A stretch of 60,008 nucleotides of DNA, counting the filler, from Basidiobolus ranarum (Eukaryota), in NCBI GenBank assembly GCA_040143965.1. It is 12 parts of 12 records of this genome, joined end to end, with 100 filler letters (N's around TTAATTAATTAA, not from the genome) between each part and the next. Parts side by side here need not be neighbours in the genome. Positions count along the whole stretch, not along the records: positions 5,026 to 9,948 come from JASJQH010001782.1; 11 more parts are not named here. The stretch is one strand, 5' to 3'. The translations under genes were made by a program, and so were the position numbers. Positions 1 to 60,008 of the stretch are shown piece by piece. The notes under the pieces are model-generated. The model was not told the DNA's origin, did not search any database, and worked only from the letters and a program-made list of their open reading frames with translations. Positions within the stretch are counted from its first letter, which is position 1, and each line of letters starts with the position of its first letter.

Positions 1-28
1 GGTTCTATTGGAGTGAGTAATCAATCTT

Positions 29-72
29 TATCATTATCATAATCATAATCATAATCGCAACCACAATCGCAA
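29..72 (+). repeat. Short ATCATA/ATCGCA hexamer microsatellite
   Basis: ATCATTATCATAATCATAATCATAATCGCAACCACAATCGCA. Confidence 0.6.
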
Positions 73-862
73 TTCTAAATCGTTACAACTCTATCGGGAT
101 CTGAATTGGTTACCAACCAACTGAATTCGACCACTTGGGGTGCTTGGTTCAAGTGGTCAATGATGAGTTCAAGCCCTCTCTAGCCTACCTCCTCCAATCA
201 AAGTACACAAGATAGAAAATATGGATATATCAGAGTGTAGATCATTTTAGAAGTCGGGAGATGATCTACCTGCCCAAATCAATGAAGAGCCTAGAGGCGT
301 ACTGACCTCGCTTATCATGGCAGCTGCCATCAGCTATCTGAAATGGCAGATCAGATGTGCCGTGAATATGCATCCTAGAGCGTAAAGCAGCTACCTCCAT
401 GTGGTGAATTCAAATATCCAAATGGGTATCTAGACCCTAATTTCAACTCCCATGTATCAGCATGATCTGATGGAATTCTGGATTTATAATCATAGAAAGT
501 GGATCTCAACGCTATTTCATATGAAGTGTAAACATCCGTTTGAGGTCAAAGCCTTCAAGATGTACAACCAGAAGATTGGGATTTTGGTCCGTTCAATTTT
601 ACACGTGTACTGTTGATTGGTGAACGCCTTCGAAACGTAGTTGCCAATAATTCCCCCAGAATAGAAGGTGCTACCATGTTTATTTCCGAAACCCGCGCTC
701 CCTGTGGGTATTGTATCATTATCCTTGTAGAGTTCATTAAAAGTTTAAGACTGGCGATTGCATAATAGGATCAAGTATATCTTCATCGAAAGAATATTAT
801 GGATTGTTAAGCTCAAATTGATTGATTAGCATTTTGATATTGATCAAGCTTGGTAGAGTTTC

Positions 863-870
863 TATAAAAG
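863..870 (+). promoter_or_regulatory. Putative TATA box of the orphan ORF
   Basis: TATAAAAG ~80 nt upstream of ATG 948. Confidence 0.45.
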
Positions 871-947
871 GGCAGACTCTACCCTCTCGAACACAACCAA
901 CTTCTATTTATTCCCTCTACTGGCCGAAATCCCATATTTCATCAGCC

Positions 948-1625
948 ATGCTAAATTCTCAAATAGTCAACCAAGTTTCAAAGATGTCGCGCGATCAACT
1001 AGAGCTGGCCCTCCTAAAGGCTAGTTCACGACATGATGACGTTTACAACCAGATAGTCTTCACCTCACAAAGCCTTGACAAGGTGCATCCGGACAGTAAA
1101 AGCTTTGATCAGGTGGTGTATTGGTACGAGAAACTCGAGTCCAACTCACTTACCACTCGTGAGCGGTTCTGTCTGTTGAGTGCTATCACCTCCTCACTCA
1201 CCTTGCATATGACTCGGTTCAAGCTGACCGACCCTTCGAGCTACCTTCAAGTGTGGTCTGAGAAGGGAATATACCAGATGAAGCGATCCAAGTTCACCAA
1301 CAAAGTAGGTGAGCGTTGGAAGGGGCTTTTCCTCGATTGTGGTAAGGGCCTTAGCCAGGAAATGAGCTACACCAAAGCGGACTGGAAGAAACTCAAGAAG
1401 CTCTTTGATCAGTGGGAGGCCACTCTTCGTGCCGAGGATTTGACCTTGGGATGTACGTATGAAATCAAGCTGCTGATTGAGCGAGAGATGAATGGACATC
1501 ATTCGTACTACTTCTCAAAAGACTTGGCAAATGACTCCTCGTCGGAATCGATATCAGCATACTCTACGGAGTCTGATCCGGTGTTGGAAGGGTTATCAGA
1601 TATTTCATGCCGCACACTTGTATGA
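948..1625 (+). CDS. Intronless hypothetical protein (225 aa from ATG 948)
   Basis: Long ORF that is GC-richer than its flanks, with GCC-ATG context, upstream TATAAAAG and downstream AATAAA (~1785). No family recognised. Confidence 0.65.
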   Translation: MLNSQIVNQVSKMSRDQLELALLKASSRHDDVYNQIVFTSQSLDKVHPDSKSFDQVVYWYEKLESNSLTTRERFCLLSAITSSLTLHMTRFKLTDPSSYLQVWSEKGIYQMKRSKFTNKVGERWKGLFLDCGKGLSQEMSYTKADWKKLKKLFDQWEATLRAEDLTLGCTYEIKLLIEREMNGHHSYYFSKDLANDSSSESISAYSTESDPVLEGLSDISCRTLV

Positions 1626-4600
1626 GAAATCACACAGGTCAGTGCTATCACTAAATCCCAATATTGCCTGATCTATGGAACTTGGATCTTCCTATATCTG
1701 ATGATGCTAGAAAGCAAATTTTGTACTTGTCCCAGGAATATTCACACAGTAATAGTTACACCCTTCATTCAGATTGCTTGTTTAAATAAATCATTTGTAC
1801 AAATCATGTTACATGACCTGGAAATAGATCGGTTTAGAGATATCTTGGGATTATTTATGGTTTAATGAGATGATCAAAAGCTGTGGAAGATGTCACAGTA
1901 AATTCCCTAATTGAGTTAAATAACTACGGTTCCATGATATGAATTACTTTTAGGAATGATTTACTCGTGGTTTTATTCCCAAGACGACAGTAACTCTATT
2001 TAGTATGCTCTTTCGAGTCGCCTCTAAGCAATGCATCATTTATGTGGGACACAGCTGCAAAAGCTCGATCCATCTGGATTCCTTTTTTAACTGAGTTAGT
2101 CTTGGCCACCTTGATCCACCACGTACTGACAACTTGAGCATATCTGCAAGTCTAATTTCGCCATCATACTGGCCTATGATCTGTCCAGTCATTCAATGTA
2201 GCAATTGGTAATATCTCACATATTTCAATCGAGAAATCGTATCTGACTCGGAATGAATCATTTGGAGATGAAATTGTATCTTACTACTGGAGTTACACTG
2301 ATATTCTACCAGGTCTACACCATCAGTTTTTGTCGTTCAGTGCAAGATATCACAGCCAGTAGGTACTTTACTTTGTTACACTTTCGTAAATAAGAAACCA
2401 TGTGCATATTTCTCACAATACAGGTAAAATACTTAAAGTAAATCCCATGGTCATCAGGAATACTGCTTACTATGCTCAATTTATTGAGGATAGGGCAACT
2501 GCCATCGATACCGAGGATTATTTATCCACAATATCAGGGAAAATCCCTCCCTTCTCCAGTGATTTGGTGGTGGAGATGAGGATGGGGAGATATTGTCTTT
2601 CGGCGATTCATGCTACATATGTCTTGTCTTAGAGCTAGACAATCAAGTATCTTGAAGAAACTAGACCTGGTTAGGCCACTGATGATGGTTGTCACGCATC
2701 AGTGATTGTACAAATTGCTTGTAAATAACTAACGCTCCAACAAGTCTGAACATGAAGATTACCCCCTTAATTTGTTCCAAGTAAATCCATACCGTTATTG
2801 GTAAGGATTGACCACTTACCTATCTAAATATGATTAATGTTCGTTTGATTTTATTCACACGATTACAGGCTAAAGGTCATAGTTTTAGATGCTATCTTTT
2901 GAAGAAAAGTTCAGTGAAACCTAGTTAAATATAAGCCATGACAAAGCCAATACTGAATGCCATCGATTCTGGTAATGAAGGGATGATCGAAACAACAGTA
3001 AGACAAAAAAATGCCTGTTTATTGGCATCGGTAGGGATGAGTTCGAAAGTATAGATTTGTTATCTCCCACAGCTATAGGTCTGGTTATAAAAAGTTGTCA
3101 GGGTCATCTTAAATTACGTCTTCTGCTAATGGTAGGACCAACGAAAGTTAGAAACTTCCTGTGGGTTAAAACTGTATTAGAACCTTGCCTCTTGGAGTCT
3201 AGTCGCGATAAATTCATCTATTGGAAAAATAATTGTGGGTATTTTATGGATATATCAAATTGATAGAGAGGGGAGATAGAACCCTTGTTTGAGATCAAGT
3301 GGATAATCAATATCGCAGTTGAAACAAAGCCAACTTAGGACGTAGTATTTGGTCCGTACTACTTTATATATATATATAATCCACTGGTTTCAGAATCCCT
3401 GAAATATCAAATATTTTAAGATCAGACACCTAGAAGTTATTGCATTCTTGATGAAAGACAGCTAATAAACATGTACGTAGTGCAAAGTTTTGGTGTAGAG
3501 ATGAACTTGTTACGTGGGAAGTTGGAATGTCTGGTTGACATGTTGTAATTAGTGGTTTTAATATTCCCGAAGATATAAATGTTGGATGAGAATGTCCTTT
3601 AATTGCTTTGGAAATTGAGAAGAGCGTTGTATTACACAGGATAGGGGTAAGTGTAGAACAATACAGGAATCATGGGGATAGATGAACTTTTAAAGACGAT
3701 ATTTATGCATTCAGCATACAATGATATAGATATAGTAACAAGGGTATGACTCTGCACAGCTACGGATGAAAAGGAAGAAATGGAAGAGCAGGACATGCCT
3801 CAGTCCAAGAGAGATTTAGGAGTATATTGCAATTTCGACATGCCAGCTGTCTCCGCTGAGAACGTATTATTGCGAGGTATAATATATTGAACTCATGGAA
3901 TCTATATATCAAGAGCAGGTCATTGTTCTCGAGGTAAGACCAATAGAAGAATTGGATTGGTATCACAGCTTCACCATTCTCTTGGATTCATGTGTTAGAT
4001 AGCTTATCCTCCACCCCTGGGAGTTAAGTCTTTACGGTCAGTGCGTAATTACTGTGCCAGTAATGAGCCAACTTTAACATTGCCAAGATCAAAATCCGCC
4101 GAATCTCCAGATATGCAGATATTGATAAAGCCTGATCAAAGGGGTGGATTGGTGAGCAACTAAGTGATAACTCATACCGGTGCAGTTAGATCAGAGCTCA
4201 TTTGAAATTTTTTTATTTATGATGATTGCTTCAAGTTTATCATTACAACGACCACGCACGACTGAACTTCACTAATGTGTCATGGTTGTTCCTGAAATCA
4301 TCGCAATGCTAAATACTTCAATACAAATAATGAAGGATCCCCTAGTAAATGTACCTACGGATTTAAGAACTTTGGCATGAGCTGAACTGGTGTATACTAT
4401 CTATAGAGTTTACTGATAGGATTAGAATTGGAAATATTGATGAAGATAATAAAGATACTTATTGAGTCAATTTGTTCAAAAGAATAATGCCTATTATACC
4501 TATGAATTATGAGCTCTGATGAATCTTTAGCTAACAATACAAATAAAGCATGTCTTCACCTTTGCAGGCATACTCTCGCGGTATTATATTATCATGTCTG

Positions 4601-4925
4601 ACTCTTTGTTCCGCCAATACTGTGGGCATAACAGCATACATGTCTTACTGTAGAATCGTGGAATAATCAGAGTATCACTGACACAGGTTGCTTGAATTAT
4701 TTGTAGGATGCTAATCTAAGATTCCCCATTTATTACATTGCAAATATTTAAAATAAGCCAATAGATAGAAAACAATCAATGAATGGAATGAAAGTGACAT
4801 ACTCCTATGTGGTTTGTTTTATAGTATTATTTAATTTACTTTCAAGATTTGAGAAAGTGGAGGGAAAGGAAAAAGAAATGAAAGTACAAATAAAAAAAGG
4901 GGAGGGGAGATAAACAAATCTTGGG

Positions 4926-5025
4926 NNNNNNNNNNNNNNNNNNNNNNNNNNNNNNNNNNNNNNNNNNNNTTAATTAATTAANNNNNNNNNNNNNNNNNNN
5001 NNNNNNNNNNNNNNNNNNNNNNNNN
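4926..5025. other. Artificial contig linker (N44-TTAATTAATTAA-N44); identical linkers at 9949-10048, 14969-15068, 19988-20087, 25005-25104, 30018-30117, 35023-35122, 40025-40124, 45025-45124, 50023-50122, 55016-55115
   Basis: Identical 100-bp spacer with stops in all six frames. The segments between linkers decrease in length from 4925 to 4893 bp, and genes are cut at the linkers. Confidence 0.98.
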
Positions 5026-6264
5026 ATTTGATGCTGAGTACCATTCGGGTGTATGGATAAACATTGAATTCTCACTCAATTAATCGCGTTACAAGTGAAT
5101 GAAGTGTGTATAATGCATTAGTAAAACGTCGATTAAATACTTTGATTGACTTAAACTATTATGAATACTTCTGTCTTCTAAGCAACTCAATCACAACTCT
5201 GTTATCAAGGCTTTGATAAGTCTTTAACTTGGTCATCTTTTGATGATTCTCCGCTTTTGATCCACTGTTAAGGATTCTCTACACACTTTCTGCTTTTGTC
5301 ATGCTTTGGCTGCAGGGAGAATGGAAATCATGGGTTTGAATCTAGAATCATCGGTCAGCGTATGTCATTCATCAATAAGTTAACAATCCAAAAAAGGAAT
5401 TTTCGATAGAGTCCCTATCTTTAATTGTGCGCATACTTACATGCGATGAACTTCTAAAAACAGCTATGTTCCCAAGAGAAAGTAACAAGTGTGAAAGAGT
5501 CTAATTAGAATGATAAGCCTGTTACTTGTTACGGCGAAGTGGAGCCACACGTAACCTACATTCTCTTTTAACTTTACCACAGTCGCTATTGCTTTGGAAT
5601 TGTTTGGCTATTTAAAAAAAAAGTTGATGTACTTATTACCTCTATAATTTCAACATCTCTTTAATGGTTCATCATCGACTATTTAATTACCAATTACTCC
5701 ATATATAGATGTGATCTTTTAGTTACCGAGTCGTTGGAATACTACTCTGCATATTGAACCGGTGTTTCCTATACTCGGCTGGAGTAGATGCTATGACTTC
5801 CACATCTTCATTGTTATTCGTTAGGCGGTATCTTATATTACCTATCCGTCACTAACATGTTAAATAAATGAGTTCTCTTTGTATTCAATATTGGCGTAGT
5901 ACTCGCCTGATCTTTGCAATGTATCGTTGTACTTAATTTACGTTACAATAAATTCAAAACCGCCGTTGTCTAGATGGGAAGAACGAGATAGACTGTCAAA
6001 TCGAGTGGGAATATCTGTTCTTTTTATTCTTTGTTAGCTGAATTCATTGAATGCTCACAGATTGAGTGTGTTTTGATGATGGATTCAAATTCGTAATCCC
6101 ATATATCACCGTCGTAAGTATATACAAATCTAATGCACAAGATAGTTCATTTCTTGCTTTACTTTATTTAGTAACTAGTAGTATAGTTGATTCTGTGGCT
6201 GTAAAAATGACAGGCGAATCCGTAGAGAAATAACGCTTTCATAACCATAAACAAACAGTTGGAC

Positions 6265-6561
6265 TCAGCAAACAATGAAGATGCTCTTCCAACCATAACT
6301 GGATGATTGCTCAGAGTTTGCATCACTCTTTAATACTGAATGGGCGGCTCCGCTACATCCAGATGCATTATAGACACGTCCACTTTGGCCCTCAGCGTAC
6401 CACTTGTAACTACCTCTGTAGGGAATGGAAGAGCAGCCACATTTTCCAATGCTCTTACTAGATCCAGAATAATGACCCCCGGAGTAAGCTACAAAATTGC
6501 TAGCATAGGCGGAAGTGCAGAGAAGAGTGGCAGCAATAGCGTAGAGACTGATGCGGACCAT
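6265..6561 (-). CDS. Secreted MiAMP1-like (beta-barrelin) antimicrobial peptide, copy 1
   Basis: 20-aa signal peptide ending AYA. The mature chain has KCGCS, GQSGRVYNASGCSGAAH and C-terminal GWKSIFIVC, matching the recalled plant MiAMP1 motifs KCGCS, GQTAALYNQAGCSGVAH and GWKSIFIQC. TATAAAA at 6597-6603 (- strand). Confidence 0.88.
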   Translation of the reverse strand: MVRISLYAIAATLLCTSAYASNFVAYSGGHYSGSSKSIGKCGCSSIPYRGSYKWYAEGQSGRVYNASGCSGAAHSVLKSDANSEQSSSYGWKSIFIVC

Positions 6562-8758
6562 TATGTGGAATGAAGATTACCAAGGCGGTGCTCCCTTTTT
6601 ATAACTCTCAAAGCTCCGCCATGTAGTAAATAGAGTAAAAGATCACCGACTCTCAAATATAGCTCATGTACGATGTACTACCACTTGATTAGTACTATAC
6701 ATAAATATATTTACGTTGTCCAGAAATGGCCCTACCTCTCCAACCAACAATACCGTTGAATAACACCTATGTTTTATGTATTAGTCATATACTCTTTCAA
6801 CTAAAAAGATTGCTCATTCTTCTTCATCATCACTGGAGCACCAATTTCTGAATGTACTCAATAGCTAACTAGTGTGCAACTGCTGGTACTCTTATTCTTA
6901 TCAACACAGCTGAAATTCTGAAAGTAGTTGTTGTAATATCCCACTCATCCTTCACCTCATGCTGCGTATTGATACCCTATTTGGGATCTGCACTCTCATC
7001 ATCAGTTTCATATTACCGCAAATACTCACGAAATGGGTCAGGATTGACAAAGGAGGCCAACTACCTTCTACCTCCTCTTTAGAGCTTTATAATCTCGCTC
7101 TAACTAATTTTCTATATCTGTGCTGACCCTCCCCCAGTGCCATATTAATCTGATTCGGTGTTCCATTAGCAGGAATCCACTTATTAATAGAGATTCTTTA
7201 CTTGGAGTTTTATATCACGATATAAGTTAATCTCTTCATAAGTGTGATCAATATTTGGGTAGTACGGATCTATGTGTTGGTGTTTATGGTAGTTAGTAAG
7301 TTTCTCCGGATTCACTGCACTATTTTATATCGCATAAGCGAGATATTCCATCACAAGTAGTGACCACGAATTGGTTCCCATTTTAATAGGATATACATGG
7401 TACACCTTAGTTTGGTACGAGCATACTCAAGGACCGACTGTCAGAGACAGTATGACTCCAAGTGAGTATGTATTGGAAAATGATATGTATAAATGATCAT
7501 TTCAATGCTATACTAAATCAAAGTCTAACGTATTCATATCGTATTCATATATACGATGACTCTTTGCATGGGTCAGAAGTAAAATCCCACAAATGGAATC
7601 AACAAACAAGTTTACCATTTGGAAATACAATATTTATGTTAAATACTATGATCACATGATTAACCAGAATCAATCGACTTCGTACAAATTGATTTACTGC
7701 AGATATTGATGCGCATACATGTTACCAGTGGTGGCGAATGTACAAAAGATATATATAAGTTTGTGTAAGCGTTTTAGAAGTTATCTTGAGCTAGGCCTAG
7801 CCGAATTATTTTATTATTTGGTTAGTAGTGTTATTTGTAACAATATGAGAAGGCTTTTGTTTAATAACATCTAACCCATAGTTGCTATATATTAATTCAT
7901 ACAAGTGTAAGAAATATAGCGATAATTGACATTAAAAGCATGAAGCAACACAGTGGATAGTTACATGAATACGAAAAATAACTTACTATCAATAAGTTTT
8001 ACTTTCAGAAAGATGAAAAGAAATCCTTTTTTGCATATATGCACTATTCAATCCACTTGGCACATATATTTCGGTCTTTGCCCTAGTAAAATGACTCGTG
8101 TTACGTATACTCAAGTATGCCACTAGCAAACTACCACAGGAATGACACAGCTTCACGCAGAGACTATCTTCACTATTCCTTAGTCAGAATCTGGTATTGA
8201 TAGATTAAATCAATGTGTGTTTCGTATGCAAAGTTATTGCAATACTCGCTTAATCTATGGAATGTATCTTTGCGCTTAATTTTTAATAAATTTAGAATCG
8301 GCATAGTCTGGATGGGAAAAAAGAAGTATACTTTCAGATCGAGGGGAAATATCAATCCCTTTTATTTGTTGCACTCATTGAATGCTACTGATTGAGTGTG
8401 TTTTATTGATGCATTCAGACTCATAATCTCATATATTACTATCAATGTGAACATAAAGGGTGCTAACAAGCTAGTTTAATTAGTGGATACGTTCACTTAG
8501 AAAATTACCGACCTACTTTGCGTGTCCCGCCTGGAAGTAGGAACTGAAGTTGAAAGCACCGTAAGATACACTGTTACTATTCAGATATATTCAAATCTAA
8601 TACTGGTAAGATAATCCATCTCTTAGATCAACTAACATGTGATAATTTGACCATGTTTTATTTGATAATTGGTAGTATGCTCGAGTCAGTGATTGTAAAA
8701 ATTACAAGCGAATACATAGGGAGATAATGCTTCCATTACCATAAGCAAATAGTTGGAC

Positions 8759-9055
8759 TCAGCATACGATGAAAATACTCTTCCAGCCATAACTCGATGA
8801 TTGCTCAGAGTTTGCATCACTCTTTAATACGGAGTGCGCAGCTCCGCTACATCCAGATCCATTATAGACACGTCCACTTTGGCCCTCAGCGTACCACTTG
8901 TAACTACCTCTGTAGGGAATGGAAGAGCAGCCACACTTTCCAATGCTCTTGCTAGATCCAGAATAATGACCTCCGGAGTAAGCCACAAAGTTACTAGCAT
9001 AGGCGGAGGTGCAGAGAAGAGCGGCAGTAATAGCGTAGAGATTGATGCGGACCAT
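8759..9055 (-). CDS. Secreted MiAMP1-like antimicrobial peptide, copy 2
   Basis: Same as copy 1 except for 3 signal-peptide changes and mature A46G. TATAAAA at 9091-9097 (- strand). Confidence 0.88.
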   Translation of the reverse strand: MVRINLYAITAALLCTSAYASNFVAYSGGHYSGSSKSIGKCGCSSIPYRGSYKWYAEGQSGRVYNGSGCSGAAHSVLKSDANSEQSSSYGWKSIFIVC

Positions 9056-10113
9056 CTTGTTGAATGAAGATTACCAAAGCGATGCCTCCTTTTTATAACT
9101 CACAAAACCCCACCATGTAGCAAATATGGCAAATGATCTCTCGCTGCTAAATATATTTCGTGTAAAGGTATGTTACCCTAACTTGAGTAAAAATATTACT
9201 TGATATTAACCTTCGTACTGTATATTCAAATTGTGCGAAACCGGTAAAAGCCACTCAGTCAACATTCGTATTTTCCGTCCATGACAGTTACCGCCCAATA
9301 ATTATATTCACCATAATAGTCAGACACTATCTGCAAAAGACACAATACCTCTACTCCCACACTCGAGTGCTAATTGCTAAACGTACTTGAGGACTTCAGC
9401 AAATGTTAGCAATTGTATTCTTATCAGCAACGAAAGAAATCTTGACAGTAATTGTTGTTTTGCTCCACTCATCCTTCACTTCATGCAGCTTACTGATACC
9501 CTATTTGGGATTTACACTCTCATTATCAGCTTCATATTACCGCACATACTCACGAAATGAGGCAGGATTGATAAAGCAGACTGACCATAATCTACGTTCA
9601 CTTTGGATCTTGATGATATCTCACCCTTTCACTCTAACCTCTTTTCTAGATCAGGGTTGCCCCCCAGTGGTATATAAATATAATCTAGTTTGTCACTAGC
9701 AGGAATTAACTTGCTAATAATGAATCTTTATTTGGAGGTTTATATCGTGACAGAGTTATTCTTTCCATACATGTGAGTAATATTTAAGTAGAGCAGGTAC
9801 ACTTGCTATCGTTTCTGGTGCTCTGTACTTGGAGTTGGTTGCCCTAGATCCATTACAATATTTCATAATCAAGATATTGCGCAACAATGAATGACCGCGA
9901 ATCGATTCCCTACCTTAATAGGTTATATATGGTACAGCCAATTTTGGTNNNNNNNNNNNNNNNNNNNNNNNNNNNNNNNNNNNNNNNNNNNNTTAATTAA
10001 TTAANNNNNNNNNNNNNNNNNNNNNNNNNNNNNNNNNNNNNNNNNNNNAGCAATTTCATTACACCAAGTTTACCATCTGAAAATTTCAATGCCATTCAAA
10101 AAGCGTTCAAAAT

Positions 10114-12153
10114 CTAAGTCAAAATCGGCTTCCAAGCCAAAGCCTGCTGGCCCAAAAGATCCTCTTCGTCAAGGTCATCATCCATATTGTTCAAGAAGTT
10201 TTGATGATGCAGAGGATTGATAGTCCCATTTTTACGCTCGTATTGTTCGTGTACAGCATTTCGGAATCTTTGCTTGACCGCCTCCTCATCTTCCATACGA
10301 TGAACTGCATATGACACATCAATGGCTTCTTTGATGGAGATATTTGGAGTAACAGGTAACGGCATAGGATGTCGATCTTTGCGAGTCAGGGTTAGAGATG
10401 GGCCATGGAATGGGGTAGTGACATGTTCATTTGTAGGATGGAACCCAGAGTCAGACTCAAGAGGTGAAGATGCCTCAGTAAAAGTAGAGTCAATCTCCTC
10501 AACCTCGGAGTGGAATTGTACACGCTTAGTAATCTAGTGTTTTTAGAAGAATAAGATTAATGATAGACATGAATGAATAAAGTTCGACCCAGTATCTTAC
10601 ACTTGTCTTGATCCATGGATGAGCAAAAAAATCGTCAATTGTGTACCGAGCAGAAGGATCGACGGTCAATAGTTGAGATATCAGATCCTTGGCTAAAGAA
10701 TAGCGCAATTTTAGAAATAAGATCTTACATGTGCATAAACTCATCTTTTACCAGTATCTGAGATATCATCCCACCATGGGGATAAAAACGAATATTGCCC
10801 ATTGGCAACTTTCTCTGTAAGAGCTTGAATATCTTCATCATAGAATGGTGGGAATCCACAGAGTCTGAGTAGGGAAATGTGTGTGAATTGGTCGAAGAGT
10901 AGGCGGAAAATTTCAAATAAAAATAATATACTTACAGAGTGTACAGTACACAACCTAAGGCCCACATGTCTACCGACTTACTATAGCGTTCGTCTCTGAC
11001 AACTTCGGGCGCTGTATATCCGAGTGCTATGGAATTAAGGATTTATAGTATTGACGAAAGAGGAATCATTTATAGTTCAATTCAAAAAAGATATCAGTTC
11101 CGCAAGGAGTCATAGTGTCACTGTTCCATACTACTTTGGACAAACCGAAATCAGCTATCTTAACTACACCTATTCCTCCTCCACCTACTCCTTCGATAAA
11201 ATCGCCTTCATCTAGCTTCTCCTCGTCTAACTCCACAGGCTCATCTGACATCTGATCCTCGTATCTATATGGGATGGCTTGAAAGAGCAAATTTTCAGGC
11301 TTTATATCTCTACAAATATATAGTTAACGTCTGTCAAAATGCGTAAAACTTAATACCAAAAATACCTATGTACTACTCCTTTTTCTTCGTGCAAGTAGCG
11401 AATCCCCTGGGCAACTTGTAGTATAACGTGACGTGTAAGATGCTCCGAAAAGTAGGTGAGTTTAACAATTCTATGAAAGAGCTCTCCTCCCCCTAAAAGC
11501 TCCAAAATGAGATAATAAAAATCCTTGGTGTCTTTAAAATCCAACAGCCGAGCCACATTGGGGTGACTAATATTACGCATGATAGTCACTTCTTTTAGTA
11601 TATTTCCTCGCTAAATTTACGATAAAATGGTAAGAAAAAACTAATTTTCCACCGAGATGATATATTCTTACTTGGATTGCATTAAGTTGAAACTTCCGAA
11701 CAATTTTCACAGCTACGAATTTATGACCCGTCCGGTCAAATGCCTTATATACGTTACTGAACGCACCACTGTTGAAATGAGGGTTAGCTTGTTACAAATG
11801 AAACCAAAGAGTCAGTGAAATAATTAAAGCTATGGACTTACTCTCCTAGCTTTTCCAATAATTTGTATCTATCCAAGTCCGGATAATGAGGAATATCAGG
11901 GTCACATTTGAGGTCGCACTCTTCAAGCGGTTTGGAAGCTTGGCAATTTTTCATGGGATTTCCTCCTTCAGGTACCCCTTGAGTAACTGGGGTCACTATA
12001 GAGCTTTCATGGATACTTGGAATCATAGGCTCGTGAACTAGAATACAAGGAGATTTTTAGTATCGACAGCGCATTATTTTGAAGTCGTTTTTCCTAAAAA
12101 ACCAAATTACCAGAAGTAGTGCTCTTTAAAAAGCTTCTAATCTGCTTCATCAT
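10114..12153 (-). CDS. CAMK-group Ser/Thr kinase of the fungal Rck1/Rck2/Srk1 (MAPK-activated) type; 9 exons
   Basis: Spliced motifs [23 protein letters not shown], the Rck/Srk-typical [51 protein letters not shown] and [11 protein letters not shown]. Seven GT-AG introns plus one AT-AC intron. Confidence 0.92.
11024..11094 (-). other. U12-type (minor spliceosome) AT-AC intron, 71 nt
   Basis: 5' ATATCTTTTT, branch TCCTTAAT (11041-11034), 3' CAC. Removal restores GGA ACT G|TC GGA TAT = G-T-V-G-Y-T-A-P-E. Confidence 0.88.
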
Positions 12154-14449
12154 CTTAAAGAAAGTTGAAAGAAATATATTACCAGTATTGGAAGATAGGA
12201 TTTGGAAAGATAGTGTTGGGTATTTAGCATATATCTTAGGATCTAGTTGCTTGAGAATTGTTAACAGTCAAGAGAACACTGGAAATACAAGTCTAATGCG
12301 GATGGCAATGGTAACGGGTGAATAACAAGATATTGGAAAGGGCGATAGTTGTGAGCTCTATTTTAGCTTCTTACACGCTTGGTTCAATGTCTTAATTGGC
12401 TTTAGTATTTGGGTCGCTTGAGGCCCTTGAGGCTTTAAGTAGGTGGCTGATTTTGGCGTATCCCAAGACCAATCCGATTTCAGGTATTATTTATGCTATT
12501 ATTTACTTTTTTACATTTCTCGTTACCTGAGTCTTTCTGATGATCAAATTGCATGGCATATATGCGCCTTTTCACACATATCATGAAACTTGATGGGATC
12601 TGAAACAATGCTCAAGTCAACAATATGGGACCGTCAATTGGCTTGATGCCAGTGCTGGTTGTTGTGAGTCCGTGAACATCGGGTGCTTTATGATGCCAAT
12701 AAGTCTGCAATCGAGCTTCACCAAGAATCCCAGCTGTCTCTGTTCTAAATGAGAACAAACCACATATGACCTCATGCAGGCTGTTACAATTAAAAAATGG
12801 ACTCAAGCTAGTATGCGCTCTAGATCGACCCATCGACAATTTGATTGAATCATAGCTATAAGCACATTATTTCCAGAAATGTGCAGCAATGTCAGCCTGT
12901 GCCTAATTTACTCGGCATTCCCTGTTGGGTGATACATGGCCAATCAGAAGGACTCATTAGGATTACTTAACGAGGCTGCAGCATGACGATAGAGATCCAC
13001 CTGACTAATACCAGTCGTTATTAATTGACGCGGTCATTGATGAAAGAATGATGCAGTTTCTGGGATCTGACTTGAATTCACGTTAATCCGCACCTGAATG
13101 GCTATACAGTGCTTATTGCCATATGAACTCGTAGAAACCTCGAAGCATACTATCTGACATGGGCCTCGATAGGCAAGTCTGATAGCCAACACAGTCTCAC
13201 CTCCAGGGCTCTGGCTACATGTTGGAGCATAAAGTGGATAAGCTTTAGATTGGGCCATTTCTAGTTGCTGACTGAGGAATCCGACAGTTCAGCACATTTG
13301 TCTATTGCTGCATATCATACCCGAGTGTGGCCCGAGATCTGCCCTCGTCATCATACATAAATAATATTCCCTTTCACTCTTACTGGTCATACTGTATCTC
13401 ATCATGATGACTGTCGATTGCTCATTGTGAAACTGATGCAATATCTCTTCATACACTTTACGACTCATGCCCAGTCTCGAAAGAAGTCAACCATCAACGG
13501 ACATGTATGTTTGCGCACGTAGCACAATTTGTGTTTATGCAGTAGTGTTGGGAATATGATGCACGTAGTTTTCGCTGGGTTGTATATATCACCACACCTC
13601 AAAAGCCTTCACTTCTGTTCTGCGTGCCATTGTGCTTAAGCAGTACTTCGCCACCCCCTTTCATGCTGTTTAACATAAAAACAATCAGCTTAAGCTACCT
13701 CACGGCTTAACTAGAACATGATGCACTCAGTAAGAATGTTTATTTTCCCATATGATATTGGAGCCTAGAGAAAGCTACCTATAAGACCACATGATGTAGT
13801 GATAATAAATATTGCTAAAGCAGCACTTAAATTGCAGTTAAATAACACAGCTACAGGTACTATAGCCACTGCCCAATATCCATTCCTGTATATGGAGAAG
13901 TCAATAAATTACTAGAAAATGACCATGCAAAGTATTCCGGAATAAGTTCGATAGATACTCATATCAACTGCACTAGAATACCAGTACCAGATCCCTGGGA
14001 GTTTCCAAATTTAAATGGGTTGGGTATATATGTGCATGACTGGACCATATCTTGAAATACACGGATTGGATCATAATATCCCAGTTTCCCAACATCCTGG
14101 TCAATCCAGGCTTGAGTCTGAGCAACTAATAGAATACGTCCATATAATAGGTGCTAAAAAGGATCATTTCTATGGCTGACTAGATTGATTTATCAACAAC
14201 GTGTCGACCCAATCTGATTAGCGTGATAGTAATGGATAAAACTATTCATATTGTCAATCATTAAAATCCTGGAACACGTTATTTTTATCCTTCGACGAGA
14301 CCGAGTTCAATCCCGTGTCTATTCATCTTTATCGATCGGATCTTCTAGAAATTCGAGCTATTCATGCTGTTGAATTACTACGTAATGTCAAGATGATTCT
14401 TACGAGTTTCATGGTACCCCAAATACGGTGCAAAAGCTATTCTGTTTGA

Positions 14450-14968
<519 letters not shown>

Positions 14969-15068
14969 NNNNNNNNNNNNNNNNNNNNNNNNNNNNNNNN
15001 NNNNNNNNNNNNTTAATTAATTAANNNNNNNNNNNNNNNNNNNNNNNNNNNNNNNNNNNNNNNNNNNN

Positions 15069-15239
15069 TCATTTGCAACTATTTTGCGAGATCTTGAAAT
15101 TTCACTCCTGAAACTGAAAAAATTGATTAAAATCAAATCTAACTTGACGTTTTTATGACGGTAAGTAAACGGTCAACCCCAAATGGATTAAAATTGTGAC
15201 GGTTTTCCTACGATAACAATCCTCAAATTTCTGTTAGGG
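15069..15239. repeat. ~170-bp repeat unit, direct copy at ~16452-16617; possible DNA transposon end
   Basis: TGCAACTA.TTTGCGAGATCTTGAAAT...CAAATTTCT.TTAGGG is shared; similarity stops abruptly after TAGGG in both copies. Confidence 0.75.
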
Positions 15240-17048
15240 CAAGGCAACTGCTGAATACTTTTGTTAATACTTACATTATCCTATCATTAATGTTTAGCAC
15301 ATCATGCAAAATCAATATGGATTGCAGTTAAATATAGCATAAATCACTTTAGTTGGATCACTACTGTTTTTGTCTTAATAAAGCACTGATAGCATGAAGC
15401 TGTCATGTATCAAAAGCAGCAATGATAGCCTATTAATACAAGCAATTTCACTACAATTAAATGAAAAATGCCTGTCAATAAAAAGCTTGCATAGACGTAT
15501 TGGCTTGATATGGCTCAATCCATTCACATTCTCACCCAATTAGAAGCTTACATGATTGAATGAAAAATTTGCTGATCAAAAATGATGAATCAAGCAATCC
15601 TGATCACTACTACCATACTGCAGATTGATCCATAATCAAGTGCTCTGATTTGTCACCAGTGTGCCAAAACTACTGGTGCTTTGTAATGCAGGAGCCATTG
15701 GGCCCAATTGAAAATTAGGATACTGTGTTAGTAAGGGACAAATGATTGGCCTCAAAACATGTGAATGTCTTGGTTATACATTTGATTTGGTAAGTTGTGG
15801 TATAAATTGTGTATTGTTACACATTCAGTAATTTGTCAGTCACAAACTAGGGGATGAACTTGCTTCATCAGTTACCAAAAATTCTAATTTGGCAATACTT
15901 AATTGGGTAACTTGGTACATGCTGGCACAATATCTCCAATGAAATCATTGTGTCTGGTTATGGAGGGATTGCGCCATATTGTTCCTTGTAGTGTCCAGTT
16001 GAGTGTCATAGGGCCTAGCCATGGTAATTGACAGATCATGCCAGAAGGTGTAGTAGCAGGCTGGATTGAGCAGCTTGATCTAACCTGGTCTGATGGAACA
16101 AGTCTATTATGGCTGGAATACAAAGCATAAAATATCTAAATTATGGCATGAATATTATTTCAAATTCCTACATCAGTAAACCCAGTACTTTGCCATTCAA
16201 AAATTAGATTTTTGAAAAAACTGCTTAAATAATGCATGCCAAATATGAGCTCAATATTTTATCATGCAAGAATGCCATTAAAATATGTCAAGAAGCTATT
16301 ATCCCATGTGATGGTTTTGGGATTGAGAAGGGTGAATCTGATCCAAATCTAATTGATTTTATTTTTGTTTTGGGTAGTAAATGTGTAAGATTTGAGTTAC
16401 AACTTTTGCTCATGTGTCGCTCCAGAGTTCTCTGAGATTGAAGCCAAGTATGTGCAACTAGTTTGCGAGATCTTGAAATATCACTCCTGGTACAAAAAAA
16501 TTGATTAAAATCAAAACTATTTTGACAATTTTATGATGGTGAGTAAATGGTCAATCTAAAATGCATTAAAATTGTGATGGTTTTCCTACAATAACAATTC
16601 TCAAATTTCTCTTAGGGACTACTGGCCAACATATTTAATTAAAGTAAGTCTTTCCCTTACAAACAGAATAATAGTCATAAAATTTAGATAGTATCTGTCA
16701 TATCTGGATTTAACTCACCAGTGCTTATAGATAGCTTCTTGGAGCCTTTGATTATGGAATTTGGATGGGTGAATATTTTTTTAAAGCTAATATCAATGTA
16801 TGTATTAGTGACACTCCTGCCATCAGTAAACTTGGAGGTTTTTGTGGGCACAATGTACTAGACTTGTTCTATTTTATTGAGCCAGATCAGGCCAGCTAAA
16901 AAGTGTGCCAGCACAAATTGGATTGATTGGGCACTATCTGCCACAATGTTATTTTCCATTTTGGAAACAGTTTATATTACTTATGTGGTGTATTTAAGAA
17001 AAGTACTTTTAGACATTATTGCAAATTCAAAAGATGATGAAAGCTTTA

Positions 17049-17969
17049 TTAATGGTGTCTTAAGTCCAGAGCTCTCAATGGATATCTTTGAGTATGAGGG
17101 TATTGAGAATTAATCAAGATTTTGACAACTTTGCCTAACTTTGATGGAGGCCCACATAATGATTTTCCTCTATACTTTCCTGCTACAATGCTACTTCTCT
17201 TGAGTAAACCAAAGCTATGTTCTACTCTGGCTCTAAAATGGGAAAAAATGTCATCATACAGCTTTTGCCTCTCTGTGAGTATCCCTCCTCTGGGCCTCTT
17301 GTTAGCAGTGACACATTGTAGCCTTCTGCATTCTTCCCCAACATATGCCAAATCAGCCATAGTCTTCCCATATCTTACAAATAGTGCATGCCTCTCAACC
17401 TAAAGTCTTTTGTCATGGCGTCTCCCTCAATGTGGCCCACTAAACCAAATGATGTTTCCATCTAAATTGGTCAAAGCCTGGAACTTTACACAGTGGGCTT
17501 TGTACTTGCCAGAATAGATTAGCATTTGGTTGCTTGTGGGCCTGTTAATTCTGACTGGAAATGTGTTGAGAATACTTCTGATATGAACTCTATTGGGAAA
17601 TACTCCTGGAAATGAAAGGAAATTAGTGTCTCTAAATCTTCTGTCCCAGGCATCTTCAACATCATTCATCACTGAAGCTAGAAAATTCTCACTTACTTGA
17701 AGCCTGGTATGGAAGCTTCTCCCACTTTTGCTACCATTAATAGTGCACTGAAATATGATTGGACAATCGTTTTTGTGGTAACAAAACACATTGACTAGCT
17801 GCTTTCTGGTTGGTGTTGGAGTATATGAGCCACCGTATTTCTCAAATATAGCTTCTAGGGTGGTAATAGGAAAGCTGGTAGTTGCTTTTGGATTAATGAG
17901 GATTGACTTTTTAGAGTAGATGGAGAGCATGATATTAATCTTGTGTTGAGCTGGCACAATACTGATCAA
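17049..17969 (-). pseudogene. DDE_Tnp_4 (IS5/PIF-Harbinger/ISL2EU-like) transposase remnant
   Basis: One frame: IL(D>N)TFPVRINRP...YSGKYKAHCVKFQALTNLDGNIIWFSGPH*GRRHDKRL*...MADLAYVG...RARVEHSFGLLKR; two in-frame stops. Confidence 0.85.
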
Positions 17970-18313
17970 TATGGTGCATACAAGTTATTTCTCTAAGAAT
18001 TTCAATTATCATGGTAAAATTCCCTACATTCTGTAAAATAAAATTTCTGTTGGCATTTATTATCCTAATAATTTGATTATGTGTAATTTCATGGAAATTA
18101 TATAATAAATTGCATCAGCAAAATTAGTCATGGTTTGATCCAAATCAATTTATTTAGCATACATATTGAAAAGGCTCAAAGCAAAATGCATTATGCTTGA
18201 TCACACTATAGGAAATTAACTTTGACATTTGAACCAATAATAAATAAAGATCCCTAATACTGATTGAAACCAATAAAGTATAACATCCTAGATATATATG
18301 GTAGTTACATATC

Positions 18314-19987
18314 ATGTCAAAACAGATTCTTCCTGATTCACAACCTACTTTGGTACAGGAAACCACCACTTCCAAAATTTTGTGCATGCAGTCAAATGAA
18401 GCTGTGGGTGATGATTTAACAGATGCCCAGGTATCCACTATGAATTCTTGGTTGGACATATGGGAGTTGGTGATAAACTTGACAGAAGCTGGGGAAGGGA
18501 GCATTAGAAAAAAGTGGAAGCAACTTTTGACTCTGCTTTGGAGATAATACTATATCTTCATGCCTTCAGAAGTCTGCAAGAAAATATATGATAAGACTCA
18601 TGAGGATAGAAAGCATGAATTGTGTAATAGGAATTTCAATTTTGAGTCTACACAGACATGATTCCAATCTTGTTTTTGCTTGTATGGACCGGAAGTGACT
18701 ATTGTGGCCTCAACTTTAGAGACAAAAGATGTTCTAAGTAGATATCTACCACCACTCAATGAGACTTTGCAGTAACTGTTGATAGAGGTTGCAGAGTTCA
18801 AAACAACATTTCAGGACACTATTGCAAGAGTAATCAACAGAGGTATAAAGAGAAAAGCAAGACAATTTATTGAATCAGAAGATATTCCCAAAGGCAAATT
18901 GGAGCAGTCTAGACCATTGCAGAGACATACTAGATCACTTTGAATCAAAGGGACTCCGGACAAGGTATCTATTTCACAAGAAGAATCTACACAACTCACC
19001 ACTAGAATTGCGGTAACACCTCCCACAAGGGAAAGAGCCCTACAAGTTGGTTCATCAGCTAGTAGTACACATTGACAGCAACACCAGCTTGGAAGAGTCC
19101 GCAATGTTTCTCCCGTTTTTGATGAAGAGCAAGCAGTCAATGAAGAACCAGAAAGAGGATGGCCTGCATTCTCATGCATTGTAGCGTGCAATTTACCTGA
19201 TTCAACCAAACCAACCAGTAAGCTTTTTACATCTGGAGAAGAGTCAGCTCCAAGGAGCATGCCACCAGAAAGACATACTGGTTTAATGCATGCAACCGCG
19301 CAACAGCAACAAAAGCCAACCGCAAGAATTATTGCACCTTCCACTTTGTTGGATGATGATCTGACATCTGAGAGTAATCTACTTAGACAGCATTCTGTTA
19401 CAACACATACCCTAACATGACCAAGACAACAGGTGTTTGAAAGAGAGAGAGAAGCTCTTGCTGAGCTTGAAGAAGCCACAACAGTCAAACACAAATCTCA
19501 AGGTAGATGAGATGATCCGACGTGTTCTGCCATGCAACAGAGGTCACAGGGGCCAATCAAAAGAGCTGAAGCTTCCACCATGGTTGAAGTGGTAAGAACT
19601 GCCAAACGCAAACCTCAAGGTACATGACTTGCACCAACATGTACTGGAACATGACTACGGCAATGGCCAGTTGAACGAGATGAAGCTTCCACTGTGGTTG
19701 AAGAAGCAATAACCCCCAAACACAAACCACAAGGTAGATAACTTGCTCCAACACGTACTGCCATGTGACTGCGGCCACGGACAGTCAAAAGAGATGAATC
19801 TTATACTGTGGTTGAAGAGACAAGAACTGCCAAACATGAACCACCAGGTAGACAACTTGCTCCAACACATACTGCCATGCAACCCCGGTCACGGCCAGTC
19901 AAAAGAGATGAAGATTCCACTGTGGTTGAAGAAGCAATAACTGTTGAGCACAAACCTCAAGGTAGACAACTTGCTCCAACACATTCT
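18314..19987 (+). pseudogene. Long (>550 codon) stop-interrupted frame divergent from the transposase, ending in 38-aa tandem repeats
   Basis: The same frame is seen at 18314, 19442 and 19808 with no net frameshift. Interruptions are TGA/TAA at CGA/CAA-type positions. Confidence 0.65.
19466..19987 (+). repeat. 114-bp tandem repeat (~4.5 units), unit ~VEEARTAKHKPQGR(R)LAPTRTAM(R)PRSRPVKRDEAST(V)
   Basis: TGGTTGAAG recurs at 19581, 19695, 19809 and 19923. Confidence 0.92.
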
Positions 19988-20087
19988 NNNNNNNNNNNNN
20001 NNNNNNNNNNNNNNNNNNNNNNNNNNNNNNNTTAATTAATTAANNNNNNNNNNNNNNNNNNNNNNNNNNNNNNNNNNNNNNNNNNNN

Positions 20088-23000
20088 AAAGGCTTAAAGG
20101 AGAGTTTCCGCAGTGCTAAAGACTACTGACAAATGACATAAGGTATGGTGTCAAGATGCGAGTGGTATGGGATGCACTAAAAGGACTGTCAGCACAGTCC
20201 TCAAGTCTCCTGAAAAATGATCAAGAGAATAGTGCCAAAAAAAAGTGGGTATGGGAAACACCTAAAGCAGAGTCCACGCAGTGCTAAAAACTACTGACAA
20301 ATGACAAAGAGTATAGTGTCAAGAAACCAGCGGTATGTGGCACACTAAAAGCAAAGACTTACGAACCAGTACGAGCAAATCAGCGTTAAGCTTTGGTCAT
20401 TCCACGCACACTTGATTACATTGAACCCGCATCATCAAAAGTTTACTTCAAAATAAGTAACTTGTCCTATGCCTGTACTTAAACAAGCTTGCAAAGAACT
20501 CAGGTTTAAATACGTCAGGGTCAGTATAAATATCATCGAGTTAGTCAAAGCTAATATGACCTGACCATTTGGATGTGGCTTGACTTTATGTTTTGTGACT
20601 TGTAACAGTTACGTTGTTGGTATACTCTGTTTAAATGTTATGCAAAACATTTGTTGATTATGTAAACCTATATATGTTACGATAGGTTTGCAAAAGAATC
20701 AAAGGAGAGTCTACGCAGAGATAAAGAGAACTAATAAATGACAATGGGTATGGAAGACTGCTTACAAACGATGAAAGGTATGGTAAGGATATGGTACCAA
20801 GAAATGAGCGGTATGGAAAATACTTAAAGGAGAGTATACGGAGAGCTAAAGACCATTGACAAATGATGCAGAGTATGGTGCCACAAACGACGGGAATGGG
20901 AAACATTTAAAGGAAAGCCTATAAAGTGGTAAAGAAGTGCCAAAGACTACTGAAAACGACGAAGGGTATGGTGATAACAAACAACTGGTACAGAAAACAC
21001 TTAAAAGAGAGTCTGGGCAGAGCTGAAGGCTACTGGCAAGCGATGAAGGGTATGGTGCCCAGCACTAAGCGTTAGGGAAACACTTAAAGAATAGTCTATG
21101 ACGAGTAAATGATGCTGACAAGTGACAATTGACAAATGATGAAGGGTATGGTGATAACAAATGTCGGGTATGGGAAACACTGATAGCGAAGTCCACTAAG
21201 AGCTAGAGCCTGCTGACAAAAGACAAAGGGTATGGTGATAACAAACGCCCGGTTTGGGAAAGGCTTAAAGGAGAGTTTATGAAGTGCCTAAGACTACTGA
21301 AAGGTGATAATGAGCATAGTGCCAGGAATAACAGGTGTGAAAAACACTTAAAGAAGAGTTTACGTAGCGCTAGAACCTACTGGAAAATGGAACCTATACA
21401 GTGCGAGGACTATTGGCAAATATTGAAGGGTATGGGGCCAAGAAACGACGAGTATGGGAAACACTTAAAAGAGAGTCTAGAAATAATGGGTTTAGGAAAC
21501 GCTTAAAGTTTAGTTCAAAAGGTGCTAGAGACAACTTACATATGACAAATTATATGGTGCCGTGAAAAGACGGGTATGGAAAACATTTAAAGAAGAGTCT
21601 ACCAAGCGCGAAAGACTACTGCTGAGTGACAAAGGTTATGGTACCAAGAAACGAGGGGTATGGGAAAATCTTACTGACAAATGACAAAAGGTATGATGTC
21701 TACAAACAAGCGGTATGGGACACACTCAAAAGAGAATCCACGCAGTGCTATATGATGCCAAGAAACCACTGGTATGGGAAACACTAAAACCAAAGTTTAT
21801 ACAGTGCTAACGGCCATTTACAAATGATGAAGGGTATGGTGACAACAAACAATGAGTATGAAGAACACTTAAAAAAAGTGTATGTAATGTTAAAAACCAC
21901 CGATAAGTGACAAAGAGTATGGTGCTAAGAAACAATGGATTTGGAAAGCACTTAAAGTAGAGTCCACAAAGGGCTAGGAAACATTTAAAGTAGATGCTAC
22001 AAAGTGCAAAACCTATTTATAAGAGAGAAAAGTATGCTGCCAAAAACCAAACGGTATGGGAAACACTTGTAAAAGAGTTTACGAGCCTTAAGGACTGCTC
22101 ACAAATGATAAAAGGTATGGTGTTAATAAACGACGGATATGAGCAACACTTTAAGAAAAGTCTACAAAGCACTAAATACTATTGACAAATGATGAAGGGT
22201 ATGGTGATAGCAAATGTCGGGTACGGGTAACATTAATAGCGAAGTCTACTAAGAGCTAAAGCCTGCTAACAAAAGACAAAGGGTATGGTGATAACAAACG
22301 TCCAGTATGGGAAACACTTAAAGAAGAGTTTATAAAGTGCTAAAGACTGGTGAAAAATGAAAAAGAGTAAGGTGATAACAAACAAAGGGTAGGGGAAATA
22401 CTTAATGGATAAATGATGGGTATGGAATATGTTTAAGGTTGGGTGTACGAAGTGCTAAAGACTACTGACAAACGACAAATGGTAGGGTGCCACAACAAAC
22501 CAAGGGTAGGGGAAACACTTACTGGATAGTCTACAAAGTGCTAAAGATAACTGACAAATGATATAGGGTATGATGATAACAAACTTTGGGCGTGGGAACT
22601 ACTTAAAGAAGAGTCTACGAAGCGTGAAGACTGCTGACAAGCAAATGTCGGGTACGGGAAACACTAATAGCGAAGTCTACTAAGAGCTAAAGCCTGCTGG
22701 AAAAAGACAAAGGGTATGGTGATAACAAACTCCCGGTATGGGAAAGGCTTAAAGAAGAGTTTATAAAGTGCTAGAGACGATGGGAAACACTGATAGCAAA
22801 GTCTACGAAAAGGTATACACTGCTGATATGTGACAAACTGTATGGTCATACAAAACGTTGGGTTTGGGAGGGCACTAAAAGGAGAATGAGTCTACGAAGT
22901 GGTAAAGAATTGCTAAAGACTACTGCCAAGTGACAAATGGTACGGTGATCACTTACAAGAGAGTTTGCGAAGTGCGAAAGACTACTGAGACATGACGGAA

Positions 23001-24370
23001 GGTATGGTCGTAGCAAACAAGCGGTATGAGAAACATTAGAAACAATGGGCATGGGAAACATTAGAAACAACGAGTATGGGAAGTACTTCAAGCAGTAAAC
23101 GATGGGTATGGAAAATGTTTAAGGTCGAGTTTACGAAGTGCTAAAGACTACTGACAAACGACAAATGGTATGGTGCCATTAAACGACGGGTATGGGAAAC
23201 ATCCAAAAAAAGACTATAAAGTGCCAAAGACATAACGATTCCTCTTTCGCACTATTGGTTCTGGTTTAACTCTGTTCGAAGCAAAGTTATTGGTACTTCA
23301 TCTTAATTGATTATCATAGCTATTTTAACTTTTATTAAAATCAATAGTTGAACTCTTAATGAATGTCTCGTCCAAGCAAACCAAGAGTAAATAGACTTCA
23401 ATTTCAATCCAATGCGATATGTCCAACCGCTGTGCTATCATTACTCGCGCCACGAAGGAATATCAGGTATTTCCAAAAATCATTCCAGAAATTATGGGAC
23501 TATAAAATGGACCCAGTCAAGCACAGTATTAACAAGTATCCTGGGAATGATTAGTACATGGTGAGCAATCGGTGTGTGTGATCAGTCCAACTGTTAACCC
23601 AGAATTTTGCTTTGTTAATGATGCTAATCTGGAACTCAATTGTACAACGGTGCAAGTGATGAATGTGCCAAATCAGTGGTAAGATTTGGTCAGTTCATAC
23701 TTTGTCTAAAATATGACCTTGTCATTTACCACATGATTGGCTACAAACTTGATTAGATTAAAACCGCATCATTAAATAGTATCTCTAGTTAGGTTAGAAT
23801 TCACAACATGTCACATGGTCTTTGACCGTATATAAACTAATTGGTTGTGGCTTAGCTTAATCATTTGTGACTTGTAACAGGAATGTTATCGGCCAACTCT
23901 GTCCCGATGTTATGCAAAACATTAAAACCAGGCATGATACTTTGTCAACAACTTCAAATATTATGTTCATCATCTTTCAGGTGAATAAATTGCTTTTCAA
24001 TCGGATATTTCGATATTCATGTTATTAACAGATCAAGGAATAGCCTGTTAGATCATATACTGTTGTAAATACGTACAAATTTCTGGATTAAAAGCAACAA
24101 GACCACCGGCGCTAGTGATAGGTAGAAGCTACTAGAATATTCTATATGGTTGGAGGATTAGACTAATAATAGGGTTAAAATTGAAGCAAAAACAAAGGGT
24201 AAGGTGACCACAGACGACGGGTATGAGAAATACTTAGAGAAGAGTCTATGAAGTGCTAAAGATGACTGACGAATGACGAACAGTGTGGTGATAATAAACG
24301 TCGGATGTGGGAAACACTTAAAGGAAAGTCTACTAGGTCTTAAGACGCCTGACAAGTGACAAAGGGTAGG
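20088..24370 (+). repeat. Degenerate ~83-84-bp purine-rich satellite (main array 20690-23230, further units at 20088-20360 and 24185-24370)
   Basis: By-eye consensus GGGTATGGGAAACACTTAAAGGAGAGTCTACGAAGTGCTAAAGACTACTGACAAATGACGAAGGGTATGGTGATAACAAACGAC, repeated dozens of times with indels. Confidence 0.93.
20410..20662 (+). repeat. Non-satellite ~250-280-bp module, copies at ~23745-23922 (partial) and ~24577-24850
   Basis: Shared CTTGATTA.ATT.AA..CGCATCAT...TTGTGACTTGTAACAG...ATGTTATGCAAAACATT. Confidence 0.85.
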
Positions 24371-25104
24371 GCGTGTGGTTAAAGTGTCCCAGCTTGAGTA
24401 GTGCCACCCATATCAAGCCTCTGTAATGAACGCCACTTAAATCTAAACATAATGATGTATATTTTGGCCTATTGCTTCTTGTTCATTATGGTTCAAAACA
24501 AATCACCTGTAGAGTTACTTGCGCTCCATCTTAATTGTTTATCCGAGTAATTTTATGTTCTTTTATTGGCTGCATACTTGATTAGATTGAACGCGCATCA
24601 TCAAAATTGTACTTCAAAATAAGTAACTTGTCCTATGCCTGTACTTAAACAAGCTTGCAGAGAACTAAGGTTTAAATACATCAGCGGCAGTCTAAAAATG
24701 ATCGATTTAATCATCGAAAACAAGTAATTATAGCTCAGCTTGTATGACCTGACCAATTGGATGTGGCTTGGCTTTATATTTGTGACTTGTAACAGGAATG
24801 TTGTTGGTATACTCCGTTGAAATGTTATGCAAAACATTTGTTGATTATGAAAACCCACATAGTGTGGCCGGGTTTATTGGTAAATGCAAAAAGCCATTTA
24901 AATACGCAATTACAGAGTGCCAAACTTCAACCAGTAAATGAGTTTTGTAACTTGGTAACCTGCTACATTAGGTAACTAGGCGTGTACCACAGTTCAACCA
25001 ATAANNNNNNNNNNNNNNNNNNNNNNNNNNNNNNNNNNNNNNNNNNNNTTAATTAATTAANNNNNNNNNNNNNNNNNNNNNNNNNNNNNNNNNNNNNNNN
25101 NNNN

Positions 25105-27218
25105 CCGTTTCTGGTGATCTTAACCTTAACTGCCTTGTCTTTCTCAGCAGGTGTAGGATTCACATATAGCTCCCATGAACGAGGTACCTTGCCTTCAAGC
25201 TCACCAAGATTAATGGTCTGGCCATATGCCTTGTCGCGAATGTCACGCTTGGCATAGACCAAAGCAGCAACAGTGGCAAGTTCAGACAATGAATCGGAGT
25301 TGAGAGAGTGACCCTTGAATCCTTCGGGATACTCTTCAGCTAGGAATTTGGTGGAGATATTTCCACTAGCAAATCTGGGGTGAGAAACTACTTCACGAAG
25401 TAGGGGAATGTTGTGGGTAACACCCTTGATAACATAAGAGTCGAGGGCCTTTTTCATATTCTCGATTGCCTCTTCTCTAGTATCACCATGTGTGCAAAGT
25501 TTACAAATCATAGGATCATAGTAGATACTGATCTCACTTCCCTCAACAATACCACTGTCGCATCTGACTTCACCCTTGCCTTGTAAGCTCTTGGGTTCAA
25601 TGTACTTGCTAAGACGACCAATGGAGGGAAGGTACTTCTCAGGATCTTCGGCGTACACTCTGGATTCAACGGCCCAACCGTGAATGGTAAGATCTTTCTG
25701 CTTAAGAGCCAATTCTTGACCAGCAGCAACTCGAATCATTTGTTCGACAAGATCTACCCCAGAGATGTACTCAGTGATGGGATGTTCTACCTGAAGACGA
25801 GTGTTCATTTCCAAGAAATAGAAATTTCTTTGAGAATCAACCAAGAATTCCACGGTACCTACAAATAAAAGTGAATCAATATGGTGCTTCCGGTGTTGTC
25901 ATGTAATGAGAGGATGGTTGACTTACCAGCAGATGAGTAGCCCACTTTCTTGGATAGAGCAACAGCTTGCTCACCCATAGCCTTTCTGGTGGCTTCATCC
26001 AAATGAGTACTGGGGGCTTCTTCAATAACTTTCTGGTTACGACGTTGAATTGAGCATTCTCTTTCTGGCAAATAAACGACATTATTATGTTTATCGGCTA
26101 AGACCTGAATTTCAATATGGCGTGGGTTATCGACGTATTTTTCGACAAGAAGTCTATTGTCACCGAAACTAGACATGGACTCGCTGGAGGCAATTTTAAA
26201 GCCGGAGAGAACTTCTTCGTCATTCCTATACATGGTTTCCTCAGATTAACATCAACTATTTTATCACAAAGAAATGGCCCTCAACTTACCAAGCAATACG
26301 CATACCCTTACCACCTCCACCGGCAGAAGCCTTCAACATTACTGGGTAACCAATCTCGTGCGCTAACCGAAGTTAGATATTAGTGTCTTGTTAATTTCTA
26401 GATTTTGCGAAGAAAACTTACCAATTTCCAAAGCGTGGTCGGCATCTCTAACAACTCCGTTAAAGCCAGGAATAGTGCTGACTCCAGCTTCCTTGGCAAT
26501 AATTTTACTCTGAATTTTATCACCCATAGCACCCATGGCATATTCACCGGGGCCAATGAAAGTGACGCCTGCTTTCTCCAATGTTTGAACAAAGGTGGCG
26601 TTTTCGGAGAGGAAACCGTATCCTATTCGATGGGAAACAAGCAGTTTAAGAAGAATGATTTTGATCAAATTTTGACTTTATAAATAGGTTACCAGGATGA
26701 ACAGCCTGAGCGCCACTATCCTTGATAGCGTCCAAAATGGCTGGGACATTCAAGTAACTCTTGTTGGTAGGAGCGGGACCCTAAGAAAGATAATGAAAGG
26801 GTGCCTTTAAAATAGAGTTCCAACGTCACTATTTTCTTTGTATAAACTTACCACGTTGTATGCTTCATCAGCAAGTTTGACGTGAAGACTGTTGGCATCA
26901 GCATCGGAGTAAATAGCAACAGTCTTGATACCCATTTTTTTACAAGTGCGAATAACTCTACAGGCGATTTCACCACGGTTGGCAATTAAAATTTTATCAA
27001 AAGTCTAAAAGAAAGTTTTGAGTTATTATTTTCAAAGAAAGTAAGTGCTGAATGCTTCTCACCTTTCCATAGTCTACGTTTTCCTGGACATTAGCTTTGA
27101 AGGTGGTAGCGGTAGTATGAATGAACTGGTAGGAAGCAGGACGAACAGTGACTGCAGTTTGACGAGCCAACAATAAGTTGGCCGAAAACCGAGGGACGTG
27201 TCTAAGTTTAGCAAACAT
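25105..27218 (-). CDS. PCCA: Propionyl-CoA carboxylase alpha (biotin carboxylase) subunit, mitochondrial; 3' end cut; 6 GT-AG introns
   Basis: Arg-rich transit-like N-terminus; [55 protein letters not shown] (NQKV typical of PCC), [29 protein letters not shown]. Confidence 0.92.
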
Positions 27219-28866
27219 ATTCTTGCAAAGAGTTGAGGTGACAACATGAAAGAATGGATATATATAAGAACTGTGGTTCTTGTGGAAAGGGTAGTATTAC
27301 TCACGTGTGACCAAGCAAGTTTTCAATCCACCCATACAAATGGAAATATACTATATTGATATCAAATCCCAAGTCTAAAGCTATTGTACCGTCACTTCTT
27401 CCGAGATACCCCAGCTGTGAGAGTAGTCTAATTTACCTTTGATACCGTCATTTGATTCTAGCCCGCACCCCTGAATAAACTTGTGGGAGAGTAGACTCTA
27501 TGCTCTAGATTCCTCCAGTATTCCGGTCCTTAGATAGTTTCATTACTATTCACTCTCAGTGCAGCTTTAGAATTTGAACCCAAAACTCCAAAATTAGAAT
27601 AAACACGGTCAATCTATCTAGCATCCCGATCCAACCACATTAAGCCTCAGCTCAACCACCCCATAATTATGGTGAGAAGCACTAGAGTTTGTACTCATTT
27701 TCTGAATTCCCTTCCCCACCGTCTTCTGTACTCCCTTCTATACCCTAACCGACTAAATAAGCGGTTAACCTCGCCTGCAGGAAAATCTTACTTTTTGGCC
27801 GTAGGAATACTCCACAATTCTAAATCCACAATGGGCTGGAACATCGACGTGGCTGGGTATCAATTCGATAATAATCCCTTTAAATCGGTACATTTTCTAT
27901 TTCTACCACAATTAATTCACCATACTCTAGCCTAAGCCACAAACAGGAAGAGCCTCTTAGGTGCGATTTACCTTGAAAAGAGTTATGTAGAAGCCTAAGC
28001 ATCCTCTGCCTAAGCAGTCTTTTTGATGTAGGACAGAAATGTATATTTGCATTCAATAAAGACTGTATATAGTAAAATTCTCACTCTCGGGTTACTCAAT
28101 GACATCAGTATTCAACGACTAAATGTTGCCAGGTAGCCGCTCATAGTATCTGATGTGATCGAGGGCATTCTGAGTGCTGTACAGTCAAGATACTTCGACG
28201 CTCTTTCAACGCCATCGATTAACTCGTCATATGAAACAAACCAAATCTATCCAGAGCTAGGCATGAATTTCTAGGATCCGAGATAGAAGCCCTACAACGC
28301 TTCAACTAGTTTGTACACCATCGGAGCGGCCTTTATTAAGGGAAAATTAGCAAGAAACTATCGGCCGCACGTCGGAGGAAAACTCTAAAAGCTAGAAAGA
28401 ATAAAGATTTACTAACAAAACTGTCACTAGCGGAAGAGAAAGTGACTTCTGGCTGCACGATTTAGCCGATGTTTCAGAGTTGCAAAGATCCGTGAGAATC
28501 TCAAAGGCTAAGGCTTTCTCCACTCATAATGGCTTAATTCGTCATATCGATCCGAGGTCTCACTCCTTAAATTAAACTCCTTTCATATGTACAATAAACT
28601 CTCTCGAGGGGGGTATTTACCCGTCACATGAATTTTGTGGAAATGGCGATTGAGATCCATGAGGTCCCACACTAGCCTCTGAGAGGGTAAAAATGGCGGT
28701 TTTATACTAAATCTAGGTATACTGAATTTATCCAACCCTGTCCTTCTCATCATACCAATACCGGAGTGCTCTTTTCCAACAATACATAAATATCGACCAT
28801 GTAAGGAACTCACATCAAGGTCAAGTATTTTGAACCATTTTTACGTTGACTGTGCTTATTTCAATA

Positions 28867-30017
28867 ATGCGCACTGCCCAGCTATTATCACGTTATGCCG
28901 CCCCTATGTTGGGTCGTGCAAGACTCAATATGTTATCAGCAAAAACCCCCAATACTCGTCTAAGCTCCGTCTCTCTCTTCAGAGGATATGCTACTGGTAA
29001 TACTAAAGAACAGGTACGCGAGTTTCTACAGTGGAATCTTTTTACTCCAACAATTTTCTAATTTATACTCACTCCATTCTTTTCAACCAGGCTATTCTTG
29101 AAAGAATTGAGGAGAAAAGAAAGGCCGCTACCTTGGGTGGTGGTCAGAAGCGTATTGACGCTCAACACAACAAAGTAAGTTTTGGTTTGAAACCGTTTAT
29201 ATTATTTATTTTCGACTAAACAGCTTTTTTCTTCTAGGGCAAGTTAACTGCTCGCGAGAGAGTTGAACTTTTACTTGACCCCGGTACCTTCAGGGAATAT
29301 GATGCTTTTGTTGAACACCAGTGTTACGATTTTGGTATGCAAGACAGCAAGATTACCGGTGATGGTGTAGTCACTGGTCATGGTAAAGTCAACGGTCGTC
29401 TAGTATACGTTTTCAGTCAAGACTTCACCGCATTCGGTGGTAGTTTATCCAAGATGCATGCTACTAAAATCTGCAAGGTATTTATATCGAATATTATATT
29501 CACTGTCGAATAATCCTTCTTACCGACTGTTATGCTTACTTGAAATATTAGATTATGGATAAAGCAATGTTGGTCGGTGCCCCCGTCATTGGTCTTAACG
29601 ACTCTGGAGGTGCTCGTATTCAAGAGGGTGTCGATTCTTTGGCTGGTTATGCCGATATTTTCCAGAAGAATGTTGAGGCTTCCGGAGTGGTTCCTCAAAT
29701 CTCTATGATTATGGGACCTTGTGCCGGTGGTGCAGTATACTCCCCTGCCCTTACTGATTTTACCTTCATGGTTCGTGATAGCTCCTATCTCTTTGTCACA
29801 GGCCCTGAAGTAGTCAAGGCTGTTACCAATGAAACAGTTACTCAAGACGAATTAGGAGGAGCCAAGACACACACCATCAAATCCGGTGTCGCCCATAACG
29901 CTTTCGAAAATGATATGGAAGCATTGGCCAAACTCCGAGAATTCGTAGACTTCATCCCACTATCAAATCGTGAAAGTAGTCCCGTGCGCCATACTTCGGA
30001 CTCTAAGGAACGTCAAG
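28867..30017 (+). CDS. PCCB: Propionyl-CoA carboxylase beta (carboxyltransferase) subunit, mitochondrial; 3' end cut; 3 introns
   Basis: [75 protein letters not shown]. Confidence 0.95.
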
Positions 30018-30119
30018 NNNNNNNNNNNNNNNNNNNNNNNNNNNNNNNNNNNNNNNNNNNNTTAATTAATTAANNNNNNNNNNNNNNNNNNNNNNNNNNN
30101 NNNNNNNNNNNNNNNNNCA

Positions 30120-30635
30120 ACAGCGATAAAACATCTTTTCTCCTACGACCTGATCTCGCCCGAAATTCAGACTGCTCTTCCTGATGGACTGCGCATGAGA
30201 CCTTTGTCAATCAGCGATTACAACAACGGATTTTTAGAGTGTTTGGCTCAGTTGACTTCTGTTGGTGAGATATCTGAAGGCACATTCCTCAGTACATTTG
30301 AGGCCATGCAAAGGGCACACACCTATTATGTGATAGTCATCGAAGACCAAACCACCGAGCGCATTGTAGGGTGTGGGACGTTGTTGGTAGAACATAAGTT
30401 CATACGTGGTTGTGCCAAATCTTCCCACATTGAAGACATCGTTGTCCATGATTCACAAAGAGGGAAAAAACTAGGAGTACAAATAATCGAACAACTCAAA
30501 TATCTTAGTGCGAGATTGGGCTGCTACAAAGTGATCCTAAATACTAGTCAAGCCAATATCGCTTTCTACGAAAAGTGTGGATTAACTCTAAAAGATTACC
30601 AAATGTCTTGTTACCATAGCTCCTCACAGAGTTGA
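30120..30635 (+). CDS. GNA1: Glucosamine-6-phosphate N-acetyltransferase (GNAT); start probably lost at contig edge
   Basis: The frame is open from the contig edge (LFSYDLISPEIQTALPDGLRMRPL); DYNNGFLECLAQLT, LLVEHKFIRG, HIEDIVV, RGKKLG, GCYKVIL, FYEKCG. Confidence 0.93.
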   Translation, partial: TAIKHLFSYDLISPEIQTALPDGLRMRPLSISDYNNGFLECLAQLTSVGEISEGTFLSTFEAMQRAHTYYVIVIEDQTTERIVGCGTLLVEHKFIRGCAKSSHIEDIVVHDSQRGKKLGVQIIEQLKYLSARLGCYKVILNTSQANIAFYEKCGLTLKDYQMSCYHSSSQS

Positions 30636-32632
30636 TGTTAAATCCACCAAGTTGTCAATTTTGATCGTTTTGTCTATGTATTAATAGCTTCTGTAGAGCC
30701 GAATAAAAGTCACTTCATCCTTCCCCTACTTTGATCATTGAAAAGTAAAGATCCATGTATTGGACAGTATCACAATGGTACACAATAAGGGGATTGGAAT
30801 GCCACATTTGCCGTAATTTCATATCTTTATGGTCAATCATAATGAGCATCTTCCTCAATTTTTATCATTGGTGCGCAATGGATATATTAATAGATCTATT
30901 ATAGAGTTTCGGTTATTAAGCGTAGGCAATAAGAGCACAATGCATATTTATATCTCTATTTTTTCATTTCGATTTCGCCCATTTGAAACCTTCGCTAAGT
31001 TGAAGTTAGATTTAGTTGATGAGAAGCCCACTTCAACTAATTATACTCCATCCTGTAGCTAATGATAGGCTGATACTCTCCTAATATGATATCAAATATC
31101 ATAGTTTGGTTGTAATTATGCTTCCTTTAATAAGAAATGGCTGCTATCTTCTCTAATCACGTTGATGCATAATTGTCCACAATAAATTCTGTTAAGTTTT
31201 GATATTAGTATATCCTTTGGCAGATAGTCTACCCTGACAGCCTGGTATATAATTCGGCATTCACTCAGAGAATAATCCTTGAATTCTCATACATGTTCAG
31301 AGATATCATGAGTTAGTTTGTATCATCAATCTCCAGGTTTGCATATTCTTTAATTCGTCAATTTTCTAAGTACTCTCGAAGAAAAAGACTTCCTTCAGCA
31401 CCTTAGCCAGATCAATATTAGATGAATATCGCAAAGCAAATATTATTGTTTTTAGATTCTTTGAAACAAGGGAATTCTTAAATATAGCAACTAATGCTTC
31501 ACAATAGTGCTTGATTGAGCATCACTATCAACGTGCAATTAAGTGATTTAAACTTATATAGCTGTTTGACAGTAAACAATAGACAGTGCATATGCAATTG
31601 AATATATACTAAGAGTCTAACTCACAATTACAATAATAATCCAATACACTTCCAAATTCCCTGATATTTCTAGAGGATCTTGTTTGAGGTATAGTTAAAA
31701 ATGAGAATGTGAATAACTAAGACTCATGTTTACGTGTTAGAAATTTATTGTAATTGCTATCCTTATATTTACAAACCTAACCTCTCCTTGTCAGGTATCT
31801 AAATTGATCAACACTATTTAGTCAAGTATGATTTAGCTCAATATTGGAACATATTCAGTATATATGTCAATATTTCAAGAAGTAGCAGTTTCATACTTAA
31901 ATCTTCAATGTTGTATCAATTGAGCCCAATATAGGTCATGTGGCTTTTACAGATGCTTTGAGTGCTGACCCTAAGTTTTCTTTTTGTATTCTTTCTGAGA
32001 TTTATAAATGGTTCATTTCAGCTCAACAAATAAGTACACCCACAACGAATCATGACTCCTATTTATACAGCATTTTTTGACCTAGAGATCATTGATATGA
32101 AATTATATGCATGAAGTAGGAAGTTGCTATACAGGATATCAATAGCAACCATGCAGCAAAAGCACAATTAAAGCAACACAAAGAAGCAATAAAAGAAGAC
32201 TTGTCTAATCAGGCCTGAAGTATACACTATAGTTAGTATTATTTATTTTAAAATCTGAGCGTGTCCAAAAAGTATTGATCTTCATACTCTAAGTTACCAG
32301 AGATTGCTTAAAGTCACAGTCTTTTTTTGAGTCTGCAAACATTTTTAGGGGTTTTTAGGTCTATAAGCTACTCATGGTGCTCCATATCTATCTTGTAATC
32401 AAGCTCCAATACCAAAGCACATGTCTAATATCCTTTGCAGTATAACAATTCTGCCCAAGAAATGTGAGTGGAATCAATGCAGAGAAATTTGCAAAAATGT
32501 CACCTGATTTTGGATGCTGTCAGAATCTTTCTACCAGATTGTGTCTTTGATATTGTTAAATTAAGAATATATAAACACTGCTGTAGTGATTTATATTTTG
32601 GTATTTAGTCATCTTGCATTTCACCAAGATAT

Positions 32633-32980
32633 TTTTGAACTTGGCATTTCCTAAGCACCTATATAGTCATATATAGCTCAGTACTTAGTGATTTTATAAT
32701 TCACTAAGATATTATCCATTATTCTCAGTCAGAGTATACATGGAATATTTTTACTAATTTAGAAGTTCTCAGATATATAGATTTTTCAAACTTGTGCTAG
32801 AAGCTCCAAACCTTGCACACATGCTCCTGTGACCTTCCTTAGCACATTCTACATGTTAGTTTTTTTACATCTTGAAAAAACTATAAATGTCAACTCTCTA
32901 CTCAATAAATCAATAACTAAAAACCACCAATTTCTCTAATTCTCCACACTACTTCTAACAGGCTCCCAAATACTCTAACA
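32633..32980 (+). mobile_element. Copia LTR family A (5' LTR) followed by PBS at 32981-32994
   Basis: Homologous copies at 34647-34844 (starting TGTTG), ~53210-53377, 53905-54231, 54869-55015 (-), ~46250-46437 (-) and ~46620-46827 (-). Ends ...AACA, then GGCAATGAGCCCTG. Confidence 0.8.
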
Positions 32981-33011
32981 GGCAATGAGCCCTGAGCTTG
33001 CACTCTCTGTA

Positions 33012-34646
33012 ATGTCTACTTCTCAAATTTATGGAACTTTTTCCTCTTCAGAAAAATTGGATGGAACTAATTATCAAGCTGAGAAAGTAAAAATCAAGAT
33101 GTGGCTGCAACAAAGAGGGCTTTAGGACACTGTTGTAGAAGAAAACAATGCAAAACTATCTGAACCCAACTTTTTACTCCAGGTTAAAAAAGAACAAAGT
33201 GCCTTTAACACAATTTGTCATAATGTTAAAGAAAAATTGATAATTAAATGTTCAAGAGCTAAAACTGCCAAGAAGGTATGGAAAGCCTTGGAAGACACCT
33301 ACCAAACATGTTCTGCTGACAGCAAGATGCTTCTAAGAAGACAATTCTTTAGCTCAAAGATGAAGCCAGGATAAGCCATTAAATCACTAATTGATAGATT
33401 TACTATTATAGTGGATGAAATGGAATGCATTGGAGTACCTACTACTGATCAAAGTGTCATAGTTACAGTCCTGAATAGCCTGCCACATGAGTTTCAGAGC
33501 CTAATAACTGCTCTAGAATCAAGAACTGAAAATATGACCTTAAATTATGTATTAGGCAGACTTCTGGATGAAGATATAAGCAAAATAGGATCCATCCAAA
33601 AGATTAAAGAAAATGTTTTAATAGGCTATGGGGAACCTTCATAAAAAGAGCAAAAGCACTTTAAGAAGAAAAGTAACATAATCTGTGATTACCATAAAAG
33701 AACTGGCCATTTAAACAAAGATTGCTTCAAAAGAATTGCAAAAGTAAAAAAATATACAGAATCTGGAAATGTGGTTACAACAGAAGATCAATTGTTCATA
33801 TCTGCTCTATCTATGACTGCCAACAAGGATCCTCAGACAAGGTATGTTGATTCTGGAGCCTCCCAAAATTTCACAAATGAAAAACATTGGTTAGTTGATT
33901 ATCAAGAAATCCCAAATAGAAAGGTTTTCATGGGAGATAACCATACTTTGAATGCTATTGGAATGGGAACAACTCAAGTCAATTTAGCTGGAGCTTCTGA
34001 AGAGAAAGTGTATACTGTTAAAAATGTACTTCATGTTCCAGATATTGCCAAGAAGTTAATATCTGTATGGCCACCTCAGAAGGGCTAAAATTCAATTTTG
34101 ATAAGTATGGATGCATCATCACTGAGCAAAATGGGAATTATTTAGCTTTGGGATAAAAGGATCAGAACTTATACAAACTTACATATGTTCCAAGAGGTTG
34201 ATGTTTAAATATAAGTCATTCAAATCAAGAAAGTATTCAATCATGGCATAAGAGATATGGCCATATAGGATGTAATTATTTGGGCAAAATGATCAAAAAT
34301 TGCCTAATTTCAGGAATTCAAATTAACCCCCCAACCCAAATGGAAATTTACAAGGGTTGTGTATATGGAAAACAAGCCTGGCAACTATTCAAGTGCTCTG
34401 GTTTAATCAAATCTGTCAAAAAATTGGATCCAATTCATTTGGCTTTGTGTGGACCTAAGCAAAATATATCTTTGGGCAGAAAAAGATATTTAATCACACT
34501 TGTAGATGATTATACAAGATACATTTGGGTCTACTTTATGAAAAAAAAGAAGCTCTCTCTATCTTTAGAGATTTCAAAACACTTGTGGAGACTGAAACTG
34601 GAACTAAAATCAAGAAAATACGTACTGATAATGGTGGAGACTATAC
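33012..34646 (+). mobile_element. Degenerate Ty1/copia gag-protease-integrase
   Basis: KLDGTNY gag start, VLNSLPHEFQSLITALE, decayed zinc knuckle, protease YVDSGASQ, KNVLHVPDIAKKLISV, WHKRYGH, LVDDYTRYIWVYFMK, RTDNGGDY; many stops and frameshifts. Confidence 0.93.
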
Positions 34647-35022
34647 TGTTGAAATTAACATTGCCTAAACACCTATATAGTCATATATAGCTTAGTATTT
34701 AGTCATCTTTTAATTCACTAAGATATTATCCATTATTCTCAATTGGAATTTACTTTGAATATTTTTATCAACTTAGAAGTTCTCAGATATATAGATCTTT
34801 CAAACTTCTGCTGGAAGCCCCAAACTTTGCACAAATGATCCTAGTGTCATGACTCTGATCTTGACATACTCATCCACTGCAAATAGAACTCTTCTGTTAT
34901 TAGATTACGATATCATATCTGCTGTGCCATCCCTTCTTGGCAATCTTATGTTAGTTCATCCATGTTATGTTATATGGAAGTCATGTTATTTGGAATGTTC
35001 TATGAAACACAACCAATCATAT
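34647..35022 (+). mobile_element. LTR A inserted in the integrase, itself interrupted at 34845 by LTR family C
   Basis: TGTTG start directly after RTDNGGDY codons; from 34845 (TGTCATGA) the sequence is the reverse complement of 49563-49741. Confidence 0.8.
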
Positions 35023-35213
35023 NNNNNNNNNNNNNNNNNNNNNNNNNNNNNNNNNNNNNNNNNNNNTTAATTAATTAANNNNNNNNNNNNNNNNNNNNNN
35101 NNNNNNNNNNNNNNNNNNNNNNCTGTAGAGTGAGTATCGTCGTTCATACTCCATTTTTTCATTTGCTTCACAAATACTTGTCACTCCTTCACCTCAACTC
35201 ATAGACTATCAAT

Positions 35214-38076
35214 ATGCCGGGTGCTAACCTTGCTCGTGGAAAGACTTTAAGTCGGCCAGATAGAAGCCATGCCCCTGCCCCTATGCTAAGTGGGAAGGAC
35301 CAAAGAGCTTCTTTTGATCCCTGGGTTTTATTCTCAAAAGTAATCACATTCTGGGCCCCGGGTTTCCTACTCTCCAAGTGTGGTCTTCCTGACAAGCAGA
35401 TACAACAGGCATGGAGGGAGAAAGTTGCCCTCTGCTTAATCATCGCTTTCATTGGTGGTTCCGTAATGTTTCTAACTCTTGGCCTACCTTTTGTTTTTTG
35501 TCCTGAATCTTCAGTGGCTAGTCAACAAAACTACGAGTCTACCTCTCCCGGCGTAGCTGGTATTTATTCTTATCACTTTACTAGCTTTTCTTGAAGATTT
35601 TACTTACTTTCAATTCAAACAAGGTCACTTCGGCGTGGATGGTGTTATGTATGAAATGACTGGCCAAAATGCGATTCCACAATTGGCTGGAGTCGCACCA
35701 AGTGCAGATGCAAGTTACTTATTTGCACACGGAGCTATTCCTGAATGCACTGCCATAGCAAATTTGCGTTATGCGGCGGTGTCGTTTTCTCCTTGTACCG
35801 CTAATAATTGTATTGCTCGTAATATCCTCACAACAAATGCTGTCAAGAATAGTACCCGTAGAGTTGGCTACGATTGGGATAGTCTTCCACCCAATCATAT
35901 CGTTTTAGACGGCCGAGTTCTAAACATGAATTCTTATATAACTCAAAACCCTAATCCGATTCAAGGCGATCTTGCTGATAAAGTCATTCGGGACAGCATT
36001 AACAATCGAGTGGTAGATGTCACTAGATCTTTCATGCGCCGTAATGAATTAGAGTCTGCGAGTAAATGTTTGAGCAAAAAGTATCTTGCTGGATATTTGA
36101 GTAAATCCACTCCTGGCTGCTTCGGTGTACAACTCTTCTTCATTGTATCTATGGTCGTCATTCTAGGCATCGTTTTGGCTAGATTCGTTATGGCTGTTAT
36201 ATTCGATTGGTTTATCTCGTTCAGACTCTCCAAGCCACCCCCAAGAAGCATGCTCAAGCCAATTGTGGCCTCCAACAATGTACCATGGGCCGTACAAAAC
36301 ACCAGCGTTACCGAGTTTCGTACTCCGATGCCTAACCTAAATCCTAACGAATTGTTTACTGTTTTGCTTGTAACTTGTTACTCCGAGGGGGAAAGCTCTC
36401 TTCGTTGTACTTTGGAGAGTTTAGCTGCAACCGAATATGGTGACGACCACAAACTACTTTTTGTCATTTGTGATGGTATCATTACTGGTAGTGGTAATGA
36501 CCGTAGTACTCCCGATATTTGCGTTGATCTTCTCGAGATTGATCCCTATTACGGACCTGACCCTGAGCCTCAGAGTTACATCGCTGTTGCGGCCGGTGCT
36601 AAACAACATAACATGGCTAAGGTTTATGTGGGTCACTTCAATCATAAAGGTCATCGTGTACCAACCCTAGTGGTAGTCAAATGTGGTGCCCCTGAAGAGC
36701 AAAGCGCCCCTAAGCCTGGAAATAGAGGAAAGCGTGATTCTCAGTTGATTTTAATGGGTTTCTTTAGTCAAGTAACCTACAATGACAAGATGACCCCTCT
36801 TGACTATGATCTTTTCAAGAAAGTCACTCATTTGATGGGTGTCACTCCGGACTTCTTCGAGATCGTACTGATGGTGGATGCTGATACAAAAGTATATCCT
36901 GATTCCGTACGTTTGCTAATCAATTGTGTTCAAAATGACCCTATGATTATGGGCTTGTGCGGCGAGACCAGAATCGCTAATAAGAAGGATTCTTGGGTAA
37001 CTGCTATTCAGGTTTTCGAATATTACATCTCCCATCATCTCGGTAAAGGGTTTGAGTCTGTGTTCGGTGGTGTAACATGTCTTCCTGGTTGTTTCTGTAT
37101 GTATCGTCTGAAGGCTCCCAAGGGTGATAACGATTGGGTCCCAATCGTAACCAAACCCGAAATTGTTCAGGAATACTCTCAGAATACAGTGGATACTCTT
37201 CACCAGAAGAATCTTTTGTTGCTAGGTGAGGATCGTTTCCTTACTACTCTGATGTTGCGTAACTTCCCCAATCGAAAGATGATGTTCGTTCCACAAGCAG
37301 TTTGTAAAACTGTGGTTCCCGATGAGTTCCAAGTATTGTTATCCCAACGTCGTCGTTGGATTAACTCGACCATTCATAATCTTATGGAGCTTGTACTGGT
37401 TCGTAACCTTTGCGGTACCTTCTGCTTTTCCATGCAGTTTGTAGTTGTAATGGAGTTGTTGGGTACCGTCTCACTCCCAGTAGCCATTATCATGACATTT
37501 GTTTTGATCGTCAATTTGGCAAGAACTACCTTTACCGATATTTCCAGTTACTTCCCATTGATCCTGCTTCTACTTATTCTATTCTTACCGGCTGTTCTTA
37601 TCTTGTTCACTACTCGTAAGTTGGTTTACATTGCCTGGATGTTTGTCTACCTCCTGGCACTACCCATTTGGAATTTTGTCCTACCTGTCTATGCCTACTG
37701 GCATTTCGATGATTTCTCTTGGGGTGAAACACGTAAGGTTGATGGGGAGGCTAAAGGTGACGATCATGGCAAGAAAGATGGTATCTTCGATGCCTCCAAG
37801 GTCCCTCTTCGTCGATGGGAGGATTACGAGCGTCGCCATTTGCGCTCTATGAAGCGTCGTGAGCGAAAGCAACGTAAGGAGGCAGCCAACACCGGTAACA
37901 GTCTCTACCAAGAAGATAATGAGTCTATGGGACTGTTATTAGGAGATCCCAATCAAATGTCGCATGGTTCCTTTGATACCCGGGATTCAACATCCGAATT
38001 AGATTATTACGAGGAAGGGTTTGACCAACCCCATAACTACAACGGAAGAGGAGTTGAGCCCAGAGATATGTTTTGA
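35214..38076 (+). CDS. Chitin synthase, division 2 class IV (Chs3-like), ~932 aa; intron 35560-35623
   Basis: AWREKVALC, LVTCYSEG, KPGNRGKRDSQ, VDADT, GLCGET, LGEDRFLT, QRRRW, HFDDFSWGETR. Confidence 0.96.
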
Positions 38077-38588
38077 AGTGAGAGATGGAAGATAAGCTGA
38101 GAGTCACTTCAAACAACTCACGTTTATTTACAATCCTCATTCATATAGAAATATGTTTATTCATTGGTCACAATTTCTCCTTTGCAACAATCATCATACT
38201 ACTTTCACCCATTCAACCTTAGTGAAGGTATTAATTATACATAATATCGGCTTGGTGGCTTTGTTTAATATACAAACAATACTGCCAAAGTAATCCTACT
38301 CATCACATCATACCATCTCTTCTATTCCCTACGCGTTGTTGCTCTGCATCCTTCTTCATCCAATATTACTGTAATCTTTCGCTAGTATTTTGTAACACTG
38401 AATAACACTGCATTTTCGAAATAGCCCATTCATTGGTTGATCAAACATGGATATTACCAGGATTGCCATTATATTATGGATCTAGGAGACAATCATGTGT
38501 CAAGTATAACATATCGTGTTAAAGTGGGTATTTGAGGTGTCATCACCATTTCCACTCCCCTTCTTAAGTGATAAACAAGAAGCGAAGT

Positions 38589-39494
38589 ATGAGTGAGTCT
38601 TTAGAAAACCCACCTAATATCTATGAACAAGTGAAAGCAAGATTTCAATTTTACTTATCTAAAGATACCAACTTGAGTCATGTATTGGACTCTATCTCTA
38701 ACGGTAGTAAACTTCCCGAATTAACCTGTAGTCATAGACAGTTAACTGCCATTTATTTTCGTATACTTCGTCCTAATCAACCTTTACCAAGTTGTATAAC
38801 TTTACCACCACCCTCATCACCCTTTCCCTTATCCACGCCTTCATCAACCCAACTAGAGCTATCGCCTGATAAATTTCTTCTCCAACCAAGAAGTCCCTCC
38901 ACTTCCAGTGAATGTTCAACCCGTGACTCAAGTACAGAAATTCTAGTCACACCGCACTTTGCAAACCAAGAAGAATCATTTTCGGTAGTTATACCTAACT
39001 CCAAAGAGACCCCTACTAAGAAAAATTTAGAGCACCGTTTATATCTGGATTCCGTATTCATACCCAAATATTCCACACGTACACGTAAACGTGAAACCAT
39101 TTTGGTTTCAACTAGTTCACCCTCCAAACGAAAAGCTAGAAAAATTCTTACTACTGCTCGTACTCAGAGAAACTTGACTCAAATTTTTGAAAGAACTCAA
39201 ACTAAAGGAGGTAAAGTGATGTATTGTGTATGTTGGGATGATGGTACCATGTCATGGGTAAGTAATTCCTTTCATTTTCACTTCGTTGAGTTTCTAATAT
39301 TATGAATTTTATTTTAGGAATCTCCTGCTGATTTAACCCAACATTTACCTTTATTAGAGAAATTTGAACATCTTTCTTTTCAAAGAGCGGAATCTTGGAG
39401 GGGAAAAATTATCTCTTCTAGAACTTCTTCTAAGCAAAGGAATTCTATTCCAATCACTTATCAAATGGATCCTTCTATACAATCTTTCCATTGA
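38589..39494 (+). CDS. Ser/Pro-rich protein with a C-terminal chromo-like domain; intron 39258-39317
   Basis: Splicing gives IFERTQTKGGKVMYCVCWDDGTMSW|ESPADLTQHLPLLEKF, the chromo pattern Y-x-V-x-W...SWE...L....F. Confidence 0.65.
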
Positions 39495-40124
39495 TATGGG
39501 ATCTAGTGGTACCATTTTATATAACTGTATATAGAAAGCTATCCATGGTTACACCTTCCCGTTAATGCTAATATTTCATATTTTGTTGGATTCTAAAATG
39601 ACATCCCTCCATTTACGGATACGTTTATTCTTACAATTGTAGATTCAAGTTGGTTAAACTACTGACAGTGTAGGTTACAGGATATTCAAAAATAGTTTTG
39701 TATGTAGTCAATTGAATATAAACTATGAATATTGGATATTCAAATATTTGCGAGTACTTCCAGGTGCAAACTTCAGTCCTAGCATATACTTGTCTAAAGA
39801 ATATAATTTAGTCACTAAATATTCACATTGGATATTGATTGAAAGTCAAAGTTAAGGTTACTGGATAAGGGCAGGTGACTAGTTAGCAATGATGATAAAC
39901 TAAATAGATATTAGACTTGTTCTCTGTGATAGTGCCAGATTGTGCTGTATATATCATATTGGATAAAGTATTCTAAAATTTATGCGGCACAATTTGGCAC
40001 TATCCATCACCCTCTGGCATGATCNNNNNNNNNNNNNNNNNNNNNNNNNNNNNNNNNNNNNNNNNNNNTTAATTAATTAANNNNNNNNNNNNNNNNNNNN
40101 NNNNNNNNNNNNNNNNNNNNNNNN

Positions 40125-41463
40125 GGAGGTATTGCTTGACCTCGAACGGGGGGTGGTGGCGGTGGAATATTGTTTTTGCTCTGTGTAGTAGCTGATGATC
40201 TAAATGCAGGTGGTGGTGGGCCTCTAGTGTTACGAGATGGTGGTGGTGGTGGTGCTTGACGACGGGATGCCGGGGGTGGTGGCGGCGCATTTTTTCGGCC
40301 AGCTATTGATATTATCAAGTTAATTCGGAATATAATGTGCGAAATGTCATATCTAACAAATACCTGGTGGGGGTGGAGGGATTGAAGCATTGGTATTTCC
40401 AGCAGGTGCAGCTGGGGTAGCTCCAACATTAGGGCCACCCCGAGCTAGAACATAGTAACAGATGAATTTCTGAGTGTCTTTATCCTCAAGTTGCTCTTTA
40501 CTGAAGCCAAGTTCACCCAGTTGATCGAATAGTTTCATCCACTCAGGGTCAATATTTTCAGTCTATAAAAAAAGAATTTAATCGAATGTTTTAACAATCA
40601 TAAGTTACAATATCTAATGCTGGTACTTACACTAAAGCCAGTATCAGGATCAAAACCAATATGGCCGACGTGCCTAAAGTCAGACGGACCACTAATCATC
40701 GACTTATCAAACTTCCCTTTATTCTTTTTTCCACTACTACGGGACTGTGTGAAGAAAAGTCCGGATTTAGAAGTCTTTGTGGAACTTTCACGAACACTTT
40801 TGGATTCTGTTTTTCAAGAGAAAAGCGTTAATTAATCATTATGAAATGTGTTGAAGAATTAAAAGTGAATCATACTTTTAACTTTGTTGCCATCTTCCCG
40901 TTTAGATACTTTTTTGAATAACACTTTAGCTTCGTGGTCATCTGCAAATGAAAAGGCTGCACTGCAGTTCTAGAAAAAGAGGGTTGAATTAAGTCATCAA
41001 GTTTCATTAAGATAATCGATGAGTTATTACCTCTAAAGTAAAGGTATGAAAAAAAGGGCGTTCATCAACATATTGAAACCCTTCATATAGTTCCTGCTCC
41101 CAAAGAATTCCACCAGTTCCCTATAAAAAGGTATAAATATTATAAATTTTTGAACAATCTGCTGTGCAATAGCTAAAACCTACATTGAGATCGACGATGC
41201 GGAAGAAAAATGAACCTGGGGCTGTCTTATCACTAACAAAAGCCAACGCGCCCATAATTCCAGTGTAGTTCCAAACATTGGGATCCGGGTAAGCTACATA
41301 GAGTCTAGCAACAGTAGCAGTATGGATTTTCTAGATGAATATGAATTAGTTTGATTAACTTTAAAAGAGAAAGATGGCTCATATATTTTACATTTTGTGA
41401 GGAGGGCAAAGCCTTTTTGATTTTCGCCTTGTCATCAGCTTTGGGTAATGTTTTCGAAGGCAT
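40125..41463 (-). CDS. WASP homologue (WH1 - basic - CRIB/GBD - polyproline); 3' VCA part cut; 6 introns
   Basis: WH1 VARLYVAYPDPNVWNYTG...ILWEQELYEGFQY; CRIB ISGPSDFRHVGHIGFDP; ENIDPEWMKLF; polyproline PPPPP tracts. Confidence 0.92.
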
Positions 41464-44400
41464 CGAAAGTGTAGTTCTTAGTTCAAGTGGTTATCTGTTC
41501 TAAGTAATATGTGAGCCATCGAAAACTGGATGAGCTGGCCCATCTAACTACAAATCCACCATTGTTGTGTAACACGGACTAACAAATCATATTCAGCATC
41601 TGAAACTTGACAGCGAATGAAAAATCAGAATATATTTCCAATTTAGACTCATCTTTTAGTTAAAATCGGTAACGCGAAGCCAGTTTCAAAACCAAGATTG
41701 CCTCTTAGCAACCACAAACGCCAAGTAATTAGCGTTTAGATTAGATAAAATTTATACAATCGACTGCTATAATGGCTTTCAATGTAGTTCATTGGCTATG
41801 GTTAATACTAACTTTACCAGAGGGCAGTTTAGTCTGAGTAGAAGTAAGGTTTATCAGAATGCTGCAGACTCGTTGACAAGGGAGCTGGGTATTACTCGGA
41901 TGTTTCAAAAATGTAATGTTTGACTCTGAGTTAATCACAACTCTCTAGAAAATAAAAGAGAGGGCATTTTATATTCACAGTGAAAGCACTAAAGGAAAAA
42001 ATGAAGCTGAAAACCATTCATAACCATTGTATTTTATATGTATTCAGAGCATGGTAGAATAGTAAACATGACTATATACAAAGTATTATTTGAACACGGT
42101 TGGTTTCGTCTATTACATTGAGTCTCTGCAGTGAATGTGATGGCTGGCATCCATTTACTCTACTAAAATTCAGAGATAGAAGATACTTGTTCTAGTAGAA
42201 TTCACAAGTTCTGAGCAACGTTAACCCACTGACTGAGTAAGACAGACCTAGGTTGCAGTATAATACAGCCATTTAAAATGGACAACAGTGTCATTAGGTG
42301 CATTGAGTGAATGGTCCAAATTTAAGGTGGGTGATATATAAACAGGAATGTTGGATTGACACGTTAGAAATAATACCTACCGGGGCAATTTGATGTTAAT
42401 TATTCTGAGCTTCGACAACATTGAGATTTGTAGATTGCTCAGCGAAATGATCTGTACTATTTTGGTAAACAATGTCCATAGCTAAGGCATCACTCTAGTT
42501 TACTGAAACAAATCCAAAAAAGATTAAATATTTCATTGTGAGCAATGGATTTAAATACAGAACCAGAAGTATGCTATCCATTAGCGCCGCATTTTCAGTC
42601 TTACTTTGCTTCGCGTTGATATTTCATTCTGTAGTATATTTGTATCCGTGTGTCTGTTTGTAGTCCATTCTACAGCAAAAATAGTCCAGATTTGGATGTC
42701 CCTTCCTTGCCGGATGAAAAAGGGTACGTTTTGGATGAAACCTTACATTACTTGAGTACAAATGATTAACCAGATCGCTTGTTAATTTATGACAGCTATC
42801 CAAGTCGAGGTAAACCAAGGGCCTAGTCAAGCAAACTTTGATGCTAGGGAGATGATCCCAATGAAATAGTAGGCTCCAACAGGTATGTATGATGGGCTCT
42901 GGAACTAATATTCCAGTTCAGCTTCCTCTGGGGTGGATATATGAATGAGTGAAGTTATTTTTGCTTGATCCTGGATCAACGCTTAAGCAAATGGAGAGTA
43001 TATGAATTGTGAACCAGGATACGAAGCAAGATGGACAAAGGCAATTCGATGAAAGGCCGATCGTTGGTGTCCCCAAAGCCGAGAATTAGTATATCTGAAT
43101 TTCGGTTCTCTCTCTTGTACTATGAAGATTATATTTTCCCTATATCTGGCTATAGGCTACAACATAGAAATTTTAGAGTCACTATTTGTACGTATGTAAT
43201 TGGCAAAATATTAACAGTTGTATATGCCTCACATGATCTGATATCTATGATTCAGAAACATCTTGTCCTTATCATATATATCTTTGAGCTCTGTGTATCA
43301 TCTTAGTTCGGATTTGTTCAGCAGGCCATGATAGTTTTAATTAATCGATTTTACTGCAGGAAATTACCGTATTCTTGTGATGATGCAAATGTTCTATAGA
43401 TTTTCAAAAAGAAATTAGCACGTAATTGATAGATGAAAATATATTGATATAATATCGTATGTCTTAATAAAAGTTTTAGTTAAAGAAAAGCAATTTTACG
43501 GGACGGTTAGTGCTTTACTGGTCTTTATTGTATTATTATAATCTGAAAGGGTATGCGAGAGATTCAGGTCTGAGAGCTAATCAGCGCAACAAGGGATTTC
43601 TCCAACAACCAGGCTATGATTATATGAGTTCGCTCTATATCCAAGAAAAACTATTTTATAAACCTTTATGTTTAGGTTCAGTTAACCATTATTGTTGCGA
43701 AGAATGTCACGTAAAAAACAATAGCTATCTGGGTGATTTTAGGAAGGACTCTAAAACAAAAAGGGATAGGATTGGAATCAAACAACACTAAAGATCTTTA
43801 GGAGAGTATATGATATTTACTAGGGATCAACATTTTCTATAAAAAAATAACAATTGAGGTATCAAAAAGACGTGCTTAGTATATAGATATACAAAAAACT
43901 ATGAATCCAACTTTCATACACTAAACGATCTCTCATTACTTCAAAGTATTCACATACTGTTTCTAGAAAAGTTGTATTTCGAAAATGCATTATTGTAAAT
44001 AACTAGTATCCTAGAATGCCAAGCATAGCTTCATTAAAGTCTGAACTATTATTGTAATGCTCCATTGGAGCCCCAGGAAATCAAGTTTCTGTAAGGTGCC
44101 GATATGGTATCTTCAGAGCCAAGCATCACGGGATTGGATTCATGCCTAGCCTCAAAAGTCAATAACCTAACGTAACTAACTAACTCGAAGAAAGAGAATT
44201 TGGAATCAGACAGGATCTGCGACTGATATCTAATTATCTCATAGATGGACAAAATAATACATCTCACTGGATGATGAACAAATTGGTACTTGCAGAATTT
44301 AGTCGATTAGTTAGAGAAGTTCATTGAGGTTCCAAGTTAAAGGCTCTTAAATATACTACGCATACAATGTTCTACTTACGTATAGGGGTACTTGGCTTCT

Positions 44401-45124
44401 TCCTAGCGCATAATCCAATCCGATAAAGTGCATATATATTCTCATACACAAGTTGCTTAAATTACAAAACTCTGGTAAATCAAGAAGCAATCAGAAAACA
44501 CTCCAGTCATAGAGCAACCAAAGCCCATTCTTCTTGTCATAAGGGTACCGTATGATATGGCAGTGCCATGTTTGACGTAATAGCCTTTAGCTTATCAGCT
44601 GACTTAATCAAACGCTGATTTACTTGTCTAATTTCAAAACAAAAACAAAGCGAGCTTGCTGATTTCAGCAATACAGCGAGTAAATCGAAGTAAATTAAAA
44701 CATCCAAATATGGACGAATTTTAATATGCACTATCTACTGGTCAGAATCTAACTTCCACCTACCAAGTTGACTATTTAGTAGACACTCCGAGTAAAAAGT
44801 AGTACTCGTTTCATAAGCACCACAATCACCCTAAATTCATTCCGGACATCATGTGAGCGTGCCAACTTCTAAACCTCGAACTAAGCCTTAGTTTAGGATA
44901 TGAGATTCCAAGATTGATCCTAAAGAAGCACTCATTCAGATCAGCGGCGTTTTGACCTTGCATTAGGATACCCTTAACTGGGAAATCTTGTGCTTCATGT
45001 GATAACGGCATCGTAGTCACAGTCNNNNNNNNNNNNNNNNNNNNNNNNNNNNNNNNNNNNNNNNNNNNTTAATTAATTAANNNNNNNNNNNNNNNNNNNN
45101 NNNNNNNNNNNNNNNNNNNNNNNN

Positions 45125-45750
45125 TAGAAAGAGCTTCGCAGGTATCTCTATTTAAAGTATTATCGCCCAAGGCAATTATATCTTCTCTAAAAGGAGCTTC
45201 GCTTGACAAAACTTCTGTTTTAGAAACTTGTTTGTCGTTAAAACTTTCCGAAAGTGTTTCTTTATCTTCTAAAAAAGTTTCATGGAGATGACGCAGCGAC
45301 TCCGAGACTGGGTCTCACATCGAGTCAGCAACTAATTTCAACACCAATCTCTTAATTGATGATAAATCGAGAAGTGACGATGTGAACTCATTTGCAGAGT
45401 CATGCTTCATGATGTGTGGCATTGATCGAGAACAATTGTCCGATCATGTGACTGGGGTTGGAATGCATTGAGGAAAAGAAATCCCCAATAGGGCCACCAT
45501 GCATCCCTATGCATGCGGTTTTGTTTGGTCAATGGCTCGACTACATCCAAATATCCCACTCAGTCATCAGTGTTGTTACCGTTGATCAGGTGGCGTGTAT
45601 CTTACAAGACTCTGTAAAAGTCCCTTTAGGTCTCAATCTCTGTGTCGTGGCGATTTGCTTAAGTGCAGATCACATAGCTGACAGCTCAAGAACTCAATTG
45701 GCTGAGAAATTTCCGAATCACCAATCTGTGCTTAAAGTAGGCTGCATTAT
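45125..45750 (-). pseudogene. Possible decayed coding sequence of unknown type
   Basis: Protein-like minus-strand frames (e.g. VGYLDVVEPLTKQNRMHRDAWWPYWGFLF; DPVSESLRHLHETFLEDKE) broken by isolated stops. Confidence 0.3.
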
Positions 45751-46249
45751 CGAGCTAGTGAAAGATTAGTGGTTATTAACACTTGCCCAACATCTCAAAA
45801 TTAGTTTGATATATCGTATATATAACCTTAATTGCCAATTCACTGATATAGTCTCATAATCTAAGTATATGCTCCAATTAGAACAATGTGAAATCTCTCA
45901 TACAAAGTTCAACTAGTGAGGGTAGAATACCAGAAATATTCAGATGTTAGCAGAAAGCTATTTATTTATATGTATTTCTCATATGCAGAAGATTTCATAA
46001 GCTAATTTTATATTATCAGCCTTAGAATAGTCAAACATATCGAGAGAGAAACAGTATTATGACAATCGTCATTTGTAAGTGAAATACTCTTTTTAGTGCT
46101 ATATTTATGGAGTTTGCAACATTTTTCTTAGCTTATACCTGCTAATGTATCTTGGAAGTGGCTGGGTGTAAAGCAATCGCTTTTGACTAAATTATTCATT
46201 GGTTGATAGTTTTGTAAAGGGCAAGCAAACAAACATGCAGAATCTGTCA

Positions 46250-47520
46250 AGGACGGTTCCAGCAACTTGTGTACAAAGGTAGGGGCCTCTAGGATAGGTT
46301 TGAAAAGTCCATATATCTTCAAACTTCTAATTGAATCCCAATTTGACAATAGTTGGTGATATTTTAGTGAATTTTAGAATATCTAAGCAATACCTATTTA
46401 TGACTATGTAGATACTTAGGCTATATCAATATCAACACTATCCCAAAGCCAAATAATTCTGTTTACTAATCCTGAGGAAAGTGGAAATTTCTCATTTTAT
46501 ACCAAGCAACTGATTCGATCAATATAATAGCAGTGATGGCGTCTAGAATAATAAGTTGCTTTAGTACAATCATTTTCTACAGCTACACTAATGAAATGAT
46601 ACCTAGCATATATGTGTTATATGTTAGATTTGCTAAAAAGGGTCTAGCAGAGTTTGGGGTCTCTAGCACAAGTTTAAAATATCTGCTTATATGGGGAATT
46701 CTAAGCAGGTAAACCATTGATGATAAATTTCCATTGAGAATAGTGAGTGCTATCCTAGTGATATATAATATAACTAAATACTAAGCTTTATATGATTATG
46801 TAGCTGCCTAGAAAATGATAATTTAAACTCTCTGACTCATCTACATACACATATTAACTAATCCTAAGGAAGGTCCAAGATTTGTAAGTTTCTGCCTTGC
46901 TGATGCAGTGGTTAATATGGCAGCAACCCTTTTTTCCATAGAACAAGAAGGTAAGACAATAAAGTTATTTTCTTTGTTATCTCTGATAAAATGAAGTCTA
47001 ATATGTGTATATTTGCACTTAGTATGAAGCATGGGACTTCTATCTTATATGTTATAGCTTTAATTATCTTGAATTATTGTAGCTAGTGAATTTTGAGCAT
47101 AGGCCAGATATTGCAAAAGTTTTCTTGACTGTGTTATTTCTTTTGTTATCAGACAAACAGCAATGTGTTCTGCTTCTGTTGTTGAAATTTCAATGCTAGA
47201 TTGTTTTATGAATTGTAAGAATTTGTTTCATTAAAATAAAAAATCAAATACCCTATTGTAGACCTTTTGACTTGTATATCTCTTTCCCAATTTATATTCT
47301 AGTATCCCATCAGATCAAGATTCCTTCCAGAATATATGTATTTCAAGCACAGCTCCATAGTTCCTCTCAAATAGTTAAAAATCCACTCAATAGCCATATC
47401 TTGATCAGATCTATATTTTGAAAAATTTGCTATGAATTCTCACCAAATATGGATATTTTACCATACTACAACCTTGACATACATCAACTTAATGACCATG
47501 GAACAACAAGGAAATAAATG
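46250..47520 (-). mobile_element. Degenerate copia RT/RNase H 3' end with LTR family A copies
   Basis: ISTTEAEHIA, HTKCKYTHIRLHFIRD...VAAILT remnants; LTR A at ~46620-46827 and ~46250-46437. Confidence 0.8.
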
Positions 47521-47715
47521 GCTCTGAATTGGATACAAGAATCTTCAATATCAGCCACTTATGGGGAATTTGCGATTTCTACCCACTGCACTTGTTGGAG
47601 AATCTTGACATGATGGGGGTAGACTTTTTTATCAGAAGCAACTTATGATAGTATGTTTTATTTACTTTATTCTTAAGAGTATGTGGTGAGTTAAATAGTA
47701 GCAAAATAAATCAAT

Positions 47716-47908
47716 TGTTAAAGATATTCAGGAGTTTGTGTAATAAGATCTAATAGATAAGTGTGGGTAATCAGATATACTTGTTATATAGATATAGGGA
47801 TGTTCCTATTTAGAATATAGGGCTTATATATATGTTGCTTTCTGTTTCTGATATATTTATGATAACTAAAGTTAACTAAGATGTTTAATAAAGATTAATT
47901 ATCCAACA
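47716..47908 (-). mobile_element. Copia LTR family B (3' LTR), ~190 bp; partial copy at 54717-54868 (+)
   Basis: On the minus strand it starts TGTTGGATAATT just after purine-rich AAGGCAAGG following the RNase H stop, and ends ...TTAACA. Confidence 0.75.
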
Positions 47909-47922
47909 CCTTGCCTTAATTC

Positions 47923-50022
47923 TTATTCAGCATTGTGCATATATTCACTAATGTCTATTCCTGCTCTTAACTTTTCAAAGCTTGAAGTTTTTTGTAATTT
48001 TGTTAGCATATCTGCAAGCATGTTTTCAGTATCACAATAAATAAAGTTCACTTCTTTGTCTTGAACTTTTGCTTGTATAATACATTGTCTTATGTCAATA
48101 TATTTCATCCTTGAGTGATGCTCAGGATGATAGGTGATCTGAATACAACTAATATTTTCTTGATATAATGGGATAGGATTACCTTGATCATATCCTTGTT
48201 GCTTGAGAAGACTTCTTTGCTATATTGCTTCATGGACAGCTCTAGAGCTTGCCATATATTCTACTACTGTAATTGATAATGCAACAGTTTGTTGTTTCTT
48301 ACAAATCCAGCCATTTGGCCCACCTGCTAGCTTAAACACATATCCATATCTGGACTTCCAATCTTCTGTGTTGTTAGCCCAGTCTGCATCAGCAAGTCCT
48401 TCCAGAACAAGTGACATGTTGTACTGCTTACTAAATTGAATTCTATGGTGTATTGTTCTTATCAGATCACACAATATATGTTTCACAGCTCTCAAATTTT
48501 CCATTGCAGGATTTTTCCATATATTTGCCTACTCTACTTTCTGCTATAGCAATATCAGGCCTAGTGACAGTTGTTGCATATATTAGACTTCCAAATGCAC
48601 TACAGTAAGGAATATATTCTATGATTTCAATATCTTCAGAGGTTTTTGGATCCATATCCCTAGTGAGTTTCACCATATGTAGTGGATATGAAGCAGTTTT
48701 ATATTCTGACATATTGAATCCATTTAAAACATCTGCTATATATTTTTCCTGCATAATAGGAAGTGTTCCAACATTGGAATATTCATATTTTTACTTTCCA
48801 AAACAATACACTAGTGATTCAAGATCTTGCATTGCAAACTTGGTAGATAGCCAGGTCCTAGTTTATTACATCAGAATTGAGCAATTACTCACTATTACAA
48901 TATCATCAACATAGAGAGCAAACATGACTATGGTGGCTTTGATTGTCTTGAAGTATATACAGTGATCAGCTTTGTTATGATGGAAGAGATGCTGTTTTGA
49001 CATACATTTCTTCAATCAGCATTCCTTGGTGGATAGCAATAGCTAAGCTTACTTTGATTGAGATAAACTTAGTAACAGGAGAAAATGTTTCATTATAGTC
49101 AGTGCCATGTCTCTGAGCTTGGCCTTTTACTACTAATCTTGCTTTGTACTGGTTGATACATCCATCTGATTGAAGTTTCAGCTTTGGCAACCATATGTCA
49201 CAATAAGGAACTGGACAAGGACTGGAAACAATGACAAGAGGCTAGAAGGCAGGAGAGTACTTGGGTGTAGACCACAGGACAAGATAAGACAAGACAGAAT
49301 AAGGAAGATACTTTGGCAAGAATCTTTATTGATAACTGGTGTTGATCAAACTGAGGTCTGATCAAGGAATACATGGGGCTTATATAGATATTGCAAGGTG
49401 AAACATAATATACTGAATGGGGAATATACTGTGGCAAGTTTGAGAGTCTGGGTGTTGGGGAGTACAAGGACCAATACAAAGAGGGATGATGCAAGGATGA
49501 TGTAAGGATGATCAGGTCACCTTCCATGGAAGGTCTTGGCAGAAATACACTATTTGTGGGATGACATGATTGGTTAGGTTTCATGGAATGTTCCAAAGAA
49601 CATGACTTCCATAAAAGGTAATCTGGACAAACTAACACAAGATTGCCAAGAACAGCTGGTATAGCAGATATGATGTCATAATCTAATAATAGAGGAGTTC
49701 TATTTGTAGTGGATCAGTATGCCAAGATCAGATTCATGACACTGTATATTTTCAATAGTTTTTTTTCCAGTAGGAAAGTCCACAAGGATCCATGTGTTAT
49801 TCTTGATAAGGGAGTGAATTTCATCATCAGTGGCTTTTCTCCATTCTGTTACTTCATCAGATTTCAGAGCCTGTGTCAAATTTTCTGGTTCAGAAAATGC
49901 TAAATGTGCAGATATATTCCACCCTGTTTCTGAATTGAATCTGGTGATTTCATGCTCTGATTAGAGACACTCAAAGTCCTTGGTAGAATAGTCTCTGGTA
50001 ATCCCACTTTGTTGCTTGGCCA
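47923..50022 (-). mobile_element. Degenerate Ty1/copia reverse transcriptase-RNase H
   Basis: NNTWILVD, YKARLVVKG, DYNETFSPV, LYVDD, TRPDIA, ADADWA, KKQQTVALS, KYIDIR, MLADMLTK. Confidence 0.95.
49196..49741 (-). mobile_element. Solo LTR family C (546 bp) inserted into copia RT
   Basis: TGTCA...TGACA termini with a degenerate 5-bp TSD (CCATA/CTGTA). Excision rejoins RT ...KKTIENIWLPKLK...; partial copy at 34845-35022. Confidence 0.8.
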
Positions 50023-50983
50023 NNNNNNNNNNNNNNNNNNNNNNNNNNNNNNNNNNNNNNNNNNNNTTAATTAATTAANNNNNNNNNNNNNNNNNNNNNN
50101 NNNNNNNNNNNNNNNNNNNNNNGATAATAGATTAAGCATTGATAAAACAAATCGGAAAATAAATCGATGATATGAGATCTACCTAGAGATATTTGAAATC
50201 ACGTGGGAATCTAGAGTCAGATGAGATTCTTAGATCTCAGGACGTCGGCAGTGTACACGAATAGATTCGCTGGAATCCATCAAGTCATACTTCAGTTACC
50301 ATATATACGTGGGGTGAGTAATCTATAGCTGGGTACGGATTTAAAAGGATTGAGTGGATAGTTTCCACATGCAAATCCAATATGGCTTTAGCTCAGAAGA
50401 CTTGAGCATCACCACCACCAACAGGAGACATAAAGCTAGATGCAGTCATACGTCGTGCTCTTGGTCCAATCCCTATTATGTCAATTACCGCGACCATTGG
50501 ACTGATTCCAGCTACAAATGTGTGCATATAGATCTCCCTGATTTCGATTCAAGCATCTTCTTAGCTCAAGGGTTTTGACCATCCAACTGTGAACCTTCGC
50601 ACTGAAATATGATTGGGAGCTCAAGTAGGACCTGTCCATTCACTCATCAGCAGTCTCCCCAAGATCTTCGCGATATGAAAACGTCAGTAGAGCCCGTGAG
50701 GATTCCCTCAAGTCCAAACTTGATTCGCCCACACCGGTATTATGCTGAGAAACATCGTTACAACACACACAGCAGGTCCTCTTGATCAGATCCCAATACA
50801 AATATGAGGTGGTTTTTGTTAATTAGCTGTGACATCCACGCCGCTAACGAATTCAGACCGGTCTTGAGGTGAGGTATGGGATGAGATGGCTGTGAGAGAA
50901 TTCATGGTTCCCATTATGATTCGATTCAGGTTTCACAGTTTCAACTAGATACATTCACAAGTTTCACGAGAGATATTCAGTGC

Positions 50984-51015
50984 ATTCCATTCCATTCGAT
51001 TCGATTCGATTCCAT
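50984..51015 (+). repeat. ATTCC/ATTCG pentamer microsatellite
   Basis: ATTCCATTCCATTCGATTCGATTCGATTCCAT. Confidence 0.8.
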
Positions 51016-51752
51016 TTCTCTCTTCCATGATGGGTTACTAATCTAAATTAAACTGGCGATCCACACTCTCTCATTACCGAAAATAACCATCAGATCGATT
51101 TGAAACTTGGAAATCTTCTTTTTAGGTTGATCCATGATATTGGAATAGGTAGGTGACACCGTATCCTATCAATGTGTCGCTGTAGAGTACCGGGTATGTC
51201 CCATATTTATACTGCTAGCAACCCATGAACGGATGATCGAGATCCATTCCGTCCATCACCATATCAATCCAAACTCCATCCTTCTAAGGGTTAATGAGAG
51301 CTCTTATTGAATGAAGGAGTGCGAGAGAACAGGCTTCCAGAGATGCGAGATCAAGAATTCCCTCAGCAGTCGTATGAGCTATCGCACCCTGGCAACTGCA
51401 TCTATCTACTCCTTGGAGATCCTCATGGTTGGCTGCCACAGTGCCGACGCATTCATCGGAACATCATATATTTAGCTAATTGTAGCGTCACCACTGTGTA
51501 GAAAGAGGGTGAGCACTTGTATATAGATAAACCATAATACTCGCATATCCTTAAATTGTACAATAATCGAAAATCCCCCATCGAATGAATGTCTCTTTAT
51601 GATAGGTGGCCTCTATTGCATACAAACTAATGAAACCAAAGAGAAGATTCCCATTCGATCTTGATGCCATGCCAAGAATATCTACGAATTGTGTCATTGC
51701 TGAATACAATGGGATTCTTACTAATTAAGAGTGGGATCTTGGACATCTGAGA

Positions 51753-51845
51753 CTATTCCCTTGCAATCCTCTTTTTAATCGACTCTCTATTCTAAGTATT
51801 CTATTCCCTTGCAATCCTCTTTTTAATCAACTCTCTATTCTAAGT
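51753..51845 (+). repeat. 48-bp tandem duplication
   Basis: CTATTCCCTTGCAATCCTCTTTTTAATC(G/A)ACTCTCTATTCTAAGT occurs twice. Confidence 0.9.
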
Positions 51846-53209
51846 GAAGCCGGTTGGGATGAGGGATCGATTAATTTGCTGACTGGTTGATCCTTTGGAG
51901 CCATTTATCGACGTAAGAGGCCCAAATGAGATTCAGATCACATCCCAAACAACAGTCTGTATGCTTGATTTTGGGCTTCATTAAGCACTATCAGCAACGA
52001 TGGTGCTGGTGATGGTGCTGGTGACGTGGCTTCTATATTTACCACTGCTACATAGAATTGCACTTAATTAAACTTCATTCTCCCTATGCACGCTAGCTCC
52101 AATGAGGGTGGGGTATGTTGATACCTAATGTCCCAGATCCACTGGTGGCGTTGAGGGCCTCTGGACAAGAGACTAGAGGCAATTGCCAGTGCCAGTGTTT
52201 GTAGAAAATACCTAGCTAGCGCCCCATTTATGGAATGAATTCACCATATATATGCTAATAATAAGTGCTTTGGAATGGGGATTCATTCCTCATCTAGACA
52301 ATCTATCCGAAAAAATTGGGATGATCTCGATTAAATCTCTGCAAATGATGCTCATATCACTATTCCAGAAATCCATGAACCAATATCTCATTCACTCCCT
52401 TTTTCATACTTCCCGATGTCAGCCCTAGCTTAACCAATATCACTTGGACTTTCTTTCAAGCCCCTCACCATCCATCATTACCAAAGTCTCTTTCCATTCC
52501 ATCCCAGATCGTCCCCCAATACCAACAAGAAAAATCCTCAGAAATTCATCATATCGCCGACGGCTACGGGTACGAATTCGATCAAACCTCCTATTAATGG
52601 ATCGAGACTTCCTTAACCTAAAACTCCAATGGTTTAAACAGTGAAATCCGGATTCCATCCTGCTATGATAAAATTGACTAGTAGATTGGGTAATTTCACT
52701 AGTATCGATTTATCTAACCAAACGATCCGATGAAATCACTTGAAAATCCTCCATATTGCCCATTATTTCAATTCTCTTGAGTGAAAATCTTCTCTGTAAT
52801 GAAATATAAACCAGTAATCTAGATTCCTTAGACCGATTTCATTTCCTGTGGGGCCTTGGATGAGTGCATATCATTTCGGTTAGAATGGTTCCATTTTTCA
52901 CCTAACATTCATATGTTACTGGAATCATATCAAGAGATCTATATAGCGAACCATCTCTTAAGCTCATAAAATATCCCGAAGTTAGAGTGAAATTGGTTAT
53001 TTGTTCCGATTGAAAATATTCTTACTCTTGAAGTGAATAGCAAAACATATTATGAATTATGCTAGAATATATGTATGAATTATCCAAGCATTAGCCAAGT
53101 TGAACTTCGGCTTTCAAGCAAATCACAGTTTATTTCTCTTGTAAGAATTGTCTAAACATAGTCTTGTCTTGTCATTTTCATACCAAGTTCAAAAGTATCT
53201 GTTTTTGAT

Positions 53210-55015
53210 TTCTGGTTCATGTTCCTGAGACATTCCATAACACATTCTACATGCTGTTTTGTTTGCATCTTAACAAAACTATAAATGTCAACTGAATACT
53301 CAATAAATCAATAAGTGAAACTACAGTTTCTCAAGTTCCCCAAACCACTTCCAACAAGCTCCCAAAATACTTCAATTGGCTATGAGCCCTGAGCTTGCAC
53401 TCTGTGTACTGTCTACTTCCCAAACTTCTGGAACTTTCCCTCAGCTGAAAAATTGGATGGAACCAATTATCAATTTTCAAAAATCAAAGTCAATATGGTG
53501 CTCTAAGAAAAAAACCCTGGTGACATTGTTGCAGGAGAAGAAAGCAATGCAACACTACCTGAAACTAAAGCTTTACTCCCAGTTAAAAAAAGAACAAAGT
53601 GCTCTGCACACAATTTGTCTCAGTGTTAAAGATAAATTGCTTATTCAATGTTTAAGAACCAAAACTGCGTAGAAGGTATGAAAAGCCTTTGAAGATATTG
53701 AAATATACACATTACTGAGAGTACAAGCTTGAGGCTCATAACCTGTTAAAGTATTTGGAGGCCTGTGGAAGTGGTTTGGCAAATCAGAAAAATGGTTGGT
53801 TTCACTTATAGATTTATTAAATGGAGAGTTAACCTTCATGGTTTTGTCAAGAATCATTTGAATCTGAGATCATCCAATTTGAGCCATTCTGGCCAAGTTA
53901 AGATTGTCAAAATTAGCATTACTTAAACATCTTTATAGTCATATATAGCTTAGTGTTTAGTTACTCCATATCATAGTACAATATTACCTATTAGTCTCAA
54001 TCAGAACTTACTAAGAAGTTCCGACAGATATATATTTTTTGAACTACTGTTAGAAGCCCCAAACTTTGCACATATGCTTCTGGGACCTTCTATAACAAAT
54101 TCTAAATGTCAGTTTGTCCTTATCTTGACAAAAATATAAATGTCAACTTTCTAGCCAATAAATAGATCAGTGAAAACTGTCAACTTCTCTAATTCTCAAA
54201 CCACATCCAACAGGCCTTAAATACTTCAACAGGAACCAATTATCAAGTTTGGAATATTAAAATGAATATGAAATTGCTGTTGCAAGAAAAAGGACTTTGG
54301 GATACTATTGTAGGAGAAGACAAATGCAAAATTAATTGAAACTAAAGTTTTGCTCCAGATTAAAAAGAACAAAGTGCCATTAACACAACTTTTCTTAATG
54401 TTAATGATAAATTGTTAATTCAATGTTCAAAAGCCAAAACTGACAAGAATGTTTGGAAAGCCTTGGAAGACCCCTACCAGATATGCTCTGCTGCTAGCAA
54501 GATGTTTCTAAAATCATAATTCTCTAACTTAATGATGAAGCCATGAGATGACATCAAATCACTAATTAACAAAGTCACTATTTTTGTGAATTCAATGGAA
54601 TGAATAAGAGTACCTACTACAGATCAGTATATCATAGTCACAGTCTTGAATAGCTTGTCACATAAGTTTCAAACACTTGTAATGGCACTAAAATCAAGAA
54701 CTGAAAATTTGACTTTTGTTGGATAATTAATCTTTATTCAATATTATAGTTAACTTTAGTTATGATATATATATCAGATACAGAAAGCAATGTATAAATA
54801 GCCCCTATATTCTAAATAGGAATATCTCTGTATCTATATAACAAGTATGTCATATTAACCCACTTATCTGTTAAAGTATTTGGGAGCCTGTTGGAAGTGG
54901 TTTTGAGAATTAGAGGAATTGGTGGTTTTCACTTATTGATTTATTGAGTAGAAAGTTGACATTTATAGTTTTGTCAAGATGTAAACAAACTAACGTGTAG
55001 AATATGTTAAGGAAG
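53210..55015. mobile_element. Cluster of nested copia fragments (LTR A + PBS + gag start, twice in + and once in -; LTR B fragment)
   Basis: 53378-53700 and 54232-54716 are homologous to gag 32981-33540; PBS at 53378-53391 (+) and 53731-53743 (-). Confidence 0.88.
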
Positions 55016-55127
55016 NNNNNNNNNNNNNNNNNNNNNNNNNNNNNNNNNNNNNNNNNNNNTTAATTAATTAANNNNNNNNNNNNNNNNNNNNNNNNNNNNN
55101 NNNNNNNNNNNNNNNGCCGAGACTTAC

Positions 55128-55445
55128 CCAGTATGGAAGAGAAATACTAGGATTGACTGAGCGTAAAGCGTTCTCGAATTGATGAATGAAAGCTCGATGC
55201 CATGTAAAGAATGGAGCGGTTGAGTGAGCATGTGGAACATAAGTTAAATGAATATTCACTAAGCGATCGTAAGCACCGCTTTTCTTCAAGGCGTTGACTG
55301 CCTCCACGAACGCAGTCTTCTCGCCATTGGAAAGTTGCCGGAATTCTCTTCTAACAGTCATTCCGCCACATCCTTGTCCACTGATCATAGTGATCGATGT
55401 GGAAGTGAGTAGGAGAGCAAGAGCGAATTTTTTGACAAGTTGCAT
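55128..55445 (-). CDS. Secreted tyrosinase (di-copper) family protein, exon 1, copy A (rest cut)
   Basis: Signal peptide; VRREFRQLS, CuA H...AH....FFTWHR, FENALR, LPYW followed by GTAAGT donor. Confidence 0.9.
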
Positions 55446-56214
55446 GTTTAGTAAGGTGGAGTTGTATATCTGATATTGACGAGTGGAATCTTAAAAAGGG
55501 AGTTTCAAAGTTCCAACAAAGGAGTGAGAAGAAAGATTGCACAGTGAAGTGTGTAAGATATTAAACTTACCTAAGCGGTATTTATATGAAGATCTTTGCA
55601 TTCATACTACATGCATTTCTGACTAACTCCGAATGGATTGTTTTCTGAGTGCATTCCTTCCAAGCATCGATATTTGTTTACGTGAGGCGATAATTGCTAT
55701 AGTGTTTGAGATCAGATAGTTTAACTTGAACTCTGGCTAAAAGAAAATCGATCTGGGATTTATGCATCAATCAGCAATGAAATCTCATTCTCTGTGCGTA
55801 TACTGAGGTTTAGTGCCATTCACTTTTGGAGAACTGGCATCTCACGTTCGTGTACTTTCCCAAACAATAGATTGTATTTGTGAAACAATATATGGAGATC
55901 TCTCATCCAACAATGCTGCTTACCTAGCAATATAGTTTTAGAGCAACACTAAGATGTGTGAGTAATGTGGGCTGTGGTTCGTTCGTTGTGTTCCCTCCAA
56001 GTTGTTATTAAATCCTTGGACACAACCTGAAGCACTTGAGCTCTTCAGGGCATCGTTTCGCAAACATATCCAATAGTTTCAAACTTGCATTCGTGAAGGT
56101 AGGTGAGGTTTTCATTTATACAGCAATGAGGAAATTCAGTTTTTTATTGGAGTATTTTAATGTGAATCAAAGCGTCTAAAGTCACGAGGTTTAAACGAAA
56201 TCTACTGGAGCGTA

Positions 56215-58563
56215 TTAATCCCAATACTTGATGGTACCGTCCCAACTGCAAGTTGCTACTTTGGAAGTTTCTTGTGGATGCCATTCACAACCAATAAGTA
56301 CACTATCGTGAGCTTTGAATTTTCTAGATTGAATAAAACTACGTTAACATCCATTCCAAAGACAAGAACATCTCCATAAATATAGCTTACTTGAGAACTT
56401 TAGTGGTTTTCCAGTCCCAGAACCAAAGTCTTCCTTCCGAGTCACCTGACATGATGAACCTGTAGATATTGTGTTAACTAGAAAGATCAAAATTACGAAA
56501 GAACAAGAATGATCGAATACCTTCCATCAGCGGAGAAATTGGTTTGACAAGCATAACCAGCCACCATGTGACCGGTAAACCGTTTCTTTCCATTGAGCCT
56601 GAATCTATCTTTGGCACCGTATACCACAATCTGGTTGTCAAGGGACTGACAAGCAAGCCATTTTTCTTTGAAATAGGAGTAAAGTTAGGCAATTGATTGC
56701 AAATGAACAAATAAACATATCACTCACTATTAGGGTGCAAAGATACGCTAGGCATACTGTGCATGTAGGGTTCGGCGATATATTTAATGACAACGGGAAT
56801 GTCGAATTCCCAAGCTCTTAAGGTTTTATCATCTGAAGTGGTGACAAAACGACGGTTATCATCAACAAAAGTAATGGTATTAACAGCGCCAAGATGTTGA
56901 TCGTATTCTTGAGTAATTTCACCGGAATTGATGTCAAACTATATGAGTAGATGTCAAGGCTGAGTTTCTGGACATGATGATTATATCAGATATGAATCAG
57001 TATTTACCTGCACAATTTTCTTGTCCGAACAACCAGCCAAGAAAATGTGTTGCTTGTCTTCATCTGGGTTAAACTTGACACAATAAGGGATCTTTTTGGT
57101 GGTAAAAGATCTGATGCATTGACCCGTTTCTGTGTCCCATAGCTTGACAAATCTATCGTAACTGGCGGTTAAGAACTTCCTACCATCATTGTTGAACGTG
57201 ATATCACGGACTGCCTTATTGTGCCCAATGAATGTTCTAAGGCATTTACGTTCATTGTAAACATCCCAAATCTAATCCATGGAAAACTGTGTAAATTCTG
57301 GGAATTAGTGTAAGAATATTAGGACAGAAATTACCTTGACTTTCGAATCCATGCCAGCGGAAAGTAACAGATGTCCAGAGTTTGGAAAGAACCGAATAGC
57401 CGAAACTCCTTTGGTATGTCCGGTCCAAGTGTGAATATGTTTTTTTGGCAAGAAACACTCTTGCTCTCCGGGCTCTCCAAGAAGATTGATATCCAAGTCC
57501 TGAGGAACGTGTATGTAAGTTCTACCTTGATAATCATACTCAGATTTTCCTACAAATATTGTCCGTTGAATATATGTGCTTGGCATATGATGATAATAAC
57601 AACTAAGAGGCTAACCATGGAAAATAGTAGTTTCTGATCCAGAAGTAATCTCGTTACTTGTGTCCTCTCCCACAGGTGCGATTTGTACTGGAACATCCTA
57701 GAGGCAATCCATGTTAGTCAAAATGATCACTATCGAATCAGTCGGTTTAGTGTTTACCTCTTCGTCAGGACCAACCAATTCACCAATTCTTTCACCCTCA
57801 TATCCTGCCCAAGGGCCTTTATATGCGTCTTCCCCTTCTAAAACTGAGGATTTTCCGCGAGTCTTTCTCTTGGCAAGATTTTTGTTCTGCTTGGCTTTTG
57901 AATCATATATAGTTGCACCTGATAGAAGGAAGAGTATAAATATAATGTTCATTCGAAAGCATGAATAAAAAAAATACCATTTAGCTGAGCTGCTTTTGAA
58001 ACGTCACCGACATAACCAGTTCCATCTATACCGCCACCAACTTCCCCCTGTGCAGAATAAGTCAAAATGGAAGGATCTCTGGCGTATCCAAAAGAACGGA
58101 AAGTCCGTTCTTGTGTACGAAAGTCGTGTTCAGAAATGGCTTGTTCTTCCACATGGCCTGCACATATAATGGTGAGATCAAAGAGATATAAAGCAAGCTA
58201 ATATAGCAGACAACAATTTACCAGTTATAATATTCTGGTTAGCTGTTCTAGTCCGGAAAGGATTGTTAGGACCCATAACAGGTTTCACCATGTCTTCGTA
58301 AGGAATGTTTACAGCTACACTTTTATCGGTAATGCTTGTGATTATACGCTTAGAAAGAGTAGGATCCTAATTTAAAGAATTGATTGTGTTGGTTGTTTCC
58401 CCAATATTCTTTGGTCATATAAAAGGGATCTTACCTCTAAACTAACATCGGGAGCAACGTTGATTTTAATACGTTTATGTGATAGATTTACAATAGAATT
58501 TTCATGAGATTCTGAGTCTGAACCTGAGCCTGAAGCTGAACCATAACCGCCTAGAAGGTCCAT
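56215..58563 (-). CDS. CDC40: Pre-mRNA splicing factor Prp17/Cdc40 (WD40); 10 GT-AG introns
   Basis: [79 protein letters not shown]. Confidence 0.95.
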
Positions 58564-59678
58564 TATGAATTCGTGTTTGAGGTGTTAAAACTCGAATAAT
58601 AAAAAAAGGGAATTAATAGATATTGTGTGAAAAGGGAATTTCGTGTCGTGAAATTCATTTTCAAATCAAATTCTAGTTGTTTTTTGATTTTAAATTTGGA
58701 CCAAATATTTCCAAGCCATTTCGTTTAAATAATGCTAGTCTTCATCGTTAATCTAAACCAGTAAACATGAATCTAAATAGTAACCATTTCCCAATTGACG
58801 TACGGTCAACCATGAAAGGTTCAAGCTGCAGAGAGAGAATAGAAGATGGTGGACCAAGTCTCCATGTATGTATGCGCTGAAAATTCATACTGTATCAGGT
58901 TGCTACAGTGAATCGATCTAATCAGAGATTTGCTGATGTATTCCCTTAATTTCAAATCACCCAGCAGCAACAGTGTATAAACGAGTAGCCTGCATTGACG
59001 TGTGCATGGCGAATAACTCATTCTACCGAGGTAGTTTCCCTGCTTCAAGTATGATGGCCACGTGTAGATCCATTTGCATGTGTAACGTGTGGAGAAGGAC
59101 CTTCTAGGTTGCAAACCACAAAATATCTAACAACGCTATTCAAGGAATTGTCAAATAGATTCATTCCTTTTTGTGGTAAATTATGTATGGACAGTTGGAT
59201 AATTGACTCACTTAGCATTCATTATTGATCCATTTAGCATTTATTACTGGTCCATTTAGCATTCAGATTGACGGGACTATTTATGGTTGACAATTGACAA
59301 CAATGTTGGGCAACTACCGAGGTTTTCTTCATGTACTTGGGTATAATATTGAAGTGGAAAAATACCGAAGTTTCTTTGTTGTTGAATTCACTCGGGGCCC
59401 CAACCAGAATTGACGCACGAATCTTAATTTATTTCCCTCACGTACATATAAAATATACCAAACACTCCTTTATTGATCTGCACCTACACAACAAGTTCAA
59501 GCTACTCCGAAAATAACTTTCATCGATGTAATCCTATCACAGATGATTCATATAAAAAGTAATCGTGGTATAGCCTTAGCACATCTTATCTTCAGGTCAT
59601 CCAATTCAATTAAACTTTCTTCATTCAGTTTTGTCCCCTTTTACCCGATTATACATTTACCCTAGGAAACTTGTACAA

Positions 59679-59996
59679 ATGCAATTTGCAAAAAAATTCA
59701 CTCTTGCCCTTCTCCTTGCTTCTACATCTATCACTATGGTCAGTGGACAAGGATGTGGAGGGATGCGTGTAAGAAGAGAATTTCGACAACTTTCCAATGG
59801 CGAGAAGACTGCGTTCGTGGAGGCAGTCAACGTCTTGAAGAAAAATGGCGCTTATGATCGCTTAGTGAATGTTCATTTAACCTATGTTCCACATGCTCAC
59901 TCCACCGCTCCATTCTTCCCATGGCATCGAGTTTTCATTCATCAATTCGAGAATGCTTTACGCTCAGTCAATCCTAGTATAACTTTGCCATACTGG
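59679..59996 (+). CDS. Secreted tyrosinase family protein, exon 1, copy B (rest cut; absent from ORF track)
   Basis: MQFAKKFTLALLLASTSITMVSGQGCGGMRVRREFRQLSNGEK...HAHSTAPFFPWHRVFIHQFENALRSVNPSITLPYW then GTAAGT; TATAAAA at 59551. Confidence 0.9.
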
Positions 59997-60008
59997 GTAA
60001 GTTTCGGT

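What the first reader, a model, noticed from the sequence alone, without database searches (positions are those of the whole stretch)
6265..9055. Plant-type MiAMP1 antimicrobial peptide genes in a fungal genome
Seen: two intronless secreted 98-aa genes with TATA boxes. Mature Cys fall at 21, 23, 49 and the last residue, the same register as Macadamia MiAMP1 as I recall it, and the chain ends GWKSIFIVC (MiAMP1: GWKSIFIQC). Established: the MiAMP1/Sp-AMP family is described mainly from land plants, is antifungal, and resembles the Williopsis killer toxin fold. Inference: either plant-fungus horizontal transfer or an overlooked fungal branch of the family, possibly a secreted weapon against competing fungi.
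Basis: partly seen in the sequence, partly recalled or inferred. Interest (0 to 1): 0.8.

Follow-up and report, generated by a model that had tools for sequence, protein, structure and literature searches.

The report
Fungal copies of MiAMP1 antifungal peptide
A soil and amphibian-gut fungus carries at least five near-identical genes for a small secreted peptide of a family best known as a plant antifungal, and its version looks more like the soil-bacterial form than the plant form, so it is probably a borrowed weapon against rival microbes.

Summary
Two intronless 98-aa ORFs hit Pfam MiAMP1 at 55 bits (cut-off 26) and fold like PDB 1C01 (Z 13.7, rmsd 1.2 Å). They are real fungal genes: five copies lie on four contigs, one beside fungal genes on a 35.8-kb contig, with dN/dS 0–0.12. 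One copy matches a protein named Basidiobolus ranarum.

'Plant-type' fits poorly. The peptide lacks the plant Cys11–Cys64 pair, is 45–58% identical to actinobacterial members against 42% to Macadamia MiAMP1, and sides with actinobacteria at 15 of 17 discriminating columns. Four named Mortierella proteins are related. Trees put the fungi on the microbial side, but 78 columns do not fix a donor: a Basidiobolus-plus-plant clade is not rejected (AU p 0.107 and 0.053).

The family was already reported in plants, fungi and Actinobacteria, with anti-yeast activity shown for a Streptosporangium member (PMC9903846). Best reading: a horizontally spread secreted antifungal, amplified here for dosage, perhaps binding beta-1,3-glucan, which is scarce in Basidiobolus walls. 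Activity and expression are untested. New member of a known family; moderate interest.

The parts
6265..6561 (-). MiAMP1-family gene, copy 1 (98 aa; inferred 20-aa signal peptide, 78-aa mature peptide, pI 9.0, charge +3.6, Cys 21/23/49/78)
6597..6603 (-). TATAAAA, 42 nt upstream of copy 1 ATG
   Evidence: same place in copy 2 and the C6938 copy, degenerate in the C2863 and C7653 copies
8759..9055 (-). MiAMP1-family gene, copy 2 (4 aa differ from copy 1, one in the mature peptide; 17 synonymous against 4 non-synonymous changes)
9091..9097 (-). TATAAAA, 42 nt upstream of copy 2 ATG
5860..7416 (.). Duplicated unit around copy 1 (downstream flank, gene, upstream flank); pieces match the copy 2 unit at 74%, 86% and 70% and the C7653 and C6938 units at 75-79% over 1.3-1.6 kb
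8205..9948 (.). Duplicated unit around copy 2, gene-to-gene spacing 2494 nt, same orientation, cut by the contig end
8088..8172 (.). 85-bp dispersed non-coding repeat with 23 matches on 21 other contigs of the same genome (76-84% identity); ties this contig to the host genome
5026..9948 (.). Contig G000:C1782 (4923 bp, GC 0.37), bounded by assembly linkers; no other ORF of convincing coding character

Best explanation
These are genuine, functional Basidiobolus genes for a secreted, cationic 8.2-kDa beta/gamma-crystallin-fold peptide of the MiAMP1 family, of a four-cysteine microbial subtype shared with Mortierella and some Actinobacteria. SHOWN: family, predicted fold, fungal linkage, five copies, purifying selection. 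INFERRED origin (about 0.55): horizontal gain from an actinobacterial lineage, possibly by way of another early-diverging fungus, then local duplication that keeps the mature peptide unchanged, which raises dosage. INFERRED function (about 0.75): after signal-peptide cleavage (AYA|S) and formation of Cys21-Cys78 and Cys23-Cys49 bonds it is released and inhibits competing fungi and perhaps Gram-positive bacteria. INFERRED mechanism (about 0.45): it binds wall beta-1,3-glucan as pine Sp-AMP3 does and disturbs wall assembly; the producer is spared because its wall is chitin-rich and glucan-poor.
For: Family and fold; AlphaFold pLDDT 88.5; Foldseek 1C01 E 4e-5, rmsd 1.2; Z 13.7 over 76 residues, next hits crystallins at Z 9.3 or less. 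Fungal linkage: fifth copy at the end of 35.8-kb C6938 (GC 0.37) with class II aldolase, RTA1-like, tyrosinase and HhH-GPD genes; shared non-coding flanks; dispersed repeat on 21 other contigs; GC3 0.38-0.48 against 0.39-0.52 in four host genes. Selection: dS 0.10-0.32, dN 0-0.025 over all 10 pairs. Microbial affinity: mature identity 64% to unnamed L094, 45-58% (mean 53%) to 80 of 80 GTDB loci, 42% to Macadamia, at most 43% to named six-Cys plant rows; 15 of 17 discriminating columns side with actinobacteria; six-Cys plants separated from the microbial side at 93/94 (98 rows) and 99/91 (52 named rows); all-eukaryote clade rejected in the named-only set, p 0.019. [quoted passage not shown] B. 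meristosporus wall holds only 30 ug/mg glucose against over 100 in three other Zoopagomycota (PMC11170279). Basidiobolus has many bacterial transfers, Actinobacteria among the top three donors, 61% intronless (PMC7466969).
Against: In the full set the data reject neither Basidiobolus plus six-Cys plants (p 0.107) nor all eukaryotes (p 0.164); in the named-only set the first gives p 0.053, and that set was chosen after seeing the first result. The p 0.019 rests on two long bacterial branches (S. pini, Embleya). The tree has no root. Cys23 and Cys49 are plant-like: 38 and 37 of 38 plant rows, 4 of 48 bacterial rows. The gene is patchy in bacteria (42 of 251 genomes in the order of G001, 2 of 401 in its phylum, one being G001), so bacteria may be recipients. 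The bacterial set was gathered by likeness to the query, which inflates identity and column counts; 26 of 48 bacterial and 15 of 38 plant rows were labelled by me from sequence appearance. A glucan-rich ascomycete (A. fumigatus) secretes a protein annotated PF09117 (PMC3853031), which weakens the self-immunity idea. The wall data are for B. meristosporus, not B. ranarum. Related fungal-like P0007 and P0008 are acidic (pI 4.9). No expression, secretion, binding or killing was measured.
Confidence: 0.45

Rival explanations
1. Plant-to-fungus transfer: a plant MiAMP1 gene entered an early-diverging fungus, lost Cys11/Cys64, and the two-Cys Streptosporangiales form came later from fungi or separately.
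For: Basidiobolus plus six-Cys plants is not rejected (p 0.107; 0.053). Cys23/Cys49 are kept as in plants. Two Stephania cephalantha genes on a 50-Mb chromosome are among the three best phmmer hits after self-cluster. The family is rare in Actinomycetota overall.
Against: 15 of 17 discriminating columns, including a two-residue longer loop before GWKS, are bacterial-like. Bacterial four-Cys forms (S. pini, Embleya) fall between plants and fungi in both trees (95/81 for plants plus S. pini). The Stephania pair is itself atypical, lacking Cys11/Cys64, while S. japonica has the normal six-Cys form.
Confidence: 0.15
2. Old fungal or eukaryotic family inherited vertically and lost many times; Actinobacteria took it from eukaryotes. 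No transfer into Basidiobolus is needed.
For: Members in two phyla of early-diverging fungi; fungal monophyly is not rejected (51/0; p 0.50). An Ascomycota cluster is the top language-model look-alike (0.94, a lead only). MiAMP1-like folds are predicted for Cladosporium Ecp4/Ecp7 and one Rosellinia protein; an A. fumigatus protein is annotated PF09117. All-eukaryote clade not rejected in the full set.
Against: Only five named fungal species/strains turned up (one Basidiobolus, four Mortierella) among the 25 of 63 phmmer hits whose names were seen, and a fungal-profile search added none. 50% identity to Mortierella GBA30 and 64% to L094 is high for small secreted proteins of different phyla (inference). 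All-eukaryote clade rejected in the named-only set (p 0.019).
Confidence: 0.15
3. The peptide is not a weapon but a glucan- or surface-binding protein of the fungus's own (wall coat, masking of glucan in the animal gut, spore adhesion), whatever its origin.
For: The beta/gamma-crystallin fold serves many functions. The mature sequence is frozen rather than diversifying, and is 24% serine. Fungal-like relatives are acidic.
Against: All tested family members that I read of, plant and bacterial, are antimicrobial. Charge +3.6 resembles MiAMP1 (+4.6) and the active Streptosporangium peptide (3.5).
Confidence: 0.2
4. Contamination: the contig is plant or bacterial DNA in a fungal assembly.
For: C1782 is a short contig with no other gene; read coverage could not be examined.
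Against: A paralogue with 1.3 kb of homologous upstream DNA sits on a 35.8-kb contig with fungal genes; a repeat on C1782 recurs on 21 other contigs; GC 0.37 matches the other window contigs (0.34-0.42) and is far from the 0.72 of actinobacterial locus L095.
Confidence: 0.02

Closest known systems
MiAMP1 of Macadamia integrifolia (PF09117, PDB 1C01) and conifer Sp-AMP/PR-19 peptides
   Same: Pfam hit over the whole profile; same Greek-key beta-barrel, rmsd 1.2 Å; Cys21, 23, 49 and terminal Cys; signal peptide; basic; GWKSIF end.
   Different: No Cys11-Cys64 pair; 78 rather than 76 residues; GSYKWY/GQSG in place of the plant GGYxFxY/GQTA pattern; 42% identity.
Actinobacterial PF09117 peptides (Streptosporangium, Nonomuraea, Microbispora, Actinomadura, some Streptomyces; PMC9903846)
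   Same: 45-58% mature identity; same 78-residue length and GSYKWY..GQSGR.YN and EQ...GWKSIFIVC motifs; many share the AYAS cleavage context; secreted; one member inhibits S. cerevisiae.
   Different: Most have only Cys21 and Cys78 (44 of 48 rows lack Cys23); single copy per genome in 43 of 43 positive genomes, against five here.
Mortierella PF09117 proteins (M. alpina, M. claussenii, sp. GBA30, sp. GBAus27b) and unnamed L094, P0007, P0008
   Same: Four-Cys pattern (Cys23/Cys49 in 7 of 7 rows), secreted, 32-64% identity.
   Different: Uncharacterised; different phylum; some acidic; monophyly with Basidiobolus unresolved.
Williopsis killer toxin WmKT (1WKT), Streptomyces SKLP (1F53) and AFP1 (1GH5)
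   Same: Same general beta/gamma-crystallin-like fold (Z 4.4, 5.2, 5.0).
   Different: 10-16% identity, rmsd 3.4-4.0 Å; lens crystallins score higher, so this is fold-level likeness only.

Membership tests
MiAMP1 family (PF09117) | Pfam profile score above the curated cut-off over the whole domain | tested here: met
   54.8 and 54.7 bits against 26; profile 1-76 of 76
MiAMP1 family (PF09117) | Two Greek keys forming a beta-barrel (beta/gamma-crystallin-like) | tested here: met
   Predicted model, pLDDT 88.5, eight strands listed; 1C01 top hit, Z 13.7, rmsd 1.2
MiAMP1 family (PF09117) | N-terminal signal peptide, small basic mature peptide | tested here: met
   Hydrophobic N-terminus by hydropathy only; mature 8.2 kDa, pI 9.0
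MiAMP1 family (PF09117) | Antimicrobial activity | not testable with these tools
   Shown for plant and one actinobacterial member only
Canonical plant beta-barrelins (MiAMP1/Sp-AMP) | Six cysteines in three disulfides | tested here: not met
   Four Cys; positions 11 and 64 absent
Canonical plant beta-barrelins (MiAMP1/Sp-AMP) | Falls inside the six-Cys plant clade | tested here: inconclusive
   Outside it in both best trees (93/94; 99/91); a sister position is not rejected (p 0.107, 0.053)
Canonical plant beta-barrelins (MiAMP1/Sp-AMP) | Binds beta-1,3-glucan (Sp-AMP3) | not testable with these tools
   Property read in 10.1101/127746 passages
Bacteria-to-Basidiobolus transferred gene | Integrated in fungal DNA | tested here: met
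Bacteria-to-Basidiobolus transferred gene | Nested among bacterial sequences with eukaryote monophyly rejected | tested here: inconclusive
   Bacterial rows on both sides in best trees; AU p 0.164 (98 rows) and 0.019 (52 named rows); unrooted
Bacteria-to-Basidiobolus transferred gene | Absent from most related fungi | tested here: inconclusive
   Few fungal hits, but no fungal genome panel could be searched and 38 of 63 hits were not looked up by name
WmKT/SKLP/AFP1 killer-toxin-like proteins | Detectable sequence or close structural relationship | tested here: inconclusive
   No sequence hit at E<=1; Z 4.4-5.2 only

The most novel reading that the evidence does not exclude
MiAMP1 is a microbial weapon that has moved among three kingdoms. 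Glucan-poor early-diverging fungi (Basidiobolus, Mortierella) took a beta-1,3-glucan-binding antifungal from soil Actinobacteria and can use it against glucan-rich yeasts and moulds with no immunity gene, because their wall chemistry protects them. Basidiobolus amplified it as a dosage array that may help shape the fungal community of the amphibian gut. An odd pair of Stephania cephalantha genes may be a second, later entry of the microbial form into plants.
Probability: 0.22. Interest if true: 0.72.

Novelty: new member of a known kind. Interest (0 to 1): 0.42.

Why it matters
I found no paper describing MiAMP1 genes in Basidiobolus or Mortierella (searches; open-licence library only; Fig. 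2C of PMC9903846 may include them). A natural four-cysteine version, between the two-cysteine bacterial and six-cysteine plant forms, makes the family's unsettled mode of action testable. It gives a concrete candidate for fungus-against-fungus competition by a herptile gut symbiont, a simple test of self-protection by wall composition, and a small stable antifungal scaffold. It corrects the view of the family as plant-specific, though that correction is already in print.

Tried and rejected
Word-indexed homologue search with the single protein found only its own cluster; the full HMMER scan was needed (63 hits). A fungal-profile search returned only its own input sequences (6 hits among 8000 scored candidates). 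No match in plasmids, viral contigs (0 of 108 pattern matches confirmed), NCBIfam (0 of 9 proteins) or Rfam on C1782. The metagenome scan confirmed 2 of 164 pattern matches. The UniRef label 'Lactococcin 972 family bacteriocin' on P0003 was rejected: Pfam gives only MiAMP1. The weak own-genome hit on C9070 (E 0.03) is not counted as a copy. The sigma-70 promoter scan is at chance level and irrelevant to a eukaryote. The 85-bp repeat has no common downstream ORF at eight sites checked on six contigs. Plant monophyly including Stephania cephalantha is not rejected (p 0.434). No mention of MiAMP/PF09117 in the main text of 10.1101/2021.12.02.471044, none of MiAMP in PMC7466969, PMC8778642 or PMC9391592 (11 supplements). 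The supplements of PMC7466969, which list transfer candidates, could not be read and may contain this gene. Read coverage and expression remain untested.

Full report
Observation. Both ORFs exist as described: 6265-6561 and 8759-9055 on the minus strand, 98 aa, no intron, TATAAAA 42 nt upstream of each ATG. Both match Pfam MiAMP1 over the whole profile at about 55 bits, cut-off 26, and PDB 1C01 at E 1e-12. An AlphaFold model from a 50-sequence alignment has pLDDT 88.5 and superposes on 1C01 at 1.2 Å (Foldseek E 4e-5; Z 13.7 over 76 residues). Crystallins follow at Z 9.3 or less; WmKT, SKLP and AFP1 score only 4.4-5.2. The mature peptide has 78 residues, pI 9.0, charge +3.6 and Cys at 21, 23, 49 and 78; Macadamia MiAMP1 has two more, at 11 and 64.

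Is the DNA fungal? The window is twelve short contigs joined by linkers, and the two genes are alone on G000:C1782, so this needed testing. The genome holds five copies on four contigs: C1782 (two), C2863, C7653 and C6938, the last cut by the contig end. C6938 is 35.8 kb at GC 0.37 and carries class II aldolase, tyrosinase, HhH-GPD and RTA1-like genes; RTA1 is described as a fungal family (PMC11707875 passage). The copies share non-coding flanks at 67-87% identity, over up to 1.6 kb. An 85-bp repeat between the two window genes recurs 23 times on 21 other contigs. GC3 of the copies (0.38-0.48) overlaps that of four host genes (0.39-0.52). The C2863 copy is identical to P0003, named Basidiobolus ranarum by its source. 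Contamination is very unlikely. Whether some copies are alleles is not settled.

Selection. Over all 10 pairs of copies dS is 0.10-0.32 and dN 0-0.025 (Nei-Gojobori). The mature peptide is identical in four of five copies (the truncated one as far as it goes) and differs by one residue in copy 1. The genes are being kept functional, and the array adds dosage rather than variety.

Distribution. phmmer over 1.84 billion cluster representatives gave 63 hits at E<=0.001. Names were looked up or seen for 25 of the 63; the rest I classed by appearance. Named members are land plants, Actinobacteria (Streptomyces, Embleya, Streptosporangiaceae, Pseudonocardiaceae), four Mortierella proteins and Basidiobolus. 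A GTDB scan confirmed 85 of 170 pattern matches; all 80 kept have actinobacterial record titles, mostly Streptosporangiales. The family is patchy there: 42 of 251 genomes in the order of G001 pass the cut-off, 2 of 401 in its phylum. The closest relative is unnamed metagenome locus L094 (64% mature identity; GC 0.48, low-complexity flanks, next to a GNAT gene; fungal by my inference only).

Plant-type or microbial? Mature identity is 45-58% to the 80 GTDB proteins, 48-49% to two odd Stephania cephalantha proteins, 42% to Macadamia, and at most 43% (named) or 46% (unnamed) to six-Cys plant rows. At 17 columns where bacterial (48 rows) and six-Cys plant (38 rows) frequencies of the Basidiobolus state differ by 0.4 or more, 15 side with bacteria (14 residues and one gap column) and 2 with plants; the two are Cys23 and Cys49. 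The bacterial set was partly collected by likeness to the query, and 26 of 48 bacterial and 15 of 38 plant labels are mine, so these counts lean towards bacteria. For trees, 15 of the 80 GTDB proteins were kept after dereplication at 82%, and fragments and near-duplicates among the P-proteins were left out. In the 98-row tree (79 columns) the six-Cys plants are split from the rest at 93/94; fungi and the S. cephalantha pair lie in a 51-row group with most actinobacteria (87/93), other actinobacteria lying between them and plants. AU tests on that set reject neither Basidiobolus plus six-Cys plants (p 0.107), nor all eukaryotes (p 0.164), nor all plants (p 0.434). In a later set of 52 named rows, six-Cys plants are one side at 99/91 and join S. 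pini at 95/81; all-eukaryote monophyly is rejected (p 0.019), Basidiobolus plus plants is borderline (p 0.053) and fungal monophyly is open (p 0.50). That set was chosen after the first result and has long branches. The tree is unrooted. So the peptide is of the microbial subtype, a bacterial donor is the likeliest reading, and the direction is not proven.

How it most likely works. By analogy, not test: the signal peptide is cut after AYA, two disulfides form, and the cationic beta-barrel is secreted. [quoted passage not shown] A Streptosporangium member inhibits S. cerevisiae (PMC9903846, section 10), so the 11-64 bond is probably dispensable (that peptide's sequence was not seen). B. meristosporus walls hold 30 ug/mg glucose, against over 100 in three other Zoopagomycota and up to over 400 in Dikarya, and glucose is almost absent in most Mucoromycota tested (PMC11170279, section 13). 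A glucan-binding antifungal would thus spare its producer. Against this, an A. fumigatus secretome table lists a protein annotated PF09117 (PMC3853031, passage); a putative A. fumigatus antimicrobial peptide, Afu8g00710, rises with amphotericin B and in Streptomyces co-culture; that these two are the same gene is my recollection, not checked.

Prior knowledge. PMC9903846 already reports PF09117 in a small set of soil Actinobacteria besides plant and fungal genomes, with a tree containing fungal branches. I could not see the figure, and nine supplements name neither Basidiobolus nor Mortierella (one file cut). Reviews treat the family as plant (PMC7476358, passages; PMC9828482, passages). Bacterial transfer into Basidiobolus is well documented (PMC7466969, passages; its supplements unseen). 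Searches for a description of these fungal genes found none. Other papers seen as passages only: PMC7886984, PMC3902428, PMC10796067, PMC8778642, PMC9391592, 10.1101/2021.12.02.471044, 10.64898/2026.04.05.716574.

Verdict. New member of a known kind; interest 0.42. The bolder reading, a bacterial antifungal adopted by glucan-poor fungi with wall-based self-protection, has about 0.22 probability and would merit about 0.72.

Noticed in passing
P0004, P0006 (Stephania cephalantha, 50-Mb chromosome): Two neighbouring plant genes have the microbial four-Cys-type pattern (no Cys11/Cys64, YRGSY, EGQS) and group with fungi and actinobacteria in both trees, while S. japonica has the normal form: a possible microbe-to-plant transfer. 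Plant monophyly is not rejected (p 0.434), and the gene models lack the terminal Cys.
   Followed up: partly
window 8088-8172: Conserved 85-bp non-coding element with 23 matches on 21 other contigs; no Rfam match, no common downstream ORF; conserved core inside more divergent flanks. Could be a transposon end or a regulatory element.
   Followed up: partly
G000:C6938:32476-33060 (L006:6677-7261): RTA1-like gene 2.5 kb upstream of the fifth MiAMP1 copy, same strand. RTA1 proteins give resistance to toxic compounds; a link to self-protection is untested.
   Followed up: no
G000:C9070:3234-3446 (L013): Small secreted cysteine-containing protein with a weak match (E 0.03, 30% identity), probably another crystallin-fold protein.
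   Followed up: no
L094:1-306 and 1589-1879: Closest relative (64%) lies on a eukaryote-like metagenome contig next to a GNAT acetyltransferase gene.
   Followed up: partly
window 20088-24362: Long degenerate array with an 84-bp period and strong AT/GC skew, no long ORF.
   Followed up: no
window 17049-17984, 33645-34690, 48220-48790: Transposon-like remnants (DDE-transposase-like and copia-like fragments, by eye).
   Followed up: no
window 55117-55450 and 59674-60007; G000:C6938:3771-5150: Several related tyrosinase-like secreted genes, with an 89% inverted match across a contig boundary in the window.
   Followed up: no
whole window: The window is twelve separate 4.9-kb contigs sorted by length and joined by N-TTAATTAATTAA-N linkers; gene order across linkers has no meaning.
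   Followed up: yes

Follow-up and report, generated by a model that had tools for sequence, protein, structure and literature searches.

An AT-AC intron with U12-type splice signals in the activation loop of an Srk1/Rck2-type kinase gene of Basidiobolus ranarum

A protein kinase gene of Basidiobolus ranarum is interrupted, in the middle of its activation loop, by 71 nucleotides that begin with AT and end with AC. The locus raises the question of whether this stretch is truly an intron and, if so, which spliceosome removes it. In the current study, we examined the gene in a window of 60,008 nt, meaning the whole stretch of DNA analyzed, and compared it with public gene models, related kinases, and published work on minor introns. 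We conclude, with a probability that we put at roughly 90%, that the stretch at 11094-11024 (minus strand) is a true AT-AC intron of the U12-dependent kind, in a gene for an Srk1/Rck2-type CaMK kinase.

The window is made up of 12 contigs (4925 to 4893 nt) joined by 11 spacers of the form N44-TTAATTAATTAA-N44 (4926-5025, 9949-10048, 14969-15068, and so on); because it consists of joined contigs, gene neighborhood across the spacers is meaningless. The kinase gene lies on the piece at 10049-14968 (4920 nt). By eye, the same contig also carries a GAPDH-like gene (ca. 14567-14968, plus strand), of which the contig end leaves only the 5′ part. Two nearly identical 103-codon open reading frames (ORFs) occur on a single contig of the window (6265-6576 and 8759-9070, minus strand), constituting a local duplication with a spacing of about 2.5 kb. 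Their product appears to be small, signal-peptide-like, and rich in cysteine and in glycine/serine (MVRI.LYAI...CTSAYASNFVAYSGGHYSGSSKSIGKCGC...).

The kinase gene and its public models

The gene occupies 10114..12153 on the minus strand and, in its long model, has nine exons (12153-12111, 12037-11842, 11768-11672, 11610-11366, 11309-11095, 11023-10936, 10864-10752, 10692-10601, and 10533-10114). Its product contains a complete protein kinase domain (Pfam PF00069, E value of 3.8e-73, residues 54 to 342), and its best solved relatives are CaMK1 chains (E value of 4e-67). Between HRD...PENLL and DFG, the kinase has an insert of ca. 36 residues with the run GGGGIG; this insert is absent from CaMK1 in the alignment but common to relatives named RCK2, Srk1, or CAMK1-RCK by their sources. 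In its kinase domain, its CaMK1-like structure matches, and the GGGGIG insert before DFG, the protein resembles the CaMK-like kinases Rck2 of Saccharomyces cerevisiae and Srk1 of Schizosaccharomyces pombe, and, as judged from its sequence, it is a kinase of the CaMK1/RCK (Rck2/Srk1) type. The domain, the CaMK1 matches, the RCK insert, and the splice signals described below all agree with the initial annotation of this locus, which had proposed that an AT-AC intron of the U12 type interrupts the activation loop of such a kinase.

When 11094-11024 is removed, the translation of the nine-exon model equals KAK9760801.1 of B. ranarum (P0241; 502 amino acids) residue for residue, and the public annotation therefore uses the 11095|11023 junction. 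Exon 4 is also 100% identical to KAK9760802.1 (P0001), which is named [quoted passage not shown] and falls into the same cluster. Both of these proteins, as well as the orthologue from Basidiobolus meristosporus (P0002), read TPCGTVGYTAPE across the junction. It had been predicted that standard gene callers would misannotate this gene. This prediction fails here because the public models already remove exactly 11094-11024. The designation “variant 2” is the sole hint that RNA evidence underlies these models.

The two public B. ranarum models differ in their annotated starts: the long model has an upstream exon (12153-12111) followed by a 73-nt GT-AG intron, and variant 2 begins at an internal ATG at 12026. 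Both stop at the TAG at 10116-10114, 65 nt from the contig end (window positions 10049-10116, minus strand). The B. meristosporus protein runs ca. 90 residues further, and similarity to the B. ranarum kinase is gone from about EED on. The annotated C terminus is probably an artifact, caused either by the break in the contig or by a last intron that was overlooked.

Splice signals and the predicted consequences of retention

The gene has eight introns of 56 to 73 nt, of which seven are GT-AG and one is AT-AC. The seven GT-AG introns have the donors GTAATT, GTAAGT, GTAAGA, GTATTT, GTAAGT, GTAAAA, and GTAAGA and end in YAG. The AT-AC intron (11024..11094, minus strand; the fourth of eight introns in the long model) is in phase 1, has a G+C content of 27%, opens with ATATCTTTTT, and closes with CAC, the 3′ splice site AC being at 11024..11025. 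The exon upstream of it (11095..11309, minus strand) encodes the RCK-type insert (GGGGIG), DFG, and the activation loop as far as TPCGT, and it ends at 11095 with ...ACT CCT TGC GGA ACT G. The exon that follows (10936..11023, minus strand; (V)...(L)) opens at 11023 with TC GGA TAT ACA GCG CCC GAA. In the spliced sequence, G|TC forms a valine codon, giving TPCGT-V-GYTAPE.

The consensus of U12-type donors is RTATCCTT. The 5′ splice site of the AT-AC intron, ATATCTTT (11087..11094, minus strand), agrees with the consensus ATATCCTT at seven of eight positions, with T in place of C at +6, and the exon contributes G at −1 and T at −2. The branch-point motif, TCCTTAAT (11034..11041, minus strand), likewise matches TCCTTAAC at seven of eight positions; T replaces C at its last position, and the CC is kept. 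This motif ends 10 nt from the last base of the intron, and its second A (11035), which is the predicted branch A, is 11 nt from that base. Only TCCATAGCAC stands between the motif and the 3′ end, which leaves no room for a polypyrimidine tract. On rereading, the coordinates and motifs that had been given for the intron, its donor, its branch motif, and its CAC end, including the variant +6 position, all proved correct.

In several respects, this intron is like the U12-type AT-AC introns of animals and plants: it has AT-AC termini, an ATATC-type donor, and a branch motif of the TCCTTAA type some 10 nt before the 3′ end, it lacks a polypyrimidine tract, its phase is nonzero, and it is a lone minor intron among major ones. 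It differs from the canonical introns of those organisms in the T at +6 of the donor and the T at the last position of the branch motif. It is also very short, and in this respect it resembles the neighboring fungal introns rather than the U12-type introns of animals and plants. The features that set it sharply apart from its seven neighbors, namely, the AT-AC termini, the donor, the branch motif, the branch distance, and the missing polypyrimidine tract, fit the minor class. So does its phase, as minor introns are reported to be biased against phase 0 (PMC10639083).

We infer the type of spliceosome, the branch point, and any kinetic consequence of this intron. If minor splicing follows its established course here, ATATCTTT and TCCTTAAT would be recognized jointly across the short intron by the U11/U12 di-snRNP, and U6atac would then displace U11 from the donor. 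Attack on the 5′ splice site would come from the A at 11035, and the AC, 11 nt further downstream, would be picked as the 3′ splice site because of its distance from that A. With T at +6, a G-U wobble would take the place of one G-C pair with U11/U6atac; judging from the pairing of these snRNAs, this should be tolerated. Joining of G and TC into a valine codon would restore the activation/P+1 loop, TPCGTVGYTAPE.

Were the intron retained, the ORF of the kinase would gain nine extra codons (DIFFELNYK) and then meet an in-frame TGA at 11066..11068 (minus strand), as had been noted initially. Because the stop follows after nine codons, such a protein would be without the APE motif and the C-lobe, and it would be inactive. 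One possibility is that rate-limiting minor splicing of this intron gates the output of a stress kinase. There is a human precedent, in that minor introns have been proposed to act as switches through the unstable U6atac, which is stabilized by p38MAPK (PMC3728624), and the Srk1/Rck2 kinases are MAPK activated according to the names given by their sources; retention would lead to a premature stop. Nevertheless, we consider such gating improbable. A search by word matching and length yielded 24 short ORF-type RCK relatives from 28 candidates. Eighteen of these run straight through TPCGTVGYTAPE, with no intron of any kind at this point; the other six end before the motif, and none of the 24 carries an AT-AC read-through tail after TPCGT. 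Since 18 of 24 relatives run through and none reads into the intron, this kinase family works without it. Furthermore, regulatory roles of minor splicing have been argued to be lineage specific, and the same source found no link to proliferation in another fungus rich in minor introns (PMC10639083). The intron is one of a few hundred minor introns to be expected in the genus, and nothing points to a special role for it. In three of the six relatives that end early, the sequence diverges directly behind VVWD(Q/E), suggesting that an intron lies a few codons upstream in these three.

Which spliceosome and which junction

Several published findings bear on whether B. ranarum can splice such an intron. 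The sister species, Basidiobolus meristosporus, is reported to have 249 minor introns (0.554%), the highest density in fungi (PMC10639083), and Olthof and colleagues count 237 (PMC11347168). High-confidence U11, U12, and U6atac genes are described in several mucoromycote and zoopagomycote species; for B. meristosporus itself, U11, U12, and U6atac are reported, together with a putative, divergent U4atac at a lowered threshold (PMC11347168). By comparison, the other survey describes no convincing minor introns in Ascomycota or Basidiomycota, and in Dikarya, the hosts of Rck2 and Srk1, it reports most or all minor snRNAs as missing (PMC10639083). The host is an early-diverging fungus, Basidiobolus belonging to the zoopagomycote lineage. 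The B. meristosporus orthologue of the kinase is 89% identical over exon 4 and, in a comparison at the protein level, reads the same spliced sequence. A working minor spliceosome in B. ranarum is thus supported indirectly, by the work on B. meristosporus; an Rfam scan of the window (gathering threshold and E value of ≤1) gave no matches. The presence of a minor spliceosome in the Basidiobolus lineage is already published and is not a discovery of this study. Because the genus is known for its fungal-record density of minor introns, the AT-AC intron is one more ordinary example of a class already described.

Our literature search found no minor intron described in a kinase activation loop. The catalogues of the two surveys may already list the orthologue of this intron. 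Judged by title, nothing relevant was found on a U12-type intron in a calmodulin-dependent protein kinase, and the search on B. ranarum genome annotation and introns found nothing on this topic. The B. ranarum records may postdate both surveys.

It could be argued that the AT-AC intron is instead spliced by the major (U2-type) spliceosome or that it is “minor-like” and usable by both machineries. A G at exon position −1 is reported to be enriched in minor-like introns, which can be bound by U2AF1 and are perhaps also seen by the major spliceosome (PMC11347168). The T at donor position +6 and the T ending the branch motif are points against our assignment, and a classifier based on position weight matrices might score the intron below the best minor introns. 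However, the G at −1 is preceded by T and not by A, such that the exon lacks a terminal A(−2)G(−1). The donor, moreover, resembles the U12 consensus and not the GTRAGT-like pattern of the other seven introns of the gene, and the AT terminus argues against the use of U1/U2 at 11094. The branch motif retains the CC that is tied to recruitment of the minor spliceosome (PMC11347168), and only 10 nt, with no polypyrimidine tract, separate this motif from the 3′ end. We therefore regard processing by the major spliceosome, alone or shared, as quite improbable, and favor U12-dependent removal.

To what extent is the junction itself forced by the protein? Within the tested range, we enumerated all donor/acceptor pairs that stay in frame and introduce no stop (n = 3425). 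Twenty-nine of these preserve TPCGT followed, after zero to three residues, by GYTAPE, and no GT-AG or GC-AG pair is among the 29, in keeping with the earlier statement that no GT-AG junction rebuilds TPCGTVGYTAPE. The exact peptide arises from 11094/11024 (AT-AC) alone among the 3425 pairs. The nearest in-frame GT-AG (11121/11027) and GC-AG (11103/11027) pairs both remove part of the activation loop, the threonine-cysteine-glycine segment.

The sole other pair with recognized termini among the 29 is AT-AG (11094/11027), which uses an in-frame AG (11027..11028, minus strand) 3 nt upstream of the AC and would lengthen the activation loop by one residue. Noncanonical termini do exist among minor introns (PMC10639083), and such a product could in principle be the main or a frequent one. 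We find this very unlikely. The search for relatives of the kinase gave 2144 significant hits among 2380 candidates; among the best 120 longer relatives listed, T.CGT.GY.APE is uninterrupted in 119, and in all 119 the spacing from CGT to GY is exactly one residue. Additionally, both B. ranarum models use the AC, and a mere 8 nt separate the AG from the predicted branch A, compared with 11 nt for the AC. The one exception among the 120, a protein of Armillaria luteobubalina (P0047), has no VGYTAPE after TPCGT (TPCGTIVKDERYSKS...); the gene model of that record appears to be in error.

That there is no intron at all, the gene being a pseudogene or encoding a truncated kinase, or that errors in sequencing or assembly have given a GT-AG intron the AT and AC ends seen here, might be entertained for a highly fragmented assembly (contigs of ca. 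4.9 kb) in which read-through runs into a stop, but the chance of this is practically negligible given nine intact exons, a kinase core 77 to 97% identical to the B. meristosporus orthologue (tblastn pieces), the great improbability of two independent errors falling exactly at both ends and also creating U12 motifs, and the independent occurrence of the same AT-AC arrangement in the distant kinase gene described below.

The signals of the AT-AC intron were also weighed against chance. A relaxed composite ([AG]TATC[CT]TT, then TCCTT[AG]A[CT], then AC/AG 8 to 16 nt past the branch A) occurs once in the 60-kb window on both strands, at the 11024-11094 intron. It was present at least once in 83 of 300 dinucleotide-preserving shuffles (shuffle mean, 0.36), and because of this the composite motif alone is unconvincing in 60 kb. 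That the single occurrence falls exactly on the frame-restoring junction, with both termini differing from GT/AG, is far beyond chance.

A strict U12 intron motif had no occurrence in the window, and a looser one had three more (2647-2781 and 31210-31292 on the plus strand and 7752-7415 on the minus strand). According to the ORF listing, none of these three lies in evident coding sequence, and they were set aside as chance or untranslated. The candidate at 31210-31292 (83 nt) has a perfect U12-type donor, ATATCCTTTG (ATATCCTTT), has TCCTTGAA near its end, and terminates in AC. It sits in apparently noncoding DNA downstream of a GNAT-like ORF (30066-30635) and could be a chance occurrence or an intron in an untranslated region.

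A shared intron position in a distant kinase gene

A metagenome scan for TPCGT codons followed by G|RTATCYTT returned seven loci. Five of these have no kinase context and were dismissed as chance. The remaining two (L003 and L007) represent the same CaMK-like kinase gene from an extremely AT-rich eukaryote. In L003, a U12-like AT-AC intron of 91 nt lies at 7635-7725 (plus strand), and the L007 match is at 3655-3678. The L003 gene reads ...ICDFGMAKKIGNNLANTPCGT, G|ATATCCTTAA...TTTCTTAACTCTCAAAC|TG AAC TAT GTT GCC CCC GAA, and splicing restores TPCGTVNYVAPE. As in the window gene, the intron follows the first base of the V codon past TPCGT, such that codon position and phase are the same, as are the AT-AC termini and the U12-like character of donor and branch. 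The next L003 intron (GT type, phase 2, in the leucine codon after LY.L) corresponds in position to intron 5 of the window gene. However, an L003 intron near HRD differs in position from those of the window gene, and the kinase belongs to a different CaMK subfamily: it is without the RCK insert, has NYVAPE rather than GYTAPE, and shows ca. 47 to 52% identity in the flanking exons.

The 24 short ORF-type RCK relatives described above, as collected by word matching and length, yielded no further instance of the AT-AC intron, which speaks against its being widely conserved. Two adjacent positions shared with a distant CaMK gene make us lean towards an old intron that may have been retained in Basidiobolus, on data that are thin as regards retention versus gain. 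A more far-reaching proposal is that an ancient CaMK minor intron was kept by Basidiobolus and the AT-rich eukaryote and lost in most fungal RCK genes and that, in addition, Srk1 output depends on the minor spliceosome. This conjunction has, in our estimation, only a small chance of being correct. If true, it would imply a feed-forward loop in the stress pathway of Basidiobolus, akin to the p38-U6atac switch proposed for human cells.

With the public gene models already splicing it, the AT-AC intron matters little beyond correct annotation. Its short length, unique junction, and premature stop on retention nonetheless make it usable for measuring the efficiency of minor splicing in Basidiobolus, and the position held in common with the distant CaMK-like gene adds one small piece of evidence on whether the minor introns of Basidiobolus were retained or gained. 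As for the source of that gene, the L003 contig also carries, by eye, a Prp6-like HAT-repeat ORF and a divergent ADP/ATP-carrier-like gene, the latter being at most ca. 41 to 44% identical to anything else in the collection, with its best named relatives at ca. 41%.
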